Shown here: positions 1 through 64,000 of the stretch, one piece after another
Layout: each line of letters begins with the position of its first letter
How positions within the stretch are numbered: the first letter of the stretch is position 1
DNA from: Deltaproteobacteria bacterium
GTDB taxonomy: Bacteria; Myxococcota_A; Polyangia; Polyangiales; Houyiibacteriaceae
Direction of reading: 5' to 3'
Assembly: GCA_034670305.1 (NCBI GenBank)
Contig: JAXMNT010000029.1
Span: forward strand, 1 to 64,000
DNA length: 64,000 nt
Translations under genes and position numbers: made by a program
Notes under the pieces: generated by a model
Seen by the model: the letters and a program-made list of their open reading frames with translations, nothing else
Database searches by the model: none
Told to the model about the DNA's origin: nothing

Positions 1-41
1 TCGCGATGCTCGTCGCGCTGATCAAGCGATCTGACCGCTGA
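1..41 (+). CDS. 3' end of a gene running in from outside the window, probably a four-helix-bundle (23S rRNA-IVP/bAvd-like) protein
   Basis: Frame from position 3 reads AMLVALIKRSDR*. The duplicated copy at 25131-25199 extends it to NGLAHLEQVVAMLVALIKRSDR*, resembling the last helix of four-helix-bundle proteins. Only the tail is visible. Confidence 0.4.
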   Translation, partial: AMLVALIKRSDR

Positions 42-46
42 TCCGC

Positions 47-125
47 GGGCAAGGGCAAAGGCAAGGGCAGGGGCAAGGGGCAGGCTGCGAGAACGCCCTG
101 CGGGCGTTCTTCAGCAACCTGCTAG
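47..125 (+). repeat. (GGGCAA/GGGCAG)n hexamer array followed by a GCAGG...CCTGCTAG hairpin
   Basis: gggcaagggcaaaggcaagggcaggggcaaggggcaggctgcgagaacgccctgcgggcgttcttcagcaacctgctag; inner stem gaacgccc/gggcgttc. Confidence 0.85.
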
Positions 126-1436
126 CTAGAAGTTGATCCCGCTGCCGAGGTGCAGCCCGATCTCGTGCACGCGCAGGTCGGTCTGCGTCGTGTCGAGGAT
201 CATGGCCGGGTCGTCGGTGTCGTTCACCACCACCGCGCTCGCGTCTCCTCGGCCGTACGCGTAGCGTGCGCCGATGGTCGTCGTGAAGGTGATCGGCGCG
301 CCGGTGTCGAGCCGCCGCGCGGTGCGCGTCGCGATGCCCACGGTGCCACCGTAGAAGTCGATGCCGCCTGCTTTGTCGGCGGCGCGGTCGGTGAAACCGC
401 CCACCCCGAACGTGACCGCGTCGCTCAGCTCCACCATCGCGCCGACCCGGGCGTTCCAGCGCCAGTCGAGGTGCACGTTGCGCTCGTCGATGTCGAGCGG
501 GTGCTGCACGTCGCCGTCGATCGAGATCCATCCCCGATCGAACCGAAGCGCGATCGCGAGCCGGGCCCGAAGCGGCGCCGTCAGATCGAACCCGAAGTCG
601 TTGGATTTTACGTTCGTCGTCGTGAGCGAGACCCCCGTGGCGGCGCCCACCGACGCGGCCCCTTGGACCGAGTTCGACTCGAGGTGGGTGAACACACCGA
701 ACACCGGGCTGCGTATCGAGAGTCCCACCGACACCCGGTCGTGGGGCCGCCACTGCATGCCCAGGTCGATCTCGAGGCCCACGCCGGCAAAGAACGCGCT
801 GGACGACTGCACCAGAAACGCGCCGTCGCTCAGCCCACGGATCAGTCCACCGCTCGACTGCGAAGAGATCGACGCTTCCTGGTAGTCGACGACGAGCGAC
901 GCGCCGAAGGTGAAGTCGTCGCCGACGCGCGCGCCGAATCCACCCGCCAACCGGTAGTGCCGGTAGCCGAGCGAGTAGACCAGGCTCAGGTCCACCGGAC
1001 GGCGCGGGTCGAGGTAGCTCGTGCGGACCTCGACCGACTCCTGTTGCGGCACGAACACCCCGAGCGCGATCGAGAGCCCCGGCCGCAGACGGCGCGAGTA
1101 GCTCAGCGAGCTCGGCACGCTGCCGAGCGCGGTGACCGCGGCGTCTTCGTTCGGCTGCCCCTCCGGCTGGATGAAGTCGTCGATGCGGAACCGGCGCAAG
1201 ACGAAGAGCGAGGCCGAGCCGTCCACCTGATCGGAAGCCGCCCACCCGATGCCGGCCGGGTTGTGGTGCAGCGCGTTGCCGTCTTCCACGGTGGCACCGA
1301 CGGCGCCGCCGGTCAGCGCGGCGTCGTTGCCGACGGGGATGCCTTCGTCGTTGCCCGCGTGCGCAGTCCGGGGACACGCGGTGGCCGACACGGCGGCGAC
1401 GAGGAGGAGCAGGCCGATCCGTAGGGCGGGGCGCAT
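126..1436 (-). CDS. FadL/OmpP1-like outer-membrane beta-barrel transport protein
   Basis: Signal peptide ending AHA; N-terminal GGAVGA...ALHHNPAG resembles the FadL NPA hatch motif; alternating beta-strand pattern; C-terminal Phe (GINF). Start taken at ATG 1436. Confidence 0.7.
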   Translation of the reverse strand: MRPALRIGLLLLVAAVSATACPRTAHAGNDEGIPVGNDAALTGGAVGATVEDGNALHHNPAGIGWAASDQVDGSASLFVLRRFRIDDFIQPEGQPNEDAAVTALGSVPSSLSYSRRLRPGLSIALGVFVPQQESVEVRTSYLDPRRPVDLSLVYSLGYRHYRLAGGFGARVGDDFTFGASLVVDYQEASISSQSSGGLIRGLSDGAFLVQSSSAFFAGVGLEIDLGMQWRPHDRVSVGLSIRSPVFGVFTHLESNSVQGAASVGAATGVSLTTTNVKSNDFGFDLTAPLRARLAIALRFDRGWISIDGDVQHPLDIDERNVHLDWRWNARVGAMVELSDAVTFGVGGFTDRAADKAGGIDFYGGTVGIATRTARRLDTGAPITFTTTIGARYAYGRGDASAVVVNDTDDPAMILDTTQTDLRVHEIGLHLGSGINF

Positions 1437-1496
1437 GTGGGGGAGCATACCCAATGCGAGTGGGCGCCACGCTCAAATCCCTCTAGCTTGTCTTCC

Positions 1497-4385
1497 ATGC
1501 GATGGGGTGTGTGGTGTGCGGTGTGGTGCCTCGCCTGCGGCGGGGATCCCATGCCCGGTGTGGATGGCGGGCTGCCGGTCGAATGCGTCTCGAGCGAGGA
1601 CTGCGACGACGGGCTCTTCTGCAACGGCCCGGAGACCTGCGATCCGGGCGCGCCAGAAGCGAGTCCAAGGGGCTGCGTGCCGGGTGTGCGCCCGTGCCTC
1701 GACGGTCAGGTCTGCGTCGAGGACGAAGAGATCTGCCGCACCCGATGCGACATCGAAGCCGACGCCGACGGCGACGGGGCGATCGCCACCGAATGCGGCG
1801 GCAGCGACTGCGACGACGCGGACCCGAACCGTTTCCCGGGCAACGTCGAGCGGTGCGACGGCGCCGGCCACGACGAAGACTGCGACCCGGACACGCTCGG
1901 AGACCAGGACGCCGACGGCGACGGCGCCATCGACGCGCGCTGTTGCAACGGAGACAACTGCGGCGACGACTGCGACGACTTGCGGGCGCAGGTCAACCCC
2001 GGCGGCACCGAGACCTGCGACGGGCGCGACGACGACTGCGACGGCGAGGTCGACGAAGGCGTGCGCATGGACGGCTTCGTCGACGCCGACCGCGACCTGC
2101 ACGGCGATCCCGATGCGCCGCGGACCGCGTGTGCCGACACGCCCGGCTTCAGCGTGGTCGGCGACGACTGCGACGACGCGGACGTCTCCCGCCACGGCGC
2201 ACAGGTGGAGCTCTGCGACGGCGTCGACAACGACTGCGACGGCACCGTCGACGAGAACCCGCGCGCGGTGCCCTGGTACCGCGACGCCGACGGAGACGGG
2301 TTCGGCGACGGAGACGGCGGCGTGGTGATCTCGTGCGCGCCGGTGCCGGCGCACTCCCTCCTCGCCACCGACTGCGACGACACGCGCCGCGGCCGCAACC
2401 CCGCTGCGACCGAGGCATGCAACGGACTCGACGACGACTGCAACGGCGTCGCCGACTACGATCTGGGGCCGAGCGGTTTCGAAGACGACGATGGCGACGG
2501 CGCGGTCGACATCGCCTGCCCGGGCATCGGCACCGACTGCGACGACACCGACCCGCTCGTCGCTACGGGCGCTGTCGAGCTCTGCATGGACGGCATCGAC
2601 GACGACTGCGACGGCCTGATCGACGAGACGAGCGAAGACCTCGACTGGCACGTCGATCTCGACCGCGACGGCTACGCGCCGACCGGCGGCACCGCGGTGG
2701 TCTCCTGCGGCCGCGTGCCCGGCCGCACCTACCGGCTCGGGGACTGCGACGACAGCGCGCCCGACATCCACGCCGGCGCGCCCGACGGCTGCGACGGAGT
2801 CGACGAAGACTGCGACGGGCCCATCGACGAAGACAGCCCGCGCCAGAACTTCTACGAAGACGTCGATGGAGACGGAGTCGGCGCGGGCGCTGCGGTGCTC
2901 GCCTGCCTCGCGCCGCCCGGCTTCTCAGCGTTCGGCGACGACTGCGACGACGCGTCCCCGACCGAAGGCCCCGCGACCGCGCGTTATGTGGACGACGACG
3001 GCGACGGAGTCGGCTCGAGCGTGGTCGCGTCGGTTGGTTGCGGCGCGCCCGCATCCGGCACCGCCGTCGTGCCGGGCGACTGCAACGACATGGCCGCGAG
3101 CGTCGGCGACTGCGACCTCGTGATGGGCGCCACCGCGTCCTGCGTCGCGGGCGCGTGCGTCATCGACAGGTGCGACGACATGCGCGTCGACTGCGACGGC
3201 GTGGTCGCGAACGGATGCGAGTCGGATCCCGAGACCGACCCGCTCTCGTGCGGTGGCTGCGCGATGCCCCGCTGCGGACTCGGCGCGGAGTGCGTCGCTG
3301 GCGTCTGCGACGAGACCCTGACCTCACTCGCCACCAGCACCGCCGGTGCCTGTGTGACACGCAACGGAGGCGCCACGGTGTGCTGGGGCCTCGGGCTTCA
3401 CGGAAGCACCACCGTTCCGGAGATCCGCACGCTCCCGCCCGCCCGCGCCGTCATGATGGGCGACAACGGAAACCACGCCTGCATCGTGCCGATGTCCGGC
3501 CCCGCGCTCTGCTGGGGCGCCAACTCCCCAGCCGGTGTGCTCGGCATCGGCAGCGGCGACGCGATCTTCCACGACCCGACCCCCATCGCGGTCGCAGATG
3601 CGGTGATGGTTCAGATCGGCGCCGTCTTCGGCTGCGCGCTGAGGCCGGGTGGCGAGGTCGCCTGCTGGGGATCCAACAGCCGCGGCATGCTCGGCAACGG
3701 AACGTTCGACGACTCCGCGACCCCGGTCGCCGTGGCCGTCTCCGCCGCCATCGACATCTCGGTCTCCCGCGATCACGCCTGCGCGATCCTCGACGACGGC
3801 GACACCAGCGACGGTGGTCCTGTCCGGTGCTGGGGCGGCGGCGCGTTCGGTCGACTCGGTGCCGGCACGAGCACCGACTCCAACCTGCCCGTGCCCGTCA
3901 CCGGCATCACCGATGCGGTGCAGGTCGCGCTCTACAGCGACGGTGGCTGCGCCCGCCTCGCGGGGGGCACCATGCGGTGCTGGGGCTACGGCGCGAACGG
4001 CACCCGCGGCGAAGGCACGTTCCCGCCCACGGTCCCAGCGATCCGCCTCACCCCGGGACCCGAGGTTGCTGGCATCGACAGCGCCACGGACCTCGCGTGC
4101 GGCACCAGCTCCTGTTGTGCCGTCGACGCGAGCGGGCTCATCTCCTGCTGGGGCCGAGGCGCCTCCGGTCGCCTCGGCAACGGCTCGACCGCCAGCGAAC
4201 CGGGCCCCGTCTCCATCTCCGGCCCCGCCGACTACGTCGACGTCGAAGTCGGCGACGCCTTCGCCTGCGCCCGCACCACCGATCACCGCGTCCGCTGCTG
4301 GGGCTACAACGGCAACTACCAACTCGGCAACGGCGACAGCACCGACAGCCACATCCCCATCGAAGTCTTCCGCCTCTCCCCCTGA
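1497..4385 (+). CDS. Surface lipoprotein with many putative metal-binding (MopE-like) Cys/Asp repeats and C-terminal RCC1-like repeats
   Basis: Lipobox-like CLAC; repeated DCDD...E.CDG.DDDCDG and Y.D.DGDG.G motifs; RCC1-type CWG.N..G.LG.G repeats in the last third. Confidence 0.85.
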   Translation: MRWGVWCAVWCLACGGDPMPGVDGGLPVECVSSEDCDDGLFCNGPETCDPGAPEASPRGCVPGVRPCLDGQVCVEDEEICRTRCDIEADADGDGAIATECGGSDCDDADPNRFPGNVERCDGAGHDEDCDPDTLGDQDADGDGAIDARCCNGDNCGDDCDDLRAQVNPGGTETCDGRDDDCDGEVDEGVRMDGFVDADRDLHGDPDAPRTACADTPGFSVVGDDCDDADVSRHGAQVELCDGVDNDCDGTVDENPRAVPWYRDADGDGFGDGDGGVVISCAPVPAHSLLATDCDDTRRGRNPAATEACNGLDDDCNGVADYDLGPSGFEDDDGDGAVDIACPGIGTDCDDTDPLVATGAVELCMDGIDDDCDGLIDETSEDLDWHVDLDRDGYAPTGGTAVVSCGRVPGRTYRLGDCDDSAPDIHAGAPDGCDGVDEDCDGPIDEDSPRQNFYEDVDGDGVGAGAAVLACLAPPGFSAFGDDCDDASPTEGPATARYVDDDGDGVGSSVVASVGCGAPASGTAVVPGDCNDMAASVGDCDLVMGATASCVAGACVIDRCDDMRVDCDGVVANGCESDPETDPLSCGGCAMPRCGLGAECVAGVCDETLTSLATSTAGACVTRNGGATVCWGLGLHGSTTVPEIRTLPPARAVMMGDNGNHACIVPMSGPALCWGANSPAGVLGIGSGDAIFHDPTPIAVADAVMVQIGAVFGCALRPGGEVACWGSNSRGMLGNGTFDDSATPVAVAVSAAIDISVSRDHACAILDDGDTSDGGPVRCWGGGAFGRLGAGTSTDSNLPVPVTGITDAVQVALYSDGGCARLAGGTMRCWGYGANGTRGEGTFPPTVPAIRLTPGPEVAGIDSATDLACGTSSCCAVDASGLISCWGRGASGRLGNGSTASEPGPVSISGPADYVDVEVGDAFACARTTDHRVRCWGYNGNYQLGNGDSTDSHIPIEVFRLSP

Positions 4386-4405
4386 CGCTGCATCCCGCGC
4401 ATCGT

Positions 4406-4505
4406 CCCTTGCCCCTGCCCTTGCCCCTGCCCTTGCCCTCGCGGTTGCCCTCGCGGCCCTTGCCCCTGCCCTTGCCCCTGCCCTTGCCCTCACGGCCCTT
4501 GCCCT
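4406..4505 (+). repeat. (CCCTTG/CCCCTG)n hexamer array
   Basis: About 100 bp of tandem gcccttgcccct-type units shortly after the stop at 4385. Confidence 0.9.
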
Positions 4506-4556
4506 CGTCGGCTCCCGACCTCGCGCCCCCCGTCCGCCCTCGCGTATAGTCGCGGC

Positions 4557-5387
4557 ATGACTTCCGCCTCCCGCGCGCTCCTCCTCTCTCTCCTCTGCGT
4601 CTCAGGCGCGTTCTTCACCGCCTGCGGAGACGACGACTCGTCCACCGCCGACACCGGCGGCGTCGACGCCTCGACCGAACGCGACACCGGCACGACGGAA
4701 GACACCGGCACGGCCGAAGACACCGGCACGGTTGAGGACACGGGCACCGAGGACACCGGCACCGAAGACGCGGGCACCGAAGACGCCGGCACCGAAGAAG
4801 ACGCCGGCACCGACGCCGGTCCGCGCGCCTGCGGTGATCTGCTCACCGTCTCCACCGTCGAAGAGCTCGTCGCGCTCGCCCCCGACCCCTACGGCCGGCC
4901 CGAGTTCGAGAGCGACTGGGAAGGCACCCTCGACATCACCACCACTGCCGCGTTCATGGTCCGGTCCAGCGACTTCCCGCGCCCGAGCGACTGCGTCGAC
5001 TTCTGCGAAACCAACGTGACTCGGCGTGGCGGCATGGGCGTCGCGTTTGCAGAAGGCGGCATCGCAGTCGAAGCCGGCGCCATGTTCCGGCTCCGCTTCG
5101 CGACCCAGTTCCTCGCGCCCGCCGGCGACTTCGCCATCGTCGCCTTCCACGACCCCTGCACCGCCGAGTGCGCCGACGGCGCGCGCCGATGCGACGACGA
5201 CAACGCCTGCTACCGCGCCGGAAGCTCCTACTGCCAAGCCTGCGACCACGAGTCCCAGCAGCGGTGCGCATGCGTCGGCCCCGACGGCGACCGCCCCGAA
5301 GGCTCCGACTGCACCATCATCACGGGCGACATCGCCGAAGTCGGCACGTGCAGCGCCGAAGGCACCTGCGAACGCACCGACTTCTAA
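4557..5387 (+). CDS. Hypothetical Cys-rich lipoprotein with EDTGT/EDAGT pentapeptide linker
   Basis: Lipobox FTAC; 15-18 bp tandem units encoding TEDTG/TEDAG; Cys-rich C-terminus. Confidence 0.8.
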   Translation: MTSASRALLLSLLCVSGAFFTACGDDDSSTADTGGVDASTERDTGTTEDTGTAEDTGTVEDTGTEDTGTEDAGTEDAGTEEDAGTDAGPRACGDLLTVSTVEELVALAPDPYGRPEFESDWEGTLDITTTAAFMVRSSDFPRPSDCVDFCETNVTRRGGMGVAFAEGGIAVEAGAMFRLRFATQFLAPAGDFAIVAFHDPCTAECADGARRCDDDNACYRAGSSYCQACDHESQQRCACVGPDGDRPEGSDCTIITGDIAEVGTCSAEGTCERTDF

Positions 5388-5402
5388 CCGCGCTACCCTG
5401 GT

Positions 5403-5750
5403 GTGATGTGGCGGAGCATTCAGGATGAGGAGTTGTTCGAGCGCCTCCGGCGCGAGCGGTTGATTCCCCTCGAACCGGTCATCGAACGGGCGCTGGCCGC
5501 GATGGCGGTCGAGTTGCCGTGGTTGTTTGTCGTGACCTCTCTTGGCTACGTCCGAGTAACGGTCGCGGGATACTCGGACAGCCCGCTCGACCCGCCCGCG
5601 ATACACATCGCGGCGCAGGGAGAAAGCGTCTGTCTGTCGTTCGTTGGCCCCAAGGAACGGATTGCCAGCGACGAGCGCGAAGTCTCTCCGGAGGACGCTG
5701 GGCGGGTCGCGCGGGAGATGTTCACGGGCTTCGAACCGGCGCCGTCCTGA
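5403..5750 (+). CDS. Small hypothetical protein
   Basis: 115-aa ORF of normal globular composition directly after the lipoprotein gene. Confidence 0.55.
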   Translation: MMWRSIQDEELFERLRRERLIPLEPVIERALAAMAVELPWLFVVTSLGYVRVTVAGYSDSPLDPPAIHIAAQGESVCLSFVGPKERIASDEREVSPEDAGRVAREMFTGFEPAPS

Positions 5751-5811
5751 CCAGACCCCGAGCATCTCGACGTGCTGGGGTCGGGCACGGGCACGTTCGG
5801 CGGTCGCGCGC

Positions 5812-6789
5812 TCAGGTTGGGTGGGCGGTGTAGTCGATGGCGACGGTGCTCTCTCGGAAGTCGGCGAGGGACTGGGTCCACATGCCGCCGGGCCAGCAGT
5901 ACTCCGCCGACCGCGCCACCGGGTCGTAGACCGCGGTGTAGAGCGTGCCCCAGCCGCCCGGGCGGAAGACCTGGTAGGTCGGCGGTTCGAGGAACCGGCG
6001 CCGGAACCGTTCGGCCGTCTCCGCCGGCGCATCGACGTGGGTGTCGAGGATGTTGAACCGGTCGATGCTCGCCACCGCGTGCAGGTACTGCGACCAGACC
6101 GCGCGCGGTTGGTGGTTGGTCGCGACCCGGCGGCGGGAGAGCGTCGTGTTGCGGTCCGGCCCGACGTAGGCCGTGACGAACGCGCCCTTCGCGTCGAGCA
6201 CCGTGATGTTGTACGCCATGTGGCTCGGCACCCGGGTCAGCACCGCTGCGGCTTCTTCCGTCGTCGAACAGGTCTCGAGCAAGTAGCGCAAGACCAGTGG
6301 GATCCCAAACCCGTCGCCCGTCACCCTCTGGCCTCCGAACGCGAGCGACACACTCACCCCCGCGGCGTTCACTCCGTCGAGCGCACCCCACCCGCAATCG
6401 CTCATCGCGACCACCGGCTGGATCCACTCGGTGCGCAAGAGCAACGCCTCCCAGAGGCCGGGCGCGTAGTCGTAGTTGCGCAGCAGACGCGGCCCACCCT
6501 TGAGCCAGACCGCTTGCGAGCAGCCGTGCACGTAGGGCGTCGGGCGGTAGAGGGAGAGGCAGCGCGCCACCGCATCGCCGCCGCCCGCCAGCTCCACGAG
6601 CTCATCGTAGATGGGCACGAGCTCCGGCATGTAGCGCGCGAGCATCTTCTTCGACGCGCCATAGCTCGGCCGCGCCGCGTCCCCTTCGCGCAGGAACCAG
6701 CGGCGGTAGGCCGGCCACATGGCGCGAAAGGTCCGGCCCCAGCGTTCGCCAGGCTTCGCCTCCTCGACCGCGCGTAAGACGACCGTCAC
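5812..6789 (-). CDS. C45-family autoproteolytic Ntn-hydrolase (acyltransferase/peptidase)
   Basis: HG|CSQ candidate autocleavage site; LLRNYDY, GALDGVNAAG and ATNH motifs typical of C45/AAT Ntn hydrolases. Confidence 0.8.
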   Translation of the reverse strand: MTVVLRAVEEAKPGERWGRTFRAMWPAYRRWFLREGDAARPSYGASKKMLARYMPELVPIYDELVELAGGGDAVARCLSLYRPTPYVHGCSQAVWLKGGPRLLRNYDYAPGLWEALLLRTEWIQPVVAMSDCGWGALDGVNAAGVSVSLAFGGQRVTGDGFGIPLVLRYLLETCSTTEEAAAVLTRVPSHMAYNITVLDAKGAFVTAYVGPDRNTTLSRRRVATNHQPRAVWSQYLHAVASIDRFNILDTHVDAPAETAERFRRRFLEPPTYQVFRPGGWGTLYTAVYDPVARSAEYCWPGGMWTQSLADFRESTVAIDYTAHPT

Positions 6790-6795
6790 GTGGGG

Positions 6796-8274
6796 TCAGA
6801 GGATCTTGAAGTTGCCGAAGTCGGCCACGGGAGACGCGACGGCGTGGGGACCCTCGGGCACGTGGCTGACGTAGCAGCCGTGGATGGCGTCGATCCACCG
6901 GCGCGCGCGATCGTTGAGCTCGAACTCGTCGGTCATCAGGCGCCCGGGCGTGATGAGGATGCCGAGGTCGGCGCCTTCGTAGAGCCAGTCGCCCGGCTTG
7001 GTGATGCGCAGGAAGAACCCTTCGTCCTCACGCTCCACCGTGCGTCGGTGGGTCTGCACCCGGATGAACTCGGCGGTGCCGTCGGGCATGAGGCGGTACA
7101 CCCCCGAGCGCGGCGCGCCGGTGACGATCTGGGCGACGTCGCCCGTGTGCTTCATGACCAGCTGGCCCCATCCGTCGATGTTCGAGGGGTCGCTCCAGCG
7201 TTCGTTGATCTCGTCGACGTCGAGCTCGAACGGCACGCCGGAGAACTCGAGCAGGTGGAAGAGAAAGAGTGGCGCGTCCGCGTGCGCGAAGGCGGCGAGG
7301 TTGGTCATCGCGCTCGCGCCGGTGATGCGCGGGTTCACTTCGCCGAGGTAGAGCGTGTCGGTGTCGAGGTCCCGGAGGAAGTCGAGCTCGAAGTAGCCGC
7401 GGTAGCCGAGCTCCTTGAGCTCGTTGCCGAACGCGATCGTCATCGCGCGCGCTTGGTCGCGCACGTCCTGGGTGAACGAGTCGGCGAGCACTTCGTTGCC
7501 GCACCAGCCGCCCTTGTACGGCGTGAGCGACGGGAACCCGACGAGCTCCGTCATGAGCGGTCCGACGATGGTTCCGTGCCGCGTGACGCACGCTTCCTGG
7601 GCCGCGCCGCGGCACCGGATGCGCTTCATGACCTTGACCTCGGGCGCTTCCAAGATCTCGGCTTCGTGCCGCTGGTACTCCTCTTCGTTCGAGACGAAGA
7701 AGGTCGTGTGGCCCGAGTCGCCGAACGCGGTTTGCAATACGAGCTGCTCGCCGAGCTCCGCGGTGCTCTCGCGCAGGTGCGCGTAGCTTTCGACCTTGGT
7801 GAGCACGTTCGGCACCGAGGCGATGCCAGCGCGGTTGCCGATGCGGGTGGTCTCGATCTTGTCGTCGACCATCGTGCGCAGCTTCGCGGGTGGGAAACAC
7901 ACGTCGAGGCCGAGCTCCTTGCAGAGCGCCTCGGTGGTCTCGTCGAAGAACAGGAACACCGCGCGACCGCGGCCTTCGCCGAGCCGCTGCTTCAAGTAGT
8001 CGACGACCTCTTTGTGCTCGAGCAGGTAGTTGTTGATGTCTTCGATGCTCGTGAACGGGCGGTGCGGCGCCTCGCTCGGCACGAACACGCTCGGGTGTTC
8101 CCCATCGAAGCAGTCGATGTAGTTGATGAACCGGAACGAGCGGACCCACTCGTCGATGCCGATGAGGTTGAAGTTCGTCGCGCTGATGAAGAAGGTCGGC
8201 GTCTCGTTGCGGTAGAAGTACCGCCGAATGTCGGAGAGCCCGTGCAGGGTGGGCTCGTCGTTCGGGTTCGTCAT
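6796..8274 (-). CDS. ATP-grasp ligase of unknown specificity (biotin-carboxylase-like fold)
   Basis: DDKIET, QTAFGDSGHTTF, GYRGYFELDFL and LYLGEVNPRITG (ExNPR) ATP-grasp motifs; no BCCP or carboxyltransferase gene nearby. Confidence 0.8.
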   Translation of the reverse strand: MTNPNDEPTLHGLSDIRRYFYRNETPTFFISATNFNLIGIDEWVRSFRFINYIDCFDGEHPSVFVPSEAPHRPFTSIEDINNYLLEHKEVVDYLKQRLGEGRGRAVFLFFDETTEALCKELGLDVCFPPAKLRTMVDDKIETTRIGNRAGIASVPNVLTKVESYAHLRESTAELGEQLVLQTAFGDSGHTTFFVSNEEEYQRHEAEILEAPEVKVMKRIRCRGAAQEACVTRHGTIVGPLMTELVGFPSLTPYKGGWCGNEVLADSFTQDVRDQARAMTIAFGNELKELGYRGYFELDFLRDLDTDTLYLGEVNPRITGASAMTNLAAFAHADAPLFLFHLLEFSGVPFELDVDEINERWSDPSNIDGWGQLVMKHTGDVAQIVTGAPRSGVYRLMPDGTAEFIRVQTHRRTVEREDEGFFLRITKPGDWLYEGADLGILITPGRLMTDEFELNDRARRWIDAIHGCYVSHVPEGPHAVASPVADFGNFKIL

Positions 8275-11129
8275 CGGCTGGCTCCGGTCGTGGGATGTGC
8301 GGGATCGAGGGGTGCGCGCGGGCTCGCGTGTTGGAGACGCGCGTCGAGTGCGGCCTCGGAGAAGATTCGGAAGCCGAGACGCGGGTCGAACCCGTGGATC
8401 TCGGTGACGTCGAGGGCGGCGAGGTAGTCGAGGATCTCGGCGGTGATCACCTGGCCGGGCACGAGCACCGGAAAGCCAGGCGGGTAGGGCGTCACGAACG
8501 ACGCGGCCACCAGATCGCGCGTGTCGACGAAGGCGCGTGCGTCGTCGAGGCGGAGGTGTTCACACTGGGTCTCGTCGTAGGCGAGGAAGAACGCCGCGCG
8601 CAGGTCGCCTTCGGGGGTGTCGACGGTTGGGTCGGGCCGGAACGCATCGTGGAATCGGCTGAAGTCGGGCAGCGGCGGAAGGTCCACCGTCAGCGACTTC
8701 ACTTGCGAGGCGTGCAGCCGCAGCTCGGTCTCGCTTGCGCGCGTGAGCCGCGCGTCGAGCTCGGTCGCGATGGTGTGCAAGACCTTGAGCAGGTGCGCGA
8801 TCGTGCCGCGGGTCATGCCCACGTGCACCAGGAAGAGCAGCGTGTTGCGCGAGGTCTTGTTGATGTGGATGTCGAAGCGCTCCATCAACAGGTGCTTCAT
8901 CGTGTCGCCGTCCATCCCGGTCCGGCCGATGTGCACGGTCACCCGGGTCGGATCGAGCACCAGCTCGTCCTGTGCCCAGGCCGGTTCGATCGGCGCGAAG
9001 CCGGTGGTCTGGTCGTAGTAGGTCTCGAGCCCGCTCGGCCGGTACCTCTCGGGCACCATGGCGCCCGGTCCGAGGACCTCGAAGTAGCGCGAGGTGAGCT
9101 CGTCTTCTTTGATGCGCTCGCGCAAGCTCATGGCGAGTTCGATGCTCTGCGCGACGAACGCGTGCCCTTCGAGTTCGACCTGCCGGCGACCCACGTCGAG
9201 CGACGCCAGGATCTGGTAGTTCGGCGACGTCGAGGTGTGCGTCATGTACGCGTCGTGGAAGGGCTCGGCGACGCGCCGATCGAAGTCCTGATCGAACACG
9301 TGGATCATCGATCCTTGCCGGAGCGAGGTCAGCGTCTTGTGGGTCGAGTGCGTGGCGTAGACCCGCACGCTCGCCTTCTTCGGGTCCGGCATCAGCCGGT
9401 GGTCGAGCCAGGTCGCGTCGTCGTCTGGATCGAGCGCGGCCCGCTCGGACTGCCACGCGGCGTGTTCCTCGGCGTAGGCCGGGCTCGCCAGCCGTTCTTC
9501 GAGCCGGCGCGAGGCTTCCATCGCGGTGCGCCGGCGCAGCACGGGCGAGAACCGTCCGTAGGCGAACCACGCCTCGTCCCACACGAACGTAACGTGCGGT
9601 GCGATCGCGAGGACCTCTTCCATCACGCGGAGGGGGTCGTAGGTGATGCCGTCGAAGGTGAGGTTCGTGAGCAGAAGCACCCGCAGCCGATCCAGCTTGC
9701 CCGCCTTCTTCAGGCGCAGGAGCGCGCGCTTGATCACCCGCAGCGGCACGCCGCCGTACATGCTCAGTTCGCGCAGCGGGTAGCCATCCAGGTAGATGGG
9801 GTAGGCGCCCGACAAGATCACACCGTACGGGTGCGACTTGTGGCAGTCGTGGGCGAGCATGACGATGTCGGTCGGCCGCACGAGCGCCTGCATCACGATC
9901 TTGTTGGCGGTCGAGGTCCCGTTGGTGACGAAGAAGCTGTGGCGCGATCCAAACGCGCGCGCCGCGAACTCCTGCGCGTACTTCAACGAGCCGGTCGGCT
10001 GGTTCAGAGAGTCGAGCCCGCCGGTGGTCGCCGAGGTCTCCGCGAGGAAGATGTTCTCTCCGTAGAACTCCCCCATGTCGCGGATCCAATGCGACTTCGT
10101 GATCGTGCGCCCCCGAGAGATCGGCAGCGCATGGAACATGCCGGTCGGCTTCTGGCTGTACCGCCGAAGCGCATCGAAGAAGGGCGTCTCGTAGCGCGCG
10201 TGAATGCCCTTGAGCACACTCAAATGGGTGTCGAGCCAATCTTCGCCCCGGTAGTAGGTCCGGCGGAAGTGGCGTGTGACGAGTGGGCTGAGCTGTTCGA
10301 CCGGTGCGTTGGTCACCAGGTGCAGATCGATCTCGGGCCGCAACCCGGCGATCGCTCCGCCAAGCGTCAACGTTCGTTGTCCCGGCATCAACGCCGCGGC
10401 GTCTTCCGGCGACGCGTCGAGCACGGTGTAGATGGAGGCGAGCAGCGGCGGCTGCCACGCGGACTGGGTCGCGAACGAGTAGCGCAAGAGGCACGCCTGC
10501 ACGTCCGGGTTGAGCGCGGCCGCGATCAGCGCGTCTTCGTAGGTGCGCACCACCACGATCTCGTAGACGTACGCGTCCGTCGCGCGCCGGCAGGCCCGAA
10601 GCTCGCGCCGCAGCTGGGCTTCACCCTCGGCGTCGACGTCCGCGACGACCAGGAGCTCGAAGTAGGGCCGCGCATCCCGACCGGCGACGAACTGGGATTC
10701 TTCCCCGTCGGTGCCGAGCAGAAGCTCTGCGTAGTCCTCGACGCTGGTGAGCGTCAGGTCGAGGCCGCGGTAGGCGTCGCCGGTCCAGAAGCCCACGACG
10801 CGGGCCGTCTGCGCTGCGAGCGCGGCGCGGTCCTCGCTGTCGAACGTCGCGCGCAACCGCTCGAGCACGGTCGCTCCAGGAAACGCGAAGTAGAGCTCCA
10901 ACGGTTCGAGGAACTCGAACGCCGCGCGGATGGCGCCCGCGAGACGCGTCGCCTCTTCGGTGTCCGCGTCGACCCGCGCAAGCCGTCGCGCCGCATCGCG
11001 CAGGCGGCTCCAAGTGTCGGTGCGCAGACGCTGCGCGTTGTAGAGCGTCGCGCACGCGACAGGCGCCGACTCGACGTCGGTGGCCGCCTGGCGTGGGGTG
11101 CCGTTGGCGGTCGAATCGTGGGAGGTCAT
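8271..11129 (-). CDS. PLP-dependent Orn/Lys/Arg decarboxylase, large form with N-terminal extension
   Basis: GLDSL..PTG, FFVTNGTSTANKIV, CHKSH, DEAWFAY, HSTHKTL (PLP Lys), HTSTSPNY and PYPPGFPVLVPG. ATG 11129 overlaps the upstream stop. Confidence 0.9.
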   Translation of the reverse strand: MTSHDSTANGTPRQAATDVESAPVACATLYNAQRLRTDTWSRLRDAARRLARVDADTEEATRLAGAIRAAFEFLEPLELYFAFPGATVLERLRATFDSEDRAALAAQTARVVGFWTGDAYRGLDLTLTSVEDYAELLLGTDGEESQFVAGRDARPYFELLVVADVDAEGEAQLRRELRACRRATDAYVYEIVVVRTYEDALIAAALNPDVQACLLRYSFATQSAWQPPLLASIYTVLDASPEDAAALMPGQRTLTLGGAIAGLRPEIDLHLVTNAPVEQLSPLVTRHFRRTYYRGEDWLDTHLSVLKGIHARYETPFFDALRRYSQKPTGMFHALPISRGRTITKSHWIRDMGEFYGENIFLAETSATTGGLDSLNQPTGSLKYAQEFAARAFGSRHSFFVTNGTSTANKIVMQALVRPTDIVMLAHDCHKSHPYGVILSGAYPIYLDGYPLRELSMYGGVPLRVIKRALLRLKKAGKLDRLRVLLLTNLTFDGITYDPLRVMEEVLAIAPHVTFVWDEAWFAYGRFSPVLRRRTAMEASRRLEERLASPAYAEEHAAWQSERAALDPDDDATWLDHRLMPDPKKASVRVYATHSTHKTLTSLRQGSMIHVFDQDFDRRVAEPFHDAYMTHTSTSPNYQILASLDVGRRQVELEGHAFVAQSIELAMSLRERIKEDELTSRYFEVLGPGAMVPERYRPSGLETYYDQTTGFAPIEPAWAQDELVLDPTRVTVHIGRTGMDGDTMKHLLMERFDIHINKTSRNTLLFLVHVGMTRGTIAHLLKVLHTIATELDARLTRASETELRLHASQVKSLTVDLPPLPDFSRFHDAFRPDPTVDTPEGDLRAAFFLAYDETQCEHLRLDDARAFVDTRDLVAASFVTPYPPGFPVLVPGQVITAEILDYLAALDVTEIHGFDPRLGFRIFSEAALDARLQHASPRAPLDPAHPTTGASR

Positions 11130-11989
11130 TGCCGGCCTTTGTGTCGCCCCGGCTTCGTCAACGGTCCGAGCGTGGAGAGGTACGCGCGCTCTTTCGAGTC
11201 GCGCATGCCGACCTGAAAGTCGATCGGTGCATCGCGAAAACTCTTCAGTGGTTGTCCGAGGTTTCGCAGGCCGCGCTCGCGACCACGCGCGACCCGGTCG
11301 AGATCGATTTCGATCGGGATGATCTCTTCGGTCGGGCCCGCCTGGTGCAGCACCTCTCCGGCTGGGCCGCATACGATCGAGTGGCCGACGCCGCCGGCGC
11401 CGAGCCCGTTGATGTCGAAGAAGAAGCACTGGTTGGTCGCCGCCGAGGCGCGCGCGATCGAGAGCTCGACGTCGCGGTCGATCGTGCCGGTCAGCGACGG
11501 GTGCAAGATCACTTCGGCGCCCGCACACGCGAGGGTCCGCGTGGTCTCCGGCATCCACATGTCGTAACAGATGGAGACGCCGAACTTTCCGACGTTGGGC
11601 ACGTCGAACGTCACGAACTCCGTGCCCGGCTCGACGCCTTCTTCGTAGGGCATGAACGGGAACATCTTGCGGTAGCGCGCCACGACCTCGCCGTGCGGAT
11701 CGAACACCGAGCAGGTGTTGTAGACCTTGTCGCCCTCGCGCTCGAAGACCGATCCGTTGACCACCCAGATCTTGTGGTGGGCGGCCATCTCGGCGAACGC
11801 CTGCTGCGCTTTGTCGGCGGCTTCGGCGTGCTTCAGCGCTGGACCGAAGGCCGCCAGTTCGCTGAACACCACCATGTCGACCCATGGAAAGAGCATCACC
11901 GCGTGGTCCACGCGCGCACGGAGGTAGGGCAGGTTCTCGCGCAGGCCGGACGTACCGAGCTGCAGACCTGCGATCGCGAAGGGTCTCAT
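11126..11989 (-). CDS. Carbon-nitrogen hydrolase (nitrilase superfamily amidase)
   Basis: E-K-C triad motifs VFSEL, YRKMFP and ICYDMWMPE; ATGA overlaps at both ends. Confidence 0.9.
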   Translation of the reverse strand: MRPFAIAGLQLGTSGLRENLPYLRARVDHAVMLFPWVDMVVFSELAAFGPALKHAEAADKAQQAFAEMAAHHKIWVVNGSVFEREGDKVYNTCSVFDPHGEVVARYRKMFPFMPYEEGVEPGTEFVTFDVPNVGKFGVSICYDMWMPETTRTLACAGAEVILHPSLTGTIDRDVELSIARASAATNQCFFFDINGLGAGGVGHSIVCGPAGEVLHQAGPTEEIIPIEIDLDRVARGRERGLRNLGQPLKSFRDAPIDFQVGMRDSKERAYLSTLGPLTKPGRHKGRQ

Positions 11990-13341
11990 GAAGGAAGTTC
12001 CTTGCTGGCTTCCGCCAGCGCGTCTGAAAGGGCATCGAGCGCGACGTCGAGGTCGGCGTCGGAGATCACGAGGGGCGGGAGCACCCGGAGGACGTTGCCC
12101 TCCACCCCTGCGCCGAGAACCAGCACGCCGCGCTCCAAACACTTCGCGGCGATGGCCTTGGCGAGTTCGGGCGCGGGGCGTCGAGGGTCGCCATCGAAGC
12201 TGAGCTCCATGCCCATCATCGCGCCGAGCCCCCGCACGTCGCCCACATGCGGGGACGACGCGGCCATGGAGAGGAGGCGTTCTCGGATGCGTGCACCGAG
12301 CGCCGCGGCGCGGGCGCACAGGTCGTCGCGCTCCATCACGCGCAACGTCGCGAGCGCCGCGGCGCACGAAACGGGGTTGCCGCCGAAAGTGCCGCCGATG
12401 GTGCCCGGCACCGCGGCTTGCATGACTTCGTCTTTGCCAACGACGGCGCCGATCGGCAGGCCGCCGCCGAGCGCTTTGGCCCAGGTCGAGAGATCCGGCA
12501 CGACGCCGGCGTGTTCGTACGCGGCCCATCGGCCGGTGCGGCACAACCCGCTCTGCACTTCGTCCGCGATCAGCAGGATGCCGTGTTCGTCACAGATCGC
12601 GCGCAGCCCCTGCAGGTACGCCGCGGGTGCGGGCACGATGCCGCCTTCTCCGAGCACCGGTTCGATCAGGATCGCCGCGAGTTGTTCGGGCGCCACCCGG
12701 TTCGTCAGCGCTTCCCGCAAAGCTGCCAGCGCCTGTTCCACGAACACCGCTTCGTCCGCGACGCCTGCGTGGTACCGGTGCGGGTAGTCGACTCGGTAGA
12801 CCTCGGGCGCGAACGGACCGCAGCCACGCTTGTACGCGACCTTCGAGGTGAGGGTCATGCCGAGCAACGTGCGGCCGTGGAACGCGCCGGTGAAACACAG
12901 CACCCCCGCGCGACCGGTCGCTTGCCGCGCGATCTTGACCGCGTTCTCCACCGCTTCGGCGCCGGAGTTCACGAGCATCGCGCGCGTCGGCCCGCCGTGC
13001 GGCAGCAGCTCGGCCAGGCGCTCGCACACCGCGACGTACGGCTCGTAGCTCGCGACGTGCATGCACACGTGCAGCAGCGCGCCCGCCTGTTGGCGGATGG
13101 CTTCGACCACCTCGGGGTGTCCATGCCCAACGCTCATCACACCGATGCCCGCAGCGAGATCGATGATGGAGCGTCCGTCCGCGTCGACGAGCCGGGCGCC
13201 GCTGGCCGAGCGGATGTCGAGCGTGGTCGCGCGCGGCACCCCTTGCGCGACCACCGCGGTGCGCCGATCCACGAGCCCGGTGTGTGCGGTGCTGGCCTCG
13301 ACAGTCGCAGTGCTGGCTGTGGGAATCGCAGGGGTGGTCAC
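11986..13341 (-). CDS. gabT: 4-aminobutyrate aminotransferase (class III PLP aminotransferase)
   Basis: DLAAGIGV, NSGAEAVENAVKIAR, FHGRT, IEPVLGEGG, ADEVQSGLCRTG, AKALGGGLP and GGTFGGNP; clustered with gabD and puuR. Confidence 0.85.
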   Translation of the reverse strand: MTTPAIPTASTATVEASTAHTGLVDRRTAVVAQGVPRATTLDIRSASGARLVDADGRSIIDLAAGIGVMSVGHGHPEVVEAIRQQAGALLHVCMHVASYEPYVAVCERLAELLPHGGPTRAMLVNSGAEAVENAVKIARQATGRAGVLCFTGAFHGRTLLGMTLTSKVAYKRGCGPFAPEVYRVDYPHRYHAGVADEAVFVEQALAALREALTNRVAPEQLAAILIEPVLGEGGIVPAPAAYLQGLRAICDEHGILLIADEVQSGLCRTGRWAAYEHAGVVPDLSTWAKALGGGLPIGAVVGKDEVMQAAVPGTIGGTFGGNPVSCAAALATLRVMERDDLCARAAALGARIRERLLSMAASSPHVGDVRGLGAMMGMELSFDGDPRRPAPELAKAIAAKCLERGVLVLGAGVEGNVLRVLPPLVISDADLDVALDALSDALAEASKELPS

Positions 13342-13358
13342 GCGAGACCGCGCGAGTT

Positions 13359-13374
13359 GGTCAACATCATGAAC
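13359..13374. promoter_or_regulatory. Candidate PuuR-type operator, site 1 (GGTCAACATCATGAAC)
   Basis: Imperfect palindrome 17 bp upstream of the gabT start; 12/16 identical to site 2; lies in the AT-rich divergent promoter region. Confidence 0.55.
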
Positions 13375-13432
13375 GCGACCTCCGGGTCATTTTCACTTTT
13401 CACAAAAAGCTCTTACCATATTTCCAATCATC

Positions 13433-13448
13433 GTTCAAGATATTGAAC
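13433..13448. promoter_or_regulatory. Candidate PuuR-type operator, site 2 (GTTCAA-GATA-TTGAAC)
   Basis: Perfect 6-4-6 inverted repeat ending 2 bp before the regulator ATG. Confidence 0.65.
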
Positions 13449-13450
13449 AC

Positions 13451-14023
13451 ATGGATGGAACAGACAGCGGACCCGAAGAAGACGATGTGGGCGTGCGATT
13501 GCGCGCGCTCCGTACCTCCTACGGCATGAGCCAGCGCGAGCTCGCCCGGCGCACGGGGGTTCCGAACGGGACCATCTCGATGATCGAGAAAGGCCGCGTC
13601 AGCCCGTCGATCGCCTCGCTGAAGCGGATCGCTGCGGGGTTGTCCATGTCGCTCGCCGAGTTCTTCTCGGTCGAAGCCCAGCCCGAGGCGGATGTCTTCT
13701 TCGACGCCTCCGAGCTCGAGGAGATCGGGGGCGGCAAGGTGTCGCTGCGCGCGGTCGGCCGCACCGGAGACGGCGGGCAGCTCCAGCTCCTGCACGAACG
13801 CTATGAGCCAGGCGGCGACACCGGCGCCGAGATGCTCACCCACATCGGCGAAGAGGCCGGGGTCGTCGTGTCCGGCGAGATCGAGATCACCGTCGCCGGC
13901 ATGACGCGCGTCCTTCGCGCCGGCGATGCGTACCGCTTCGACAGCCGCCTCCCCCACCGCTTCCGCAACGTGTCCGACGAACTCTGCGAGCTCGTCAGCG
14001 CGTGCACCCCTCCCACCTTTTGA
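13451..14023 (+). CDS. puuR: XRE-HTH plus cupin transcriptional regulator (PuuR/PauR type)
   Basis: SQRELARRTGVPNGTISMIE...SPSIASL HTH; cupin H.GEE.G.V..G; C-terminal FDSRLPHRFRN...SACTPPTF as in PuuR. Confidence 0.8.
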   Translation: MDGTDSGPEEDDVGVRLRALRTSYGMSQRELARRTGVPNGTISMIEKGRVSPSIASLKRIAAGLSMSLAEFFSVEAQPEADVFFDASELEEIGGGKVSLRAVGRTGDGGQLQLLHERYEPGGDTGAEMLTHIGEEAGVVVSGEIEITVAGMTRVLRAGDAYRFDSRLPHRFRNVSDELCELVSACTPPTF

Positions 14024-14033
14024 GACGCCTTCC

Positions 14034-15539
14034 ATGACCGACCGACACACCTTCTTCTCTCCATTGCTCGACCGCCTTGGGGGGTACGTCGACGGAGCGT
14101 GGATCCTCGCCACGGACACGGTGTCGAAAGGGAAGCAGCGCCCCACCTTCCGCGTCACCGACCCGGCCACCGGCGCGCTGCTGGCCGAGCTGCCCGAACT
14201 CGGCGCCGGGGAGACCACCGCCGGCGTCGAAGCCGCGCGCAGGGCGATGACCACCACGCCACCGATCGCACGGCGCCGCGCCTGGCTCGAGAAGATCGTC
14301 TCGTTGCTCGAAGCGAACGCCGACGAGCTCGCCCGCATCGTCACCGCCGAAAACGGCAAACCCCTCGCGGAAGCGCGCGGCGAAGTCATGTACGCCGCCG
14401 GCTTCTACGCCCAGGCCGCCGCCGACATCGAACACCTCCAGCCGCACGTCGTCGACGGCCAGCCCCGCGGTTCCCAAGGCCAACACCGCGGCCACACCTG
14501 GACCGTGTACCACCGGCCCGCCGGCGTCGCCGCGCTCATCACCCCGTGGAACTTCCCCCTCGCGATGCTCGCCAAGAAGCTCGCCGGCGCGATCGCCGGC
14601 GGCTGCGCCGTCGTCGTGAAGCCGGCCGAGATCACCCCGCTCAGCTGCATCGCGTTCTTCCGGTTGCTCGAGCAAGTCGACCTGCCGAAGGGCTTCGTGA
14701 ACCTCGTGTTCGGAGACGTCGTCCCGATCGGCGAAGTGCTCTGCACCCATCCCGCCGTGCGCGTCCTCAGCTTCACCGGCTCGACCCCCGTCGGCCGCTT
14801 GCTCGCCGCACAGTGCGCCCCGCACCTCAAGCGCCTCTCGCTCGAGCTCGGCGGCAACGCCCCCTTCCTCGTCTTCGAAGACGCCGACCTCGACGACGCC
14901 GTCGAGCGCCTCCTCGCCAACAAGTTCCGCGCCGCCGGCCAGACCTGCGTCTGCACCAACCGCGTCCTCGTGCACACGTCGGTCGCCGACGCCTTCGCCA
15001 CCAAACTCGGCGCCCGCGTCTCGAAACTCGTCGCCGGCCCCGGCACCGAAAAGGGCGTCGACCTCGGCCCCCTCATCGACGGCCGCGGCTGGGACAAAGT
15101 CCGAGCACACCTCCAAGACGCCCTCGACCTCGGAGCCAAGATCGTCAGCGGCGAAGTCCCCGAGGCGCGCCCCACCGAAGCCGAAGGCTGGTTCTTCCGC
15201 CCCGTCGTCCTGCGCGACGTCCCCGCCGAAGCCCGCTGCATGAACGAAGAGACCTTCGGCCCCCTCGTCCCCATCCGCACCTTCGAGACCGAAGCCGAAG
15301 CCCTCGAGATCGCGAACGGCGTCGAAGCCGGCCTCGCCGCCTACGTCTTCACCAAAGACCCCGCCCGCGGCGCCCGGGTCGTCGCCGGATTGAGGTACGG
15401 CCACGTAGGCCTGAACACCGCCACCGGCCCCACCCCCGAAGCCCCCTTCGGAGGCATGGGCGCCAGCGGCTACGGCCGAGAAGGCGGGGTGGAAGGGCTG
15501 ATGGAATACACAGAAGCCCAGACCGTCCCGACGCCGTAG
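14034..15539 (+). CDS. gabD: NAD(P)-dependent succinate-semialdehyde dehydrogenase
   Basis: ITPWNFP, KPAE.TP, SFTGSTPVG, LELGGNAPF, AGQTCVC, EETFGP and APFGG motifs. Confidence 0.85.
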   Translation: MTDRHTFFSPLLDRLGGYVDGAWILATDTVSKGKQRPTFRVTDPATGALLAELPELGAGETTAGVEAARRAMTTTPPIARRRAWLEKIVSLLEANADELARIVTAENGKPLAEARGEVMYAAGFYAQAAADIEHLQPHVVDGQPRGSQGQHRGHTWTVYHRPAGVAALITPWNFPLAMLAKKLAGAIAGGCAVVVKPAEITPLSCIAFFRLLEQVDLPKGFVNLVFGDVVPIGEVLCTHPAVRVLSFTGSTPVGRLLAAQCAPHLKRLSLELGGNAPFLVFEDADLDDAVERLLANKFRAAGQTCVCTNRVLVHTSVADAFATKLGARVSKLVAGPGTEKGVDLGPLIDGRGWDKVRAHLQDALDLGAKIVSGEVPEARPTEAEGWFFRPVVLRDVPAEARCMNEETFGPLVPIRTFETEAEALEIANGVEAGLAAYVFTKDPARGARVVAGLRYGHVGLNTATGPTPEAPFGGMGASGYGREGGVEGLMEYTEAQTVPTP

Positions 15540-15548
15540 CCCGGCTGT

Positions 15549-16325
15549 TCACTCGGTCTCGTCCTCTAGTTCCAGTTGGAACAGCCGCGCCAACCGCGTC
15601 GCGCCCACGGCCCCGATCCCCGGCACGGCTTTGACCTGTGCGGCATCGGCTGCGAACAACCGAGCCAGTGACCCGAAGTGCGCGAGCAACGCAGACGCGC
15701 GTTTCATTCCGACGCCCGGAAGTTGAGCGACGACCTGGGCACCAGGGTGGCGGTGCTTCGCGCGGGGCTTTGACCGCAGCCTCAAGCGGGAGTCCTTCGC
15801 GCCGATCCGTTCACCCATGCGACGCAGCAGCCACAGAAATGCTTCGGCCGATGGCACGTGAATCGTCGGCACCCCGTACGACAGCGCCAGCGTCAGCTCG
15901 GCCCCAAGTCGCGAAGACACGCTCAGCCCACTCGCTCGGGACTCCGAGTGCTCCACGATCAGCAGCGGAACGTACTGTCCGCGCGCGGCCCTCATCCGCC
16001 ACGCCTGACGCCACAGTCGGCCGTCGGCGAGGCTGTTGGTGAAGTCGGTCACGCTCTTGCGCTCCACCAGAAACCGGTCTTCGACGATGTAGTCACCGAC
16101 CGGCAGCGACTTCATCTCGAGAGCAACCGCTGGATCCTCGAACAGCAACTTCCACAGCGTCGAGTTTCTCTCTCCGACATCGACGACCACGCGCACGGGT
16201 GGTTGTCGCAGTGGACGCAGGACAGTTGCGGCACGTTTGCCCAGCTGGCGCCGGACATCCGATTGGTCCGCGCGACAGACTGACCAAGGTTCAAAGGTCT
16301 GCAGCGCTGCGCGCAGGACAGACAC
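15549..16325 (-). CDS. ERCC4/XPF-type nuclease with tandem helix-hairpin-helix domains
   Basis: VVDVGE, LPVGDYIV and VERKSVTDF..SLADGRL..Q ERCC4 core; LPGVG.KRA and VPGIG..GA HhH motifs. Start uncertain. Confidence 0.85.
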   Translation of the reverse strand: MSVLRAALQTFEPWSVCRADQSDVRRQLGKRAATVLRPLRQPPVRVVVDVGERNSTLWKLLFEDPAVALEMKSLPVGDYIVEDRFLVERKSVTDFTNSLADGRLWRQAWRMRAARGQYVPLLIVEHSESRASGLSVSSRLGAELTLALSYGVPTIHVPSAEAFLWLLRRMGERIGAKDSRLRLRSKPRAKHRHPGAQVVAQLPGVGMKRASALLAHFGSLARLFAADAAQVKAVPGIGAVGATRLARLFQLELEDETE

Positions 16326-16343
16326 TTGTTCGTCGAGCCGCAG

Positions 16344-19300
16344 CTACCCAGCTGCGACCTTCACTTCTTGGTAGAAGCTGGCCGGCATAGCGTAGTTCAG
16401 GGTCCATTCGATTTGCATCGGCCGTGCGCCCTTGTGGGTTCGGTAGGTGCAGGGGCCGAGGAAGCGGTAGGGCATCGTTTCTCCTCGGGCGTCCTTCTTT
16501 CGTTCGCGTACGAAGAGCAGGACGTGTTGGCCGCTTCCCGTGGTGGCCTTCGTGTAACGGCGGCCGGTCTTGGTGCCGGCGTGGCAGGAGCTCTGGCTCT
16601 CCCAGTGGAAGCGCGTCCGGCTGATCGGGTAGTCGTTGTAGAGGGTGGTGGGGCTGTAGTCCTTCTCGCTCTTCTCCAGGGTGACGAACAAGAGATCCGC
16701 CTTGAGTCGCTCGACGTAGTAGACGCCGGTCTGGATCTTCTTCACGCCGCCCTTCTTGGTGCGTTCGTCGACCGCGGCCATGACCTCGAGCAGGCCGTAG
16801 GTGGCGTGGAGGCGAAGCGCCGGGATCGTCACGCCTTCGAGCGGCGCACTCACCAGGCGAGAGCGGTCGTCGAGCAGTGCGAGGAGTTGGCGGAGTTCGT
16901 CGAGCAGATGAGGCCTGGCCCAGAGGCCGTCCCAGTAGTTCTGCATCTCGGCGTAGGGGCCCATCTCGCCGAGCAACACGTAGAGCAGACGTTGCCAGTG
17001 GTCGCTGGGGTTCGCCTTCGGTGCCGAGGTCTTGCCGACCAGAGAGCGTAGGCCACGGAGGCGGTCGACATCGTCGATGTGGAGCAAGCGGGCGAACGCG
17101 CGCTCGAGCTTCTTGTCGGCGGCGGTTCGTTCGCGCGTCTCGAGACCGGCGGCCCGCCGCAACTGCGTCCACGTCCAGCCACCGCTGCTCGCGTAGATGT
17201 CTTCGAGTTCGGTGCCGGTCTCCGCAAGGAATGCAGCGAGCGACAGGCCCGGCGTCTCGCGGCCGAGGACCCGCAGGTCTTCGATGAGCCCTCGGTGTCC
17301 GCTGCCGAGGGCGTCCTGAATGTTCTTCAAGACGGCGTCCTGCGATGTGCGGTCGAGCGACATGAAGCAGCCGGTGGGGAGGGAGGGAAACCCTGCCTTC
17401 ACCTGCGCCTCGATGCTCCGGCGGGTGCCGCCAACGATGGCGCGGTACCGCACGTCGAAGCGGAACTTGCGGTGGGCACCCCCGATGAAGTCGAGCACGG
17501 TGCAGCAGGCTTTGCCCTCGGCGATGCGAAGACCGCGCCCGAGCTGCTGGAGAAAGACCGTCGCGCTCTCGGTCGGTCGCAAGAAGAGGAGGGTGTCGAC
17601 CCGCGGCACGTCTACGCCTTCGTTGAACAGGTCGACGCTGAACACGATCTGCACTTTGCCGGCGTCCAGATCCCGAAGGGCCGCGTCGCGGTCAGCGGAG
17701 TTCGTGCGGCTCGAGACCGCATGCGCGTGGATCCCGTGCTGGTTGAACTGCTCGGCCATGAACTCGGCGTGTGCGATGTCCACGCAGAAGCCGAGCGCCC
17801 GCATGGACTGAACGTCCCCAATCTTTCCTTGCAACTCTTGGAGCACCCGCTTCACGAAGAGGTGGTCGGCGGTGTAGACGTTGCTCAGTTCGGACGCGTC
17901 GTAGCGGCCGCGTGACCAGGTCACGCCGCTCACGTCGGGGCCCGCGAGACCGAAGTACTGAAATGGGCTCAAGAGCCCCTGATCGAGCGCCTTCCAGAGC
18001 CGGATCTCGCTCGCGATGCGTCCGTCGAAGTGGTGAAGGATCGACTTGCCGTCGGTCCGCTCGGGCGTCGCGGTGAGACCCAGGAGCACCTTGGGTTTCA
18101 GGTGTTCGAGCAGCCGGTCGTAGCTGTCCGCGGCCGCGTGGTGGAACTCGTCGACAATGACGACATCGAAGTGGTCGGGTGGGATGTTCGCGAGCCGGGC
18201 GGCCGGCAACGACTGGATGCTCGCGAACACTTCGTTCCATGTGTGCGGCACGTCGCCCTGGAAGAGCGCCTCGCCGAATCCTCCGTCGCGCAGGACGACC
18301 CGGAAGGTGTTCAGGCTCTGCTCCAGAATCTCGCGCCGATGCGCGACGAACAGGACGCGCGGGTGATTCTTGCGGAGCCGCTTGTAGTCGAGCGCCGCGA
18401 CGACGGTCTTGCCGGTGCCTGTGGCTGCGACCACCAGGTTTCGGCGGTGTCCGCGTGATCGCTCCGCCGCCAGGTCGTCCAGGATCTCGCTCTGGTGTGC
18501 CTTCGGCGCGATGTCGAAACGCAGCAGGCCAGCGCTCCGCTGTCGTTTGTGTTGGGTGACGGCTTGGTGGAACTCGTCGGCATCGAACGGACGAAACTCG
18601 GGGTCGGCCCAGTATTGCTCGAAGGTGGTGTGGAACTTCTCCAGGATGGCCTGGTTGTCGACCTGCGAGAGCCGCACGTTCCATTCGAGGCCGTCGAGCA
18701 TGGCAGCGCCACTCAAGTTGGAAGAGCCAACGTATCCGGTCGAGAATCCCGAGTCCCGATGGAAGAGCCAGGCTTTTGCGTGAAGACGCGTGCGCGCCGA
18801 GTCGTAGGACACCCGAACCTGCGCGCCCATGTCGGCCAGTTCCTTCAACGCCCGAAGTTCGGTGGCGCCGGTGTAGGTGGTCGTGAGAACCCGAACCGAT
18901 TCGGGATGGCGTTTAAGGTGCTTCTTGAGCTCCGCCTCCACGATGCGCAGCCCGCTGAACTTCAAGAAGGAGCAGAGCAGATCAATGCGGTTGGCGGACC
19001 CGATCTCGCGCCGGACCTCGGGCCCAATGGACAGATCGTGGCGTCCGTTGACCAGCAACTCGGACGTCGAAAGCGGAATGCGCGGGCGCTCGGGCGCACT
19101 GGGCAGGGCTGGAAGCGCGACGGGTTCCAGCACCGCCTTGAGAAGCTGGCCGGGCGAAGCGACTGCGTCCTGCTCGAGCACGACGCCCCTGGTCTTTCCG
19201 CGAACCAGCGCCAAGACGGCGTTGGCGAGTTCGATCTGAGCGTCGACTTCCGCGAGTGAGTCGAGCGCCGGGACCAGTCGATCAAAAAGAAGACGTGCAA

Positions 19301-19415
19301 TCGCGTGCGCGCTTCCATGTCGGTCGAGCGCGACGAGCTCCGCGAGCTCTTTCGCCAGAGAACGGCGCAGTGACTCGGTGATTGGTGTGTCGTAGAGACC
19401 GGGCTCGAGCGGCAT
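16344..19415 (-). CDS. PLD nuclease - SF2 helicase - DUF3427 protein (SauUSI-like type IV restriction enzyme architecture)
   Basis: HAK...GSSNLS PLD motif; ATGTGKT, DEFHH, LTATPER and QQLGRGLR helicase motifs; C-terminal FVTLEK...YNDY...FHWESQ...LFVR...FLG DUF3427 pattern. Confidence 0.85.
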   Translation of the reverse strand: MPLEPGLYDTPITESLRRSLAKELAELVALDRHGSAHAIARLLFDRLVPALDSLAEVDAQIELANAVLALVRGKTRGVVLEQDAVASPGQLLKAVLEPVALPALPSAPERPRIPLSTSELLVNGRHDLSIGPEVRREIGSANRIDLLCSFLKFSGLRIVEAELKKHLKRHPESVRVLTTTYTGATELRALKELADMGAQVRVSYDSARTRLHAKAWLFHRDSGFSTGYVGSSNLSGAAMLDGLEWNVRLSQVDNQAILEKFHTTFEQYWADPEFRPFDADEFHQAVTQHKRQRSAGLLRFDIAPKAHQSEILDDLAAERSRGHRRNLVVAATGTGKTVVAALDYKRLRKNHPRVLFVAHRREILEQSLNTFRVVLRDGGFGEALFQGDVPHTWNEVFASIQSLPAARLANIPPDHFDVVIVDEFHHAAADSYDRLLEHLKPKVLLGLTATPERTDGKSILHHFDGRIASEIRLWKALDQGLLSPFQYFGLAGPDVSGVTWSRGRYDASELSNVYTADHLFVKRVLQELQGKIGDVQSMRALGFCVDIAHAEFMAEQFNQHGIHAHAVSSRTNSADRDAALRDLDAGKVQIVFSVDLFNEGVDVPRVDTLLFLRPTESATVFLQQLGRGLRIAEGKACCTVLDFIGGAHRKFRFDVRYRAIVGGTRRSIEAQVKAGFPSLPTGCFMSLDRTSQDAVLKNIQDALGSGHRGLIEDLRVLGRETPGLSLAAFLAETGTELEDIYASSGGWTWTQLRRAAGLETRERTAADKKLERAFARLLHIDDVDRLRGLRSLVGKTSAPKANPSDHWQRLLYVLLGEMGPYAEMQNYWDGLWARPHLLDELRQLLALLDDRSRLVSAPLEGVTIPALRLHATYGLLEVMAAVDERTKKGGVKKIQTGVYYVERLKADLLFVTLEKSEKDYSPTTLYNDYPISRTRFHWESQSSCHAGTKTGRRYTKATTGSGQHVLLFVRERKKDARGETMPYRFLGPCTYRTHKGARPMQIEWTLNYAMPASFYQEVKVAAG

Positions 19416-19614
19416 GATGGACGAGACAACAGTCCTGTGTCGTTGGCAAGTCTCGAGCCAGAGTCCGGCCGCCCGTCAGCGGGTGAGGCAGACGATGTCT
19501 ACGCCGTCGGCTCTCTCCGTGGATTCGATGGGGCCGTAACCTCCGAACGCGCCACGCAGGGCGCGTCCAAGGTGCGGTCGCGCAGCCCTCCCGCTCGTGG
19601 GGAGACCGGACGTC

Positions 19615-20244
19615 TTAGAGGAAGGTCTGCTCGACCCGTGTCTGGACGCGCTGCATCAGGTCGCTGCGCGCCTGCGTGTACTGGGTGGAGGCTTCGGTGG
19701 CGGGGGCGTCGGGCGAGGAGGACAGTCCGCCGAAGCGACAGCGTTCCGGCGGCGCGTCGAGCAGGCACGTCGCGCCTTCGGTGGTGAGGTGGTCCCAGTC
19801 GTGCGGTCCGTGGCCCTGGAGCGGGAGATCCCGCCCGTTGCGCAGCGCGTCCGCGTGGGCGTTCAAGACATCGAAGATCGCCTGCGCGTCCTCAGCGGAG
19901 ATCGGTCGGGACTCCACGATTGGTTCGCCGATTTCGTAGTGGATCTCCGCGACCGGGCCGGCGTCGGTCAGGGCGATGGCGAAACGGGCCCGCATGCGCG
20001 GGGCATCGGGCTGCTGCGCGTGGTTGGGCGGCAGCGACGGCCGCGCGAGGTTCTGGGGCTGCGCCACGATGCGCGTGTAGCCGTACCCGTTCACTGCGAC
20101 GGGGGCGGCCGGTTCGGCCGGTGCGGCTTCGCCACCAGTGCCGGAGACGGCTGCTTCGGTCGGTTCGGCCGGGCTGGATGCGTCGGACGCGCCGCAGGCG
20201 AAGAGGGTGAGGAAGAGCGCGCAGGCGATTGGTTTCGTGTGCAT
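19615..20244 (-). CDS. Hypothetical lipoprotein
   Basis: MHTKPIACALFLTLFAC lipoprotein signal, Ala/Pro linker, globular C-terminus. Confidence 0.7.
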   Translation of the reverse strand: MHTKPIACALFLTLFACGASDASSPAEPTEAAVSGTGGEAAPAEPAAPVAVNGYGYTRIVAQPQNLARPSLPPNHAQQPDAPRMRARFAIALTDAGPVAEIHYEIGEPIVESRPISAEDAQAIFDVLNAHADALRNGRDLPLQGHGPHDWDHLTTEGATCLLDAPPERCRFGGLSSSPDAPATEASTQYTQARSDLMQRVQTRVEQTFL

Positions 20245-20305
20245 GACTACCAAGAGACCCACCGGGGAGAGAGGGCCTTGGGATCGGCGATCGAAGTCAC
20301 CGGCC

Positions 20306-20610
20306 GGGGTCGGCTTCGGGACCGGCTTCGGGTTCGGGTTCGGGATCGGCGTCGGGTTCGGCTTCGGCTTCGGGATCGGCTTCGGCTTCGGCTTCGGGGT
20401 CGGTTTCGGCTTCGGGATCGGCTTCGGCGGTCGGCTTCGGCTTCGGGGTCGGTTTCGGCGTCGGGGTCGGTTTCGGCGTCGGGGTCGGCTTCGGGATCGG
20501 TTTCGGGGTCGGCTTCGGCTTCGGGTTCGGCTTCGGGATCGGCTTCGGCTTCGGCTTCGGCTTCGGCGTGCTTCCGCTTCTCTTACGTCGGGCACGGGCA
20601 CGGGCACGGG
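20306..20610 (+). repeat. Composite array: about 260 bp of (GGCTTC/GGGATC/GGGGTC)n followed by (GGGCAC)3
   Basis: Tandem hexamers visible directly, between the lipoprotein start and the GRAS gene stop. Confidence 0.9.
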
Positions 20611-20615
20611 TCTTC

Positions 20616-21632
20616 TCAGTCGATGTGCCTGAACGCGAACACGCTCAGGAGATGCGCGCCTTCGGCCACGACGTTCACCGCGCCGGGCAGCAGCTCCACG
20701 TCGGTGTTGCCCACGTCGCCGAACGGTGCCGGCTTCAGTCCGCACTCGAGCAGCGCGCGGTACCAGAACTGCCAGGACTCGTGGCGTTCGAACCGCTTCG
20801 GCTGGTCTTGCATGATGTCCCCGACTTCGCGCGCGAAGAAGTCGAGCAGGTGTGACTTGGCCACCGCCTCGATCTCTGGCGTCGCATCGATGGCGCGCCG
20901 GACGGCGTGGAAGTGCGCGAAGGCGTGCACGAGTCGGGTGAGCAGATCCGCCGACCAGTGGTTGCTGTGCGGCTCGACCAGCGTGCACACCGCCGGCTGC
21001 AGCGCCGCCGCCAAAGCGAGCACGCGGCGTTTGCCGACGAGATCCAGGTGGTGGAGTGCGAAGGCGGCGTTGAGGCAGACCGGGCCGCCGTGCGCGAGGT
21101 CGCGCAGGCCCGCTACGTCGAGTTGTTCCATGGGCCGCGCGATGCCGACGAAAGGCACGCGCCCGCCGAACCGGCGCGCGGCGGCCTCCACGTTCGCGAC
21201 GTCGAGGTCGACACCGACCACGCGCGCGATGCGTCCCTCGCACGCGCCGACGATCGCCTGGGTGAGCGAGCCGCTGCCCATACCGAGATCGATCAACGTC
21301 GTGCCAGGCGGCGCCGCGTGCGCATGGGCTTGCTGCACCAGCCCGCGGGCAGCGCGAAAGAACCCAAGCCGGTCGAGCTGTTCGAAGAGATCGATCTGTC
21401 GCGCACCGTCGGGTGCCGCGTCCCCGTCGTAGAGGTTGCCGCCCGCCGCGGCGGGTCCGAGGTTCGCGCGGAGCGACCGTGCGAAGACCTGCACGAGGGG
21501 GTCGTCGGAGTCTTCGAGCCGGGACCAGTGCGCTTCGGCGCCGGTCCGGTCGCCCGCGTCGTAGGCCTGCACGCCGGAGACCAGGTCGCAGAACTCGGCC
21601 GCGAGGGTCGCCGGCAAGGCATCGGTTGTCAT
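20616..21632 (-). CDS. Bacterial GRAS-family (Rossmann methyltransferase-fold) protein
   Basis: [34 protein letters not shown]...RLVHAFAHF and FFAREV.DI....RFERHE....W...L..CG match GRAS VHIID/PFYRE/SAW-region patterns. Confidence 0.7.
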
Positions 21633-21772
21633 GCCCTCGATGGAGCAAGTTGTATGCCCCGTGTTTGCCGGGGGTTTCGGCGCGGCGGTGCGGTGCGGCG
21701 TGCACGCGAAGTGCATGGCCGCGACCGTGGTGTGCAGCGGCCGGGGGGGAGCCGGAGCAGAGGGGAACCCTG

Positions 21773-21830
21773 AGGGCAAGGGCACGGGCAAGGGCAGGGG
21801 CAAGGGGCAGGTCGCTCCGCTCCCTGCTCA
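21773..21830 (+). repeat. (GGGCAA/GGGCAC/GGGCAG)n array followed by GCAGG...CCTGC
   Basis: agggcaagggcacgggcaagggcaggggcaaggggcaggtcgctccgctccctgctca, abutting the AKR stop codon. Confidence 0.85.
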
Positions 21831-22649
21831 GAACGTGATGTTGTACGGGTCCGCGAAGCGTTCGCCGGTTTCTAGGGCGTCGATGCGGGCGATGTCGGCT
21901 TCCGGGATCTCGAAGTCGAAGACGTCGGCGTTCTCTTGGATGCGGTTCTGGTTCGTCGACTTCGGGATCGTCACGAAGCCCTTCTGCACCGCCCAGCGCA
22001 GCACGACCTGCGCGGCGGACTTGCCGACGCTCTGGCCGATCTCTTCGAAGAGCGGCTGCTCTTTGAACTTGCCCTGGATGAGTGGGCTCCATCCCTCCAC
22101 GACGATGCCCTTGGCTTGGCAGAACTCGACCACGTCGCGCTGCTGCAAGTAGGGATGCAGCTCGACCTGGTTCACCGTCGGTGTGCCGCCGTGGGCGATC
22201 AGTTCCTCGAGGTGCACGGGCATGAAGTTGCTCACGCCGATGGAGCGGCACAGCCCTTCGTCGCGCATCTTCTCGAACTCGTCCCACGCGGCGAGGCGGC
22301 CTTCGACCGGCCAGTGCAAGAGGTAGAGATCCACGTAATCGAGGCCGAGCCGCTCGAGGCTCTTCTCGAGTCCTTGCCGCGCGTTGCCTTCGCGGATGTC
22401 CTTCGTCCACAGCTTGGTGGTCAGCCAGATCTCTTCGCGCGGCACACCCGACTCGCGGATGGCGCGGCCGACGCCTTCTTCGTTCTTGTAGATGGCGGCG
22501 GTGTCGATGTGGCGGTAGCCGGCTTCGAGCGCCCAGCGGACAGCATCGACTTCGTCGCCACCGCGCGACTGCCAGACGCCGAGCCCGTAGATGGGGAACT
22601 TGCGGCCGTCGAGGAGGGTCTGCGTGGAGCGGAGCGTGAGGTCGGTCAT
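21828..22649 (-). CDS. Aldo/keto reductase
   Basis: GYRHIDTAAIYKNE, TTKLW, DYVDLYLLHWP, SIGVSNF, NQVELHP and IPKS motifs. Confidence 0.95.
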   Translation of the reverse strand: MTDLTLRSTQTLLDGRKFPIYGLGVWQSRGGDEVDAVRWALEAGYRHIDTAAIYKNEEGVGRAIRESGVPREEIWLTTKLWTKDIREGNARQGLEKSLERLGLDYVDLYLLHWPVEGRLAAWDEFEKMRDEGLCRSIGVSNFMPVHLEELIAHGGTPTVNQVELHPYLQQRDVVEFCQAKGIVVEGWSPLIQGKFKEQPLFEEIGQSVGKSAAQVVLRWAVQKGFVTIPKSTNQNRIQENADVFDFEIPEADIARIDALETGERFADPYNITF

Positions 22650-22734
22650 GGCCAGCGTCTAGCAGGTGCCTCGGACTTTTGCAGCACCCGTGGTTGCCCT
22701 GCGCGCATCCGCTCGTGCTTGATAGATTCTCCGC

Positions 22735-23523
22735 GTGGAACCCGACCCGAAGTCGACGCGCGAACTGGTGGCGCGCATGCAGGTGCTCGACACGCCGGAC
22801 TCGGAGTACGTGAAGAAGCCGTGCACGGTGATTCCGCGCGGGCGCGACATCGAGACGGAGCCCTGTCTCTCGTGGGCGGCGCGGCTCGCGGAGCGACGTC
22901 CCGAGCTCCGGCCGGCGGTCGGCATCGGTCTGCAGCACGTCGCGCGCGGGACCCACCGCTGGAGCCAGGTCGCGGTGGTCGACCTCGCGTCCGCGTACCG
23001 GTTCGGGGAGCTCTTCGTGCCGTGGCTCGCGCCGCTTCGATCGAAGCTGCGCGCGGTTCGGTCGACGGACCAGAGTCCGCGGGGGTTCGGTCGCACGTTC
23101 GGCGAGGTGATGTCCAAACTCGTGCCGCTCGCGGCACACCGGGCCACCCAGGTGATTCTGGCGGGCACCGGCGGGCAACTCTTCGGCCCGATCCTTCCGC
23201 TCGAGAACGTCGCGCATCTTCGTGCGGTGGTCCGCGCCTCCGTGCCGCGCTCGGACCTCGCGTGGCTCGACCGGCCGCTCCTGTGTCAGCCGTGGGTGGC
23301 GGACGCGGCGGCCACAGTGCTCGAGGAAGAAGTGCAGGAGGACGCCCATCTGCGCACGGTGCTCTACTGGCTCGCCCACGCGCCGGACGCCGCCCGCTTT
23401 CTGCCGTTGCTCGAGACCTGGGCGCCGCGGTTCGCGGAAGGGAACGACCAACGCGTGTTCGAACAGGCGCTCACGCGGGCCCGCGCAGCGGCCGGCGCGG
23501 CCTTTGAGTTCGACCTGGACTGA
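22735..23523 (+). CDS. Hypothetical protein
   Basis: 262-aa ORF filling the gap between the AKR and LRR genes; no recognised motif. Confidence 0.6.
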   Translation: MEPDPKSTRELVARMQVLDTPDSEYVKKPCTVIPRGRDIETEPCLSWAARLAERRPELRPAVGIGLQHVARGTHRWSQVAVVDLASAYRFGELFVPWLAPLRSKLRAVRSTDQSPRGFGRTFGEVMSKLVPLAAHRATQVILAGTGGQLFGPILPLENVAHLRAVVRASVPRSDLAWLDRPLLCQPWVADAAATVLEEEVQEDAHLRTVLYWLAHAPDAARFLPLLETWAPRFAEGNDQRVFEQALTRARAAAGAAFEFDLD

Positions 23524-23575
23524 CCGCCCACCGACTCGGTGGAAGGAACGCGACCCGCGCGCGTAGGATGCGGCC

Positions 23576-25030
23576 ATGGACCAAGCCCTTCTCAAAGCGC
23601 CACCTTCCCAACACGCGTGGAAACAGATCTGCGACGCGCTCGATGCGCTCGAAGGCCGGGAACTGGAGAAAGCGATCGCGGATGTGAACGCCGCGCTCGT
23701 CGATTGGCCGGACAGTCAGCGCTATGGGAACCAGTGGGCGCGCAGTCTGGCGGCGAACGGCGCGGAGCCGAGACTTCGGGTCGCGCGGAGCCTCAACCTG
23801 ACCGGCTGTCGCGGCAGCAAGACGGTGATCGATTCGGTCGCGGGCTCGGCCGACATCGCGGGCCTCAAGACGCTCATCTTCTCGCTCGTCCCGATCTCGC
23901 CGAAGAAGATGAAGATCCTCGCCGCGTCCCCGCACCTGGCCGACATCGAGACGATGCGCTTCTCCATGTGTTTCATGAAGGACACCGGGTTCAGTCACTT
24001 CTCCAAGTCGACCACGATCCAATCTCTGCGCCGGCTGGAAGTCGGCAACAACGATCTCGGAGAGCGCGGCGGGAAGATCGTGGCCACCGCGAAGACCGAG
24101 GTGTTCTCGAAGCTCGAGTCGCTCTCCTACGCGAACAACAAGATCGGCACCGCCGGTTGCGTGCACTTGGCGAAGGCGAAGCTGCCGACGCTGCGCAGTC
24201 TGGATCTCTCCCGCAACGAGGTCGGAAGCGAAGGGCTTGCCGCGCTCGGCGCATCGAAGACGTTGACCGGCTTGTGTGAGCTGACGTTGTCCGACTTCGA
24301 TCAGACGCCAGCGATGCTCGACGGGCTCGCCGGCACGCCGCTTCTGTCTCGGCTCGAGGCGCTGCGCTGGACCGGGGACTCGGAGGACGGCGGCGCCATG
24401 TTGCCGCGTTTGTTCGCGCTCGAGGGGTTCCAGGGTCTGCGGGTGCTCGAGGTGACGTATCAGGGCCTGGTCGACGACGACTTGCTGGCGCTGGCGTCCC
24501 TGGAGAACAGCACGCTCGAGACCCTGAAGATTGAGAACGCGAAGTTCACGAAGAAGGGGATCGAAGCGCTCGCGAAGTCTGCTGCGCTCGCGAACCTCAC
24601 GGTGCTCGAACTCTCGAGCTGCGGACTCGACGACGCGGCGGCCACCACGCTGCTTCGCTCTCCGCATCTGAAGAACCTTCGCCGCCTTGGACTGTCGGGT
24701 GACGCGGTCGGCGATGCGGTCGTGGACGCCGTGCTGAACGCGCCCTACGCGAAGTCGCTCAAGCGGCTCTCGTTGTACGAGACCTCGGTGGGCGACGCGG
24801 GGGCACAGGCGATCGCGAAGTCGAAGTCGCTCTCGACGCTGGACTACCTCGAGCTCTCCCAGACCAAGATCGGTGACAACGGCGCGACTGCGATCGCTGG
24901 GGCGGACGGCCTCCCGAAGCTCACGTACCTGGGCCTGCCGACCGACGCACTCGGAGCCGCTGCCAAGAAGGCGCTCCGGCATTCGAAGCACTTGAGCCCG
25001 TCTGCCAAGAGCGGCCTGCGGCTCGACTGA
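23576..25030 (+). CDS. Leucine-rich repeat protein (RI-like)
   Basis: Repeated LxxLxLxxNxIGxxG units, e.g. LRSLDLSRNEVGSEG and LDYLELSQTKIGDNG. Confidence 0.9.
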   Translation: MDQALLKAPPSQHAWKQICDALDALEGRELEKAIADVNAALVDWPDSQRYGNQWARSLAANGAEPRLRVARSLNLTGCRGSKTVIDSVAGSADIAGLKTLIFSLVPISPKKMKILAASPHLADIETMRFSMCFMKDTGFSHFSKSTTIQSLRRLEVGNNDLGERGGKIVATAKTEVFSKLESLSYANNKIGTAGCVHLAKAKLPTLRSLDLSRNEVGSEGLAALGASKTLTGLCELTLSDFDQTPAMLDGLAGTPLLSRLEALRWTGDSEDGGAMLPRLFALEGFQGLRVLEVTYQGLVDDDLLALASLENSTLETLKIENAKFTKKGIEALAKSAALANLTVLELSSCGLDDAAATTLLRSPHLKNLRRLGLSGDAVGDAVVDAVLNAPYAKSLKRLSLYETSVGDAGAQAIAKSKSLSTLDYLELSQTKIGDNGATAIAGADGLPKLTYLGLPTDALGAAAKKALRHSKHLSPSAKSGLRLD

Positions 25031-25082
25031 GACCGCGAGCCTGCGCCGCGGAACGGTCGAGCTTCTGGATCGGGCACGGGCA

Positions 25083-25370
25083 CGCAGCCTGCCCCTTGCC
25101 CCTGCCCTTGCCTTTGCCCTTGCCCGCGGATCAGCGGTCAGATCGCTTGATCAGCGCGACGAGCATCGCGACGACCTGCTCGAGGTGGGCGAGCCCGTTC
25201 CGGCTGCGGAGCTGCGCCGCGTAGCACCGATGCCCGGCGGCTTCGTCCGCTGGGCATCGGGCTCCGATTCGCGGCCTCGCCGTCGCGGAACACACGGCGT
25301 CCACGACGCGGGCAAGGGCACGGGCAAGGGCAACGGCAAGGGAGCAGGTCGCCTTTCAGCGACCTGCTAG
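25083..25370. repeat. Composite element: outward-facing inverted hexamer arrays around a core with a gene remnant, ending in a GCAGGTCGC...GCGACCTGCTAG hairpin
   Basis: 25083-25171 is the exact reverse complement of 1-89; both arrays begin cgcgggcaagggca when read outward. Confidence 0.8.
25131..25199 (-). pseudogene. Remnant 3' end of a four-helix-bundle-like gene
   Basis: NGLAHLEQVVAMLVALIKRSDR*; only about 110 bp lie between it and the upstream array, too little for a full-length gene. Confidence 0.45.
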
Positions 25371-26800
25371 CGCAGGACGGAGGTGACTTCGCGGTAGGGG
25401 CGGCTGCCGGGGCCGAGCACGCGGCCGGCGCCGTACGCGCTGAGCATCGTGTTGTAGAGGTCGAGGCCTTCGGCGCCCGCGTCGATGATCTCGCCGGTGC
25501 GGAAACGTTCGTTGCCGCCGCTGATGGCGTGGAAGATGCCGCTCAGTTCGCGGCGCACGTCGTTGTGGCGTCCGTCGCCGCTCTCGGTCGAGATGGTGAT
25601 CATCGAGTTCTCGAGAATGGTCTGGCCGTTGGCGTCGGCGTGGTCCGGGTCGTCGAGCTGCTCGAGGAAGTACCGCACCTGCGCGAGTTTCATGCGGAGG
25701 TGGGCGCGCAGTTCGGTGTTCGCCGCGCTCGCGTTGAACCCGTGCCAGAACTCGTGGCTGCAAGCGGCGGCGCCACTGCGACCTGCGCGGTCGCGTCGGT
25801 CGTCGAAGCTGTAGACCATCTCGCCTTGGTCCATGAAGTTGCCGGTCAGTCGGATGCGTTCGCCGGCCGAGAGGAAGGTCGCGCTTCCGAAGCGCACGGT
25901 GTCGCACTGGATGCCGAGGGCGTAGAGGTCGGCCATGAGGCGCCACTCGCTGGCGAGCGCGTCGAGGGTGATGTCGATGCCTTCGCCGCCGGGGTCGGCC
26001 GCTTCGCCGTGGGGGATCGAGCTGCCGGAAGGCATGCCGGGCGCCACGCAGCCCATCGGCATCTCGGTGTCGTCGAACACGCGGCGCTCGTGGTCGCGGA
26101 TGCGATCGAGGTGCACGCGGACGCGTTCCCGCGACGCGGCGCCGAGGTTGCTGCGCTCGCTCATGAGCGCCTCGTACTGGGGCACGACGCTGTCGAGCAC
26201 ACTGCGGCGGCGCCGGAGGCGGAGTTCTTCGGCCGGGTCGCCGGTGGGGCCACCGGTGGTGCCGAAGAGCCGATCGAAGAGCTGCCGCGGCGTCTCTTTC
26301 GGGAGGTCGGCGGGGGAGCCATCCGGGTTCCAGGAATGCAGGTAGCGGTAGGGCCGGTCGTTGCGGCGGAAGAAGGTGCCCATCACCACGCTGTCGGCCA
26401 CGCCGGGCGGCAGGCCTTCCGGATAGGCAGCGCGGCGGAGCGCTTGGTCCATGGTCTCGCCACCGCTGCGTGTGGTTCCGTCGGGCGGCATCGCGCAGAA
26501 GGACGCGCCGGAGCCGTCGTAGTGGGCGTTCAGGCCACCGACGTCGCAGCGGAACTGATCGACGCCGCGCACGATGCAGAGTTTGTCGCGCAGCGGTCCG
26601 AGCGCGCCGAGCGGGCCGGCGTAGCCTTCGCTCTGAAGCGGGGTCGGAAAGCCGAGCCCGAAGAAGACGTTGAACGCGCGCACGGGCGGTTCGGGGGGGG
26701 CCGCGTAGAGTTTGCCGCGCATGGCGCCGAGGAGCGGCAGACCGATGGCGACGGTGCCCGCGCCTCGAAGCATGAACCGCCGAGACATTCGTTTCGACAT
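25367..26800 (-). CDS. DUF1552 family protein (Tat-like N-terminus)
   Basis: SRRFMLRGAG..IGLPLL, P.QLFDRLFG, RRSVLDSV, HLDRIR..E and DANGQTILENS motifs; TGATG overlap with the DUF1592 gene. Confidence 0.9.
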   Translation of the reverse strand: MSKRMSRRFMLRGAGTVAIGLPLLGAMRGKLYAAPPEPPVRAFNVFFGLGFPTPLQSEGYAGPLGALGPLRDKLCIVRGVDQFRCDVGGLNAHYDGSGASFCAMPPDGTTRSGGETMDQALRRAAYPEGLPPGVADSVVMGTFFRRNDRPYRYLHSWNPDGSPADLPKETPRQLFDRLFGTTGGPTGDPAEELRLRRRRSVLDSVVPQYEALMSERSNLGAASRERVRVHLDRIRDHERRVFDDTEMPMGCVAPGMPSGSSIPHGEAADPGGEGIDITLDALASEWRLMADLYALGIQCDTVRFGSATFLSAGERIRLTGNFMDQGEMVYSFDDRRDRAGRSGAAACSHEFWHGFNASAANTELRAHLRMKLAQVRYFLEQLDDPDHADANGQTILENSMITISTESGDGRHNDVRRELSGIFHAISGGNERFRTGEIIDAGAEGLDLYNTMLSAYGAGRVLGPGSRPYREVTSVLR

Positions 26801-28404
26801 CACTCGACCTCCGTGCGGATGGTGCGCAGCAAGGGGCTCTGCGCGAGGGCGACGAGCATGTCGCGGTAGCTGGCGTCGCTCTCGAGGATGGCGTCGCGCA
26901 GGCTGGAGAGCGCGCAGGCGTCGCCGGTCCGAAGACGACGGCCCATGCTCCACTGCGAGAGCTTCAAGGTCAGGCAGTCCTGCACCCGCTCGCTGCCCGA
27001 GAGCACCGCGCCGAGCTCGCCGACGTTCGTGTAGGTCTCCGGCTCGGTCCACGGTCCGAAGCGCACTTCGCCGTCGGCGCGGAGCGGGTTGCCGAACTCG
27101 TCTTCGGTGCGGTAGCGGCCGGTCGCATCGAAACGTTCGAGCCCGTAGGCGAGCGGCTCCATCTGGCGGTGGCAGCCACCGCAGGCGGGGTTCTCGGTGC
27201 GTTCTTCAGAGTAGAAACGCTGCGAGCGTCCTTCTTCGAGCGGTGGCGGCGTGGTGTCCACGCCGTCGGGCGGCGAGTCGAGATCCAAGCAGAGGAAGAC
27301 GTCCATCAAGAAGAGGCCGCGCTGCACCATCGAGGAGTCGTTGCCGCCGATGGTGAGGATGGCGCCCTGGGTGAGGAGGCCACCGCGCTCCGGCACACCG
27401 CTGACATCGACGACGCCGTCTTCGTCCGGTGCGTCGAGCCCGTAGTATGCGGCGACGCGCGGGGACATCTTCGCGACCGTGGTGTCGAAGAGTCCGGTCA
27501 TCGGCACTTCGAGATCGAAGAGCAGGTGTTCGGCGGTGTCGAGCGTCTCCGCTTTCATCTCGGCCGCGAGCGCGAGGTCCCAGTCTGGAAAACGATCGCT
27601 GTCGCGGGTGAGTTGATCGAGCCGGCTGAGTCCGAGCCAGTCGCTCAAGAAGGCGCGCGCGGCGACGTGGGCGCGTTCGTCAGCGAGCATCCGGTCGACG
27701 GTGGCTTCGATCGCCGCGTCGGTGCTGAGCGCGTTGGCTTCGGCCGAGTCGAGCAGCGCGTCGTCGGGCGGTCCACCCCAGACGAGGTAGGAGAGTCGGC
27801 TGGCGAAGTCGTAGGGATCGACCTCGACCGTGCTGCCATCGCCGCGCTCGTGTTCGACGCGGTAGAGGAAACGGGGCGACTGCATCATCGACGCGACGGC
27901 GAGGCGGGCGCCGTCTTCGAACGACTCGTCGGCGAAGACGGTCCCGATCGCGGTGCGTTCGTCGGTGGTCAGCGGCGCGCGAAAGAGGCGGAGGCCCAGG
28001 CTCTCGACGAAGGCGTCGGGCGTCGATCCGTGGGCGGCGATCAGCGCCGCGATGTCGACGCGCTCGCTGGCTTCGAAGGCGAGCGTCTCGTAGCCGGCCA
28101 CGTGTTCGAGCGTGACGATGAGTGTCGCGGCGGTGTTCGAGAACCCGTCGGAGGGCGGTTCGGTCGGCAGCGCGGAGGTCGCGTCGGAGAGGTTCACCCC
28201 GAGGACTTCTTGGGTGGTCCGGAGGTATTCGCCCAGGGTCAGTCGGCGCACCAGGTTGGGGCCCGCTTCGTGGGCGCCTTCGCAGCGGAACTCTTCGCCG
28301 ACGGGGATGGCGTCGTCCGGTTCCACGATCGGCGGTTCGTCGCCGGTTGGGTCGCCGATCAGACCTGAGCAGCCGACACAGAGGAGGAGGAGGAAGGAGC
28401 GCAC
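26800..28404 (-). CDS. DUF1592/DUF1588/DUF1595 family lipoprotein
   Basis: RRLT..EY..T, DGFSN, SPRFLYR.E, ASRLSYLVW..PPD..LL, ERGGLLTQ, VQRG and CGGCH..MEPL.YGLE.FD..GRYR. Confidence 0.9.
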   Translation of the reverse strand: MRSFLLLLCVGCSGLIGDPTGDEPPIVEPDDAIPVGEEFRCEGAHEAGPNLVRRLTLGEYLRTTQEVLGVNLSDATSALPTEPPSDGFSNTAATLIVTLEHVAGYETLAFEASERVDIAALIAAHGSTPDAFVESLGLRLFRAPLTTDERTAIGTVFADESFEDGARLAVASMMQSPRFLYRVEHERGDGSTVEVDPYDFASRLSYLVWGGPPDDALLDSAEANALSTDAAIEATVDRMLADERAHVAARAFLSDWLGLSRLDQLTRDSDRFPDWDLALAAEMKAETLDTAEHLLFDLEVPMTGLFDTTVAKMSPRVAAYYGLDAPDEDGVVDVSGVPERGGLLTQGAILTIGGNDSSMVQRGLFLMDVFLCLDLDSPPDGVDTTPPPLEEGRSQRFYSEERTENPACGGCHRQMEPLAYGLERFDATGRYRTEDEFGNPLRADGEVRFGPWTEPETYTNVGELGAVLSGSERVQDCLTLKLSQWSMGRRLRTGDACALSSLRDAILESDASYRDMLVALAQSPLLRTIRTEVE

Positions 28405-28667
28405 GGCGGCGTGTACTGCAACGTTCGATCCACCCCTCGAGTGGGTTGTGTGGACGCTGTTCGGAGAGACGCGGGGGCAATCGTCGGGCTTTTCGTGTCC
28501 GAACCGGACAGTGACTGGGGGCAGCAGACCTGCGCTGGGGACCAGACTCCGCCAGAGTGGGGCCTCCGCCCCCCGAAAGGTTGTCCGGACGAGCGCCGCG
28601 TGGTGGCTCGCTGCCAGCAGATCTGGCCGCGTCCATGCGCACGGACGACAAAGGGTAGAGTGCCCGC

Positions 28668-30041
28668 ATGCCGGCCGAGTTCGACGAGGTGTTCGATGGG
28701 GTTCGCCTTCAGGTGGATCTTGGTCCGCTCGTGGAGGCGGAGTCCTGGCGCTCGGCCGAGTACGGCATGTGTGCTGCGCTGGCGGTCGTCTCCATCGGGC
28801 TGGCGTTCTCCCTGCGCAGCGCCCGCCGGGAAGCCTGGCTCCTGTTCGTCGTGGCGGTGTTCGGCTTCGGTCTCGGCTGGGGACGCCACCAGGTTCGGTC
28901 CAGCGATCCGCGTTCTGCGTCGCTGTTGGACCTGTTCCCCGCGCTGCATTCGAGGTTCGATGCGTGCGGCGGTTGGGCGACCGCGGCGGTTCTCGGCGCG
29001 GGCGCGGTGGTGCTCGTGCTGCTCGCCGATCTGCCCGGGTGGAAACGCGGCTGGCAGGCGCACGCGGTGCGATTGGTCGTGGGTGGGGCGCTGCTGGCGG
29101 CGGCTGGGTACGTGGCTTCGGTCGCCTCCGAGGTCGACGCGTTCGCGCATGAACTGAACGAAGCCACCCCGCTTCCCCGGCTGGAACTCGACGCGACCCA
29201 GCTCCACGTCAATCAGTCCCTCGACGTGTCGCTTCGGGTCACGCGGCTCGGGTGGCGGGCGCGCCCCGGGTTCTTCAGCGGGTACTACGTGGAGCGAGAC
29301 CCGGGTTCGGCCGCGGATCTCGCCGCACTGGACGCGAACGAAGCGTACCGGGAGCGGATGGTTCCGACGGCATTCACGATCCACGCGCCAAGGCGGCCGG
29401 GGCCGTTCGAGGTGCTCGTGCCGTTACAGGTCGGGCCGATCCGCGCGACCAGCACGGTTCACGCGAGGGCGATCTCGGACGACAGCGACGCGCTCTTTCC
29501 GCTCGTCGCGGGCTCCGCGTACACCTGGTCGAGGTCGGACCGGACGGGACGTGGGCCGCTCCGCGAGGGCGAACCGATGACGCTTCGGGTCGACGGGGTC
29601 AGCGTGCGCGATGGGTTCGTTCGACTCTCGGTGACGATGGGCGAGCAGCGCTACGAGTTGGTTCCGTGGGAGGGCACGTTGCGGCTCGGCGCCAGCGCGG
29701 ACGCGACTCGATTCGTCGAACGCGTCGAGCGCCCCGACCCCGAGCAGCAGACCCTCTCCGCACCCGTGCAAGCGTTGATCGACCTTCCGCTCGAGGGTCC
29801 GCTGTGCCGCATTCATCGGCACCCGCGGAAGGTTTGTCGGTGCGGCGCGGATGGGCCACTCGTGTGTGTGTCGAGCAACGCGCACAGCGGCGAGAACTTG
29901 ATGGTGCTCGGCCTCGGTCTTCTCACGCTGGGGGCTTCCACCGCGAGCGGGGTGCGAATGCGGGGCGCGACCGTGACCGAGTGGCGTCTGACCGAAGTCG
30001 ATGGGCGTCCGACCGAAACCCCCACCATCTTCGAACCCTGA
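28668..30041 (+). CDS. Hypothetical membrane protein
   Basis: Four N-terminal hydrophobic segments, a soluble C-terminal region and a late hydrophobic segment. Confidence 0.65.
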   Translation: MPAEFDEVFDGVRLQVDLGPLVEAESWRSAEYGMCAALAVVSIGLAFSLRSARREAWLLFVVAVFGFGLGWGRHQVRSSDPRSASLLDLFPALHSRFDACGGWATAAVLGAGAVVLVLLADLPGWKRGWQAHAVRLVVGGALLAAAGYVASVASEVDAFAHELNEATPLPRLELDATQLHVNQSLDVSLRVTRLGWRARPGFFSGYYVERDPGSAADLAALDANEAYRERMVPTAFTIHAPRRPGPFEVLVPLQVGPIRATSTVHARAISDDSDALFPLVAGSAYTWSRSDRTGRGPLREGEPMTLRVDGVSVRDGFVRLSVTMGEQRYELVPWEGTLRLGASADATRFVERVERPDPEQQTLSAPVQALIDLPLEGPLCRIHRHPRKVCRCGADGPLVCVSSNAHSGENLMVLGLGLLTLGASTASGVRMRGATVTEWRLTEVDGRPTETPTIFEP

Positions 30042-30057
30042 ACCGAGGGCCGCGTTC

Positions 30058-33000
30058 TCAGTCGCGGAGCAGGCCGAGCAGGGTCTCGAGGTCGGCGCTG
30101 GCGCCGGCGCTGGCGAGGAGTTGGTCGGCGAGGTCGCGCTTGCGTTCGTGGAGCTCGAGGATCTTCTCTTCGACCGAGTCGGCGACGACGAGACGGTAGA
30201 CGGTGACCGGGCGGGTCTGGCCGATGCGGTGTGCACGGTCGGAGGCCTGGTCTTCGACGGCCGGGTTCCACCACGGATCGAGGTGGACCACGTAGTCGGC
30301 GGCGGTGAGGTGCACGCCGGTGCCGCCGGCTTTGAGGCTGATGAGGAAGAGTTCGCCTTCGCCGCCCTGGAACTTGGCGATGCGTTCTTCGCGCGCCTTC
30401 GCAGGCGTCGAGCCGTCGAGGTACTGGTAGCTGACGCCGTCTCGGTCGAGGACCTCGCGGACGAGATCGAGGTGCCGGACGAACTGGCTGAACACCAGCG
30501 CGCGGTGGCCGCCTTCGCGCAGATCGTGGACGAGCTCGATGAAGGTTTCGAGCTTGGCGCTCGGCACGTCCGACTCCGGCATGATGAGCCGAGGGTGACA
30601 GCAGGCCTGGCGGAGCTTGGTCAGCGCGGCCAAGACCTGGATGCGCGAACCTTCCTTCATCGCAGTGGCGAGGCCTTCGCGACGCACCGCTTCGATAAGA
30701 TCGCGCTGAGACTCGCCGGGCTCGACGCGCAGGACGACGTCGGTGCGCGGCGGAAGTTCGGTGAGCACTTCGGACTTCGTGCGGCGGAGGAGGAAGGGGC
30801 TCACGCGGTGACGCAGGCGCTCGAGCGCGAGCGGGTCGCGATCCTGTTCGATCGGCGTGGCGAGTTCTTCGCGGAAGTGTTTGAGCGAACCGAGCAGACC
30901 CGGCTGCAAGAAGCGGAAGAGGCTCCACAGCTCGCCGGTGCGGTTCTCGATCGGAGTGCCACTGAGCGCGACGCGGCTCGCACCACGCAGCGCGAACGCC
31001 GCCCGTGCACGCGCGGTGCGCGGGTTCTTGAACGCTTGGGCTTCGTCGAGCACCACCGTCGACCACTCGCGCGAGGCGAGCAGCTCGCGTTCGCGCGGCA
31101 ACAGGCCATGCGTGGTCAGGACGACATCGCCCGGGCCGGCCTCGGTGACCCACTTGCGGCGCTCCTCGGTCGAGGAACCCGCTTCGAGGCGGCGCACCTT
31201 GAGGGTGCCAGCGAACTTCTTGGACTGTTCCGCCCAGCCGGACACGACACTGGTCGGCGCGACGACGAGCGCCGGGCCCGACGACGCGCGCGCGAGGAGC
31301 AGCGCGAGGGTTTGCACGGTCTTGCCGAGACCCATGTCGTCCGCGAGGCACGCGCCGAAGCCGAGTTCGGTGAGCCGGTGAAGCCAGACGAACCCTTCGT
31401 CCTGGTAGGTCCGCAGCTCGGCGGTCAGCTCTTCGGGGAGCGTCGGCCGGGTGTTCATCACGTGCAGCATGCGCTCGCGTCGTTCGGCGGCGCGGCCGAG
31501 CAGTTCCGGTTCGAGCACACTGCGCTCGAGCGAGAGCAGCAGCGATGGGTGGAGCTTGCCCTCCACCCGATGCGCTTCGATCCGCGTCAGTTCTTCGCGG
31601 AGCTGATCGCTCAGCCGGACCAGTCGGCCGTCGTCGAGCGTGATGTACCCGCGGCCATCGCGGGCCGCTTCGAGCAGTTCGCCGAGCGCGACCACGTGGT
31701 CCTCGTCGACCTGGACCTCGCCCTTGATTTCCAGCCAGCCGCCGGCGCCCATCGCGATGCTCGCGCGCACCCCGAGCACGCCGACTTCGCCGGCGACGCG
31801 CAGCGGACGATCCTGGCGCCAGTCGACGGCCACCCCGGCTTCGGTGAGTTGCGCGAGCAGCTCGAGTGCCTGTTCGAGGTTCTCGGTCTGGCCGCGGGCG
31901 TCGCCCTTCATGGAGAGGCACTGGTCGAGCAGCGCGGCTGCCAACGCCGTCTCTTGGTCGAGGGCACGGCGCACCGCGCGCGGGCCACTCGGCTCCGCGA
32001 TCATCCAGGAGGTGGAGCCTTCGCCGGGATCGGCGACCGGGCCACCGGGTCCGAAGGGCGAGACGACCATCTCCCACGCGACGCCGGTCTTGCAGCGGCG
32101 CAAGCGGACCCGCGGGGCGGGGTCGCCATCGACTTCGCCGGGGAGCGCGGTGTCCGCGCGCAGGTCGACCGCGCCGACCAAGTTCACGGCGGTGTCGACG
32201 AGATCGCGTTCGGCTTCTTCGGGCACGCTGCGCATGCGGCTGGCCAAGCTGGCGAGGCGCGCGTGGGCGGCATCGAAGGTGGTGACGACGAAGTGATCGC
32301 CTTCGTCTTGCACACCGGGTTCGGTCGGCTCGAGGGTGAGCGAGAGGCCTTCGTCGGTGCGGCGGATGCGGAGCGCGATCCGTCCACGACGGACCGGCAT
32401 CGGGCGGGACGGATCATCTCGCGAGACAACTCGGGGATGTCCGATCAGCACATCGAGCACGGCCGGGTCGAACTTTGCGGCGTCCTGATCGCCGAGCGCG
32501 ATGTGGTCGACGATGGCTCGATCCTCGGGGCCGGCTTTGTCGGCCAACCGATCGCTGGCCATCGCGCGGCCGCGGGTCCACGCGCCGTCGCGGCTGCGGG
32601 TCTGCAAGCGCGGACGAAGGGAGAAGCCGGGCGCTTCCCGTTCGGTGCGGAGTTCGTAGACGACGCGCTCTTCGACCGTCTCGGTTTCGAGGGACACCGC
32701 GAGCGCGCCGAGTTCGGCGAGCGAGGTGCGCCAGGAAGCGGGCGGACGGAGAATCGACGCCCATCGACCGACGGCTTCGTCGTGCTCCGCGTCGCGAATG
32801 ATCGCGCGGGCGGCCGCACACTCTGCCGCCACGCCGAGCCAGCGCGCTTCGGTGGCGCGTTCTTCACACCGACGCAGGGTCGGTTCGAGGTCGGTCTCCC
32901 AGACGTCTCCGCGCCACACCCGGACCAGCGCGCCCGCGAGGGCGGCCCATCCCGGTTCGGTGACGAGCGGAGAGAGCGGCACGTCTTCGCCGAGACACGC

Positions 33001-33909
33001 CCGCATCGAGCCAAGCTCTTCCGGGAAGGCGGAGCCGGCCTGGACCGAAAAGACGCCACGGGCGTCCTCTTCTCGTTCGGCCGCGATCAGAAGCGCGAGG
33101 TGCAGCAGACCGTGGATGTCCGGCAGCACCGCGCGGCCGCCACTCATCTCACGGACAGCGGCGCTGTAGGCGGTGTCGAAGTTGTCGAGCGCCGCGTCGC
33201 GTCCGGCGTGAACCTGGATCGAACCGCGCAGGGCCATCAGGTCGACGGTGCGCGGGGCGGCCAATCGGAGGGCGGTCTCGTGGCGGCCTTCCACCCACGC
33301 GTGGAGCGCGAGGCCGAGGCGCACGTCGTCCCAGTCCTCGAGCTCTGCGCCTGCTTCGAGGGCGTCGTCGTCGCGGCGCCAATCGTCGAATGCTTCGACG
33401 AGCAGAACGCCGACCGCCCATGCGCGCGAGTCCGCGGGGAGCGTGTCGACGCTGCGGCCATCGAGATCGAACAACGAACGCAGGCGGAAGGTGGACTCTT
33501 CGGAGCGCAAGCTGGCGCGCAGGCGGCGCGCCTCGCGGCGGCGTCCGAGCAAGAGCGCGGCGCGGAGGTGGGCCCGGGCGGACCGCACGTTGTCGGCAGG
33601 TTCCCCGAGCGCCTTCTTCAGCACCGCCGCGCGGGCTTCGAAGTCACCGTCCTCCACGAGCGTGTCGGTGCAGGCTCGGAGGAGGTTCGCTTCGAGTGCG
33701 ACGTCGCGCCCGTCGCGGGTCAGCGCGCGTGCGGCCTCGAGCTGTTCCACGATCCGCTTGGCGCGGTCCGCGTTCAGCAGGCTTCCACTGCGGGCACGCA
33801 CACCGGCGGCCGAGAGCGCGTCGCCGAGCACGGACAGCGGCACCGGCACACCGATGACTGCGAGCAGCTCGCACACCGAGCGTTGGTCAGGCGAGAGCGC
33901 CCGCGTCAC
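30058..33909 (-). CDS. SNF2-family helicase
   Basis: LRTYQ.EG, LADDMGLGKT, LDEAQ.FKN, SGTPIEN, LRRTK, FSQF, SLKAGG.G..LT.A and DPWWNPAVEDQA.DRAHRIGQ. Start taken at GTG 33909, uncertain. Confidence 0.9.
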   Translation of the reverse strand: MTRALSPDQRSVCELLAVIGVPVPLSVLGDALSAAGVRARSGSLLNADRAKRIVEQLEAARALTRDGRDVALEANLLRACTDTLVEDGDFEARAAVLKKALGEPADNVRSARAHLRAALLLGRRREARRLRASLRSEESTFRLRSLFDLDGRSVDTLPADSRAWAVGVLLVEAFDDWRRDDDALEAGAELEDWDDVRLGLALHAWVEGRHETALRLAAPRTVDLMALRGSIQVHAGRDAALDNFDTAYSAAVREMSGGRAVLPDIHGLLHLALLIAAEREEDARGVFSVQAGSAFPEELGSMRACLGEDVPLSPLVTEPGWAALAGALVRVWRGDVWETDLEPTLRRCEERATEARWLGVAAECAAARAIIRDAEHDEAVGRWASILRPPASWRTSLAELGALAVSLETETVEERVVYELRTEREAPGFSLRPRLQTRSRDGAWTRGRAMASDRLADKAGPEDRAIVDHIALGDQDAAKFDPAVLDVLIGHPRVVSRDDPSRPMPVRRGRIALRIRRTDEGLSLTLEPTEPGVQDEGDHFVVTTFDAAHARLASLASRMRSVPEEAERDLVDTAVNLVGAVDLRADTALPGEVDGDPAPRVRLRRCKTGVAWEMVVSPFGPGGPVADPGEGSTSWMIAEPSGPRAVRRALDQETALAAALLDQCLSMKGDARGQTENLEQALELLAQLTEAGVAVDWRQDRPLRVAGEVGVLGVRASIAMGAGGWLEIKGEVQVDEDHVVALGELLEAARDGRGYITLDDGRLVRLSDQLREELTRIEAHRVEGKLHPSLLLSLERSVLEPELLGRAAERRERMLHVMNTRPTLPEELTAELRTYQDEGFVWLHRLTELGFGACLADDMGLGKTVQTLALLLARASSGPALVVAPTSVVSGWAEQSKKFAGTLKVRRLEAGSSTEERRKWVTEAGPGDVVLTTHGLLPRERELLASREWSTVVLDEAQAFKNPRTARARAAFALRGASRVALSGTPIENRTGELWSLFRFLQPGLLGSLKHFREELATPIEQDRDPLALERLRHRVSPFLLRRTKSEVLTELPPRTDVVLRVEPGESQRDLIEAVRREGLATAMKEGSRIQVLAALTKLRQACCHPRLIMPESDVPSAKLETFIELVHDLREGGHRALVFSQFVRHLDLVREVLDRDGVSYQYLDGSTPAKAREERIAKFQGGEGELFLISLKAGGTGVHLTAADYVVHLDPWWNPAVEDQASDRAHRIGQTRPVTVYRLVVADSVEEKILELHERKRDLADQLLASAGASADLETLLGLLRD

Positions 33910-33935
33910 GATGGGCGCGGACTGAAGTTGGTCGC

Positions 33936-35825
33936 TCAAGAACGCCGCCCCTGTCCGTGCGCGAGTTCCAGCTGTCCGCGCTCCTCGAGGAGCTCCACGA
34001 CCGAGTCGGCGGCCTTGTCGATGCGTACTCGGTGCAGTGCCAAGGTCAGTTCCGGATGGTGCGGGGGTTCGAATCCGTCGAAGTCGGCGTCGGGCCGGCG
34101 TTCGCGACAGAGTTCGGGGTCGGTGTTCACGTAGATCTCGAAGAGGCGGTCTTCCGCGATGCGGGCGCGGAGCTGGTCGCGCTCCTGTACGGAGCGGCTC
34201 GGGAATGCGCAGATGCACACGAGTCCCGCTTCGCTGCAGGCTTTGGCCGCGGAGATCATGGAGCGAAGGTCTTCGCCCGTGGGATCGAGGACCGTGGCGG
34301 TGCGGCCGAGGTCGAAGAGCCGGCGCTCGAGCGCATAGGCCAGGCTCCATCGGCCGGAGCCGGGAAGTCCCACGAGCCACACGACCGCGCCGCGCTGCCC
34401 AGTCCGGTCGAGGCGCTCGGTCGGGCTGACCTGCGTCTTCGGGGTGAGCCCCGAGCCAGCGCGAAGTTCACGGAGCGCGGAGTCGAGGTCCTGGGCGTCC
34501 GCGCCCGAACGACCGATCATGCCGGCGGCGACCGTGTCGTTGGTCAACGAGTCGACGAGAATGAACGCGCCGGTCGTCGGATTCTGCGCGTAGGCATCGT
34601 AGAACAACGCCCGGTGGGCGCTGAGCCGCACGAGGCCGATGTCGTTCAGCCCGAGTCGGTCCGTGTCGACCTCTTCGAGCGTGTCCATGTCCTTGCGCCA
34701 ATGCACAGCGTCGACCTGCACCCGGACGGACTGCGTCGTGTGCTTGAGCAGGTAGGTCTTCTGCGGGTCGAGTTCCGTCTCCGCCATCCAGACGACGTGT
34801 GCGTCGAACGCACGGCCGACGCGCGGCAGGTCTTTGGGCGAGACGATCATGTCGCCGCGGCTGCAATCGATCTCGTCCGCCAGGCGGATGCACACGGACT
34901 GAGGCGCGAACGCTTCCTTGAGTGGCCCGTCGAAGGTGTCGATCGAGCGGACCGTGCTCCTCTTGCCACTCGGCAAGACCATGATCTCGTCGCCTTTGCG
35001 CACGGCGCCGCTCGCGACCTGGCCGGCGAAGCCGCGGTAGTCGAGGTTGGGGCGCACGACGTACTGCACCGGGAACCGGAAGTGATCGAGGTTGCGGTCT
35101 CCGGCGATCGGGACGGTCTCCAAGTACTCGAGGACCGAAGGGCCGTCGTACCAGGGGGTCTCGTCCGAGGGGCCGACGATGTTCGCGCCCTTGAGTGCGC
35201 TGATCGGGAAGAACGTCACGTCGTCGATGCCGCCGCCGGCATCGCGCAGGCCCTGCATGAACGCGCGGAAGTTCTCGCGGATGCGTTCGAACACACCCTG
35301 GTCGTACCCGACGAGGTCCATCTTGTTCACGCAGACCGCGAGGTGCTTCAGTCCGAGCAGCGAGGCGATGTAGCCATGCCTGCGGCTCTGCTGGAGCACG
35401 CCGAGACGCGCGTCGATCAAGATGAGCGCGACGTTCGCGGTCGACGCGCCGGTCACCATGTTGCGGGTGTACTGAACGTGTCCCGGGGTGTCGGCGATGA
35501 TGAACTTGCGCTTGTCGGTCGAGAAGTACCGGTACGCGACGTCGATGGTGATGCCCTGCTCGCGTTCGGCGCGCAGACCATCGGTGAAGAGCGAGAAGTC
35601 GATCTCTTCGCCCTCGATGCTGGAGGCGCGCTTCACGGCTTCGAGCTGGTCTTCGTAGACCATGCCGGTGTCGTGCAGCAGCCGACCGATCAACGTGGAC
35701 TTGCCGTCGTCGACGCTGCCGACTGCGACGAAGCGCAGCAGCTCTTTGTGCTGGTAGCGGTCGAGGTAGGCGCCGACGTCCTTGCGAAGGAGCGCGTCGT
35801 CTTCTTGGGTGAACGAGGTGCCCAT
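33936..35825 (-). CDS. cysN: Sulfate adenylyltransferase subunit 1 with a degenerate C-terminal APS-kinase-like domain
   Basis: GSVDDGKSTLIGRLL, EREQGITIDVAYRYF, DTPGH and NKMD; CysC-like tail with altered P-loop. Confidence 0.92.
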   Translation of the reverse strand: MGTSFTQEDDALLRKDVGAYLDRYQHKELLRFVAVGSVDDGKSTLIGRLLHDTGMVYEDQLEAVKRASSIEGEEIDFSLFTDGLRAEREQGITIDVAYRYFSTDKRKFIIADTPGHVQYTRNMVTGASTANVALILIDARLGVLQQSRRHGYIASLLGLKHLAVCVNKMDLVGYDQGVFERIRENFRAFMQGLRDAGGGIDDVTFFPISALKGANIVGPSDETPWYDGPSVLEYLETVPIAGDRNLDHFRFPVQYVVRPNLDYRGFAGQVASGAVRKGDEIMVLPSGKRSTVRSIDTFDGPLKEAFAPQSVCIRLADEIDCSRGDMIVSPKDLPRVGRAFDAHVVWMAETELDPQKTYLLKHTTQSVRVQVDAVHWRKDMDTLEEVDTDRLGLNDIGLVRLSAHRALFYDAYAQNPTTGAFILVDSLTNDTVAAGMIGRSGADAQDLDSALRELRAGSGLTPKTQVSPTERLDRTGQRGAVVWLVGLPGSGRWSLAYALERRLFDLGRTATVLDPTGEDLRSMISAAKACSEAGLVCICAFPSRSVQERDQLRARIAEDRLFEIYVNTDPELCRERRPDADFDGFEPPHHPELTLALHRVRIDKAADSVVELLEERGQLELAHGQGRRS

Positions 35826-36739
35826 CAGAAGTATCCCTCGCGCTTCTTGCGCTCCATCGAGCCGTCTTCGTCGAAGTCGATGAGCCGACCCTGCCGTTCG
35901 GAGAACGTCGTCATCAGCATCTCTTGGATGACGCCTTCGACTGTGTCGGCTTCAGACTCCACCGCGCCGGAGAGCGGGTAGCAACCGAGGGTCCGGAACC
36001 GGACCGATTTCATTTGCGGCTTCTCGCCGTCCTTCAGCCGCATCCGGTCGTCGTCGACCATGATGAGCGAACCTTCGCGCTCCACCACCGGGCGCTTCTT
36101 GGCCAAGTACAGCGGCACGATCGGAATCTCTTCGCGAAGGATGTAGAGCCACACGTCGAGCTCGGTCCAGTTGCTCAACGGGAACACCCGGACGTTCTCG
36201 CCCTTCGTGATGTTGCTGTTGAACAAGGTCCAGAGCTCGGGGCGCTGGTTCTTCGGATCCCACTGATGGAACCGATCCCGGAACGAGTAGATGCGCTCCT
36301 TGGCGCGTGAACGTTCTTCGTCGCGGCGGGCGCCGCCGAACGCGCAGTCGAAGCCGTGTTTGTCGAGCGCCTGCTTGAGCCCGACGGTCTTCATGATCGT
36401 CGTGTACTTGTTCGATCCGTGGTCGAACGGGTTCACGTTCTGCGCTTTGCCCTCCTGGTTGGTGTGAACAATCAGGTCCAGGCCATGTTTGCGCGCGGTG
36501 TGATCCCGGAAGGTGATCATCTCCCGGAACTTCCAGGTCGTGTCGACATGCAACAACGGAAACGGCAGCGGGCCGGGCGCGAACGCCTTCAGGGCCAGCC
36601 GGAGCATCACCGAAGAGTCCTTCCCGATGCTGTACATCATCACCGGGTTGTCGAACTCCGCGGCGGCTTCGCGAAGAATGTGGATGCTTTCCGCCTCGAG
36701 TTGCTCGAGGTGGGTGAGTCGTCGTTGAAGTTCCGTCAT
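35825..36739 (-). CDS. cysD: Sulfate adenylyltransferase subunit 2
   Basis: [39 protein letters not shown] and KKREGYF. Confidence 0.97.
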
Positions 36740-36802
36740 CGGGAGGGCCGACGTACGTAGCCTCATGCCCGGTCCCCGGCAAGTGGGCGGGGCCGGAGTC
36801 GC

Positions 36803-38689
36803 TCAGTCGCCCGCGCCCACAGGCGGATCGTGCTCGGGGCCTGGCTCTGGGTCGGCCACCACAGGCAGCGAGAACCCGAAGGTCGCCCCGGCGCCTGGCG
36901 AGCGCGCCCAGACCTCGCCTCCGTGCCGCTCGACGATCTTCCGGACGATCGCCAGTCCGATGCCGGTGCCCTCGAACTCGGTGAGGTCGTGCAGCCGCTG
37001 GAAGGGCTGGAAGAGCTTGCCGGCGTATGCTTCTTCGAAGCCGGCGCCGGAGTCGCGGACCTCGTACCGCAGCATGTCGCCTTCGCTCCATCCCCGGACG
37101 TGAACGACGGGATCCTCGGCCTGCGCGCTGTACTTCACCGCGTTGCCCACGAGGTTCGCCCAGACCGTGGCCAGCAAGGTGTAGTCGCCCTGTGCCGATG
37201 GCAGGGGCTCTTCGACGTTCAGGCGCGTGTCGACCCCCTCGGTGGTGGCCAGGTTGAACGCCTCCCGGACGAGGCCGCCCATCTCGATCGGTCGCCTGCG
37301 GATGGCGTCGCGCCCTGCACGCGCGAGCGCCAAGAGGCCGTTGATGAGTTCGCCCATCCGCTGCGCGCCGCCGACGGCCTTCTCCAGGAGGAGGACCGCG
37401 CGGGGGTCCAGGTCCTTGCCGTAGCGCTCGAGCGCCAGGGTGGAGTAGCCCTGCACCGCGCGCAGAGGGGCCCGAAGATCGTGCGAGACCGAGTAGCTGA
37501 ACTGACGGAGCTCCTCGTTGACGAGTTCCAGCGCAGCGGTGCGTTCCTCCAGCGCGGCGCTGGTGGCTTCCAGGGTCTTGCGAGCCTCCGCGCGCTCGGT
37601 CACGTCTCGGGCCACGATCGCGACGCCGCGTTTGCGGTCGAAGTCGAGCGGCGAGAACCCGAAGCTCAGGATGCGGTCCACCACCCGTGCGTCCTCGAGG
37701 GTGGTGCGGACGCCACTCTGCGCGATGTCGAGCGCGCCGCCGATCGTGAGCGCCGCGGGGGCGGCGAAGAGGGAGGGGAAGGGCCGACCGACGGCTTCTT
37801 CCTCCGAGTGGTCGAACAGCCGCTCGGCACCGCGGCTCCAGCTGGTCACGAGTCCCGCCGCGTCGACCGATGCGATCCCGTCGTCGGTCGCATCCACCAC
37901 CGCCGCCACGAGGCGACGGGCTTCGTTGGCCTGGGTCTCGGCGGTCACGTCGCGAATGCAGCTGACGAGTCCAGCGGGGCGACCGTTGTCGTCGCGGACC
38001 ATCGACGTGGACTGGGCGACTCGAATGCTCGTTCCGTCCTTGCAGGTGTGAATGGCTTCCCCGAACCACTCGCCGCCCATCTCCACGCTCTCCCGGGTGG
38101 GCGCATCGCCCGGTCGCACCGGGGTGGCCTTCAGCACCTCGGACAGGGGCAGTCCGAGGACCTCCACGGCCATCCACCCATAGAGCCGTTCGGCCGCTGG
38201 GTTGAAAGTCTCGATGACGCCGGTCTCGTTGGTCACGATGATCGCATCGGAGACCTGGCTGACGATGGCGGCATGCCGGCGGAGCGAGGACTCCGCGCTG
38301 CGCATGTCTCGGATGTCGCGCCACACCAGGCGCGTGGAGACGATGTGGCCTTTCGCATCTCGGACCGCGGTCGCGTTGAGCAGCACGGGGATCGGCGGTC
38401 CAGAGCCTTTGACCTTCAGGTCGAGTTCGGCGTTCCGGACCATGCCGCGCGCTCGAAACATCGCGGACAAGTTCTTGGCTTGTGGATGCGTGCTCGGTGG
38501 GTACCGCTCGAGCACCGATTGTCCGACTACTTCTTCGCGTCGGAACCCTGTGACCCGCAGAAGCGTGCGGTTGCACCGAGTGACGATGCCCGCGGCGTCG
38601 ACGCTCGCGTACATGTCCGGTGCGTTCTCATACAGGTCTTCGTAGTCTCGCTCCCCGGCGGGAGCCTTCGCGGCCGATCCCTCACCCAT
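36803..38689 (-). CDS. Multi-PAS sensor histidine kinase
   Basis: Three PAS-like repeats; H-box SVSHDLRAPL, N-box NLVGNAVKY, DSGAG, FQPFQRL and GTGIGLAIV. Confidence 0.92.
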   Translation of the reverse strand: MGEGSAAKAPAGERDYEDLYENAPDMYASVDAAGIVTRCNRTLLRVTGFRREEVVGQSVLERYPPSTHPQAKNLSAMFRARGMVRNAELDLKVKGSGPPIPVLLNATAVRDAKGHIVSTRLVWRDIRDMRSAESSLRRHAAIVSQVSDAIIVTNETGVIETFNPAAERLYGWMAVEVLGLPLSEVLKATPVRPGDAPTRESVEMGGEWFGEAIHTCKDGTSIRVAQSTSMVRDDNGRPAGLVSCIRDVTAETQANEARRLVAAVVDATDDGIASVDAAGLVTSWSRGAERLFDHSEEEAVGRPFPSLFAAPAALTIGGALDIAQSGVRTTLEDARVVDRILSFGFSPLDFDRKRGVAIVARDVTERAEARKTLEATSAALEERTAALELVNEELRQFSYSVSHDLRAPLRAVQGYSTLALERYGKDLDPRAVLLLEKAVGGAQRMGELINGLLALARAGRDAIRRRPIEMGGLVREAFNLATTEGVDTRLNVEEPLPSAQGDYTLLATVWANLVGNAVKYSAQAEDPVVHVRGWSEGDMLRYEVRDSGAGFEEAYAGKLFQPFQRLHDLTEFEGTGIGLAIVRKIVERHGGEVWARSPGAGATFGFSLPVVADPEPGPEHDPPVGAGD

Positions 38690-38726
38690 CGCTTCCCCCC
38701 ACCCAACCAGTGCTGCGAACTCGAAC

Positions 38727-40703
38727 TCAGGCGACCCTGCGGTCCCTCGCCCGCAGAGCGTGCAACACCCCAGAGAGGATGTCTTTGGGCGTGACGGGTT
38801 TTTGTACGAACATCGCCATCTCCCGCTCGAGCGTTTCTGCGATCGGCCCGGTCGGGCGGAACCGCGAAGTGACGACGAACCCCGCGTTGGGACACACCCG
38901 CTTGAGTTCCCGGCTGAGCTGAAGTCCATTGGCGCCGGGCAGCACGACGTCGGTCACGATGACGTCGATCTTCTCGCGGTGTTCGGTCGCGAGCGCACGT
39001 GCTTCGTCGGCGGTCTTCGCGACGAGCACCCGCAACCGACAGTGTTCGAGCGCGCCGAGCGTGATCTCGCGGGCCAACTCGTCCCCGTCGATGATGAGCA
39101 CGGTCTCTCCCGAGGGCACCCGCGCAGCGACGATCCCAGACTCTGCCGGCCTGTCGGACCGGCGGGCCACTGGAAGGATCACCCGGAACGTGGAACCCAC
39201 CTTGGGTTTGGACACGATCGACACATAGCCCCCGCTCTGTTTCACGATGCCGTACACCGTGGCGAGGCCCATGCCGGACGCGTCCTTTTTCGTGGAGAAG
39301 AACGGGTCGAACACGCGCGGCAGAATGTCGGCGCGGATCCCGCTGCCGGTGTCGGTCACACTCAGCACGGTGTATTCGCCCGGTGCGATCGTGAACCCGC
39401 CGGGATCCACATAGGCCTCCCGGACCTGCAAATGATCGGTGCCGATCACGATGCGCCCGCCGTAGGGCATCGCGTCGCGTGCGTTCACCAGAAGGTTCAT
39501 CAGGATCTGCTCGAGCTGCGTGCGGTCCAGGTGCACGTCGTGCACCAGGGCATTCAGTTCGTGCGCGAGCTCCACGTTCTCCCCGAGCACGCTGCTGAGC
39601 AGTCGTTGCGTCTCCTGCACGACGTCGTTGAGGTCGATGCGTTCCAGCGTTTGTGGTTGGCGCCGGGAGAACGCCATCAGCTGCTGAATCATCGACCGGC
39701 CACGGCCCACGGCCTCAAGGGTCGCGGCGGCGTCGGTCTGGACGTTCTCGTCTTCCACCGCGCTGTGGATGCGGCCGGCGTACGTGCCGATGAGCGACAA
39801 GATGTTGCTGAAGTCGTTGGCCATGCCGCTGATGAGTTGGCCGATCGCCTCCATGCGCTGAGAAGCGTGCAAGGCCCGCTCGAGGTGTCGTTGCTGGGTG
39901 ACGTCCACCATCGTGACCACCACCCGCGCGAGGTCCTCGACCTCGGAGGGCAGCCGCGCCGAGATGGTGAGGTTCGCGCTGCCCTCTGCGGTCATCATCG
40001 TCTCGGTGAACTGGACTTGGCGCTCGCCTACCATGAAATCGCAGAGCAACCGGGTCCAGATGCGGCGCAGCTGCATGCTGCGAGAGCTTCCGCGCACCAT
40101 GCCGCGTGCCGCGTCGTTGGTGTGCACGGTGACCACTCTGCCGGCCGCAGACGCGATCGCTTCCTCCACCCGAACCCCTGCGCTGCGGTCTCGGCACAGC
40201 GCCGTCCACGCACCGCGGGCGTCGATTTCCCACACCCCGACGCTGAGACTCTCGAGGATCTGGCGGTTCCGTTCGGCTTCTTGAGCGAAGGCTGCCTCCG
40301 CTTCCCGCACGCGCTCCCGCCCAGCCTTTTCGCGCAGCGCGCGTCGGACCGCGTCGCACAACCGGCCGGTTCGGTTCTTGTCCACGAAGTCGCTGACGCC
40401 CGCGCGGATGGCTTCGACCGCCCGCTCTTCGCCGATGTGCCCGCTCACCAGAATGAAGGGGACCTCTTGGCCCAGCTCCTCGAGGATCTGAAAGGCCTTC
40501 AGACCGTCGAACCGCGGCATCGAGTAGTCGCTCAGGATCACGTCCCACGGCTGGCGGAGCGCCTGGCGGTAGTCGGTTTCCGTGCAGACCTGGAGGCGGC
40601 CGTCGATTCGAAACTCGGCCTGCAGGCACTGCAGCAGGAGGTCGGCGTCGATGGCCGAATCCTCGACCATCAAGACCCTGAGCGATGTTTGACTCGACTT
40701 CAC
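38727..40703 (-). CDS. Hybrid REC - kinase - REC protein with the H-box His replaced by Asn
   Basis: N-terminal REC (VEDS, SDYSMP, DK); GMANDFSN H-box; NLLVNARDAM, DTGSGI, FDPFFSTK; C-terminal REC. GTG start with GGAG upstream. Confidence 0.88.
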   Translation of the reverse strand: MKSSQTSLRVLMVEDSAIDADLLLQCLQAEFRIDGRLQVCTETDYRQALRQPWDVILSDYSMPRFDGLKAFQILEELGQEVPFILVSGHIGEERAVEAIRAGVSDFVDKNRTGRLCDAVRRALREKAGRERVREAEAAFAQEAERNRQILESLSVGVWEIDARGAWTALCRDRSAGVRVEEAIASAAGRVVTVHTNDAARGMVRGSSRSMQLRRIWTRLLCDFMVGERQVQFTETMMTAEGSANLTISARLPSEVEDLARVVVTMVDVTQQRHLERALHASQRMEAIGQLISGMANDFSNILSLIGTYAGRIHSAVEDENVQTDAAATLEAVGRGRSMIQQLMAFSRRQPQTLERIDLNDVVQETQRLLSSVLGENVELAHELNALVHDVHLDRTQLEQILMNLLVNARDAMPYGGRIVIGTDHLQVREAYVDPGGFTIAPGEYTVLSVTDTGSGIRADILPRVFDPFFSTKKDASGMGLATVYGIVKQSGGYVSIVSKPKVGSTFRVILPVARRSDRPAESGIVAARVPSGETVLIIDGDELAREITLGALEHCRLRVLVAKTADEARALATEHREKIDVIVTDVVLPGANGLQLSRELKRVCPNAGFVVTSRFRPTGPIAETLEREMAMFVQKPVTPKDILSGVLHALRARDRRVA

Positions 40704-40926
40704 CTGTATTCTCCGTCCCCCCAAAGGCAGGTCCAATAGACCACCGGTTGCACTGTGAGCGGATTATAGCGTCATTTGTGTAATATGCAGCCCAAGGACT
40801 GGCGATTCTGGATCTTTTTTTCACTGACCTCGGAATGTCGACCCTGGGACTGGAATCCATGCGCCCCCGTTTGGGGACACCCACCCGCCGTGAACGCGAA
40901 CGGCCCAGTTCGCCTATGATGGAACG

Positions 40927-43900
40927 ATGTTTCGTGTCGCCGTCTCCCTCAGCCTGCTCTTGATCGCCCAGTACGGGCTTCTCGAAACCCTGTCCGCGTC
41001 TGCCCAGACGCAGGTCAAACCGCGCTTCATGATCCTGTTCGACACGTCGGGCTCGATGGCGGTCGACCTCGACGGCAACCCGACGTTCGGAGACGGGGTG
41101 CCCGGCGTGACCGAGGGACTGGACACGGACTGCGACGGCGAAGCCAACGACAGCCGCATGTTCGTCGCGAAGGAAGCGCTCACGAACATGGTGCTCGCGT
41201 TCGGCGACATCGAGTTCGGACTCACTTCGTTTCCACGGTTCGCCGCCGACCGCGTGGCCTGCACGAACGACCCGGGCCACGGCATGCCCTTCGCGGTCAC
41301 ACACCGCATCCAGGACCAGGAGTGCAACATCGCGTCCGGTCCGTTCGTCGGCGGCATCGGCGACCCGACGCTGAACACCGGCACCGCGCTCAACAACGGC
41401 AACTGCGGCGCCGAGTGGAACGGCATGCCCGGCATCGACCTGCCCATCGACGGGATCCCCGCGGCGTGTCGCCCCGGTACGCCTGGCAACCCGGCGGCGC
41501 GGCTCTGGGCGGCGGGATCTCCGAGCTTCTGCACCAACTACCTCGGCGCGTGTCCGGACACGGTCTTCCCCGGGCTCTACACCTTTCCCGACGGCGACGT
41601 GCTGGTCGGCTTCAACGGCTTCGGTTGGCCGACCACCATCGACAACCGGGTCGGCATCCTGCGGTGGATCGACAACGAAGAGACGCTCTTCGATCCGTCG
41701 ACGACGACTGGCAACTACTGCAACCACGCCACCGGCCGCGACTGCGAACTGCGCAGCACTGGGCCGACGCCGCTCGGCGGCACCCTGCGCGCGGCGCGCG
41801 ACTACATGCTCCCCATCCGCGCCGGCGATTCGGTGGGCAGCTGCCGTCCCTACACCGTCTTGTTGCTCACCGACGGTGCCGAGACCTGCGACGCGGCGAC
41901 CGCGCCGGTGACCACCGCGGGGGAACTCGCGGCGGCCGGCATTCCCGTCTACGTGGTCGGGCTCAGCATCGGACCGGGTGGGCGCACGCTGCTCAACGAC
42001 ATCGCCACCGCGGGCGGCACCGACGCTGGCGCTGCGGGTGGCGACACGGCGTTCTTCGCAGACGACTCCGTCACCCTGGCGGCCGGCCTCTCGGACATCG
42101 TCGCCGACTCGCTCTTGATCGAAGAGTGCAACGGTGTGGACGACGACTGCGATGTGCTCATCGACGAAGGCTTCGTGAAGTTCTGCAACCGTCCGGCTGG
42201 GGTCACCACGCAGAGCCTCTGCGCCAACCCCGGCGAGACGGTGTGCGATGGCGTCGACGACAACTGCGACGGCCGCATCGACGAGGGGCTGCTCAACGCC
42301 TGCGGGGCTTGCGGTCCGCCGCCGGCCGAGGTGTGCGACGGCGTCGACAACAACTGCAACGGGGTCATCGACGAAGGCGACGTCTGCGCGATGTGTCGTC
42401 CCGAAGCGGAGATCTGCGACAACGACGACAACGACTGCGATGGCTTGATCGACGAGAGCCTCTCCCGCGCATGCGGCGTGGATCTCGGCGAGTGCCGCGC
42501 CGGCACCCAGGTGTGCACGGCGGGCGTGTTCGGCGCGTGCGACGACGTGGGCCCGACCCCCGAGATCTGCGATGGGCTCGACAACGACTGCGACGGGTTG
42601 CCCGACAACCTGACGCGGCCGTGCGGTTCCGACGTCGGCGAGTGCAGCCCAGGCATCCAGCGCTGCATCGCGGGCGACTTCGACACCACCTGCGAAGGCG
42701 AAGTCGGACCGGAACCGGAGAGCTGCAACGGGCTCGACGACGACTGCGACGGCCGCACCGACGAGATGGTGCCGGGCACCGGCGTCGCGTGCGGCGTCTC
42801 CGAAGGCGTGTGCATGCCGGGCATGACCGCCTGCGTGGACGGCGCGATCGAATGCGCGGGCGGCACCGGGCCCACCGAAGAGGTGTGCAACGGACTCGAC
42901 GACGACTGCGACGGCCTCGTCGACGACGGCATCTTCGTGGGCACGCCCTGCGGCACCGACGTCGGTGAGTGTTCGCCCGGATTGAACCGCTGCGTCGATG
43001 GCGCAGTGGAGTGTGTCGACGCGATCGGTCCCACGAGCGAAGCGTGCGACGGACTCGACAACGACTGCGACGCGGCCGTCGACGAAGGCCTCGGCATCGG
43101 AGAGCCGTGCGGCGCGGACGACGGACTCTGCATGGCGGGATCGCTGCAGTGTGTGGACGGACTCGAGACCTGCGTGGGCGAGGTGCCACCGGGCCGCGAG
43201 ACCTGCGACTGCGACGACAACGACTGCGACGGAGCGATCGACGAGGAACCGGAGCTCGGTTCGCTGTGCCCCGACACCAGCACCTGCGTGGAGTGCCAGT
43301 GCGCGCTGCCGTGTCAGGTCACCGAGTTCGGGTTTGGATGTCCGACCGGCCGCGCGCCGCGCGAAGTCGGCGACGAGTGTTTCTGCGTTGCCGAACGGTG
43401 CTCGCCGGAGGTGTGTGAAGGCGAGACCGTCGAACGCGAAGGCGACGTGCTGTGCGCGCCGGGCGACGACGGCGTGAGCATCTGCGTCTGCAAGAACAAC
43501 GAGTGCACGTTCCCCTGCGACGGGGTCGTCTGTCCCGAAGGCACCGTCTGCGACCCGCGCGATCCGGCGGGGCGCTGCGCGGAGGACAGCTGCCGCGGGC
43601 TCGGGTGTGCGGCCGGCGAGGTGTGCAACGTCGTGACCGGGACCTGCGACGAGGACCCGTGTCTGACTGCGGACTGTGAAGCGACCGAGGCCTGCCGCGA
43701 AGGCGTGTGCGAACCGTCATGCGCCGAAGTCGAATGCGCGTCGGGCGAGCGCTGCCGTTCGGGTGTGTGTGAGGTCGACCGCTGCGTGGACGTCTCGTGC
43801 GGTGGCCAGGTCTGCGACCCAGCGACCGGGATGTGCGTCGACGATGCGTGCGATGGCGTCCGTTGTCCGACCGGCTCCTTGTGCGATCCGGTGAGCGGCG

Positions 43901-46299
43901 ACTGCGAGGTGGATCCCTGCACGCGGCTGACCTGTCCCGACATGCAAGTGTGTCTGGACGGGGAGTGCACGAGCCCGATGGAGAGCGACGATCCGCCGGA
44001 CGCTGGGCCGCCGATGGAGAACAGCCGTGTGCTCGCGGCGGGCGGCGGCGGCTGCGCCTGTGAGACGGCCGGGACGGGCGCGGGCCACGGGCTGTCGATT
44101 CTGTTCCTGCTCGGGTTCGTCTTCATCCGGCGGACGGGGAGGGGGCGCCGTGGCGCTCGCACCTTTCGCCGGATTGGAGCGGCGGCACGGCGCGTCGGGC
44201 CGATCGCCGCGCTGACCTTGTCGCTCGGTTTGTCGAGCGGCTGCGACGTGACGCCGTTCTGCCTCGACTGCGTGGACGCCGGCGTCGGGGCGATCGACTC
44301 CGGTCCCGACATCGACACCGGCGTGCGAGACGCGGGCCCACCGGACAGTGGACCGGCCGACACCAACACGGACACACCATGCGTGGAGGGTGCGACCGAG
44401 TTGTGCAACGGCATCGACGAGGACTGCGACGGTACCGTCGACGAGGACGCCGACACGAGCAGCGACCCGAACAACTGCGGTGGCTGCGGTGTGCTCTGCG
44501 CACCGGCCGGCGCGTTCGGTGTGTGTGAAGACGGGACGTGCAGTCTCGGCCCGTGCGACGTCGGGTTCTTCGATCTCGATGGCGACCCGGACAACGGGTG
44601 CGAGTACCGCTGCTTGCCTTCCGCGGTGGACGATGCGGTGTGCGATCGCCGAGACGACGACTGCGACGGCACAGTCGACGAAGACGTGGATCTCATGACC
44701 GACGCGGCGAACTGCGGCGCGTGTGGCCGCACCTGCCGGTTCGCCCGAGGCATGGCCGCGTGCGTGGATGGCGCGTGCGAGCTGGCGGGCTGCGACGAGA
44801 ACTTCTTCGATCTGGATGGCGCCGATGGGAACGGGTGCGAGTACGCGTGCGTCGTGGCGTCGCCGGCGGTGGAGACGTGCAACGCGCGCGACGACAACTG
44901 CGACGGCGTCGTCGACGAGGGCAACCCGGACGGTGGCGGCGCCTGTGGTTCGGTGGTCGGCGAGTGCACGAGCGGCACGGAGCGATGCACCGATGGGGTG
45001 CTGGTGTGCGTCGGGTTCGGCGGGCCGACGGCGGAGTCGTGCAATACACGCGACGACGACTGCGATGGCGCCACGGACGAAACCACGAACTTCCAGAGCG
45101 ACCCGAACAACTGTGGTTCGTGTGGCACCCGCTGTGCGGAACCCAACGCGGTGACCCGATGTCAGACCGGAAGCTGCGTAAGGCTCGCCTGTTCTCCCGG
45201 GTTCGTGGATCTCGATCCAGGCGTGGCCGGCTGCGAGTACGCGTGCGACCCGCGCGGCGCCGAAGTGTGCAACGGCGTGGACGACGACTGCGATGGGGAC
45301 GTGGACGAAGGGCTCACGCCGCCGAGCAACTTCTGCAACGCCAACGGCGTGTGCGGCGGGACCTCGCCCACGTGTGACGGGGCCGCGGGCTGGGTGTGCA
45401 ACTACACCGACGCGAACTACGAGGAGAGCGAGACCGCGTGTGATGGACGCGACAACGACTGCGACGGCGGCATCGACGAGACCCACCCGACCAAGGGCGA
45501 CTCGTGTGCCAATGGGCTCGGTGCGTGTGCGCGCACGGGCACCGTTCGATGCACCGCCGACGGGCTCGGTGTCGAGTGCTCCGCGTCGATGGCGGGAACC
45601 CCGACGGCCGAGGTCTGCAACGGGGACGACGACGACTGCGACGGCCGCAGCGACGAGGGCATCTTGCCGGGCGTGTCGGGCTCGGGCGTGGTCACCACCC
45701 TGGTGAGCGGCGGCGTGCACGTCATGCGCTACGAAGCTTCGCGCCCCGACGCGACCGCGGGCGCGGCCGGGTCGGGCAACACCGCGGCGTGTTCCCGGAA
45801 CAACCGCATCCCGTGGACCACGGTGACCTGGCCCGATGCCCAAGCGGCGTGTTGCGCGCTCAACGACGGCGGCGCGTGTTTGGGGGGCGGGCGCGGCTGG
45901 CGGCTCTGTGATGGATCGACCTGGCAGGCGGCGTGCGAAGGGCCGGCCGGCACGTGCGACTGGTCGTACGCGAGCTCGTGCTCCACCTCGCAACCGACGG
46001 TCTGCAACGGCGCGGAGTTCGACTCCGATCCGGGCATGAGCGGCGACCAGGACGAACTGCGCGGCACCGGCACCTTCGGCAGCTGTCGAACGGCGTGGGG
46101 TGGTGCCGGTTCGGTGAACGACCTGAGCGGCAACGTGAAGGAGTGGGTGTTCGAAGAGGTCGCGCCGGGCATCCACCCGCTCCGGGGCGGCTCCTACAAC
46201 AACGTCGAGGACGGGCGCATGTGCGGCTTCGACTTCACCGTGGGCGACGAATCGTTCGCGTTCCCGAACACCGGCTTCCGCTGCTGCTGGCACCCGTAG
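40927..46299 (+). CDS. 1790-aa surface protein: VWA - MopE-like repeats - internal MYXO-CTERM-like tag - second lipoprotein-like signal - MopE-like repeats - FGE-sulfatase-like domain
   Basis: Signal peptide; DTSGSM MIDAS, TPLG and LLTDG; many E.CDG.DNDCDG repeats; GGGGCAC plus TM plus Arg-rich; LSSGC; C-terminal DLSGNVKEW, RGGSY and GFRCC. Confidence 0.9.
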   Translation: MFRVAVSLSLLLIAQYGLLETLSASAQTQVKPRFMILFDTSGSMAVDLDGNPTFGDGVPGVTEGLDTDCDGEANDSRMFVAKEALTNMVLAFGDIEFGLTSFPRFAADRVACTNDPGHGMPFAVTHRIQDQECNIASGPFVGGIGDPTLNTGTALNNGNCGAEWNGMPGIDLPIDGIPAACRPGTPGNPAARLWAAGSPSFCTNYLGACPDTVFPGLYTFPDGDVLVGFNGFGWPTTIDNRVGILRWIDNEETLFDPSTTTGNYCNHATGRDCELRSTGPTPLGGTLRAARDYMLPIRAGDSVGSCRPYTVLLLTDGAETCDAATAPVTTAGELAAAGIPVYVVGLSIGPGGRTLLNDIATAGGTDAGAAGGDTAFFADDSVTLAAGLSDIVADSLLIEECNGVDDDCDVLIDEGFVKFCNRPAGVTTQSLCANPGETVCDGVDDNCDGRIDEGLLNACGACGPPPAEVCDGVDNNCNGVIDEGDVCAMCRPEAEICDNDDNDCDGLIDESLSRACGVDLGECRAGTQVCTAGVFGACDDVGPTPEICDGLDNDCDGLPDNLTRPCGSDVGECSPGIQRCIAGDFDTTCEGEVGPEPESCNGLDDDCDGRTDEMVPGTGVACGVSEGVCMPGMTACVDGAIECAGGTGPTEEVCNGLDDDCDGLVDDGIFVGTPCGTDVGECSPGLNRCVDGAVECVDAIGPTSEACDGLDNDCDAAVDEGLGIGEPCGADDGLCMAGSLQCVDGLETCVGEVPPGRETCDCDDNDCDGAIDEEPELGSLCPDTSTCVECQCALPCQVTEFGFGCPTGRAPREVGDECFCVAERCSPEVCEGETVEREGDVLCAPGDDGVSICVCKNNECTFPCDGVVCPEGTVCDPRDPAGRCAEDSCRGLGCAAGEVCNVVTGTCDEDPCLTADCEATEACREGVCEPSCAEVECASGERCRSGVCEVDRCVDVSCGGQVCDPATGMCVDDACDGVRCPTGSLCDPVSGDCEVDPCTRLTCPDMQVCLDGECTSPMESDDPPDAGPPMENSRVLAAGGGGCACETAGTGAGHGLSILFLLGFVFIRRTGRGRRGARTFRRIGAAARRVGPIAALTLSLGLSSGCDVTPFCLDCVDAGVGAIDSGPDIDTGVRDAGPPDSGPADTNTDTPCVEGATELCNGIDEDCDGTVDEDADTSSDPNNCGGCGVLCAPAGAFGVCEDGTCSLGPCDVGFFDLDGDPDNGCEYRCLPSAVDDAVCDRRDDDCDGTVDEDVDLMTDAANCGACGRTCRFARGMAACVDGACELAGCDENFFDLDGADGNGCEYACVVASPAVETCNARDDNCDGVVDEGNPDGGGACGSVVGECTSGTERCTDGVLVCVGFGGPTAESCNTRDDDCDGATDETTNFQSDPNNCGSCGTRCAEPNAVTRCQTGSCVRLACSPGFVDLDPGVAGCEYACDPRGAEVCNGVDDDCDGDVDEGLTPPSNFCNANGVCGGTSPTCDGAAGWVCNYTDANYEESETACDGRDNDCDGGIDETHPTKGDSCANGLGACARTGTVRCTADGLGVECSASMAGTPTAEVCNGDDDDCDGRSDEGILPGVSGSGVVTTLVSGGVHVMRYEASRPDATAGAAGSGNTAACSRNNRIPWTTVTWPDAQAACCALNDGGACLGGGRGWRLCDGSTWQAACEGPAGTCDWSYASSCSTSQPTVCNGAEFDSDPGMSGDQDELRGTGTFGSCRTAWGGAGSVNDLSGNVKEWVFEEVAPGIHPLRGGSYNNVEDGRMCGFDFTVGDESFAFPNTGFRCCWHP

Positions 46300-46381
46300 C
46301 GCCTCGCCGCCTCCCTACTACATCAAGACCTCGAGGGCATCGGCCCCGCACTGGCTGAACACTTCGACGTGCGCCGGGGAG

Positions 46382-46957
46382 TCAGCCGGTCGCGGGGTGC
46401 AGGCGAACGCGTCGCCGGCGTTTGACGGTGCGTCCGAGCTGGTGGCTCAGCAAGATGAGTCCGAAGAAGAAGAGCGTGTTGCCGAGGAAGGGCAACGGGC
46501 GCGGCCGGAGCGGTAACGAGTCGATCCATCCGTAGCCGCCGCCCCGTCGGCGCAGGGGTTTGACCGGGGTGATGCGTGGGTCGATGGAGAGGCCCCCGTG
46601 GAGGGTGTTGCGCTCCTGCTGCCAGACCCGGTGCGATTCGACACCGAGGAACGGCAGGCCGCCCTGTTCGACCTTGAGGTTGAGCATGTCCGGATCGTCC
46701 AGCCGGGTCGGCGGGTGCGGTCCGCTTTGGAGATGCCAGCGGGTGTAGCCGATGAACTCCGAGTGATCCCGGACATGAAGCACCTCGCCAGCGGGCGTTT
46801 CCACTCGGGCAGCCCAAAGCGCCTCGGCTCCCGCGCCTGGCGTGCGGCCGTACGAGTAGGCGGGCCCGGGCGGTCGCTCGATGCAGAGCCAGGCGACCGG
46901 CCAGTTGAGGAGCATGGCGACCAGAAGTCCGCCCACGATGTCCCGTTTGGAAATCAC
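46382..46957 (-). CDS. Hypothetical membrane protein
   Basis: Two TM-like segments and a basic tail. The upstream part of the 253-aa ORF is translated repeat DNA, so the start is taken at GTG 46957. Confidence 0.6.
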   Translation of the reverse strand: MISKRDIVGGLLVAMLLNWPVAWLCIERPPGPAYSYGRTPGAGAEALWAARVETPAGEVLHVRDHSEFIGYTRWHLQSGPHPPTRLDDPDMLNLKVEQGGLPFLGVESHRVWQQERNTLHGGLSIDPRITPVKPLRRRGGGYGWIDSLPLRPRPLPFLGNTLFFFGLILLSHQLGRTVKRRRRVRLHPATG

Positions 46958-46999
46958 GCCCCGTGATACGGACAGAACCGAACCCTCTTCCCACACCAA

Positions 47000-47150
47000 T
47001 GCCCTTGCCCCTGCCCTTGCCCCTGCCCCTGCCCTTGAGTGCAGGCCGAAGCCGAATCCGAAGCCGATGCCGATGCCGAAGCCGAATCCGATGCCGAAGC
47101 CGATGCCGAAGCCGACCCCGTTTGCCGACCCCGTTGCCGACACCGTGGCC
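47000..47150 (+). repeat. Composite array: (GCCCTT/GCCCCT)n followed by (GCCGAA/GCCGAT)n
   Basis: Tandem hexamers visible directly; its organisation is the reverse complement of 20306-20610. Confidence 0.88.
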
Positions 47151-47162
47151 GACCTCTTCCGC

Positions 47163-47702
47163 TCAGGCGGGCGGGTCGCGGAAGAAGGCGCTGCGGTAGT
47201 AGCGGAGCTCTTCGATGCTCTCTTTGATGTCGTCGAGCGCGCGGTGGTTGCCTCGCTTGAGGGGCCGCTTGCCGTAGGCTTCCGGGTACCAGCGTTGGCC
47301 GAGTTCCTTCACCGTCGAGACGTCGACGATGCGGTAGTGCAGGTGGGCGTCGATCTTCGGCATGTACCGCACGAGGAAGCGGCGGTCTTGATGCACCGAG
47401 TTGCCCGCGAGCGGGGCTTCGCGCGGCGGACAATGTTGCTCGAGGAACGCCATGATCTGCGCTTCGGCCTCGGCGTCGGTCAGGGTCGATTGGCGGACCC
47501 GCTCGGTCAGGCCGGAGCCGCCGTGGGTTCGGGTGTTCCACTCGTCCATGCCTGCGAGCACGTCGTCGCTCTGATGCACGACCAGACTCGGGCCTTCGGC
47601 GACGATCTCCAATTCACTGTCGGTGACCAGGGCCGCAATCTCGAGCACCCGATCCGTTTCGGGATCGAGTCCCGTCATCTCCATGTCGATCCAAACGAGC
47701 AT
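47163..47702 (-). CDS. orn: Oligoribonuclease
   Basis: LVWIDMEMTGL, MDEWN..TH..SGL, LAGNSVHQDR.FL, HYRIVDVST.KEL and HRALDDIKESI.EL.YY. Confidence 0.97.
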   Translation of the reverse strand: MLVWIDMEMTGLDPETDRVLEIAALVTDSELEIVAEGPSLVVHQSDDVLAGMDEWNTRTHGGSGLTERVRQSTLTDAEAEAQIMAFLEQHCPPREAPLAGNSVHQDRRFLVRYMPKIDAHLHYRIVDVSTVKELGQRWYPEAYGKRPLKRGNHRALDDIKESIEELRYYRSAFFRDPPA

Positions 47703-47849
47703 CCGAGACCATACGACGTGGCAGGTCGGCTGGCCATCCGGGGCCAGGCCCGTAGCGGCAAGAAATGTACAGTGAGTCACGCTGGCTTGCCGGATTGAGG
47801 GTCTTGAGCGCGAACCACGCAATCAGCTGGGCGCCGCGTCCGTGAGGCG

Positions 47850-48058
47850 GGGGCTTGTTTGCTGGATAGGGCGGCCGGGTTCCGGCGGGCGATGTGCGCT
47901 CAAGCGGTGGGTTGCGCGGCGGCGCGCGGACGGGGCTGCTTTGCCAATGCAGCAGCATGCTGCATTGGCAACACCCCGCATCCGTGCCGCTTGGTCTCCA
48001 CGGCGTTGGAAGCCCCCACTCGCCGGAACCCGGCCGCCCTATCCAGCAAACAAGCCCC
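47850..48058. mobile_element. REPIN/MITE-like element with 38-bp perfect terminal inverted repeats and a central 14-bp hairpin
   Basis: 47850-47887 is the reverse complement of 48021-48058; ttgccaatgcagca-gca-tgctgcattggcaa at 47941-47971. Mobility is inferred. Confidence 0.7.
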
Positions 48059-48161
48059 GCCTTCGTAGACACAACGCCCGCAGTCGATCACCCAGGTGGC
48101 GCGCGTTCAGTTCTTGCCCTGTCTCTCGCGCAGGAGACTTTGGGCAGGAGCGAAGCGACGA

Positions 48162-49178
48162 TCAGTTCACCGGGGCGGTGGGGTCGATGATCCAGGCCGG
48201 CGGGTTGTTGTTGTTGCTGCCGGCCCACTCGGTCACGTGCACCAGGTCGCCGTTGCGCCACTCGTACAGATGCACTTCGCCGTGTCCAGCGTCGCCTTCG
48301 GCCGGCCGCCGTTCGGTGAACACCACCAGCACCCCGTTCTCCCCGCGCGGGATGAGCGCGAGGCTCGAGGTGCAACAGGGCGCTTCGAACCGCCGGAGTT
48401 CGGCGGGTTGCACGGTGCGGTTGAGCAGCAGGATGGGGCGGCGGCCATCGCCTTCGGCGTGCTCCACCCGAACGGAGAACAAGAGCGGTGTGCCATCAGG
48501 CGCCCGCCAGCGTGCCTCTCTCAGGGTGCTTCGATCCCAGACCATCACGCGCTCGTGCAGCAACGCCGGTCCACCCGCCGGGATCTCCGGGTCGGCGACC
48601 GAGTCGATCATGACGTTGCCGGTGCTGTTGTTGAAGACCTGCACGGCCATCGGTGTGATCACGACACCGCGCTGGTCGCCCTCCGTCCATTCGGCGCCGA
48701 ATCGAAACACGACGCGCAGCTGCATGCGCTGCACCGAGTTTCGGTTGAACCACCGCTGCGCGCGGTCTGGCGGGATCCGGTAGAAGCGCTCGCCGATCGC
48801 GTAGCGGGCCAGGACGCCGTTCTGCGGCGCGCGGGTCGTCAGCAGACCGCCCTCGGCCGGAAGAATGAGGTCGGCGACCCGCATCAACAGGCCCTCGCGC
48901 ACGTGTTCGTACGGGCCGGCTTCGACGTGACCGGCGGCGGGCACCGAGAGAAGCCACCGCCCAGCTTTGAGCGCACGAATGTCTCGGCGCCGGTGCCGCT
49001 CGCAGGTCCGGCGCTCGGCGCCGCTGCCATCGCAGGTCCGAAAGAAGGGCGCGGCGAAGCGGCCGATCTCTCCAGGCACCTCGCTGGCCTCCCGCGCGAC
49101 GTCGTTGAAGCGCTGGGCGGACGCCGTCGCGGTCCAACCAAGGGCCATCAGAGAGGTGGTGAGCAGGAGAGATCGCAC
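48162..49178 (-). CDS. Secreted hypothetical protein
   Basis: Signal peptide (V)RSLLLTTSLMALGWTATASA followed by globular sequence. Confidence 0.7.
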   Translation of the reverse strand: MRSLLLTTSLMALGWTATASAQRFNDVAREASEVPGEIGRFAAPFFRTCDGSGAERRTCERHRRRDIRALKAGRWLLSVPAAGHVEAGPYEHVREGLLMRVADLILPAEGGLLTTRAPQNGVLARYAIGERFYRIPPDRAQRWFNRNSVQRMQLRVVFRFGAEWTEGDQRGVVITPMAVQVFNNSTGNVMIDSVADPEIPAGGPALLHERVMVWDRSTLREARWRAPDGTPLLFSVRVEHAEGDGRRPILLLNRTVQPAELRRFEAPCCTSSLALIPRGENGVLVVFTERRPAEGDAGHGEVHLYEWRNGDLVHVTEWAGSNNNNPPAWIIDPTAPVN

Positions 49179-49242
49179 GGGAACCTTGGACGCAGGAGGC
49201 GCGGGAACATTTACCGCACCGTCCCGCCCTGGTCGAGACCGG

Positions 49243-51285
49243 TCAGAGTCCTTCGTCGATGCGGCGCATGCCTTCGAGCAAGAGCGACTCCGCACCGGCG
49301 TGGATCACGCGGGTTTTCGGCACATAGCTTGGGTCGAGTTGGAACTCGCCGGCATGGATCGAGAGCAGCGCGTACACGGCGACCTCGCCCTTCTTGCCCT
49401 CGCAGACCGCGTCCCAGACCTCTCCGCTGTGGAAATGGATCTCGCCGCTCCGGTTCGTGCCCTTCACCACGAGCTTCCCGCTCCGCCGTCCGTTGCTGAG
49501 GATCTGAAGCACGTCGGGCAACGACATCTCTTCGAGCGAGCCGCTGACCCCGCGCGGTTGCAGCGCGCGCTCGAGCAGCTGGCGCACCTTCGCGACGAGC
49601 AGGTCCGGCGAGGCGGGTTTGACGACGTAGTCCGCGGCCCCGACCTCGAAGCCGCGGTCGACGCTGTCGCGGTTGCCGCGTTTGGTGAGAAAGACCACCG
49701 GCTGCTCGTGTCCCCCCGCCCGCATCTGTGCGACGAGGAGAAAGCCATCGTCGGCGCTGTGCAGGTCGACTTCGGTGACCACGATGTCCGGTTTGGAGTC
49801 TTCGGCCTCCAGCAGCTGGAGCGCGTCGGAGGCGCCTCGCGAGATCTTCACGTCGAAGCCCGCTTCCGCGAACCGGAGGTCCAGCACGGCGGTCTCTTCG
49901 GGATCCGGGTCCACCAGCAGGCACGTGCGCCGACCCGCGAGCTTCCGTCGGAGATCGTCGCCGCCGACCACCTGGCGCAGCGCCGCGCACACGGTGGGGT
50001 CGAAGATCGTCGCGCCGAACTGTCGAATCACATCCACCGCTTCGGCGGGCGTGAGGATCCGTCGGTAAGGGTTCTTGTCGTGGGTCGTGAGATCCAGATA
50101 GGTCTCCGAGAGCGCCAGCACCCGCGCGGGCATCGGAATGTCTTTGCCCGCCAGCCGGTCGGGGAAGCCGGACCCATCCCAACGCTCGTACATGTGTTCG
50201 AGCGCCTTGTGCGTGGCGCTCGGGAGATCGGCGCTCTCGAAGAGGCGCAGCGGCGACGTCACCGACTTCTGCGCTTGGGTGCGGTGGCCTTCGTAGCGCG
50301 CGACGTTCAGCGCGGTCAGGTGGTAGGTGCTGGCTTTGCCAACGTCGTGCAGGTGTCCCGCCAGCGTGACGCCGTACACGTCCAGATCGCCGAGTCCGAG
50401 CCGCTCGGCGAGCTGTTTGCAGAGCCGCGCGACGCGGGCCGAGTGTCCTCGCAGCTCGCCGCGCTCACGTTCCAAGAGCGCGACCAGCACCTGAATCATC
50501 TCGAGGTGCCGACCGCGATCCACCAGCGCGGGGGTCATCGAGCCGGGGGGTTTGGAGAACGGGACCGCGGCGGGACCGGGCAGTTTGGGCGGTGGGTGGA
50601 CCGACTCTTTGAGGTCGGCCGCGATCTCGGGCGCGCTGATGACGATCTGTTCGAGCGTCTTGGCGGAGGGTTTCTTGCGGGTCGCCGACGCGCTCGCGAT
50701 GAACCCCTCGAACGGACTGAACCCACCGGACCCGTAGTCGTCGAGGGACATGTCCGGATCGACGGCGGAGGTCGTGCGCTCCATCTGTTTGCGCCGCAGA
50801 AGCGACGCGAGCACGCGGGGGTCGCGGTCGTAGTGTTTGGCGATCAGCGCGTCGACGGCGGCCGGCCGGGCGACGAGTACGTGCACGGTCGGCACCTGCG
50901 CGACCATCTGCACCTGTTTGGCGATGTCGGGTCGACCGGGTTCGGCGGCCACCACCGCGAGGTGCTGGCTCACCCGCTTGTAGCGCACGGGGAACACCCG
51001 CAGCCGGAGCGCGAGCCGGCGGGGGACCAGCTGGGTGAGCACCGAGTCGATGTCGGCCTTCGCAAGCTTCTCGGTGCCGACGAACTGGGTCCGGTACCAG
51101 GAGGCCATCTTCTTCAGCAGGTCGTGTTCGGTCATCACACCGACGGCCAGAAGGGCCTCTTCGATGTGGTCGCCACTGGAGCGCGCACGCACGATGACCG
51201 CCTGGTACTGGTCGTCGGCGATCACCCCTTCTTGGTGCAGCCGGTCCAGCACCGCCATGCCCGGTGGCATCGCAGGGTCTGTCAT
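49243..51285 (-). CDS. Signalling protein: T2SSE_N/MshEN-like - HD-GYP-like - REC-like - DUF4388-like
   Basis: PilB/GspE-like N-terminus; HSARVA, LHDVGK and ERWDGSGFP; REC with YVVKP; GSLEEMSLPDVLQIL...RSGKL DUF4388 pattern. Confidence 0.85.
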   Translation of the reverse strand: MTDPAMPPGMAVLDRLHQEGVIADDQYQAVIVRARSSGDHIEEALLAVGVMTEHDLLKKMASWYRTQFVGTEKLAKADIDSVLTQLVPRRLALRLRVFPVRYKRVSQHLAVVAAEPGRPDIAKQVQMVAQVPTVHVLVARPAAVDALIAKHYDRDPRVLASLLRRKQMERTTSAVDPDMSLDDYGSGGFSPFEGFIASASATRKKPSAKTLEQIVISAPEIAADLKESVHPPPKLPGPAAVPFSKPPGSMTPALVDRGRHLEMIQVLVALLERERGELRGHSARVARLCKQLAERLGLGDLDVYGVTLAGHLHDVGKASTYHLTALNVARYEGHRTQAQKSVTSPLRLFESADLPSATHKALEHMYERWDGSGFPDRLAGKDIPMPARVLALSETYLDLTTHDKNPYRRILTPAEAVDVIRQFGATIFDPTVCAALRQVVGGDDLRRKLAGRRTCLLVDPDPEETAVLDLRFAEAGFDVKISRGASDALQLLEAEDSKPDIVVTEVDLHSADDGFLLVAQMRAGGHEQPVVFLTKRGNRDSVDRGFEVGAADYVVKPASPDLLVAKVRQLLERALQPRGVSGSLEEMSLPDVLQILSNGRRSGKLVVKGTNRSGEIHFHSGEVWDAVCEGKKGEVAVYALLSIHAGEFQLDPSYVPKTRVIHAGAESLLLEGMRRIDEGL

Positions 51286-51295
51286 CGGTAGACGC

Positions 51296-52732
51296 TCACG
51301 GGCCCAGTTTACCAGGTCGAGGTCGCACCCAACCCCCAAATGCACGCTCCAGTTCGGCGGCGACAGCGAGCGTGACGTGGTCGTTCCCGTGACGCCCGCA
51401 CACCTGCACCCCAAGAGGCAGCCCCCGCGGATCCAGCCCGAGTGGGACCTGGGTGGCGGGCATCTCCATGACGTTCAACAGCGCGGTGTACACCCAGCGG
51501 GTGGGCGGCAAGAGCGGCTGCAGGTGTCGCGGCGCGACGGACGCGTACGAGGGGTAGAGCATGACGCCGTCGCCGATGCGCTCGGCGAGCTCTGTGCGCA
51601 GCGCCTCGCCGCGTCGGATCATCTCGTCGGCCCGCCCGGTCAATCGATGCAGCACACTCTCCGCCACGACCAGCCCAAGCGAGGGCAGGGTGTGGGGCGA
51701 TCGCCCGAACGCCCAGCGCAGGAGTTCCGAAGCGCGGACCTCGCCGTCGCCTTCCGCGAGCATGCGGCCGTACGCGACTGGGTTCTCGGCGCCGAGCATC
51801 GCGCTCCAGATCTCGAGTCCATCCCGCAGCCCTGGGATCATGACCTCGACCACGTCCGCGCCGCGCTTGTGCAGGTGGGCCGCGGCGCGGGCTTGGGCTT
51901 GCTGGAGATCGCGACTGACCGGGGTGACGCCATCGCTGCGCACGTCGAGCACCCGCAGGCCGGCGAGGTCCACCTGGTCGGGATCGCCGAGACGGTCGCT
52001 GTCGCCAGCGAGCACGCGCAGCAGCACGTGGAGATCCTCCGCGCTTCGAGCGAGTGGGCCCGTGGTCAGGTAGCGCAGCGACTGCGGCGTCTGCGCGATT
52101 GGAAACTGCCCAGTGTTCGGGACGAGTCCGCCCGAAGGTTTGTGACCGAACACCCCGTTGAAGAACGCGGGCATGCGGACCGAACCGCCGACGTCGGATC
52201 CGAGACCGAAGGGGCTCGCCCCGGCACCGATGATCGACCCTTCTCCGCCGGAGCTGCCCCCCACGATTCGCGACGGGTCGTACGGGTTGTTGGTGCGGCC
52301 GTAGACGCGGTTGTGGGTCTCCATCCACATGCACAGCTCGGACACGTTCGTGACGCCGAGCGGGATCGCACCCGCCCCGCGCAACCGCTTCACCGCCACC
52401 GCGTCCTCGGTGGCGCGGGTGCCGATCCGGGAGACGAGTCCGCTCGTCTGCGGCATGCCTTCCAGCCCGAAGCACTCTTTGATCGTGCACGGCACGCCAT
52501 GCAGCGGACCATTCGGCTGGCCGTTCGCGCGTGCGGCGTCGGCCGCGTCCGCTTCCAGTCGCGCCACGACGAAACGGTCTTCGACCACCGCGTTCAGCGC
52601 ACCGTTCACCCGCTCGATCGCCTCGATGTACGCATCGACCGCCGCGCGCGAAGTGGTGCGTCCTTCTCGAATGGCCCGCGCGAGCTCGACGGCAGACAGG
52701 GTGCGCAGGTAGGCGCCGTTGTCCGCGCGCAT
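51296..52732 (-). CDS. Amidase signature family amidase
   Basis: GPLHGVPCTIKE, GGSSGGE and GSDVGGSVRMPA (Ser-cisSer-Lys triad region). Confidence 0.93.
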   Translation of the reverse strand: MRADNGAYLRTLSAVELARAIREGRTTSRAAVDAYIEAIERVNGALNAVVEDRFVVARLEADAADAARANGQPNGPLHGVPCTIKECFGLEGMPQTSGLVSRIGTRATEDAVAVKRLRGAGAIPLGVTNVSELCMWMETHNRVYGRTNNPYDPSRIVGGSSGGEGSIIGAGASPFGLGSDVGGSVRMPAFFNGVFGHKPSGGLVPNTGQFPIAQTPQSLRYLTTGPLARSAEDLHVLLRVLAGDSDRLGDPDQVDLAGLRVLDVRSDGVTPVSRDLQQAQARAAAHLHKRGADVVEVMIPGLRDGLEIWSAMLGAENPVAYGRMLAEGDGEVRASELLRWAFGRSPHTLPSLGLVVAESVLHRLTGRADEMIRRGEALRTELAERIGDGVMLYPSYASVAPRHLQPLLPPTRWVYTALLNVMEMPATQVPLGLDPRGLPLGVQVCGRHGNDHVTLAVAAELERAFGGWVRPRPGKLGP

Positions 52733-52736
52733 CGGG

Positions 52737-53339
52737 CTACTGGCCGCGGGGGCCGTAGTCCGGCACGCCGCCGAAGGCTGCCTGGGTGGTCTCTTTGCGG
52801 AGGTAGAACGCACCCCACAAGGAGAAGAGCACCTTGCCGGCCGCCCATCCGCCGCTGATGCAGAGCGTCAGACCGAAGCCCATGCTCGCGATGTTGCCCA
52901 TGGCTTCGGCGCCGATGTCGCTCTGGCCGCCCATCACCCCGCTCAGCTTCTGCATCTGCTGGTACTGCATGACGAGCTCGATGGCGGTCATCACGATCGT
53001 GAGCACCGCGATGCCCCCGAGCAAGGGCGTTCCGATCTTGGGCGTGGCGGGGTTCCAGGTCAGGACCAGGATCGCGAGAACGAACATCATGATGGCCGCG
53101 ACCACGCCGACGCCCAGTCCGGCATAGCTCACCGCGAGCATCGTGCTGTCCGGTTGCATCTGCCGCATGAACTCCGTTTGGGCGCCGGGCATCTGTTCCA
53201 ACTGCGCAGCCGTCTGCTGTTGTTGAACCACCCCCCACGAACCGAAGGCGCCGCCGCAACAGCCCATCAGGCCGAAGAAGAGCGCGCCGACCGCCAGGGT
53301 CCAGAGTCCGCCACCGCGTTGCCGCTGCTCAGAGGTCAT
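52737..53339 (-). CDS. Hypothetical four-TM membrane protein
   Basis: Four hydrophobic segments; ATG at 53339; stop 4 bp before the amidase start. Confidence 0.75.
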   Translation of the reverse strand: MTSEQRQRGGGLWTLAVGALFFGLMGCCGGAFGSWGVVQQQQTAAQLEQMPGAQTEFMRQMQPDSTMLAVSYAGLGVGVVAAIMMFVLAILVLTWNPATPKIGTPLLGGIAVLTIVMTAIELVMQYQQMQKLSGVMGGQSDIGAEAMGNIASMGFGLTLCISGGWAAGKVLFSLWGAFYLRKETTQAAFGGVPDYGPRGQ

Positions 53340-53538
53340 CGCGTGCGTATACCACCGGCTGCGGCTCTGCGACACCGACGTGGCGAAGCGGAGCGAGGCA
53401 TGTCCCCGGGACGGGGTTTGGGGGCCGTGCCCCCAAGAAGCACCGCGTCGTGTCCGTCGGTGTTGCGCTTGTGGCCGGCGCCCTCGCTCGTGCAGACTCT
53501 CTGCGGCTGGCTGCTTCGGCCCGCCCAAGGAGTCCCGT

Positions 53539-54543
53539 TTGATCTCGCCACTCACCTCGTCCCACAAACACGCGTGCTGCGTTTGCCATCGGTACTTCGC
53601 CGACGCGGACCTGCAGTGGATTGGTGGACGGACGTTCTGTGCGGTGCACCACGAGCGTGCGATCTCCGCCACCGAAGCGAAGTGGTCCCGCGCGGGTCTG
53701 CTCGAGGCGGGGCTCGTCGTGCTCTTCGTGCTCGGTGTCTCGCTCGCGTTCGCGGGCGGCTCGCTCCCCTCCGGGGGCCCGGCCGCTTTGCTTCTCGCGC
53801 TCGTGCCCGCCGCCATCTGGCTCGTCTACGTCTACCGGCAGGATCGGGTGGAGCCCGAACCGCTGGGTTTGGTGCTCGGGGTGTTCGTGCTCGGCGGCCT
53901 GCTCGAACACGCACTCGGGGACCCGCTGGTCCACACGCTGCTGCAACTCGACACGTGGCAGCACCGCTCGGACCTGTCCGCTTGGGTCGGTGCGGTGACC
54001 ATCGAAGGCACGGTGGCTGTGCTCTGTGCGTACCTGGCGGTCCGGTACAGCGTGTACCTCACCTCTGAGTTCGACGAAGCCATCGACGGCGTCATCTACG
54101 CGACCGCAGCGAGCCTCGGTGTGGCGACCTCCCAGAACTTCGACCTCGTGGCACACCACGATCACCTGCTGCCGGTGGCGGGCGCGACTGCGATGGCGTC
54201 GACGACGCTCGTGGCCGTCGCGGCTGGTTCGCTGCTCGGGTACGGACTCGGCCGGCGGCGCTTCGACGCGAAGGAAGGCGGACGCTGGTTGGCGGGCGCG
54301 TTCTTGATCGCCGCGGTGGTGCACGGCGTCTTTCATGAACTCATCGTTGCGGCGGGCACGAGCGCTGGCGAGCACGAGCCGCTCCTCGGCTTCGGGGTCG
54401 CGGTGGGGCTGACGGTGTTCGTTCTGGTCGGCGTGCACGCGATCACGGTCGGCTACGCGCGGAAGATGTTGGCGGACGGTCGAGGCGACGACGTGGACGA
54501 AGACGACGCGTTCGAAGACGAAGAGATGGAGCTTGCATCGTGA
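53539..54543 (+). CDS. PrsW-family intramembrane protease-like protein with degenerate motifs and a Cys/His N-terminal knuckle
   Basis: YRQDRVEPEP, EFDEAIDGVIY...SLG and HGVF; CCVC...CAVHH N-terminus. Start uncertain; the ORF is open from 53380. Confidence 0.75.
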   Translation: MISPLTSSHKHACCVCHRYFADADLQWIGGRTFCAVHHERAISATEAKWSRAGLLEAGLVVLFVLGVSLAFAGGSLPSGGPAALLLALVPAAIWLVYVYRQDRVEPEPLGLVLGVFVLGGLLEHALGDPLVHTLLQLDTWQHRSDLSAWVGAVTIEGTVAVLCAYLAVRYSVYLTSEFDEAIDGVIYATAASLGVATSQNFDLVAHHDHLLPVAGATAMASTTLVAVAAGSLLGYGLGRRRFDAKEGGRWLAGAFLIAAVVHGVFHELIVAAGTSAGEHEPLLGFGVAVGLTVFVLVGVHAITVGYARKMLADGRGDDVDEDDAFEDEEMELAS

Positions 54544-55217
54544 GTCTCGGCGAAGATCTCAAAGTTCGAAGTGCACCGCTCGACGTGGGCGTGTGGTTGG
54601 TCGTCGCCGTGTTGCTCGGCGGCGGGTACGCCTACGCCCGCGCGATGGCGCCCAAAGCGCGTGTCGTGCGGGCGTTCGACGGCGCGGTGAGTTTCCGGCT
54701 GCCTGCCGGATGGTCCGGCCACGAACAGGGCGCGGCGGTCCGCGACGACGAATCCACGGAGTCGGACGAGTCGTGGCTGGACGCGGTGGACGGACCCGAA
54801 GCACACACCTTCGTCGCCCAGCTGCCCACGCTCGATTCGATCGTGCCGACGGTTTTGGTCGAGCGCGCGAGCGATCCCGCCGAGCCGCTCGGCCCGCTCT
54901 TTCACGACCTCGAAGTGACGCGCATGCAGACCGCGCGGTCCGACAGCGGCACCGCGTACCGCACCCTTCACGTCGATGAGCGTCCCGCGTTCGGGTGCGA
55001 GAAGACGACCTGGGTGTGGTTCGCCATCGTGCGCGATCCGCCCCACGCCGCCCCCGGCGCAGCGGTGCTTCCCATCGTGGTGACCGGCGTCGACGTGCTC
55101 GCCGAGACGGCTTCGGGAGAAGCGTGGCACATCGCGGCGTTCGAACCGGCGCATGCGTCGGAAGACGACGAGGGCGAACTGCGCCGCATCGTGGAAGGGT
55201 TGAGGATCACGCCATGA
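54540..55217 (+). CDS. Hypothetical membrane-anchored protein
   Basis: One N-terminal TM segment; GTGA and ATGA overlaps with both neighbours. Confidence 0.75.
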   Translation: MSLGEDLKVRSAPLDVGVWLVVAVLLGGGYAYARAMAPKARVVRAFDGAVSFRLPAGWSGHEQGAAVRDDESTESDESWLDAVDGPEAHTFVAQLPTLDSIVPTVLVERASDPAEPLGPLFHDLEVTRMQTARSDSGTAYRTLHVDERPAFGCEKTTWVWFAIVRDPPHAAPGAAVLPIVVTGVDVLAETASGEAWHIAAFEPAHASEDDEGELRRIVEGLRITP

Positions 55218-56728
55218 AGAAGAGCCTTGTCACGGTCGGCGTCTGTCTGTTGGTGGGTGCACTCCCCTCGTTCGGCAGCGCGCAAGAACTGAGCAACGAG
55301 ATCACCGACCGCTGCGTGCGGGCTTCGGTGAAGGTCGTGATGCTGAACGACAGCAACGGTGGCAGCACCGGTTCGGGCAGCATGATCGACACCCGCGGGT
55401 ACGTGCTCACGAACTTTCACGTGGTCGGCCACATGCGACCGGAGACTGGCCGACCGGGCCAGCTCTACAACGCGCGCAACCGGGTGCACCTCGCGACCGT
55501 CGACAACGCGCGACAGTCCGCTCGGCCGCGCTGGCTCGGCGTGGTGGTCCGCGGCGACGTGCAGCTCGACCTCGCGCTCGTTCGCATCGTCTCGGACACC
55601 GATGGCCACGCCATCGAGGGCGCGCCCTTTCACGCGGTGCCGATGGCGCCCACCGATCAGCTGCGGCCGGGGTCGCGGGTGTGGGCATTCGGCTATCCGC
55701 TCGGGGTGCGCACCATCAACGTGACCGAAGGCTCCATCGCCGGTTTTCAGATGAACTCGGCCGATCAGGTGGCGTGGCTTCGCAGCGACGCGGAGTTCAA
55801 CCCCGGCAACAGCGGCGGCATGCTGGTCGATCAACGCGGCCGGCTCGTCGGTGTGCCGACACGCGTCTTTCACGGGGAGGGCCGCGCGCTCGAGCCGGTG
55901 GAGCTCGCGCGCCCAGTGGAGCGCATGCCGGCGGAGTGGCTGGCGGCGATGCGGCACGGTCACATCGAGGACGTGCAGATCACCGGGGTCGGGCGGTTGA
56001 ACGAAAACCACGCCCTGCACGCCACCGCGAACGGCGACCACGGAACGATCGGTTCTCCCGACCAACACTTCTACGAAGTGCCCGAGGCGCCCCGGCCAGC
56101 GCGGGTGACCACGCGGCGCGCGCTTCCGATCGCGCTGATGCATCGCGACGGCGTCATTCGCGAAGGCCGTGGCTCGGTGGAGGTTCGGGACGGCGACCCC
56201 GCGGACCCGATCATCTCCGTCGTCGTGCCCGGTGCCGCGGAGAACCCCGTGACCTACACGATCGACATCGAGTCCACCGCCCCCGCCACCGAAGCGACGC
56301 CGGCCGTCGCGGAAGCGCCGAATGGCGACGCACGACCGGCCAACCCCGCCGCCGCCTCCGGCGCGGGCGAAGAGGTGCGTCCCGACAACCCGGCTGCAAC
56401 CTCGGGCATCACGGTGACGGGCACTGTGGTGGATGCAGCCAGCGGCGCCCCGGTCTCCGGCGCGTACGTGGTGGTCGGTCGGCCCGGGGTCGCGCTCGGG
56501 CCCATCGTCGACGGCTACCTCCAAGGCCGGATCAGCGAATCCGACTTCCACGCCCAAATCCTCGCGCTCGTCCGAACCGACGTGCACGGCGGCTACACCC
56601 TCACGGATGCGCGGCCCGGCGCGTACCCCGGCGCGGCACTCTCGCGCGGTTACCGCCCCGCGAGTTTGACGATCACCATCGCCAACCGCCCCACGATCCA
56701 CCTGGGCGCCATCCGCCTCACCCGCTGA
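55214..56728 (+). CDS. Secreted trypsin-like (S1) serine protease with a C-terminal carboxypeptidase-regulatory-like domain
   Basis: Signal peptide; GSG..I...GYVLTNFHVV, DLALV and NPGNSGG triad motifs; VTGTVVDA.SGAPVSGA.V. Confidence 0.92.
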   Translation: MKKSLVTVGVCLLVGALPSFGSAQELSNEITDRCVRASVKVVMLNDSNGGSTGSGSMIDTRGYVLTNFHVVGHMRPETGRPGQLYNARNRVHLATVDNARQSARPRWLGVVVRGDVQLDLALVRIVSDTDGHAIEGAPFHAVPMAPTDQLRPGSRVWAFGYPLGVRTINVTEGSIAGFQMNSADQVAWLRSDAEFNPGNSGGMLVDQRGRLVGVPTRVFHGEGRALEPVELARPVERMPAEWLAAMRHGHIEDVQITGVGRLNENHALHATANGDHGTIGSPDQHFYEVPEAPRPARVTTRRALPIALMHRDGVIREGRGSVEVRDGDPADPIISVVVPGAAENPVTYTIDIESTAPATEATPAVAEAPNGDARPANPAAASGAGEEVRPDNPAATSGITVTGTVVDAASGAPVSGAYVVVGRPGVALGPIVDGYLQGRISESDFHAQILALVRTDVHGGYTLTDARPGAYPGAALSRGYRPASLTITIANRPTIHLGAIRLTR

Positions 56729-56761
56729 GTCGTTCCGCGGAACCCGGGAAGGTCGAACTCT

Positions 56762-57481
56762 TCAGCCGCCGGCGTCGAACTTGGCGACGCCGTACGCGAA
56801 CGCGGCCTCGGCGCAGGCGTCGTAGTCGCGGTAGAAGTCGGCTTCGTCGGGATCCCGCGCTGTTTTGCCGGACTGGTAGGCGCGGCGCCACCGGCCGAAG
56901 CGGGCGGGGTCGATGTGGATCGGGTCGAGGATCAGCAAGAGCGCCAGCGCGCCCATGGCCGAGGCTTCGCGCACCGGGTCTTCGAGCACTTCGTGGTCTG
57001 CGAAGTCTTCGTCGACGAGATGCACGCAGTGGTCGGCGATCCCCTGGAGGAAGCTCCGCGCGGCGGGGTGTTCGAAACACCCATCGGGAGGACGCGCCCA
57101 GGTCTTCTGAGTCGCGAAGGTCGATGGGACAGGGCCATGGAGTGCGCGCTCGAGCCGCGGATCGAAGTTCATCATCGCGTAGGTCGGGGGCACACCCGAC
57201 ACGATGTTCCGGAGCAGTGTCTCGATCTCTTCCGGGAACGCCAGAGGATCGGGCACATGCGAACGGATCGCCTTGACGAGCGTCGCGTGGAACTCGTTCT
57301 CCGGGCTGAGGCTGTAGGGTGAGAACTGAATCAGGCACCCGATGCACGCGAGCAGCTCACCCGTGGTGCTGTCCTCCGGATGTCCGAGCGCGCGCACCCC
57401 GTCTTCGACGGTGTGTGCGATCGCGACCAACCCGTCCTGCGCGGTGTCGTTCTGAAGAATGCCTCTGCCCCAAGCGCCCAT
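56762..57481 (-). CDS. Hypothetical protein with a DUF4259-like N-terminus
   Basis: MGAWGRGILQNDTAQD resembles the MGAWGxGxFxND start of DUF4259. Confidence 0.65.
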   Translation of the reverse strand: MGAWGRGILQNDTAQDGLVAIAHTVEDGVRALGHPEDSTTGELLACIGCLIQFSPYSLSPENEFHATLVKAIRSHVPDPLAFPEEIETLLRNIVSGVPPTYAMMNFDPRLERALHGPVPSTFATQKTWARPPDGCFEHPAARSFLQGIADHCVHLVDEDFADHEVLEDPVREASAMGALALLLILDPIHIDPARFGRWRRAYQSGKTARDPDEADFYRDYDACAEAAFAYGVAKFDAGG

Positions 57482-57596
57482 CGAGCGACCGTACCAGCTG
57501 GGGTCGCGAAGCGAGCCAGGAACGTGGCATCGGCGGGCCGCAGTCGGGTGGGTGTTCGGGAGCGGACGACCATCCAGGCTGCATCGGCCAATGGCG

Positions 57597-59165
57597 CTAC
57601 TGCTGGACGAGGAAGAACTGAAGGGCCTGGGGCTGGGCCTGCGCGGCCGCCGCGTCGAGCCATTCGCCGAAGTTCTTCCGGGCGGACTTTGACAGCACCC
57701 GGCCGGCCGCCTCGCGGGCCTCCGTGTGGCGGGTGGGGTCGACGCAGATCACCAAGAGCCCCGCGACGGTGCCGCAGAACGAGGGCGCCTTCTGAGGTTC
57801 GCCGAGGTGGACGACCGCGCGTTTGTCGTCGGGGGTCCAGCCTTTCTGTTTCAGACTGTCGGCGAAGAACGAGCGGCCCAGCATGTCGGCGAGGGACCAG
57901 TAAAGCAGCCCGAGACCTTCGTGGCCGACGCCCTCGAGGTAGTCCCGCCAGACCCGCTGCGCAGTCCCCTTCGGGAGGTCCAGGTCGCGATCGATGTCGC
58001 GGGTGTGGTCTGCGAAGTACTGGTGGTAGTGGGCCCGTGACGAGGCTTCTTCCTTGGTGCCCTTCGCGAAGTCGAAGAAGCTCGGGAAGAGATCGGCCTT
58101 GAGCCGATAGCCGTACAGCTTGGGTTTTGGGCCCACGTTGAATCGGCGCGACGAGACGAGCGTTCCGGAACCAGGGATCTCGATGCGCGGTTTCTCGACG
58201 TGCGCGGCACCGCGTGCGGCGGTCTGTGCCCGCAGCTCGCGCAGCACGCCGGTCGGATCGATCGGTTCACGGGCCACCAGAGGGCCGTCGCTGAGCAGAT
58301 CCCCGAACACGACGCGTGCGCTGCATCCGGTGTCGGCGGTCCCGAGCGCGCACGCGACGCGGGAGGTCGTGCGGTTGAAGCCCCAGTCGTAGGCGTCCCA
58401 GCCACCACGGAGGATGCCGTCGCCGTCCCCTTTCACTTGGAAAGGCTGCGCAGACGGGTACCCCGCCACACTGCCGAACGGGTAGGCATCGTCGGCGACC
58501 CACTCGCCGAGGTTGCCGATCATGCCCAGCAGACCGAAGGCGTTCGGGGCCTTCTGCTGCGCACGATCGCGGGTTCGGTACGGGAACTCGGACTTCGAGT
58601 TGGCGACCGTCCATGCGGCTTCGACGTCCGGGTCATCGCCCCAGTAGAAGATCGTGTCGGATCCGGCACGGCAGGCGTACTCCCACTCGACTTCGGTGGG
58701 GAGCCGCGCGCCGATGCGTTCCGCCCACGCTGCGACATCGGCCCGGTCCACGGCATCGATCGCACACCCATCGGCGAAGTACCGACCGAGCTTCGCCCCC
58801 TCGAAACGCGCCCAGGCGTATTCGGTCACCAAGTACTCGCCGATGAGAAACGGCTCGACCCGCACCACGCAGGTGCCCGCGTCCTCTTCGAGGTCGACTT
58901 TGTAGTCGCCCCGGATCCGCTCGGTGTGCGGCCCAGAACCCATCGCCACGGCTCCGCCCGGGAGGAGGTGAAACCGCATCTTCGTTGCGACGTGCTCGAA
59001 CACGGCGACGGTGTGGCTCTGTTCGCCGCTGTCGAAGGTGTGCAGTCCCTCGTACTCGAAGCAGGCCGCGAGCTTTCGCGCGTGGAGCGCACGGGCAACG
59101 GCGTCCTGCTCGGTGGGTGTGGCAGCGTCCCACTTCGCGCAGTCGGTCAACAGGGCCTCAGTCAT
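57597..59165 (-). CDS. FGE-sulfatase (SUMF1) domain protein with an unknown C-terminal domain
   Basis: LPGG...MGS, RLPTEVEWEYACRAG, PNAFGL.GM.GN..EW and RGG.W. Confidence 0.88.
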   Translation of the reverse strand: MTEALLTDCAKWDAATPTEQDAVARALHARKLAACFEYEGLHTFDSGEQSHTVAVFEHVATKMRFHLLPGGAVAMGSGPHTERIRGDYKVDLEEDAGTCVVRVEPFLIGEYLVTEYAWARFEGAKLGRYFADGCAIDAVDRADVAAWAERIGARLPTEVEWEYACRAGSDTIFYWGDDPDVEAAWTVANSKSEFPYRTRDRAQQKAPNAFGLLGMIGNLGEWVADDAYPFGSVAGYPSAQPFQVKGDGDGILRGGWDAYDWGFNRTTSRVACALGTADTGCSARVVFGDLLSDGPLVAREPIDPTGVLRELRAQTAARGAAHVEKPRIEIPGSGTLVSSRRFNVGPKPKLYGYRLKADLFPSFFDFAKGTKEEASSRAHYHQYFADHTRDIDRDLDLPKGTAQRVWRDYLEGVGHEGLGLLYWSLADMLGRSFFADSLKQKGWTPDDKRAVVHLGEPQKAPSFCGTVAGLLVICVDPTRHTEAREAAGRVLSKSARKNFGEWLDAAAAQAQPQALQFFLVQQ

Positions 59166-59307
59166 GCGCGGGTGATACGCGGAATGCTCGGATCTGTCCC
59201 CACCAGAGATGCGGTGCGACGCGACGGGACGCGGTTGGCTGCGGTCCGGAACGAGAAAAGCCTCGAGGTCCAAGACCTCGAGGCTCATCAGAAACGCGGG
59301 CCGAGGC

Positions 59308-59448
59308 CTAGCGCTTTTTGGCGGAACCCTGGCGCGCCTTGAAGCGCGGGTTCGACTTGCAGATGACGTAGACGCGGCCACGGCGACGCACGATGCGGCA
59401 GTCCGGGTGACGCTTCTTGGCGCTCTTGAGCGAGTTGACGACCTTCAC
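59308..59448 (-). CDS. rpmJ: 50S ribosomal protein L36, type B (YkgO-like); absent from the ORF track
   Basis: Hand translation [46 protein letters not shown]; the GTG start overlaps the rpmF stop. Confidence 0.95.
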
Positions 59449-59636
59449 AGTTCCACTCCAAGCTTCTCGAGCTCGCGCTCGGTGAGGTAGGGCAAGGCTT
59501 TTGCCATGCGACGGGGAACGACGACGGTCTGTCCGTTGAACTGGACTTCGACGAGCTCCGGCGCGCTCACCTTGTCGTGGTTTGCACGTCGCTGATCACG
59601 CTTCATGCGCGACATTCTTCGCTTCGGAACGGCCAT
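59445..59636 (-). CDS. rpmF: 50S ribosomal protein L32, Cys-free form
   Basis: [19 protein letters not shown]-terminus; no CxxC motifs. Confidence 0.93.
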
Positions 59637-59689
59637 GATGATTCTCGGGGTAAGAGGTCCGCAGCCCGATAGGGGTCACGGGGCCGGCG

Positions 59690-59718
59690 TACATACGGTG
59701 TCCGGGGGGAGGTTGCAA
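59690..59718 (-). promoter_or_regulatory. Possible sigma70-type promoter for rpmF-rpmJ
   Basis: Minus-strand TTGCAA-N17-TATGTA, about 55 bp upstream of rpmF; the -10 box is imperfect. Confidence 0.3.
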
Positions 59719-59808
59719 GCAGGGAAGTGATCAGCCGCGACGCGCCCCGAACTGAACGAGTGTTCGGATGGGATGGGCGAAGCGAGCCAGGCCCGTATCG
59801 GCAGTAAA

Positions 59809-60105
59809 CTAAGAGTCGCAGACTCGGAGGACGACGCGCTCGGTCGAGTCCTTGAGCACGAGCTGGCAGCAGAGCCGCACGTGATCGTCGTCGCCGAAGA
59901 TCTCGAGCACGTCGAGTTCGTCATCGGTCGGGGGGATGAGTGCACTGGCTCCCTCGATCACCTCGACCCGGCAGGTGCCGCAGGAGGCCGCCCGGCAGGA
60001 GAACGGCACATCGCTCTCAGGATACTCGTCGGTCACATCCACCAGCCGGGTCCCGGTGCGGATTTCGGTCTCGAACCCGCTTGGCTCGAACTTCAGCAAA
60101 GTCAT
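59809..60105 (-). CDS. 2Fe-2S ferredoxin
   Basis: FSCRAASCGTC...RLCCQ ligand pattern; 98 aa. Confidence 0.9.
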   Translation of the reverse strand: MTLLKFEPSGFETEIRTGTRLVDVTDEYPESDVPFSCRAASCGTCRVEVIEGASALIPPTDDELDVLEIFGDDDHVRLCCQLVLKDSTERVVLRVCDS

Positions 60106-60343
60106 GCGCGGCCGTGTAGCACAACTGCGGCGGCGTCGCCTTCGCCAACCCGGCTGAGCTTGGCCGGGTGCTCGTGCGGAGGCGCACAGGACGCGACGAC
60201 GGTCCAACCATCGAGGTCACGGCGGGAACGGCGTCTTTCCGCGGGGTTGGGGATCTCGCGGGCACTTCCCAAGCGGGCGCCCAGGCCCCGAGTGCCCGGC
60301 GCTGCTGGCGAGTGAGCATGGTTCGCGTCATCGTCGTGACCCG

Positions 60344-62536
60344 ATGGGTGGGGTGGACACGGAGGGGCGACTGGACCCGTCGCTGACGCGGCTCTTGGGC
60401 GATGCGTCCATCGATCCCCAAGCGACGCGTTTCTTCCAAGGCGCGCGCCTCGTGCTGGCGACGAACGACCCGCTGCGGGCCGATGCGATCGCCGGCCAGC
60501 TGCGGGCCCATGGCGCGTACGTTGGGCTCTGCGATGCGGAGGGCCATGGCATCGAGCGGCTCACGTTCCTCGATCCACACGTCGTGCTCTGCGATGCGCG
60601 GCCGGCCGATGGCCAAGTGCTGGAAGCAAGAACCGCAGTGCTCGAAGCGAAGCTTCGACAGAACCCGCGGCTGGCTGGCGCCCGCATCGCCGAAGTGCGG
60701 TGGAGTACGATCTGGCCGCTGGGGACGACGCCTCGACTGGTGAGTCTGGGACGGCTCGTGCATCCGCACACCGCGGCCGATCGCGAGATCCGATCGCTCG
60801 CCACGCGGGGCAAGAAGTTCGGCACGCCGATCGAGAGCCTGGGGGTGCCGCGGCTTCTGCGCGCGCTCGAAGACACCACCGACCGAGTGATCCGAGTGGA
60901 GCTCGAGTCCGCCGGTCACCTCGCGGTGGTCGAACTGTGCGGCGCCTTGGTGGTGCACGCGACGTTCCGGATGGACGGCGAGATCGTGCCACGCTACTCG
61001 GGGCGCCGAGCGCTCGCGGCCGCAGTGCAGATGCGCACCGGTCGAGCGCGCGTCGATTCCCGCGCGCTCGCGCGGGCGCTGACGATCATGGAGCCGGTGT
61101 CGCGGGCGCTCGACGGGGCGGAACATGGTCCGCACCTGCAGGCGGTGGAGATCTTCGACGCCATTCCGGAAGCGAAGACCGAAGAACACGATCTCGGAGT
61201 ACTCGCCGCGAAGATGGCGCAGGCCCAGTCGATCTCGGGGTTCGAAATCGACCTCCCGGATGCCACCTCGCCCGATGCGCTCGCGGATCCCGACCCCGAC
61301 CACACGACCCAGAAACGCGCGGCCGTCGACACCGGATTTCCGGACGCGCCCCCGTACTTCGAGGACCCGTTCCGCACGGTGAGTGGGCGGCCGGCGCCGC
61401 GGTTGCGGCCCCTGCCGCCGCCGCCGGTGGCGCCTGCAGTCGCGCGCGTTTCGATGCCACCGCCTCCTCCGGTCGGGCACGTGCGGTCGTCGTGGTCGCC
61501 GCCCAGACCGAGTCGGTCGCCGGTTCTTGCGGACCCTGCGAAGTCCCCCGCGCCGCCCGCCGCAGCGGTTGCGCCGGCGTCCGTTCCGGCGCGCCCGCCG
61601 GCCGCTCTGTCGGCGACGACTCCGAGTCCGCGCTCGATCGCGCCTGCGTCGGTCCCGTTGCCGTCGGTGGCGCCGCCGCCGAAGTACGCGCTGGGCCCCG
61701 ACGAAGCCGGTGCCCACACCGCGCCGCATCTGAAGGCGCGTGGGTCGCGCTCGTGGATCTCGGTGCCGATGATCGCTGCGGCGGTGGGCATGGCGGCGGT
61801 GGTCGGGTTGAGTTCGATGACGATCGATGGACCGGCGGTGGTGGAGGCCGGCGTGTCGGTGGAGGACGTCGCTGTGGCGAACGGGGCGGCGAGTTCGGTG
61901 GTTGGAGAGACGGCTGGGGAGTCGACGCATGTGGCGGTGGCCGTGGGCGTTGCCGAAGGCGATGCCGTTGCCGAAGCCGAAGCCGAAGCCGACGCCGAAG
62001 CCGACGCCGAAGCCGACGCCGTAGGCGACGCCGATGCCGAAGCCGAAGCCGAAGCCGCTGCCGAAGCCGTAGCCGACGCCGAAGCCGACGCCGACGCCGA
62101 TGCCGACGCTGACGCCGTAGCCGATTCCGATTCCGATTCCGATTCCGATTCCGCTTCCGCTACCGCTTCCGCTACCGCTACCGCTACCGCTACCGCTACC
62201 GCTTCCGATTCCGAAACCGCTTCTTCCGCTACCGCTTCCGCTGTCGAGCGGTTCTTGCCGGGGGAGTTTGGGCGGGAGAGGGATCGGGAGGCGTCGGATC
62301 GCATTCTCCGGTCGGCGGAGGGGCTCGAGGGGGAGGCGCGGATCGCGCGGCTGCACGAGGCGGTTCGGGCGTCGGTGGCGAACCCGCACCCGGCGTACGC
62401 GCTCGCGATCGAGTTGCGGGACCGGGGCGAGATGCGCGGGGCGTTGGCGTGGGCGCGGCAGGCGTTGCGGCTGAGGCGCAACCGCAGCCGGTACCGCACG
62501 CTGGTCGAACAACTCGAGTCGCGCGAGTCGCGCTAG
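60344..62536 (+). CDS. Hypothetical membrane protein: possible REC/DUF4388-like N-terminus, Pro-rich linker, TM, low-complexity stalk, TPR-like C-terminus
   Basis: 730-aa ORF; TM ISVPMIAAAVGMAAVVGL; (AE/AD)n, (DS)n and (AT)n tracts. Confidence 0.7.
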   Translation: MGGVDTEGRLDPSLTRLLGDASIDPQATRFFQGARLVLATNDPLRADAIAGQLRAHGAYVGLCDAEGHGIERLTFLDPHVVLCDARPADGQVLEARTAVLEAKLRQNPRLAGARIAEVRWSTIWPLGTTPRLVSLGRLVHPHTAADREIRSLATRGKKFGTPIESLGVPRLLRALEDTTDRVIRVELESAGHLAVVELCGALVVHATFRMDGEIVPRYSGRRALAAAVQMRTGRARVDSRALARALTIMEPVSRALDGAEHGPHLQAVEIFDAIPEAKTEEHDLGVLAAKMAQAQSISGFEIDLPDATSPDALADPDPDHTTQKRAAVDTGFPDAPPYFEDPFRTVSGRPAPRLRPLPPPPVAPAVARVSMPPPPPVGHVRSSWSPPRPSRSPVLADPAKSPAPPAAAVAPASVPARPPAALSATTPSPRSIAPASVPLPSVAPPPKYALGPDEAGAHTAPHLKARGSRSWISVPMIAAAVGMAAVVGLSSMTIDGPAVVEAGVSVEDVAVANGAASSVVGETAGESTHVAVAVGVAEGDAVAEAEAEADAEADAEADAVGDADAEAEAEAAAEAVADAEADADADADADAVADSDSDSDSDSASATASATATATATATASDSETASSATASAVERFLPGEFGRERDREASDRILRSAEGLEGEARIARLHEAVRASVANPHPAYALAIELRDRGEMRGALAWARQALRLRRNRSRYRTLVEQLESRESR

Positions 62537-62543
62537 GGCGCAG

Positions 62544-63977
62544 TCACTCGGACTCGAGGGCCTTGCGACGCAGACGTTCGTACTCGAACCGGAGCCCGTC
62601 GATCTGTGCTTGGAGCTGTTCGCGTTCGAGCAGGAGGCGGCGGAGCAGCACGCGCCGGCTTCGAAACAGCGTGCGCAACATGATGCGGTGGCCGTAGCGC
62701 CCGAGTCGCTGGCGGTAGCGCATGAACCACACCCCGCTCAGCGGCAGGCTCACGACGTAGAGCGCCAGGCCGATGGGCGTGGCACCGGCGCCCCACACGC
62801 CCGAACTGTGAAAGAGGTACGCGAGCGTGAAGAAGAGGGCGCCTCCGGTCACGGCGCGCACGCTGCGGATCGCTTCCTCGGGTGCCCGCAGCGCGAACCG
62901 GCGCGTGAGTCGGTAGGGCACGAAGTTGTGGAACAGACCCCACAGCGCGATGGGGGCCAGCGCGATCGCGTAGGTGGTCGCTTTCGCCGCTTCCCAGCGC
63001 GCGGAGACCTTGCGCGCCGCGCTCTCCTCGAAGCCGTGCCGCAATCGGAGCTGTCGAAGGTGGGCTTCGTACCGCTCGAGGTTGCGCGTGAGCCGCGCGA
63101 GCTCCTCGGGTTTGGTTCGTTCGTAGTGGTCGATCGCATCGGCGATCCACTGGCGGACCTGGCGCCGTCCTTCGAGGTCGCCCCGTTCGGTCCCGCGTCC
63201 GCTCACCCGCTGAAGGAACTTCTCGTCCAACGTGCGCAGGTCGATCGAACCGACGAGCTCCGCCTGCAGTTGATCCCCGACGAGCGCGTCGATCGCATGC
63301 AGCAGCACGGTGTGTTCTTCCCGGTGCACGTGGATCGCCTGCGCGCGCATCGCGTGCTGCAGGTCGTCCGTCATCGTGCGCGCGGCCGCCCGCGGATCGG
63401 CTTCGAACCGTTCGCGGTAGTCGACGGCTCGAATCGGTGGCCCGAACCGGATGAGCACGCGGGCGAGGAACTGGTCGCGTTCTTCGTAGTTCAGTCCGAT
63501 GGGGATCACCTTCACGTCGAGCGACCAACCGTTCGCGGCTTCGGCGCCGAGGGCGATCCGCGCCACGCCGGTCTTGATGTCGCGGACGTGGCGTTCGGGC
63601 GCGTTCTGTCCTTCGGGGAAGATGCCGATCACGCCGCCGTCCGTGAGCACATCGAACGCGGCGCGGAACGCATCGTCGTTGCCTCCGGGCTTCGTGGGTG
63701 GGCCGTCCTGCCGCCGGAAGATCGGAATGGCGCCGGCGGCTTTCATCAACCGGCCCATCACGCCGCGGAAGAGTCCGCTGCGGGCGAGAAAGCCGATCGG
63801 TCGCCGGACCTGCGACCCGAGCACCATGGCATCGAGCACGGAGTTCGGGTGGTTGCTGGCGAGCAGGAGCGGCCCTTCGCTGGTCAGGTGCGCTTCGCCC
63901 TCGACCTGGAGGTCGAGGAAGTAGAACTCGACGCCGCGCCGGAAGATCCGACGGGACATCGTGTACAGCCAAGGCAC
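62544..63977 (-). CDS. Lysophospholipid/glycerol-3-phosphate acyltransferase family protein
   Basis: NHPNSVLD (HX4D), FLAR, GAIPI.R, IFPEG and KTG.ARIA; C-terminal TM segments. Confidence 0.9.
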   Translation of the reverse strand: MPWLYTMSRRIFRRGVEFYFLDLQVEGEAHLTSEGPLLLASNHPNSVLDAMVLGSQVRRPIGFLARSGLFRGVMGRLMKAAGAIPIFRRQDGPPTKPGGNDDAFRAAFDVLTDGGVIGIFPEGQNAPERHVRDIKTGVARIALGAEAANGWSLDVKVIPIGLNYEERDQFLARVLIRFGPPIRAVDYRERFEADPRAAARTMTDDLQHAMRAQAIHVHREEHTVLLHAIDALVGDQLQAELVGSIDLRTLDEKFLQRVSGRGTERGDLEGRRQVRQWIADAIDHYERTKPEELARLTRNLERYEAHLRQLRLRHGFEESAARKVSARWEAAKATTYAIALAPIALWGLFHNFVPYRLTRRFALRAPEEAIRSVRAVTGGALFFTLAYLFHSSGVWGAGATPIGLALYVVSLPLSGVWFMRYRQRLGRYGHRIMLRTLFRSRRVLLRRLLLEREQLQAQIDGLRFEYERLRRKALESE

Positions 63978-64000
63978 GTCCGCGTTCTCTCACCCGACAC

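Follow-up and report, generated by a model that had tools for sequence, protein, structure and literature searches.

A candidate GABA-shunt operon with a putative GABA-conjugation branch in a deltaproteobacterium

The described systems that come closest to the gene cluster considered here include the Puu pathway of E. coli (PuuA, PuuB, PuuC, PuuD, PuuE and PuuR), which acts on putrescine, and two enzymes of M. tuberculosis, the decarboxylase Rv2531c and the ligase Rv1722. Purified Rv2531c was reported to decarboxylate L-glutamate to GABA, with a K0.5 for glutamate of 509 mM, and not to use Lys, Orn or Arg; these four are the only substrates given as tested, in the presence of Mg2+ (PMC13506015). 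Knockout of Rv2531c removed 84% of GABA and all of the 13C-glutamate label, and GABA alone was altered (PMC13506015). Purified Rv1722 (GabtS) was shown to make GABA-trehalose from GABA, trehalose and ATP, the enzyme figures being stated as n=1 (bioRxiv 10.64898/2026.04.15.718621). The product is 6'-GABA-trehalose, GABA being the acyl donor, and it is present at millimolar levels in M. tuberculosis; the preprint regards it as mycobacteria-specific. The genes for both enzymes appear in a high-confidence list of horizontal transfers published in 2009 (PMC3087520 Table 2). The available portions of the Rv2531c papers (PMC13506015, PMC12329521) and of the Rv1722 preprint make no mention of a gene neighbourhood such as the one described below.

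The window analysed is a 64,000-nucleotide stretch of a contig (JAXMNT010000029.1) assigned to a Deltaproteobacteria bacterium. The features of the cluster are as follows.

5812-6789, minus strand: C45-family N-terminal-nucleophile hydrolase/acyltransferase proenzyme, 325 aa (PF03417, 93.9 bits; NF040521, 151.5 bits, cut-off 85)
6796-8274, minus strand: ATP-grasp ligase, 492 aa (NF005096/PRK06524, 724.3 bits, cut-off 684)
8271-11129, minus strand: long-form four-domain PLP decarboxylase, 952 aa (PF01276; full-length match to Rv2531c)
11126-11989, minus strand: nitrilase-superfamily C-N hydrolase, 287 aa (PF00795, 117.9 bits)
11986-13341, minus strand: gabT-like class-III aminotransferase, 451 aa (PF00202, 416 bits; TIGR00700, 485.2 bits, cut-off 506.65)
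13359-13374 (GGTCAACATCATGAAC) and 13433-13448 (GTTCAAGATATTGAAC): a pair of operator-like inverted repeats within the divergent spacer of 109 bp
13451-14023, plus strand: PuuR-like XRE-HTH and cupin regulator, 190 aa (HTH_3, 56.4 bits; Cupin_2, 63.2 bits)
14034-15539, plus strand: gabD-like aldehyde dehydrogenase, 501 aa (PF00171, 482 bits; TIGR01780, 498.1 bits, cut-off 646.35)

An earlier note on this DNA had given the positions and family labels of these seven genes, all of which were confirmed; the start of the gabD-like gene was set at 14034 from the open-reading-frame positions. The start and stop positions also bear out the 4-bp ATGA overlaps noted at the gabT/C-N hydrolase, C-N hydrolase/decarboxylase and decarboxylase/ATP-grasp junctions and the 6-bp gap between the ATP-grasp and C45 genes. 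This five-gene minus-strand set diverges from the genes for the regulator and the gabD-like enzyme. Both the gabT-like and the gabD-like protein fall below their equivalog cut-offs.

The cluster shares with the Puu pathway a divergent XRE-cupin regulator, the GABA transaminase and aldehyde dehydrogenase steps and the logic of ATP-dependent conjugation followed by hydrolysis. It differs in that a domain search of the cluster found no GS-fold, DAO-type oxidase or C26 gene, in agreement with the absence of PuuA, PuuB and PuuD previously remarked upon, and in its regulator, which scores 154.3 bits against the PuuR model NF007408, below the cut-off of 211. Across the genome (7.9 Mb in 105 contigs, 96% complete) C26 gave weak partial matches only (at most 38.7 bits, model positions 94-219) and two GS-like genes were found, both on other contigs. 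A further difference is the substrate, which here is most likely glutamate/GABA.

The reading that we favour, with confidence somewhat better than even, is of an operon that encodes a GABA shunt together with its own branch for conjugating GABA, and not of a polyamine pathway. L-glutamate would be converted to GABA by the long-form decarboxylase, as by its characterised relative, and GABA would pass via succinate semialdehyde to succinate through the GabT-like and GabD-like enzymes, to judge from their families. As in the M. tuberculosis family member, the ATP-grasp enzyme would use ATP to activate the carboxyl of GABA and join it to an acceptor. The C45 enzyme may then free GABA from the conjugate, or transfer the 4-aminobutyryl group, a role suggested by its linkage, and the omega-amidase-like C-N hydrolase has a putative role in cleaving a further amide of the branch. 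If this is correct, the cluster allows GABA to be produced, consumed and reversibly stored or buffered. The proposal that amine production and degradation to succinate are joined in one unit is supported. Enzymes that form and cleave such bonds are present, as had been pointed out, and the literature searched holds no published account of a joint pathway of the ligase and the hydrolases.

The decarboxylase is the only OKR_DC_1 protein encoded in the genome, and both Pfam and NCBIfam assign it to the Orn/Lys/Arg family. This label favours the original proposal of a Puu-like pathway, in which Lys, Orn or Arg would yield a diamine or agmatine, the ATP-grasp enzyme would acylate it as PuuA does, GabT and GabD would oxidise it and the C45 and C-N hydrolases would deprotect it. 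The PuuR-like regulator is also in its favour, a ligase with two hydrolases suits a protect-and-deprotect logic, and a K0.5 for glutamate as high as that of Rv2531c would be compatible with a different substrate. However, residues 25-935 align with the structure of Rv2531c (PDB 9n0n; E 3.4e-242, 809.7 bits). By our calculation this score corresponds to a network score of about 238 against a published threshold of 185 (PMC13506015), so that the protein would be linked to an enzyme inactive on the basic amino acids, whose knockout changed GABA only. The two proteins are of the same four-domain length class (952 aa here, 947 in Rv2531c; PDB 9N0N/9N0O/9N0P; PMC13506015, PMC12329521). The PLP lysine, the His-Lys pair and the equivalents of R576, T606 and N731 are present in the cluster decarboxylase. 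Among 65 cluster-linked decarboxylases, the equivalents of H405, K570 and R576 are kept in every sequence, that of N731 in 64, that of K406 in 63 and that of T606 also in 63. The Arg to which binding of the gamma-carboxylate is ascribed is likewise kept in all 65, and its invariance also argues against a diamine product, as does the use of GABA as acyl donor, and not of an amine as the acylated partner, by the ligase's characterised relative. R718, in contrast, is not conserved: the cluster protein has Met at this position, and 61 of the 65 sequences have Phe. A further difference from Rv2531c is that the gene here belongs to an operon that also encodes the GabT-like enzyme, the ligase and the two hydrolases. 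The cluster protein is probably an L-glutamate decarboxylase yielding GABA. On present evidence the label of basic-amino-acid decarboxylase is to be given up, and the amine would be GABA and not putrescine, cadaverine or agmatine; the diamine pathway as a whole is very improbable.

The NF005096-type ligase family was found by homologue search to span many phyla, and relatives of the cluster ATP-grasp protein in other phyla are 60-72% identical to it. Its annotation as 'biotin carboxylase' was rejected as a mislabel of a member of the NF005096/PRK06524 ligase family; the nearest folds are biotin carboxylase and PurK, at 11-15% identity. Over 440 aa it is 47% identical (E 5e-131) to M. tuberculosis P0307 ('biotin carboxylase-like protein'), which at 849 bits likewise passes the NF005096 cut-off and is taken to be Rv1722, judged by species, name and family. 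A link to GABA is common to both, by assay for Rv1722 and by operon here. Long forms of Rv2531c and homologues of Rv1722 are both reported to occur in slow growers and to be lacking in M. smegmatis and M. abscessus (PMC13506015; 10.64898/2026.04.15.718621), and these matching phyletic patterns count in favour of the GABA reading as a whole. The cluster protein is most likely a GABA-conjugating ligase; it is probably not the PuuA stand-in, glutamylating a diamine, that had been envisaged, being a relative of an enzyme that uses GABA's own carboxyl. In P0307 the ligase is joined to a NylB-like beta-lactamase-fold domain, whereas here the C45 hydrolase is separate. Among 14 longer ligase proteins, seven carry a beta-lactamase-fold domain and one an amidase-signature domain. 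The hydrolase part of P0307 is nearest to 6-aminohexanoate-dimer hydrolase (E 1e-49), an enzyme that cleaves omega-aminoacyl bonds. The acceptor of Rv1722 is trehalose, whereas in three of five other genomes that carry the cluster OtsA, TreS and TreY all failed to reach their cut-offs. The present genome does carry OtsA (461.7 bits), which makes trehalose a possible acceptor here; with only 47% identity to P0307, the acceptor need not match.

The suggestion that the cluster is a conserved unit was borne out by a sample of 80 loci from many phyla, retrieved with the ATP-grasp protein as query. Of the 72 loci that extend 1.2 kb or more beyond the 3' end of the ATP-grasp gene, 71 have the C45 gene directly behind it. 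C45 occurs in every one of the 43 loci whose flanks are complete; among these, the decarboxylase was found in 40, the C-N hydrolase also in 40, gabT in 29 and gabD in 24. Any further gene family is shared by at most 8 of the 80 loci. This arrangement is far beyond chance. In a Shinella locus the ligase-C45 pair stands beside an amino-acid permease, an arginase-family enzyme, a TPP enzyme, an aldehyde dehydrogenase and a DAO oxidase, a set that fits a route from arginine through guanidinobutyrate to GABA; a search of that genome found no long-form decarboxylase, as was the case in two of three checked genomes with the pair.

Within the C45 protein C90 is invariant among 48 sequences, and conservation reaches 90% or more at G89, R104, D107, N225 and R244; self-cleavage is predicted at Gly89|Cys90. 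A sequence search of the PDB found no match, but the structure model (pLDDT 94.8) is closest to isopenicillin-N acyltransferase of Penicillium (PDB 2X1C/2X1D; TMq 0.70 to 2x1c). The Gly-Cys cleavage site and the Arg/Asp/Asn set are shared, although identity is 14-15% and the C45 protein here has no link to beta-lactam synthesis. C45 enzymes are amide hydrolases and acyltransferases, and ester cleavage by this one is an assumption. Taken with the fusions of the ligase to unrelated hydrolases elsewhere, the position of C45 behind the ligase suggests a cycle in which a conjugate is made and released.

The C-N hydrolase reached no NCBIfam equivalog cut-off, but its best solved relatives are the omega-amidases mouse Nit2 (2w1v, 2e-22) and yeast Nit3 (1f89, 4e-20), whose Glu-Lys-Cys triad positions it keeps (E44, K108 and C141, with conservation of 95% or more among 63 sequences). 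Omega-amidases act on succinamate-type amides. This kinship would suit a scheme that begins with the ATP-grasp enzyme coupling glutamate, or an amide of it (e.g. glutamine), to an acceptor; the decarboxylase would then act on the conjugate, GabT and GabD on the 4-aminobutyryl conjugate or amide, and the C-N hydrolase and C45 would finally free succinate. Translational coupling of gabT, C-N hydrolase and decarboxylase also favours it, and in butirosin biosynthesis bound glutamate is turned into a bound GABA unit by an ATP-grasp enzyme and a PLP decarboxylase. Free glutamate is, moreover, poorly bound by Rv2531c and, given the K0.5 of 509 mM and the four substrates reported, may not be the optimal one. 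Against this, purified Rv2531c yields free GABA from free glutamate (PMC13506015), purified Rv1722 uses free GABA (10.64898/2026.04.15.718621) and the ligase-C45 pair occurs where a long-form decarboxylase was not detected, so that conjugation ahead of decarboxylation is distinctly unlikely.

Since the roles given to the C45 and C-N hydrolases are ones that we infer, these enzymes and the ligase might instead accompany a plain GABA shunt, serving an unrelated process or the repair of by-products such as a lactam from activated GABA. Esters and acyl phosphates of GABA undergo ring closure to 2-pyrrolidone, and in one locus (L022) the ATP-grasp/C45/C-N hydrolase trio adjoins an A and B pair of the hydantoinase/oxoprolinase family, an ATP-dependent lactam-opening family. 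The tight linkage of the trio to GABA-producing genes across phyla speaks against an unrelated process, however, and the millimolar level of GABA-trehalose (10.64898/2026.04.15.718621) makes the ligase product a major metabolite in M. tuberculosis and not a by-product; we consider this explanation unlikely. A conjugation branch remains the preferred reading.

The cluster had also been described as a PuuR-type regulon. A PuuR-like regulator is indeed present here, but it is a lineage-specific feature, found in 4 of the 43 full-flank loci. The motif GTTCAA-N4-TTGAAC, with up to two mismatches, has four matches in the window against 0.59 expected, and two of these are the inverted repeats of the divergent spacer, which are candidate operators. 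Through them the regulator may act as a repressor of both divergent transcripts. A perfect copy of the motif lies in the puuR-gabT spacer of a betaproteobacterial locus (L047).

The operon is best read as a glutamate-GABA-succinate route that also encodes a ligase for the conjugation of GABA, with two hydrolases as its partners. Those of its parts that have characterised relatives are known; what is new is the operon as a whole, of which no published description was found in the literature, although any homologue tables in the supplements of one preprint could bear on its distribution. The genes of the region are exactly those listed in an earlier note made from the sequence, and the labels given there match the family scans. 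Along the minus-strand series three junctions are ATGA overlaps of 4 bp and the remaining one is a gap of 6 bp.

Genes of the cluster, from start and stop positions and family scans (minus-strand genes are given from start to stop)
13341-11986, minus strand, gabT-like gene
11989-11126, minus strand, C-N hydrolase
11129-8271, minus strand, decarboxylase
8274-6796, minus strand, ATP-grasp ligase
6789-5812, minus strand, C45 hydrolase
13451-14023, plus strand, PuuR-like regulator
14034-15539, plus strand, gabD-like gene

The absence of puuA, puuB and puuD from the cluster, also pointed out in the earlier note, was confirmed by a domain scan of the seven proteins, in which GS-fold, amine-oxidase and C26 genes were all missing. 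In contrast to the Puu pathway of E. coli, the Gln-synt domain of PuuA is present in none of the seven proteins (0/7) and PuuD, the C26 gamma-glutamyl-GABA hydrolase, has no counterpart among them. A check for puuA and puuD elsewhere in the 7.9-Mb assembly returned two GS-like genes, on contigs C16 and C19, and weak, partial C26 matches that reach at most 38.7 bits and cover just the C-terminal half of the model. The regulator shares with E. coli PuuR the pairing of HTH_3 and Cupin_2 domains, but it does not reach the PuuR equivalog (NF007408, 154.3 bits against a cut-off of 211). The gabT-like and gabD-like products are matched at family level only, with 485.2 bits on TIGR00700 (cut-off 506.65) and 498.1 bits on TIGR01780 (cut-off 646.35) respectively.

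The decarboxylase had been taken for a basic-amino-acid enzyme. The lysine, arginine and ornithine decarboxylases of the PDB do match it, but in the core only and with no more than 188 bits, and its full-length match is a glutamate enzyme that is inactive on all three of these amino acids. In a PDB sequence search residues 25-935 of its 952 aligned with residues 15-907 of 9n0n_A (E 3.4e-242, 809.7 bits; also 9n0o), the long-form glutamate decarboxylase Rv2531c of M. tuberculosis, and the end-to-end alignment shows that the four-domain architecture of approximately 950 amino acids is shared. Rv2531c residues H405, K406, K570, R576, T606 and N731 correspond to H430, K431, K598, R604, T634 and N757 of the window protein and are conserved in 65, 63, 65, 65, 63 and 64 respectively of 65 cluster-linked sequences. 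In the Rv2531c study, K570 is given as the PLP lysine and R576 is placed at the gamma-carboxylate, while R718 is called a distal basic residue that could not be tested there (PMC13506015). R718 is not kept here: the window protein has Met744 at the equivalent position, and 61 of the 65 cluster-linked sequences have Phe. The same study reports that purified Rv2531c with Mg2+ converts L-glutamate to GABA and leaves Lys, Orn and Arg unchanged, only these four amino acids being reported as tested, and that its affinity is very low (K0.5 of 509 mM, Hill number 4); deletion of rv2531c lowered GABA by 84% and abolished the labelling of GABA from 13C-glutamate (PMC13506015). The cluster decarboxylase is the one OKR_DC_1 gene of the 7.9-Mb assembly, in which no strong GadB-type gene was found (best 65 bits). 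Judged from these alignments, the best reading is that the window decarboxylase is a glutamate decarboxylase producing GABA.

The ATP-grasp protein belongs to NF005096 (724.3 bits against an equivalog cut-off of 684; 724.8 bits in the genome search), a family that NCBIfam names 'biotin carboxylase' and that retains 60-72% identity between phyla. In a protein atlas it falls in 'biotin carboxylase' clusters only. Its matches to PDB sequences are marginal, and its predicted fold (pLDDT 87) is nearest to biotin carboxylase domains and PurK at 11-15% identity. Among the longer relatives of the ligase is P0307, the 'biotin carboxylase-like protein [Mycobacterium tuberculosis CAS/NITR204]'. Residues 1-448 of this protein score 849.3 bits on NF005096, and the window ATP-grasp is 47% identical to it over 440 amino acids (E 5e-131). 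From its name, species and family we infer that P0307 is the product of Rv1722. A recent preprint describes Rv1722 as an ATP-grasp protein annotated as a possible (biotin) carboxylase and reports that the purified enzyme forms 6'-GABA-trehalose from GABA, trehalose and ATP and does not accept glucose (10.64898/2026.04.15.718621). Three other roles were set aside with this characterised relative, a GABA ligase, in mind: that the window protein is a true carboxylase, for which its biotin-carboxylase/PurK-like fold might speak; that it forms an acyl-CoA; and that C45 serves it as an ammonia-delivering glutaminase subunit. The polyamine or diamine pathway proposed in the earlier note gives way to the glutamate-GABA-succinate operon with its probable GABA ligase and the two hydrolases that accompany it.

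The first of these hydrolases, C45, scores 151.5 bits on NF040521 (cut-off 85). Across 48 sequences C90 is invariant, and conservation is 90% or more at G89, R104, D107, N225 and R244; by way of related Ntn hydrolases these residues can presumably be matched to catalytic roles. Cys90 directly follows Gly89 at a predicted Gly-Cys cleavage site, and the nearest structure to the C45 model (pLDDT 94.8) is isopenicillin-N acyltransferase 2x1c (TMq 0.70). Co-folding of the ATP-grasp protein with C45 gave a score of 0.01 against a mark of 0.32, which is uninformative either way. The second, the C-N hydrolase, scores 117.9 bits on PF00795, and its residues E44, K108 and C141, at least 95% conserved in 63 sequences, are taken by us from the surrounding motifs to be the Glu-Lys-Cys triad. 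Among solved structures it matches the omega-amidases Nit2 and Nit3 best, and its highest NCBIfam scores, to AguB (78 bits) and nitrilase (72 bits), lie far below the cut-offs, leaving it without an equivalog. Fusions of the C-N hydrolase with GabT (P0313) and with C45 (P0314, P0315) also occur; as each is known from one sequence, in which a domain is incomplete, they may be gene-call merges, and little weight is given to them.

The main argument for the role of the hydrolase next to the ligase comes from the company that the ligase keeps. Fourteen longer ligase-family proteins were found, in which the additional part is a beta-lactamase-fold domain (7), an unrecognised N-terminal part (5), an amidase-signature domain (1) or part of a decarboxylase (1). 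The fusions of the ligase with other domains (P0297-P0309) are 860-980 amino acids long, and the beta-lactamase-fold domain precedes the ligase in some and follows it in others. In P0307 from M. tuberculosis the hydrolase region (residues 563-868) is nearest to 6-aminohexanoate-dimer hydrolase, NylB (E 1e-49), an enzyme that cleaves bonds of omega-amino acyl groups. In window-type clusters it is C45 that occupies this slot, immediately after the ligase. The ligase is thus partnered in turn by non-homologous hydrolases that displace one another, which suggests that the partner hydrolase acts on the product of the ligase. The unrecognised domain of the other five fusions, one of them from Paeniglutamicibacter, is approximately 380 amino acids long; the N-terminal 375 amino acids of one such protein, P0301, had no match in the protein atlas and were not explained by a PDB sequence search. 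The protein containing part of the decarboxylase, P0310, is a single sequence of 1009 amino acids that combines the C-terminal halves of two proteins, a long-form decarboxylase (with 56% identity to that of the window) and the ligase; a deletion or an error of gene calling may account for it.

A scan with the ATP-grasp protein, taking one genome per species, returned at least 579 encoding stretches, from which 80 loci were kept. The record titles assign these to Gemmatimonadota, Planctomycetota, Myxococcota, Acidobacteriota, Bacteroidota, Sumerlaeota, Chloroflexota, Verrucomicrobiota and the Alpha-, Beta- and Gammaproteobacteria. Neighbours were counted by tblastn with the seven window proteins, the position of C45 being judged at the 72 loci whose downstream flank is 1.2 kb or longer and the remaining linkage at the 43 full-flank loci, where the sequence extends 7 kb or more upstream and 5 kb or more downstream. 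Conservation as a unit, which had been set beforehand as a point on which the reading of the cluster could fail, was borne out: C45 lies immediately behind the ATP-grasp gene at 71 of the 72 loci and is present at all 43 full-flank loci, with the decarboxylase and the C-N hydrolase equally linked at 40/43 each. The catabolic genes and the regulator are less constant (gabT 29/43, gabD 24/43, regulator 4/43), and decarboxylase, C-N hydrolase, C45 and gabT occur together at 26/43. Three full-flank loci lack the decarboxylase; the window query found the gene elsewhere in one of their genomes and found none in the other two. Three lack the C-N hydrolase, and in two of these genomes the gene lies elsewhere. 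Clustering of the ORFs yielded no other family common to more than 8 of the 80 loci, so no further conserved neighbour such as a transporter was found. In an Owenweeksia locus (L078:6042-9194) a restriction-modification cassette of an Eco47II-type endonuclease and a C-5 cytosine methylase, together with a PD-(D/E)XK transposase-like gene, is inserted between decarboxylase and ligase.

Within the phylum of the window the ligase family is rare, exceeding the cut-off in 2 of 201 sampled genomes and in none of the 13 sampled from the taxonomic family of the window. In the other carrier of this sample (G071), decarboxylase and C-N hydrolase share one contig (G071:C23). Such a scattered distribution is consistent with the whole set having been passed on by horizontal transfer. 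Rv1722 and Rv2531 both appear in a 2009 list of high-confidence horizontal acquisitions of slow-growing mycobacteria (PMC3087520 Table 2). The decarboxylase and ligase studies give matching patterns of presence and absence across named species (PMC13506015; 10.64898/2026.04.15.718621), and the Rv2531c cluster of the former includes Halomonas, Myxococcus and Enhygromyxa (PMC13506015).

In 2025-2026 the two M. tuberculosis enzymes were characterised independently of each other, one as a hidden glutamate decarboxylase and the other as a GABA-trehalose synthetase. In the text available of each study, the ligase preprint contains no occurrence of 'Rv2531c' (10.64898/2026.04.15.718621) and the decarboxylase paper mentions neither an ATP-grasp protein nor any gene neighbourhood (PMC13506015). 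Here their relatives are encoded side by side, with two hydrolases, across many phyla. GABA-trehalose is regarded by the authors of the preprint as apparently unique to mycobacteria, and its route of breakdown is named there as an open question (10.64898/2026.04.15.718621). Since so many phyla carry the operon, mycobacteria are probably not alone in conjugating GABA, and its two hydrolases, C45 and the C-N hydrolase, offer concrete candidates for the enzyme that breaks down the conjugate. Halomonas and Marinobacter are examples of carriers that are harmless and can be cultured, and could serve to find out the purpose of a cycle of GABA conjugation and release. The operon also corrects two widespread mis-annotations, 'Orn/Lys/Arg decarboxylase' and 'biotin carboxylase'.

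The acceptor to which GABA would be joined may differ between carriers. The window genome encodes OtsA (461.7 bits) and trehalose is therefore possible as the acceptor there. A check of five other carrier genomes covered OtsA, TreS and TreY. Two of the five had genes above the cut-off, one with OtsA, TreS and TreY and one with TreY; in the others, which are a complete chromosome of 2.9 Mb and one genome each of Halomonadaceae and Marinobacter, all three genes were below it, which makes trehalose unlikely as a universal acceptor of the ligase family. It would be a long shot to propose that the trio of ligase, C45 and C-N hydrolase works as a widespread store-and-release cycle for GABA in which most phyla use an acceptor other than trehalose; in one bold version the acceptor would be a second GABA, so that short oligo-GABA amides are built up. 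A hint in this direction is that the ligase is coupled, according to lineage, with NylB-like beta-lactamase, amidase-signature and Ntn folds. The nylon-oligomer hydrolases NylB, NylA and NylC belong to the same three fold classes, and oligo-GABA amides, if they exist, would be the natural equivalent of nylon-4 oligomers.

Two atypical loci place the ligase-C45 pair in other surroundings. In Shinella sp. (L075:3386-15634) the pair is accompanied by an amino-acid permease, an arginase-family enzyme, a TPP enzyme, an aldehyde dehydrogenase, a DAO oxidase and a racemase-arginase fusion, and the window query did not find a long-form decarboxylase in this genome; the locus looks like a route from arginine through guanidinobutyrate to GABA that feeds the pair. 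At a second locus (L022:5451-9062) a hydantoinase/oxoprolinase A and B pair, of the ATP-dependent lactam-opening family, lies directly upstream of a ligase-C45-C-N hydrolase trio with a fumarase downstream, and the long-form decarboxylase is at another site in the genome. Both contexts fit a role of ligase and C45 at the GABA node and not at glutamate.

The 109-bp divergent spacer between gabT and the regulator (window 13342-13450) is AT-rich in a genome of approximately 68% GC and contains two related palindromes, at 13359-13374 and 13433-13448, that are candidate operators. Their pattern has four matches in the window against 0.59 expected. A betaproteobacterial locus (L047) has a perfect copy of GTTCAA-N4-TTGAAC, at 13226-13241, in its own spacer between puuR and gabT, and looser variants lie upstream of puuR at two more loci (L060 and L073). 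Scans for sigma-70 promoters and for terminators gave nothing above chance. The cluster is bounded on both sides by convergent genes. On the left (window 4557-5387, plus strand) is a gene for a 276-amino-acid protein with a lipoprotein-like start, acidic DTGTE repeats and no Pfam match, and on the right (window 15549-19415, minus strand) are an ERCC4-HhH nuclease gene and then an ORF of 1023 amino acids.
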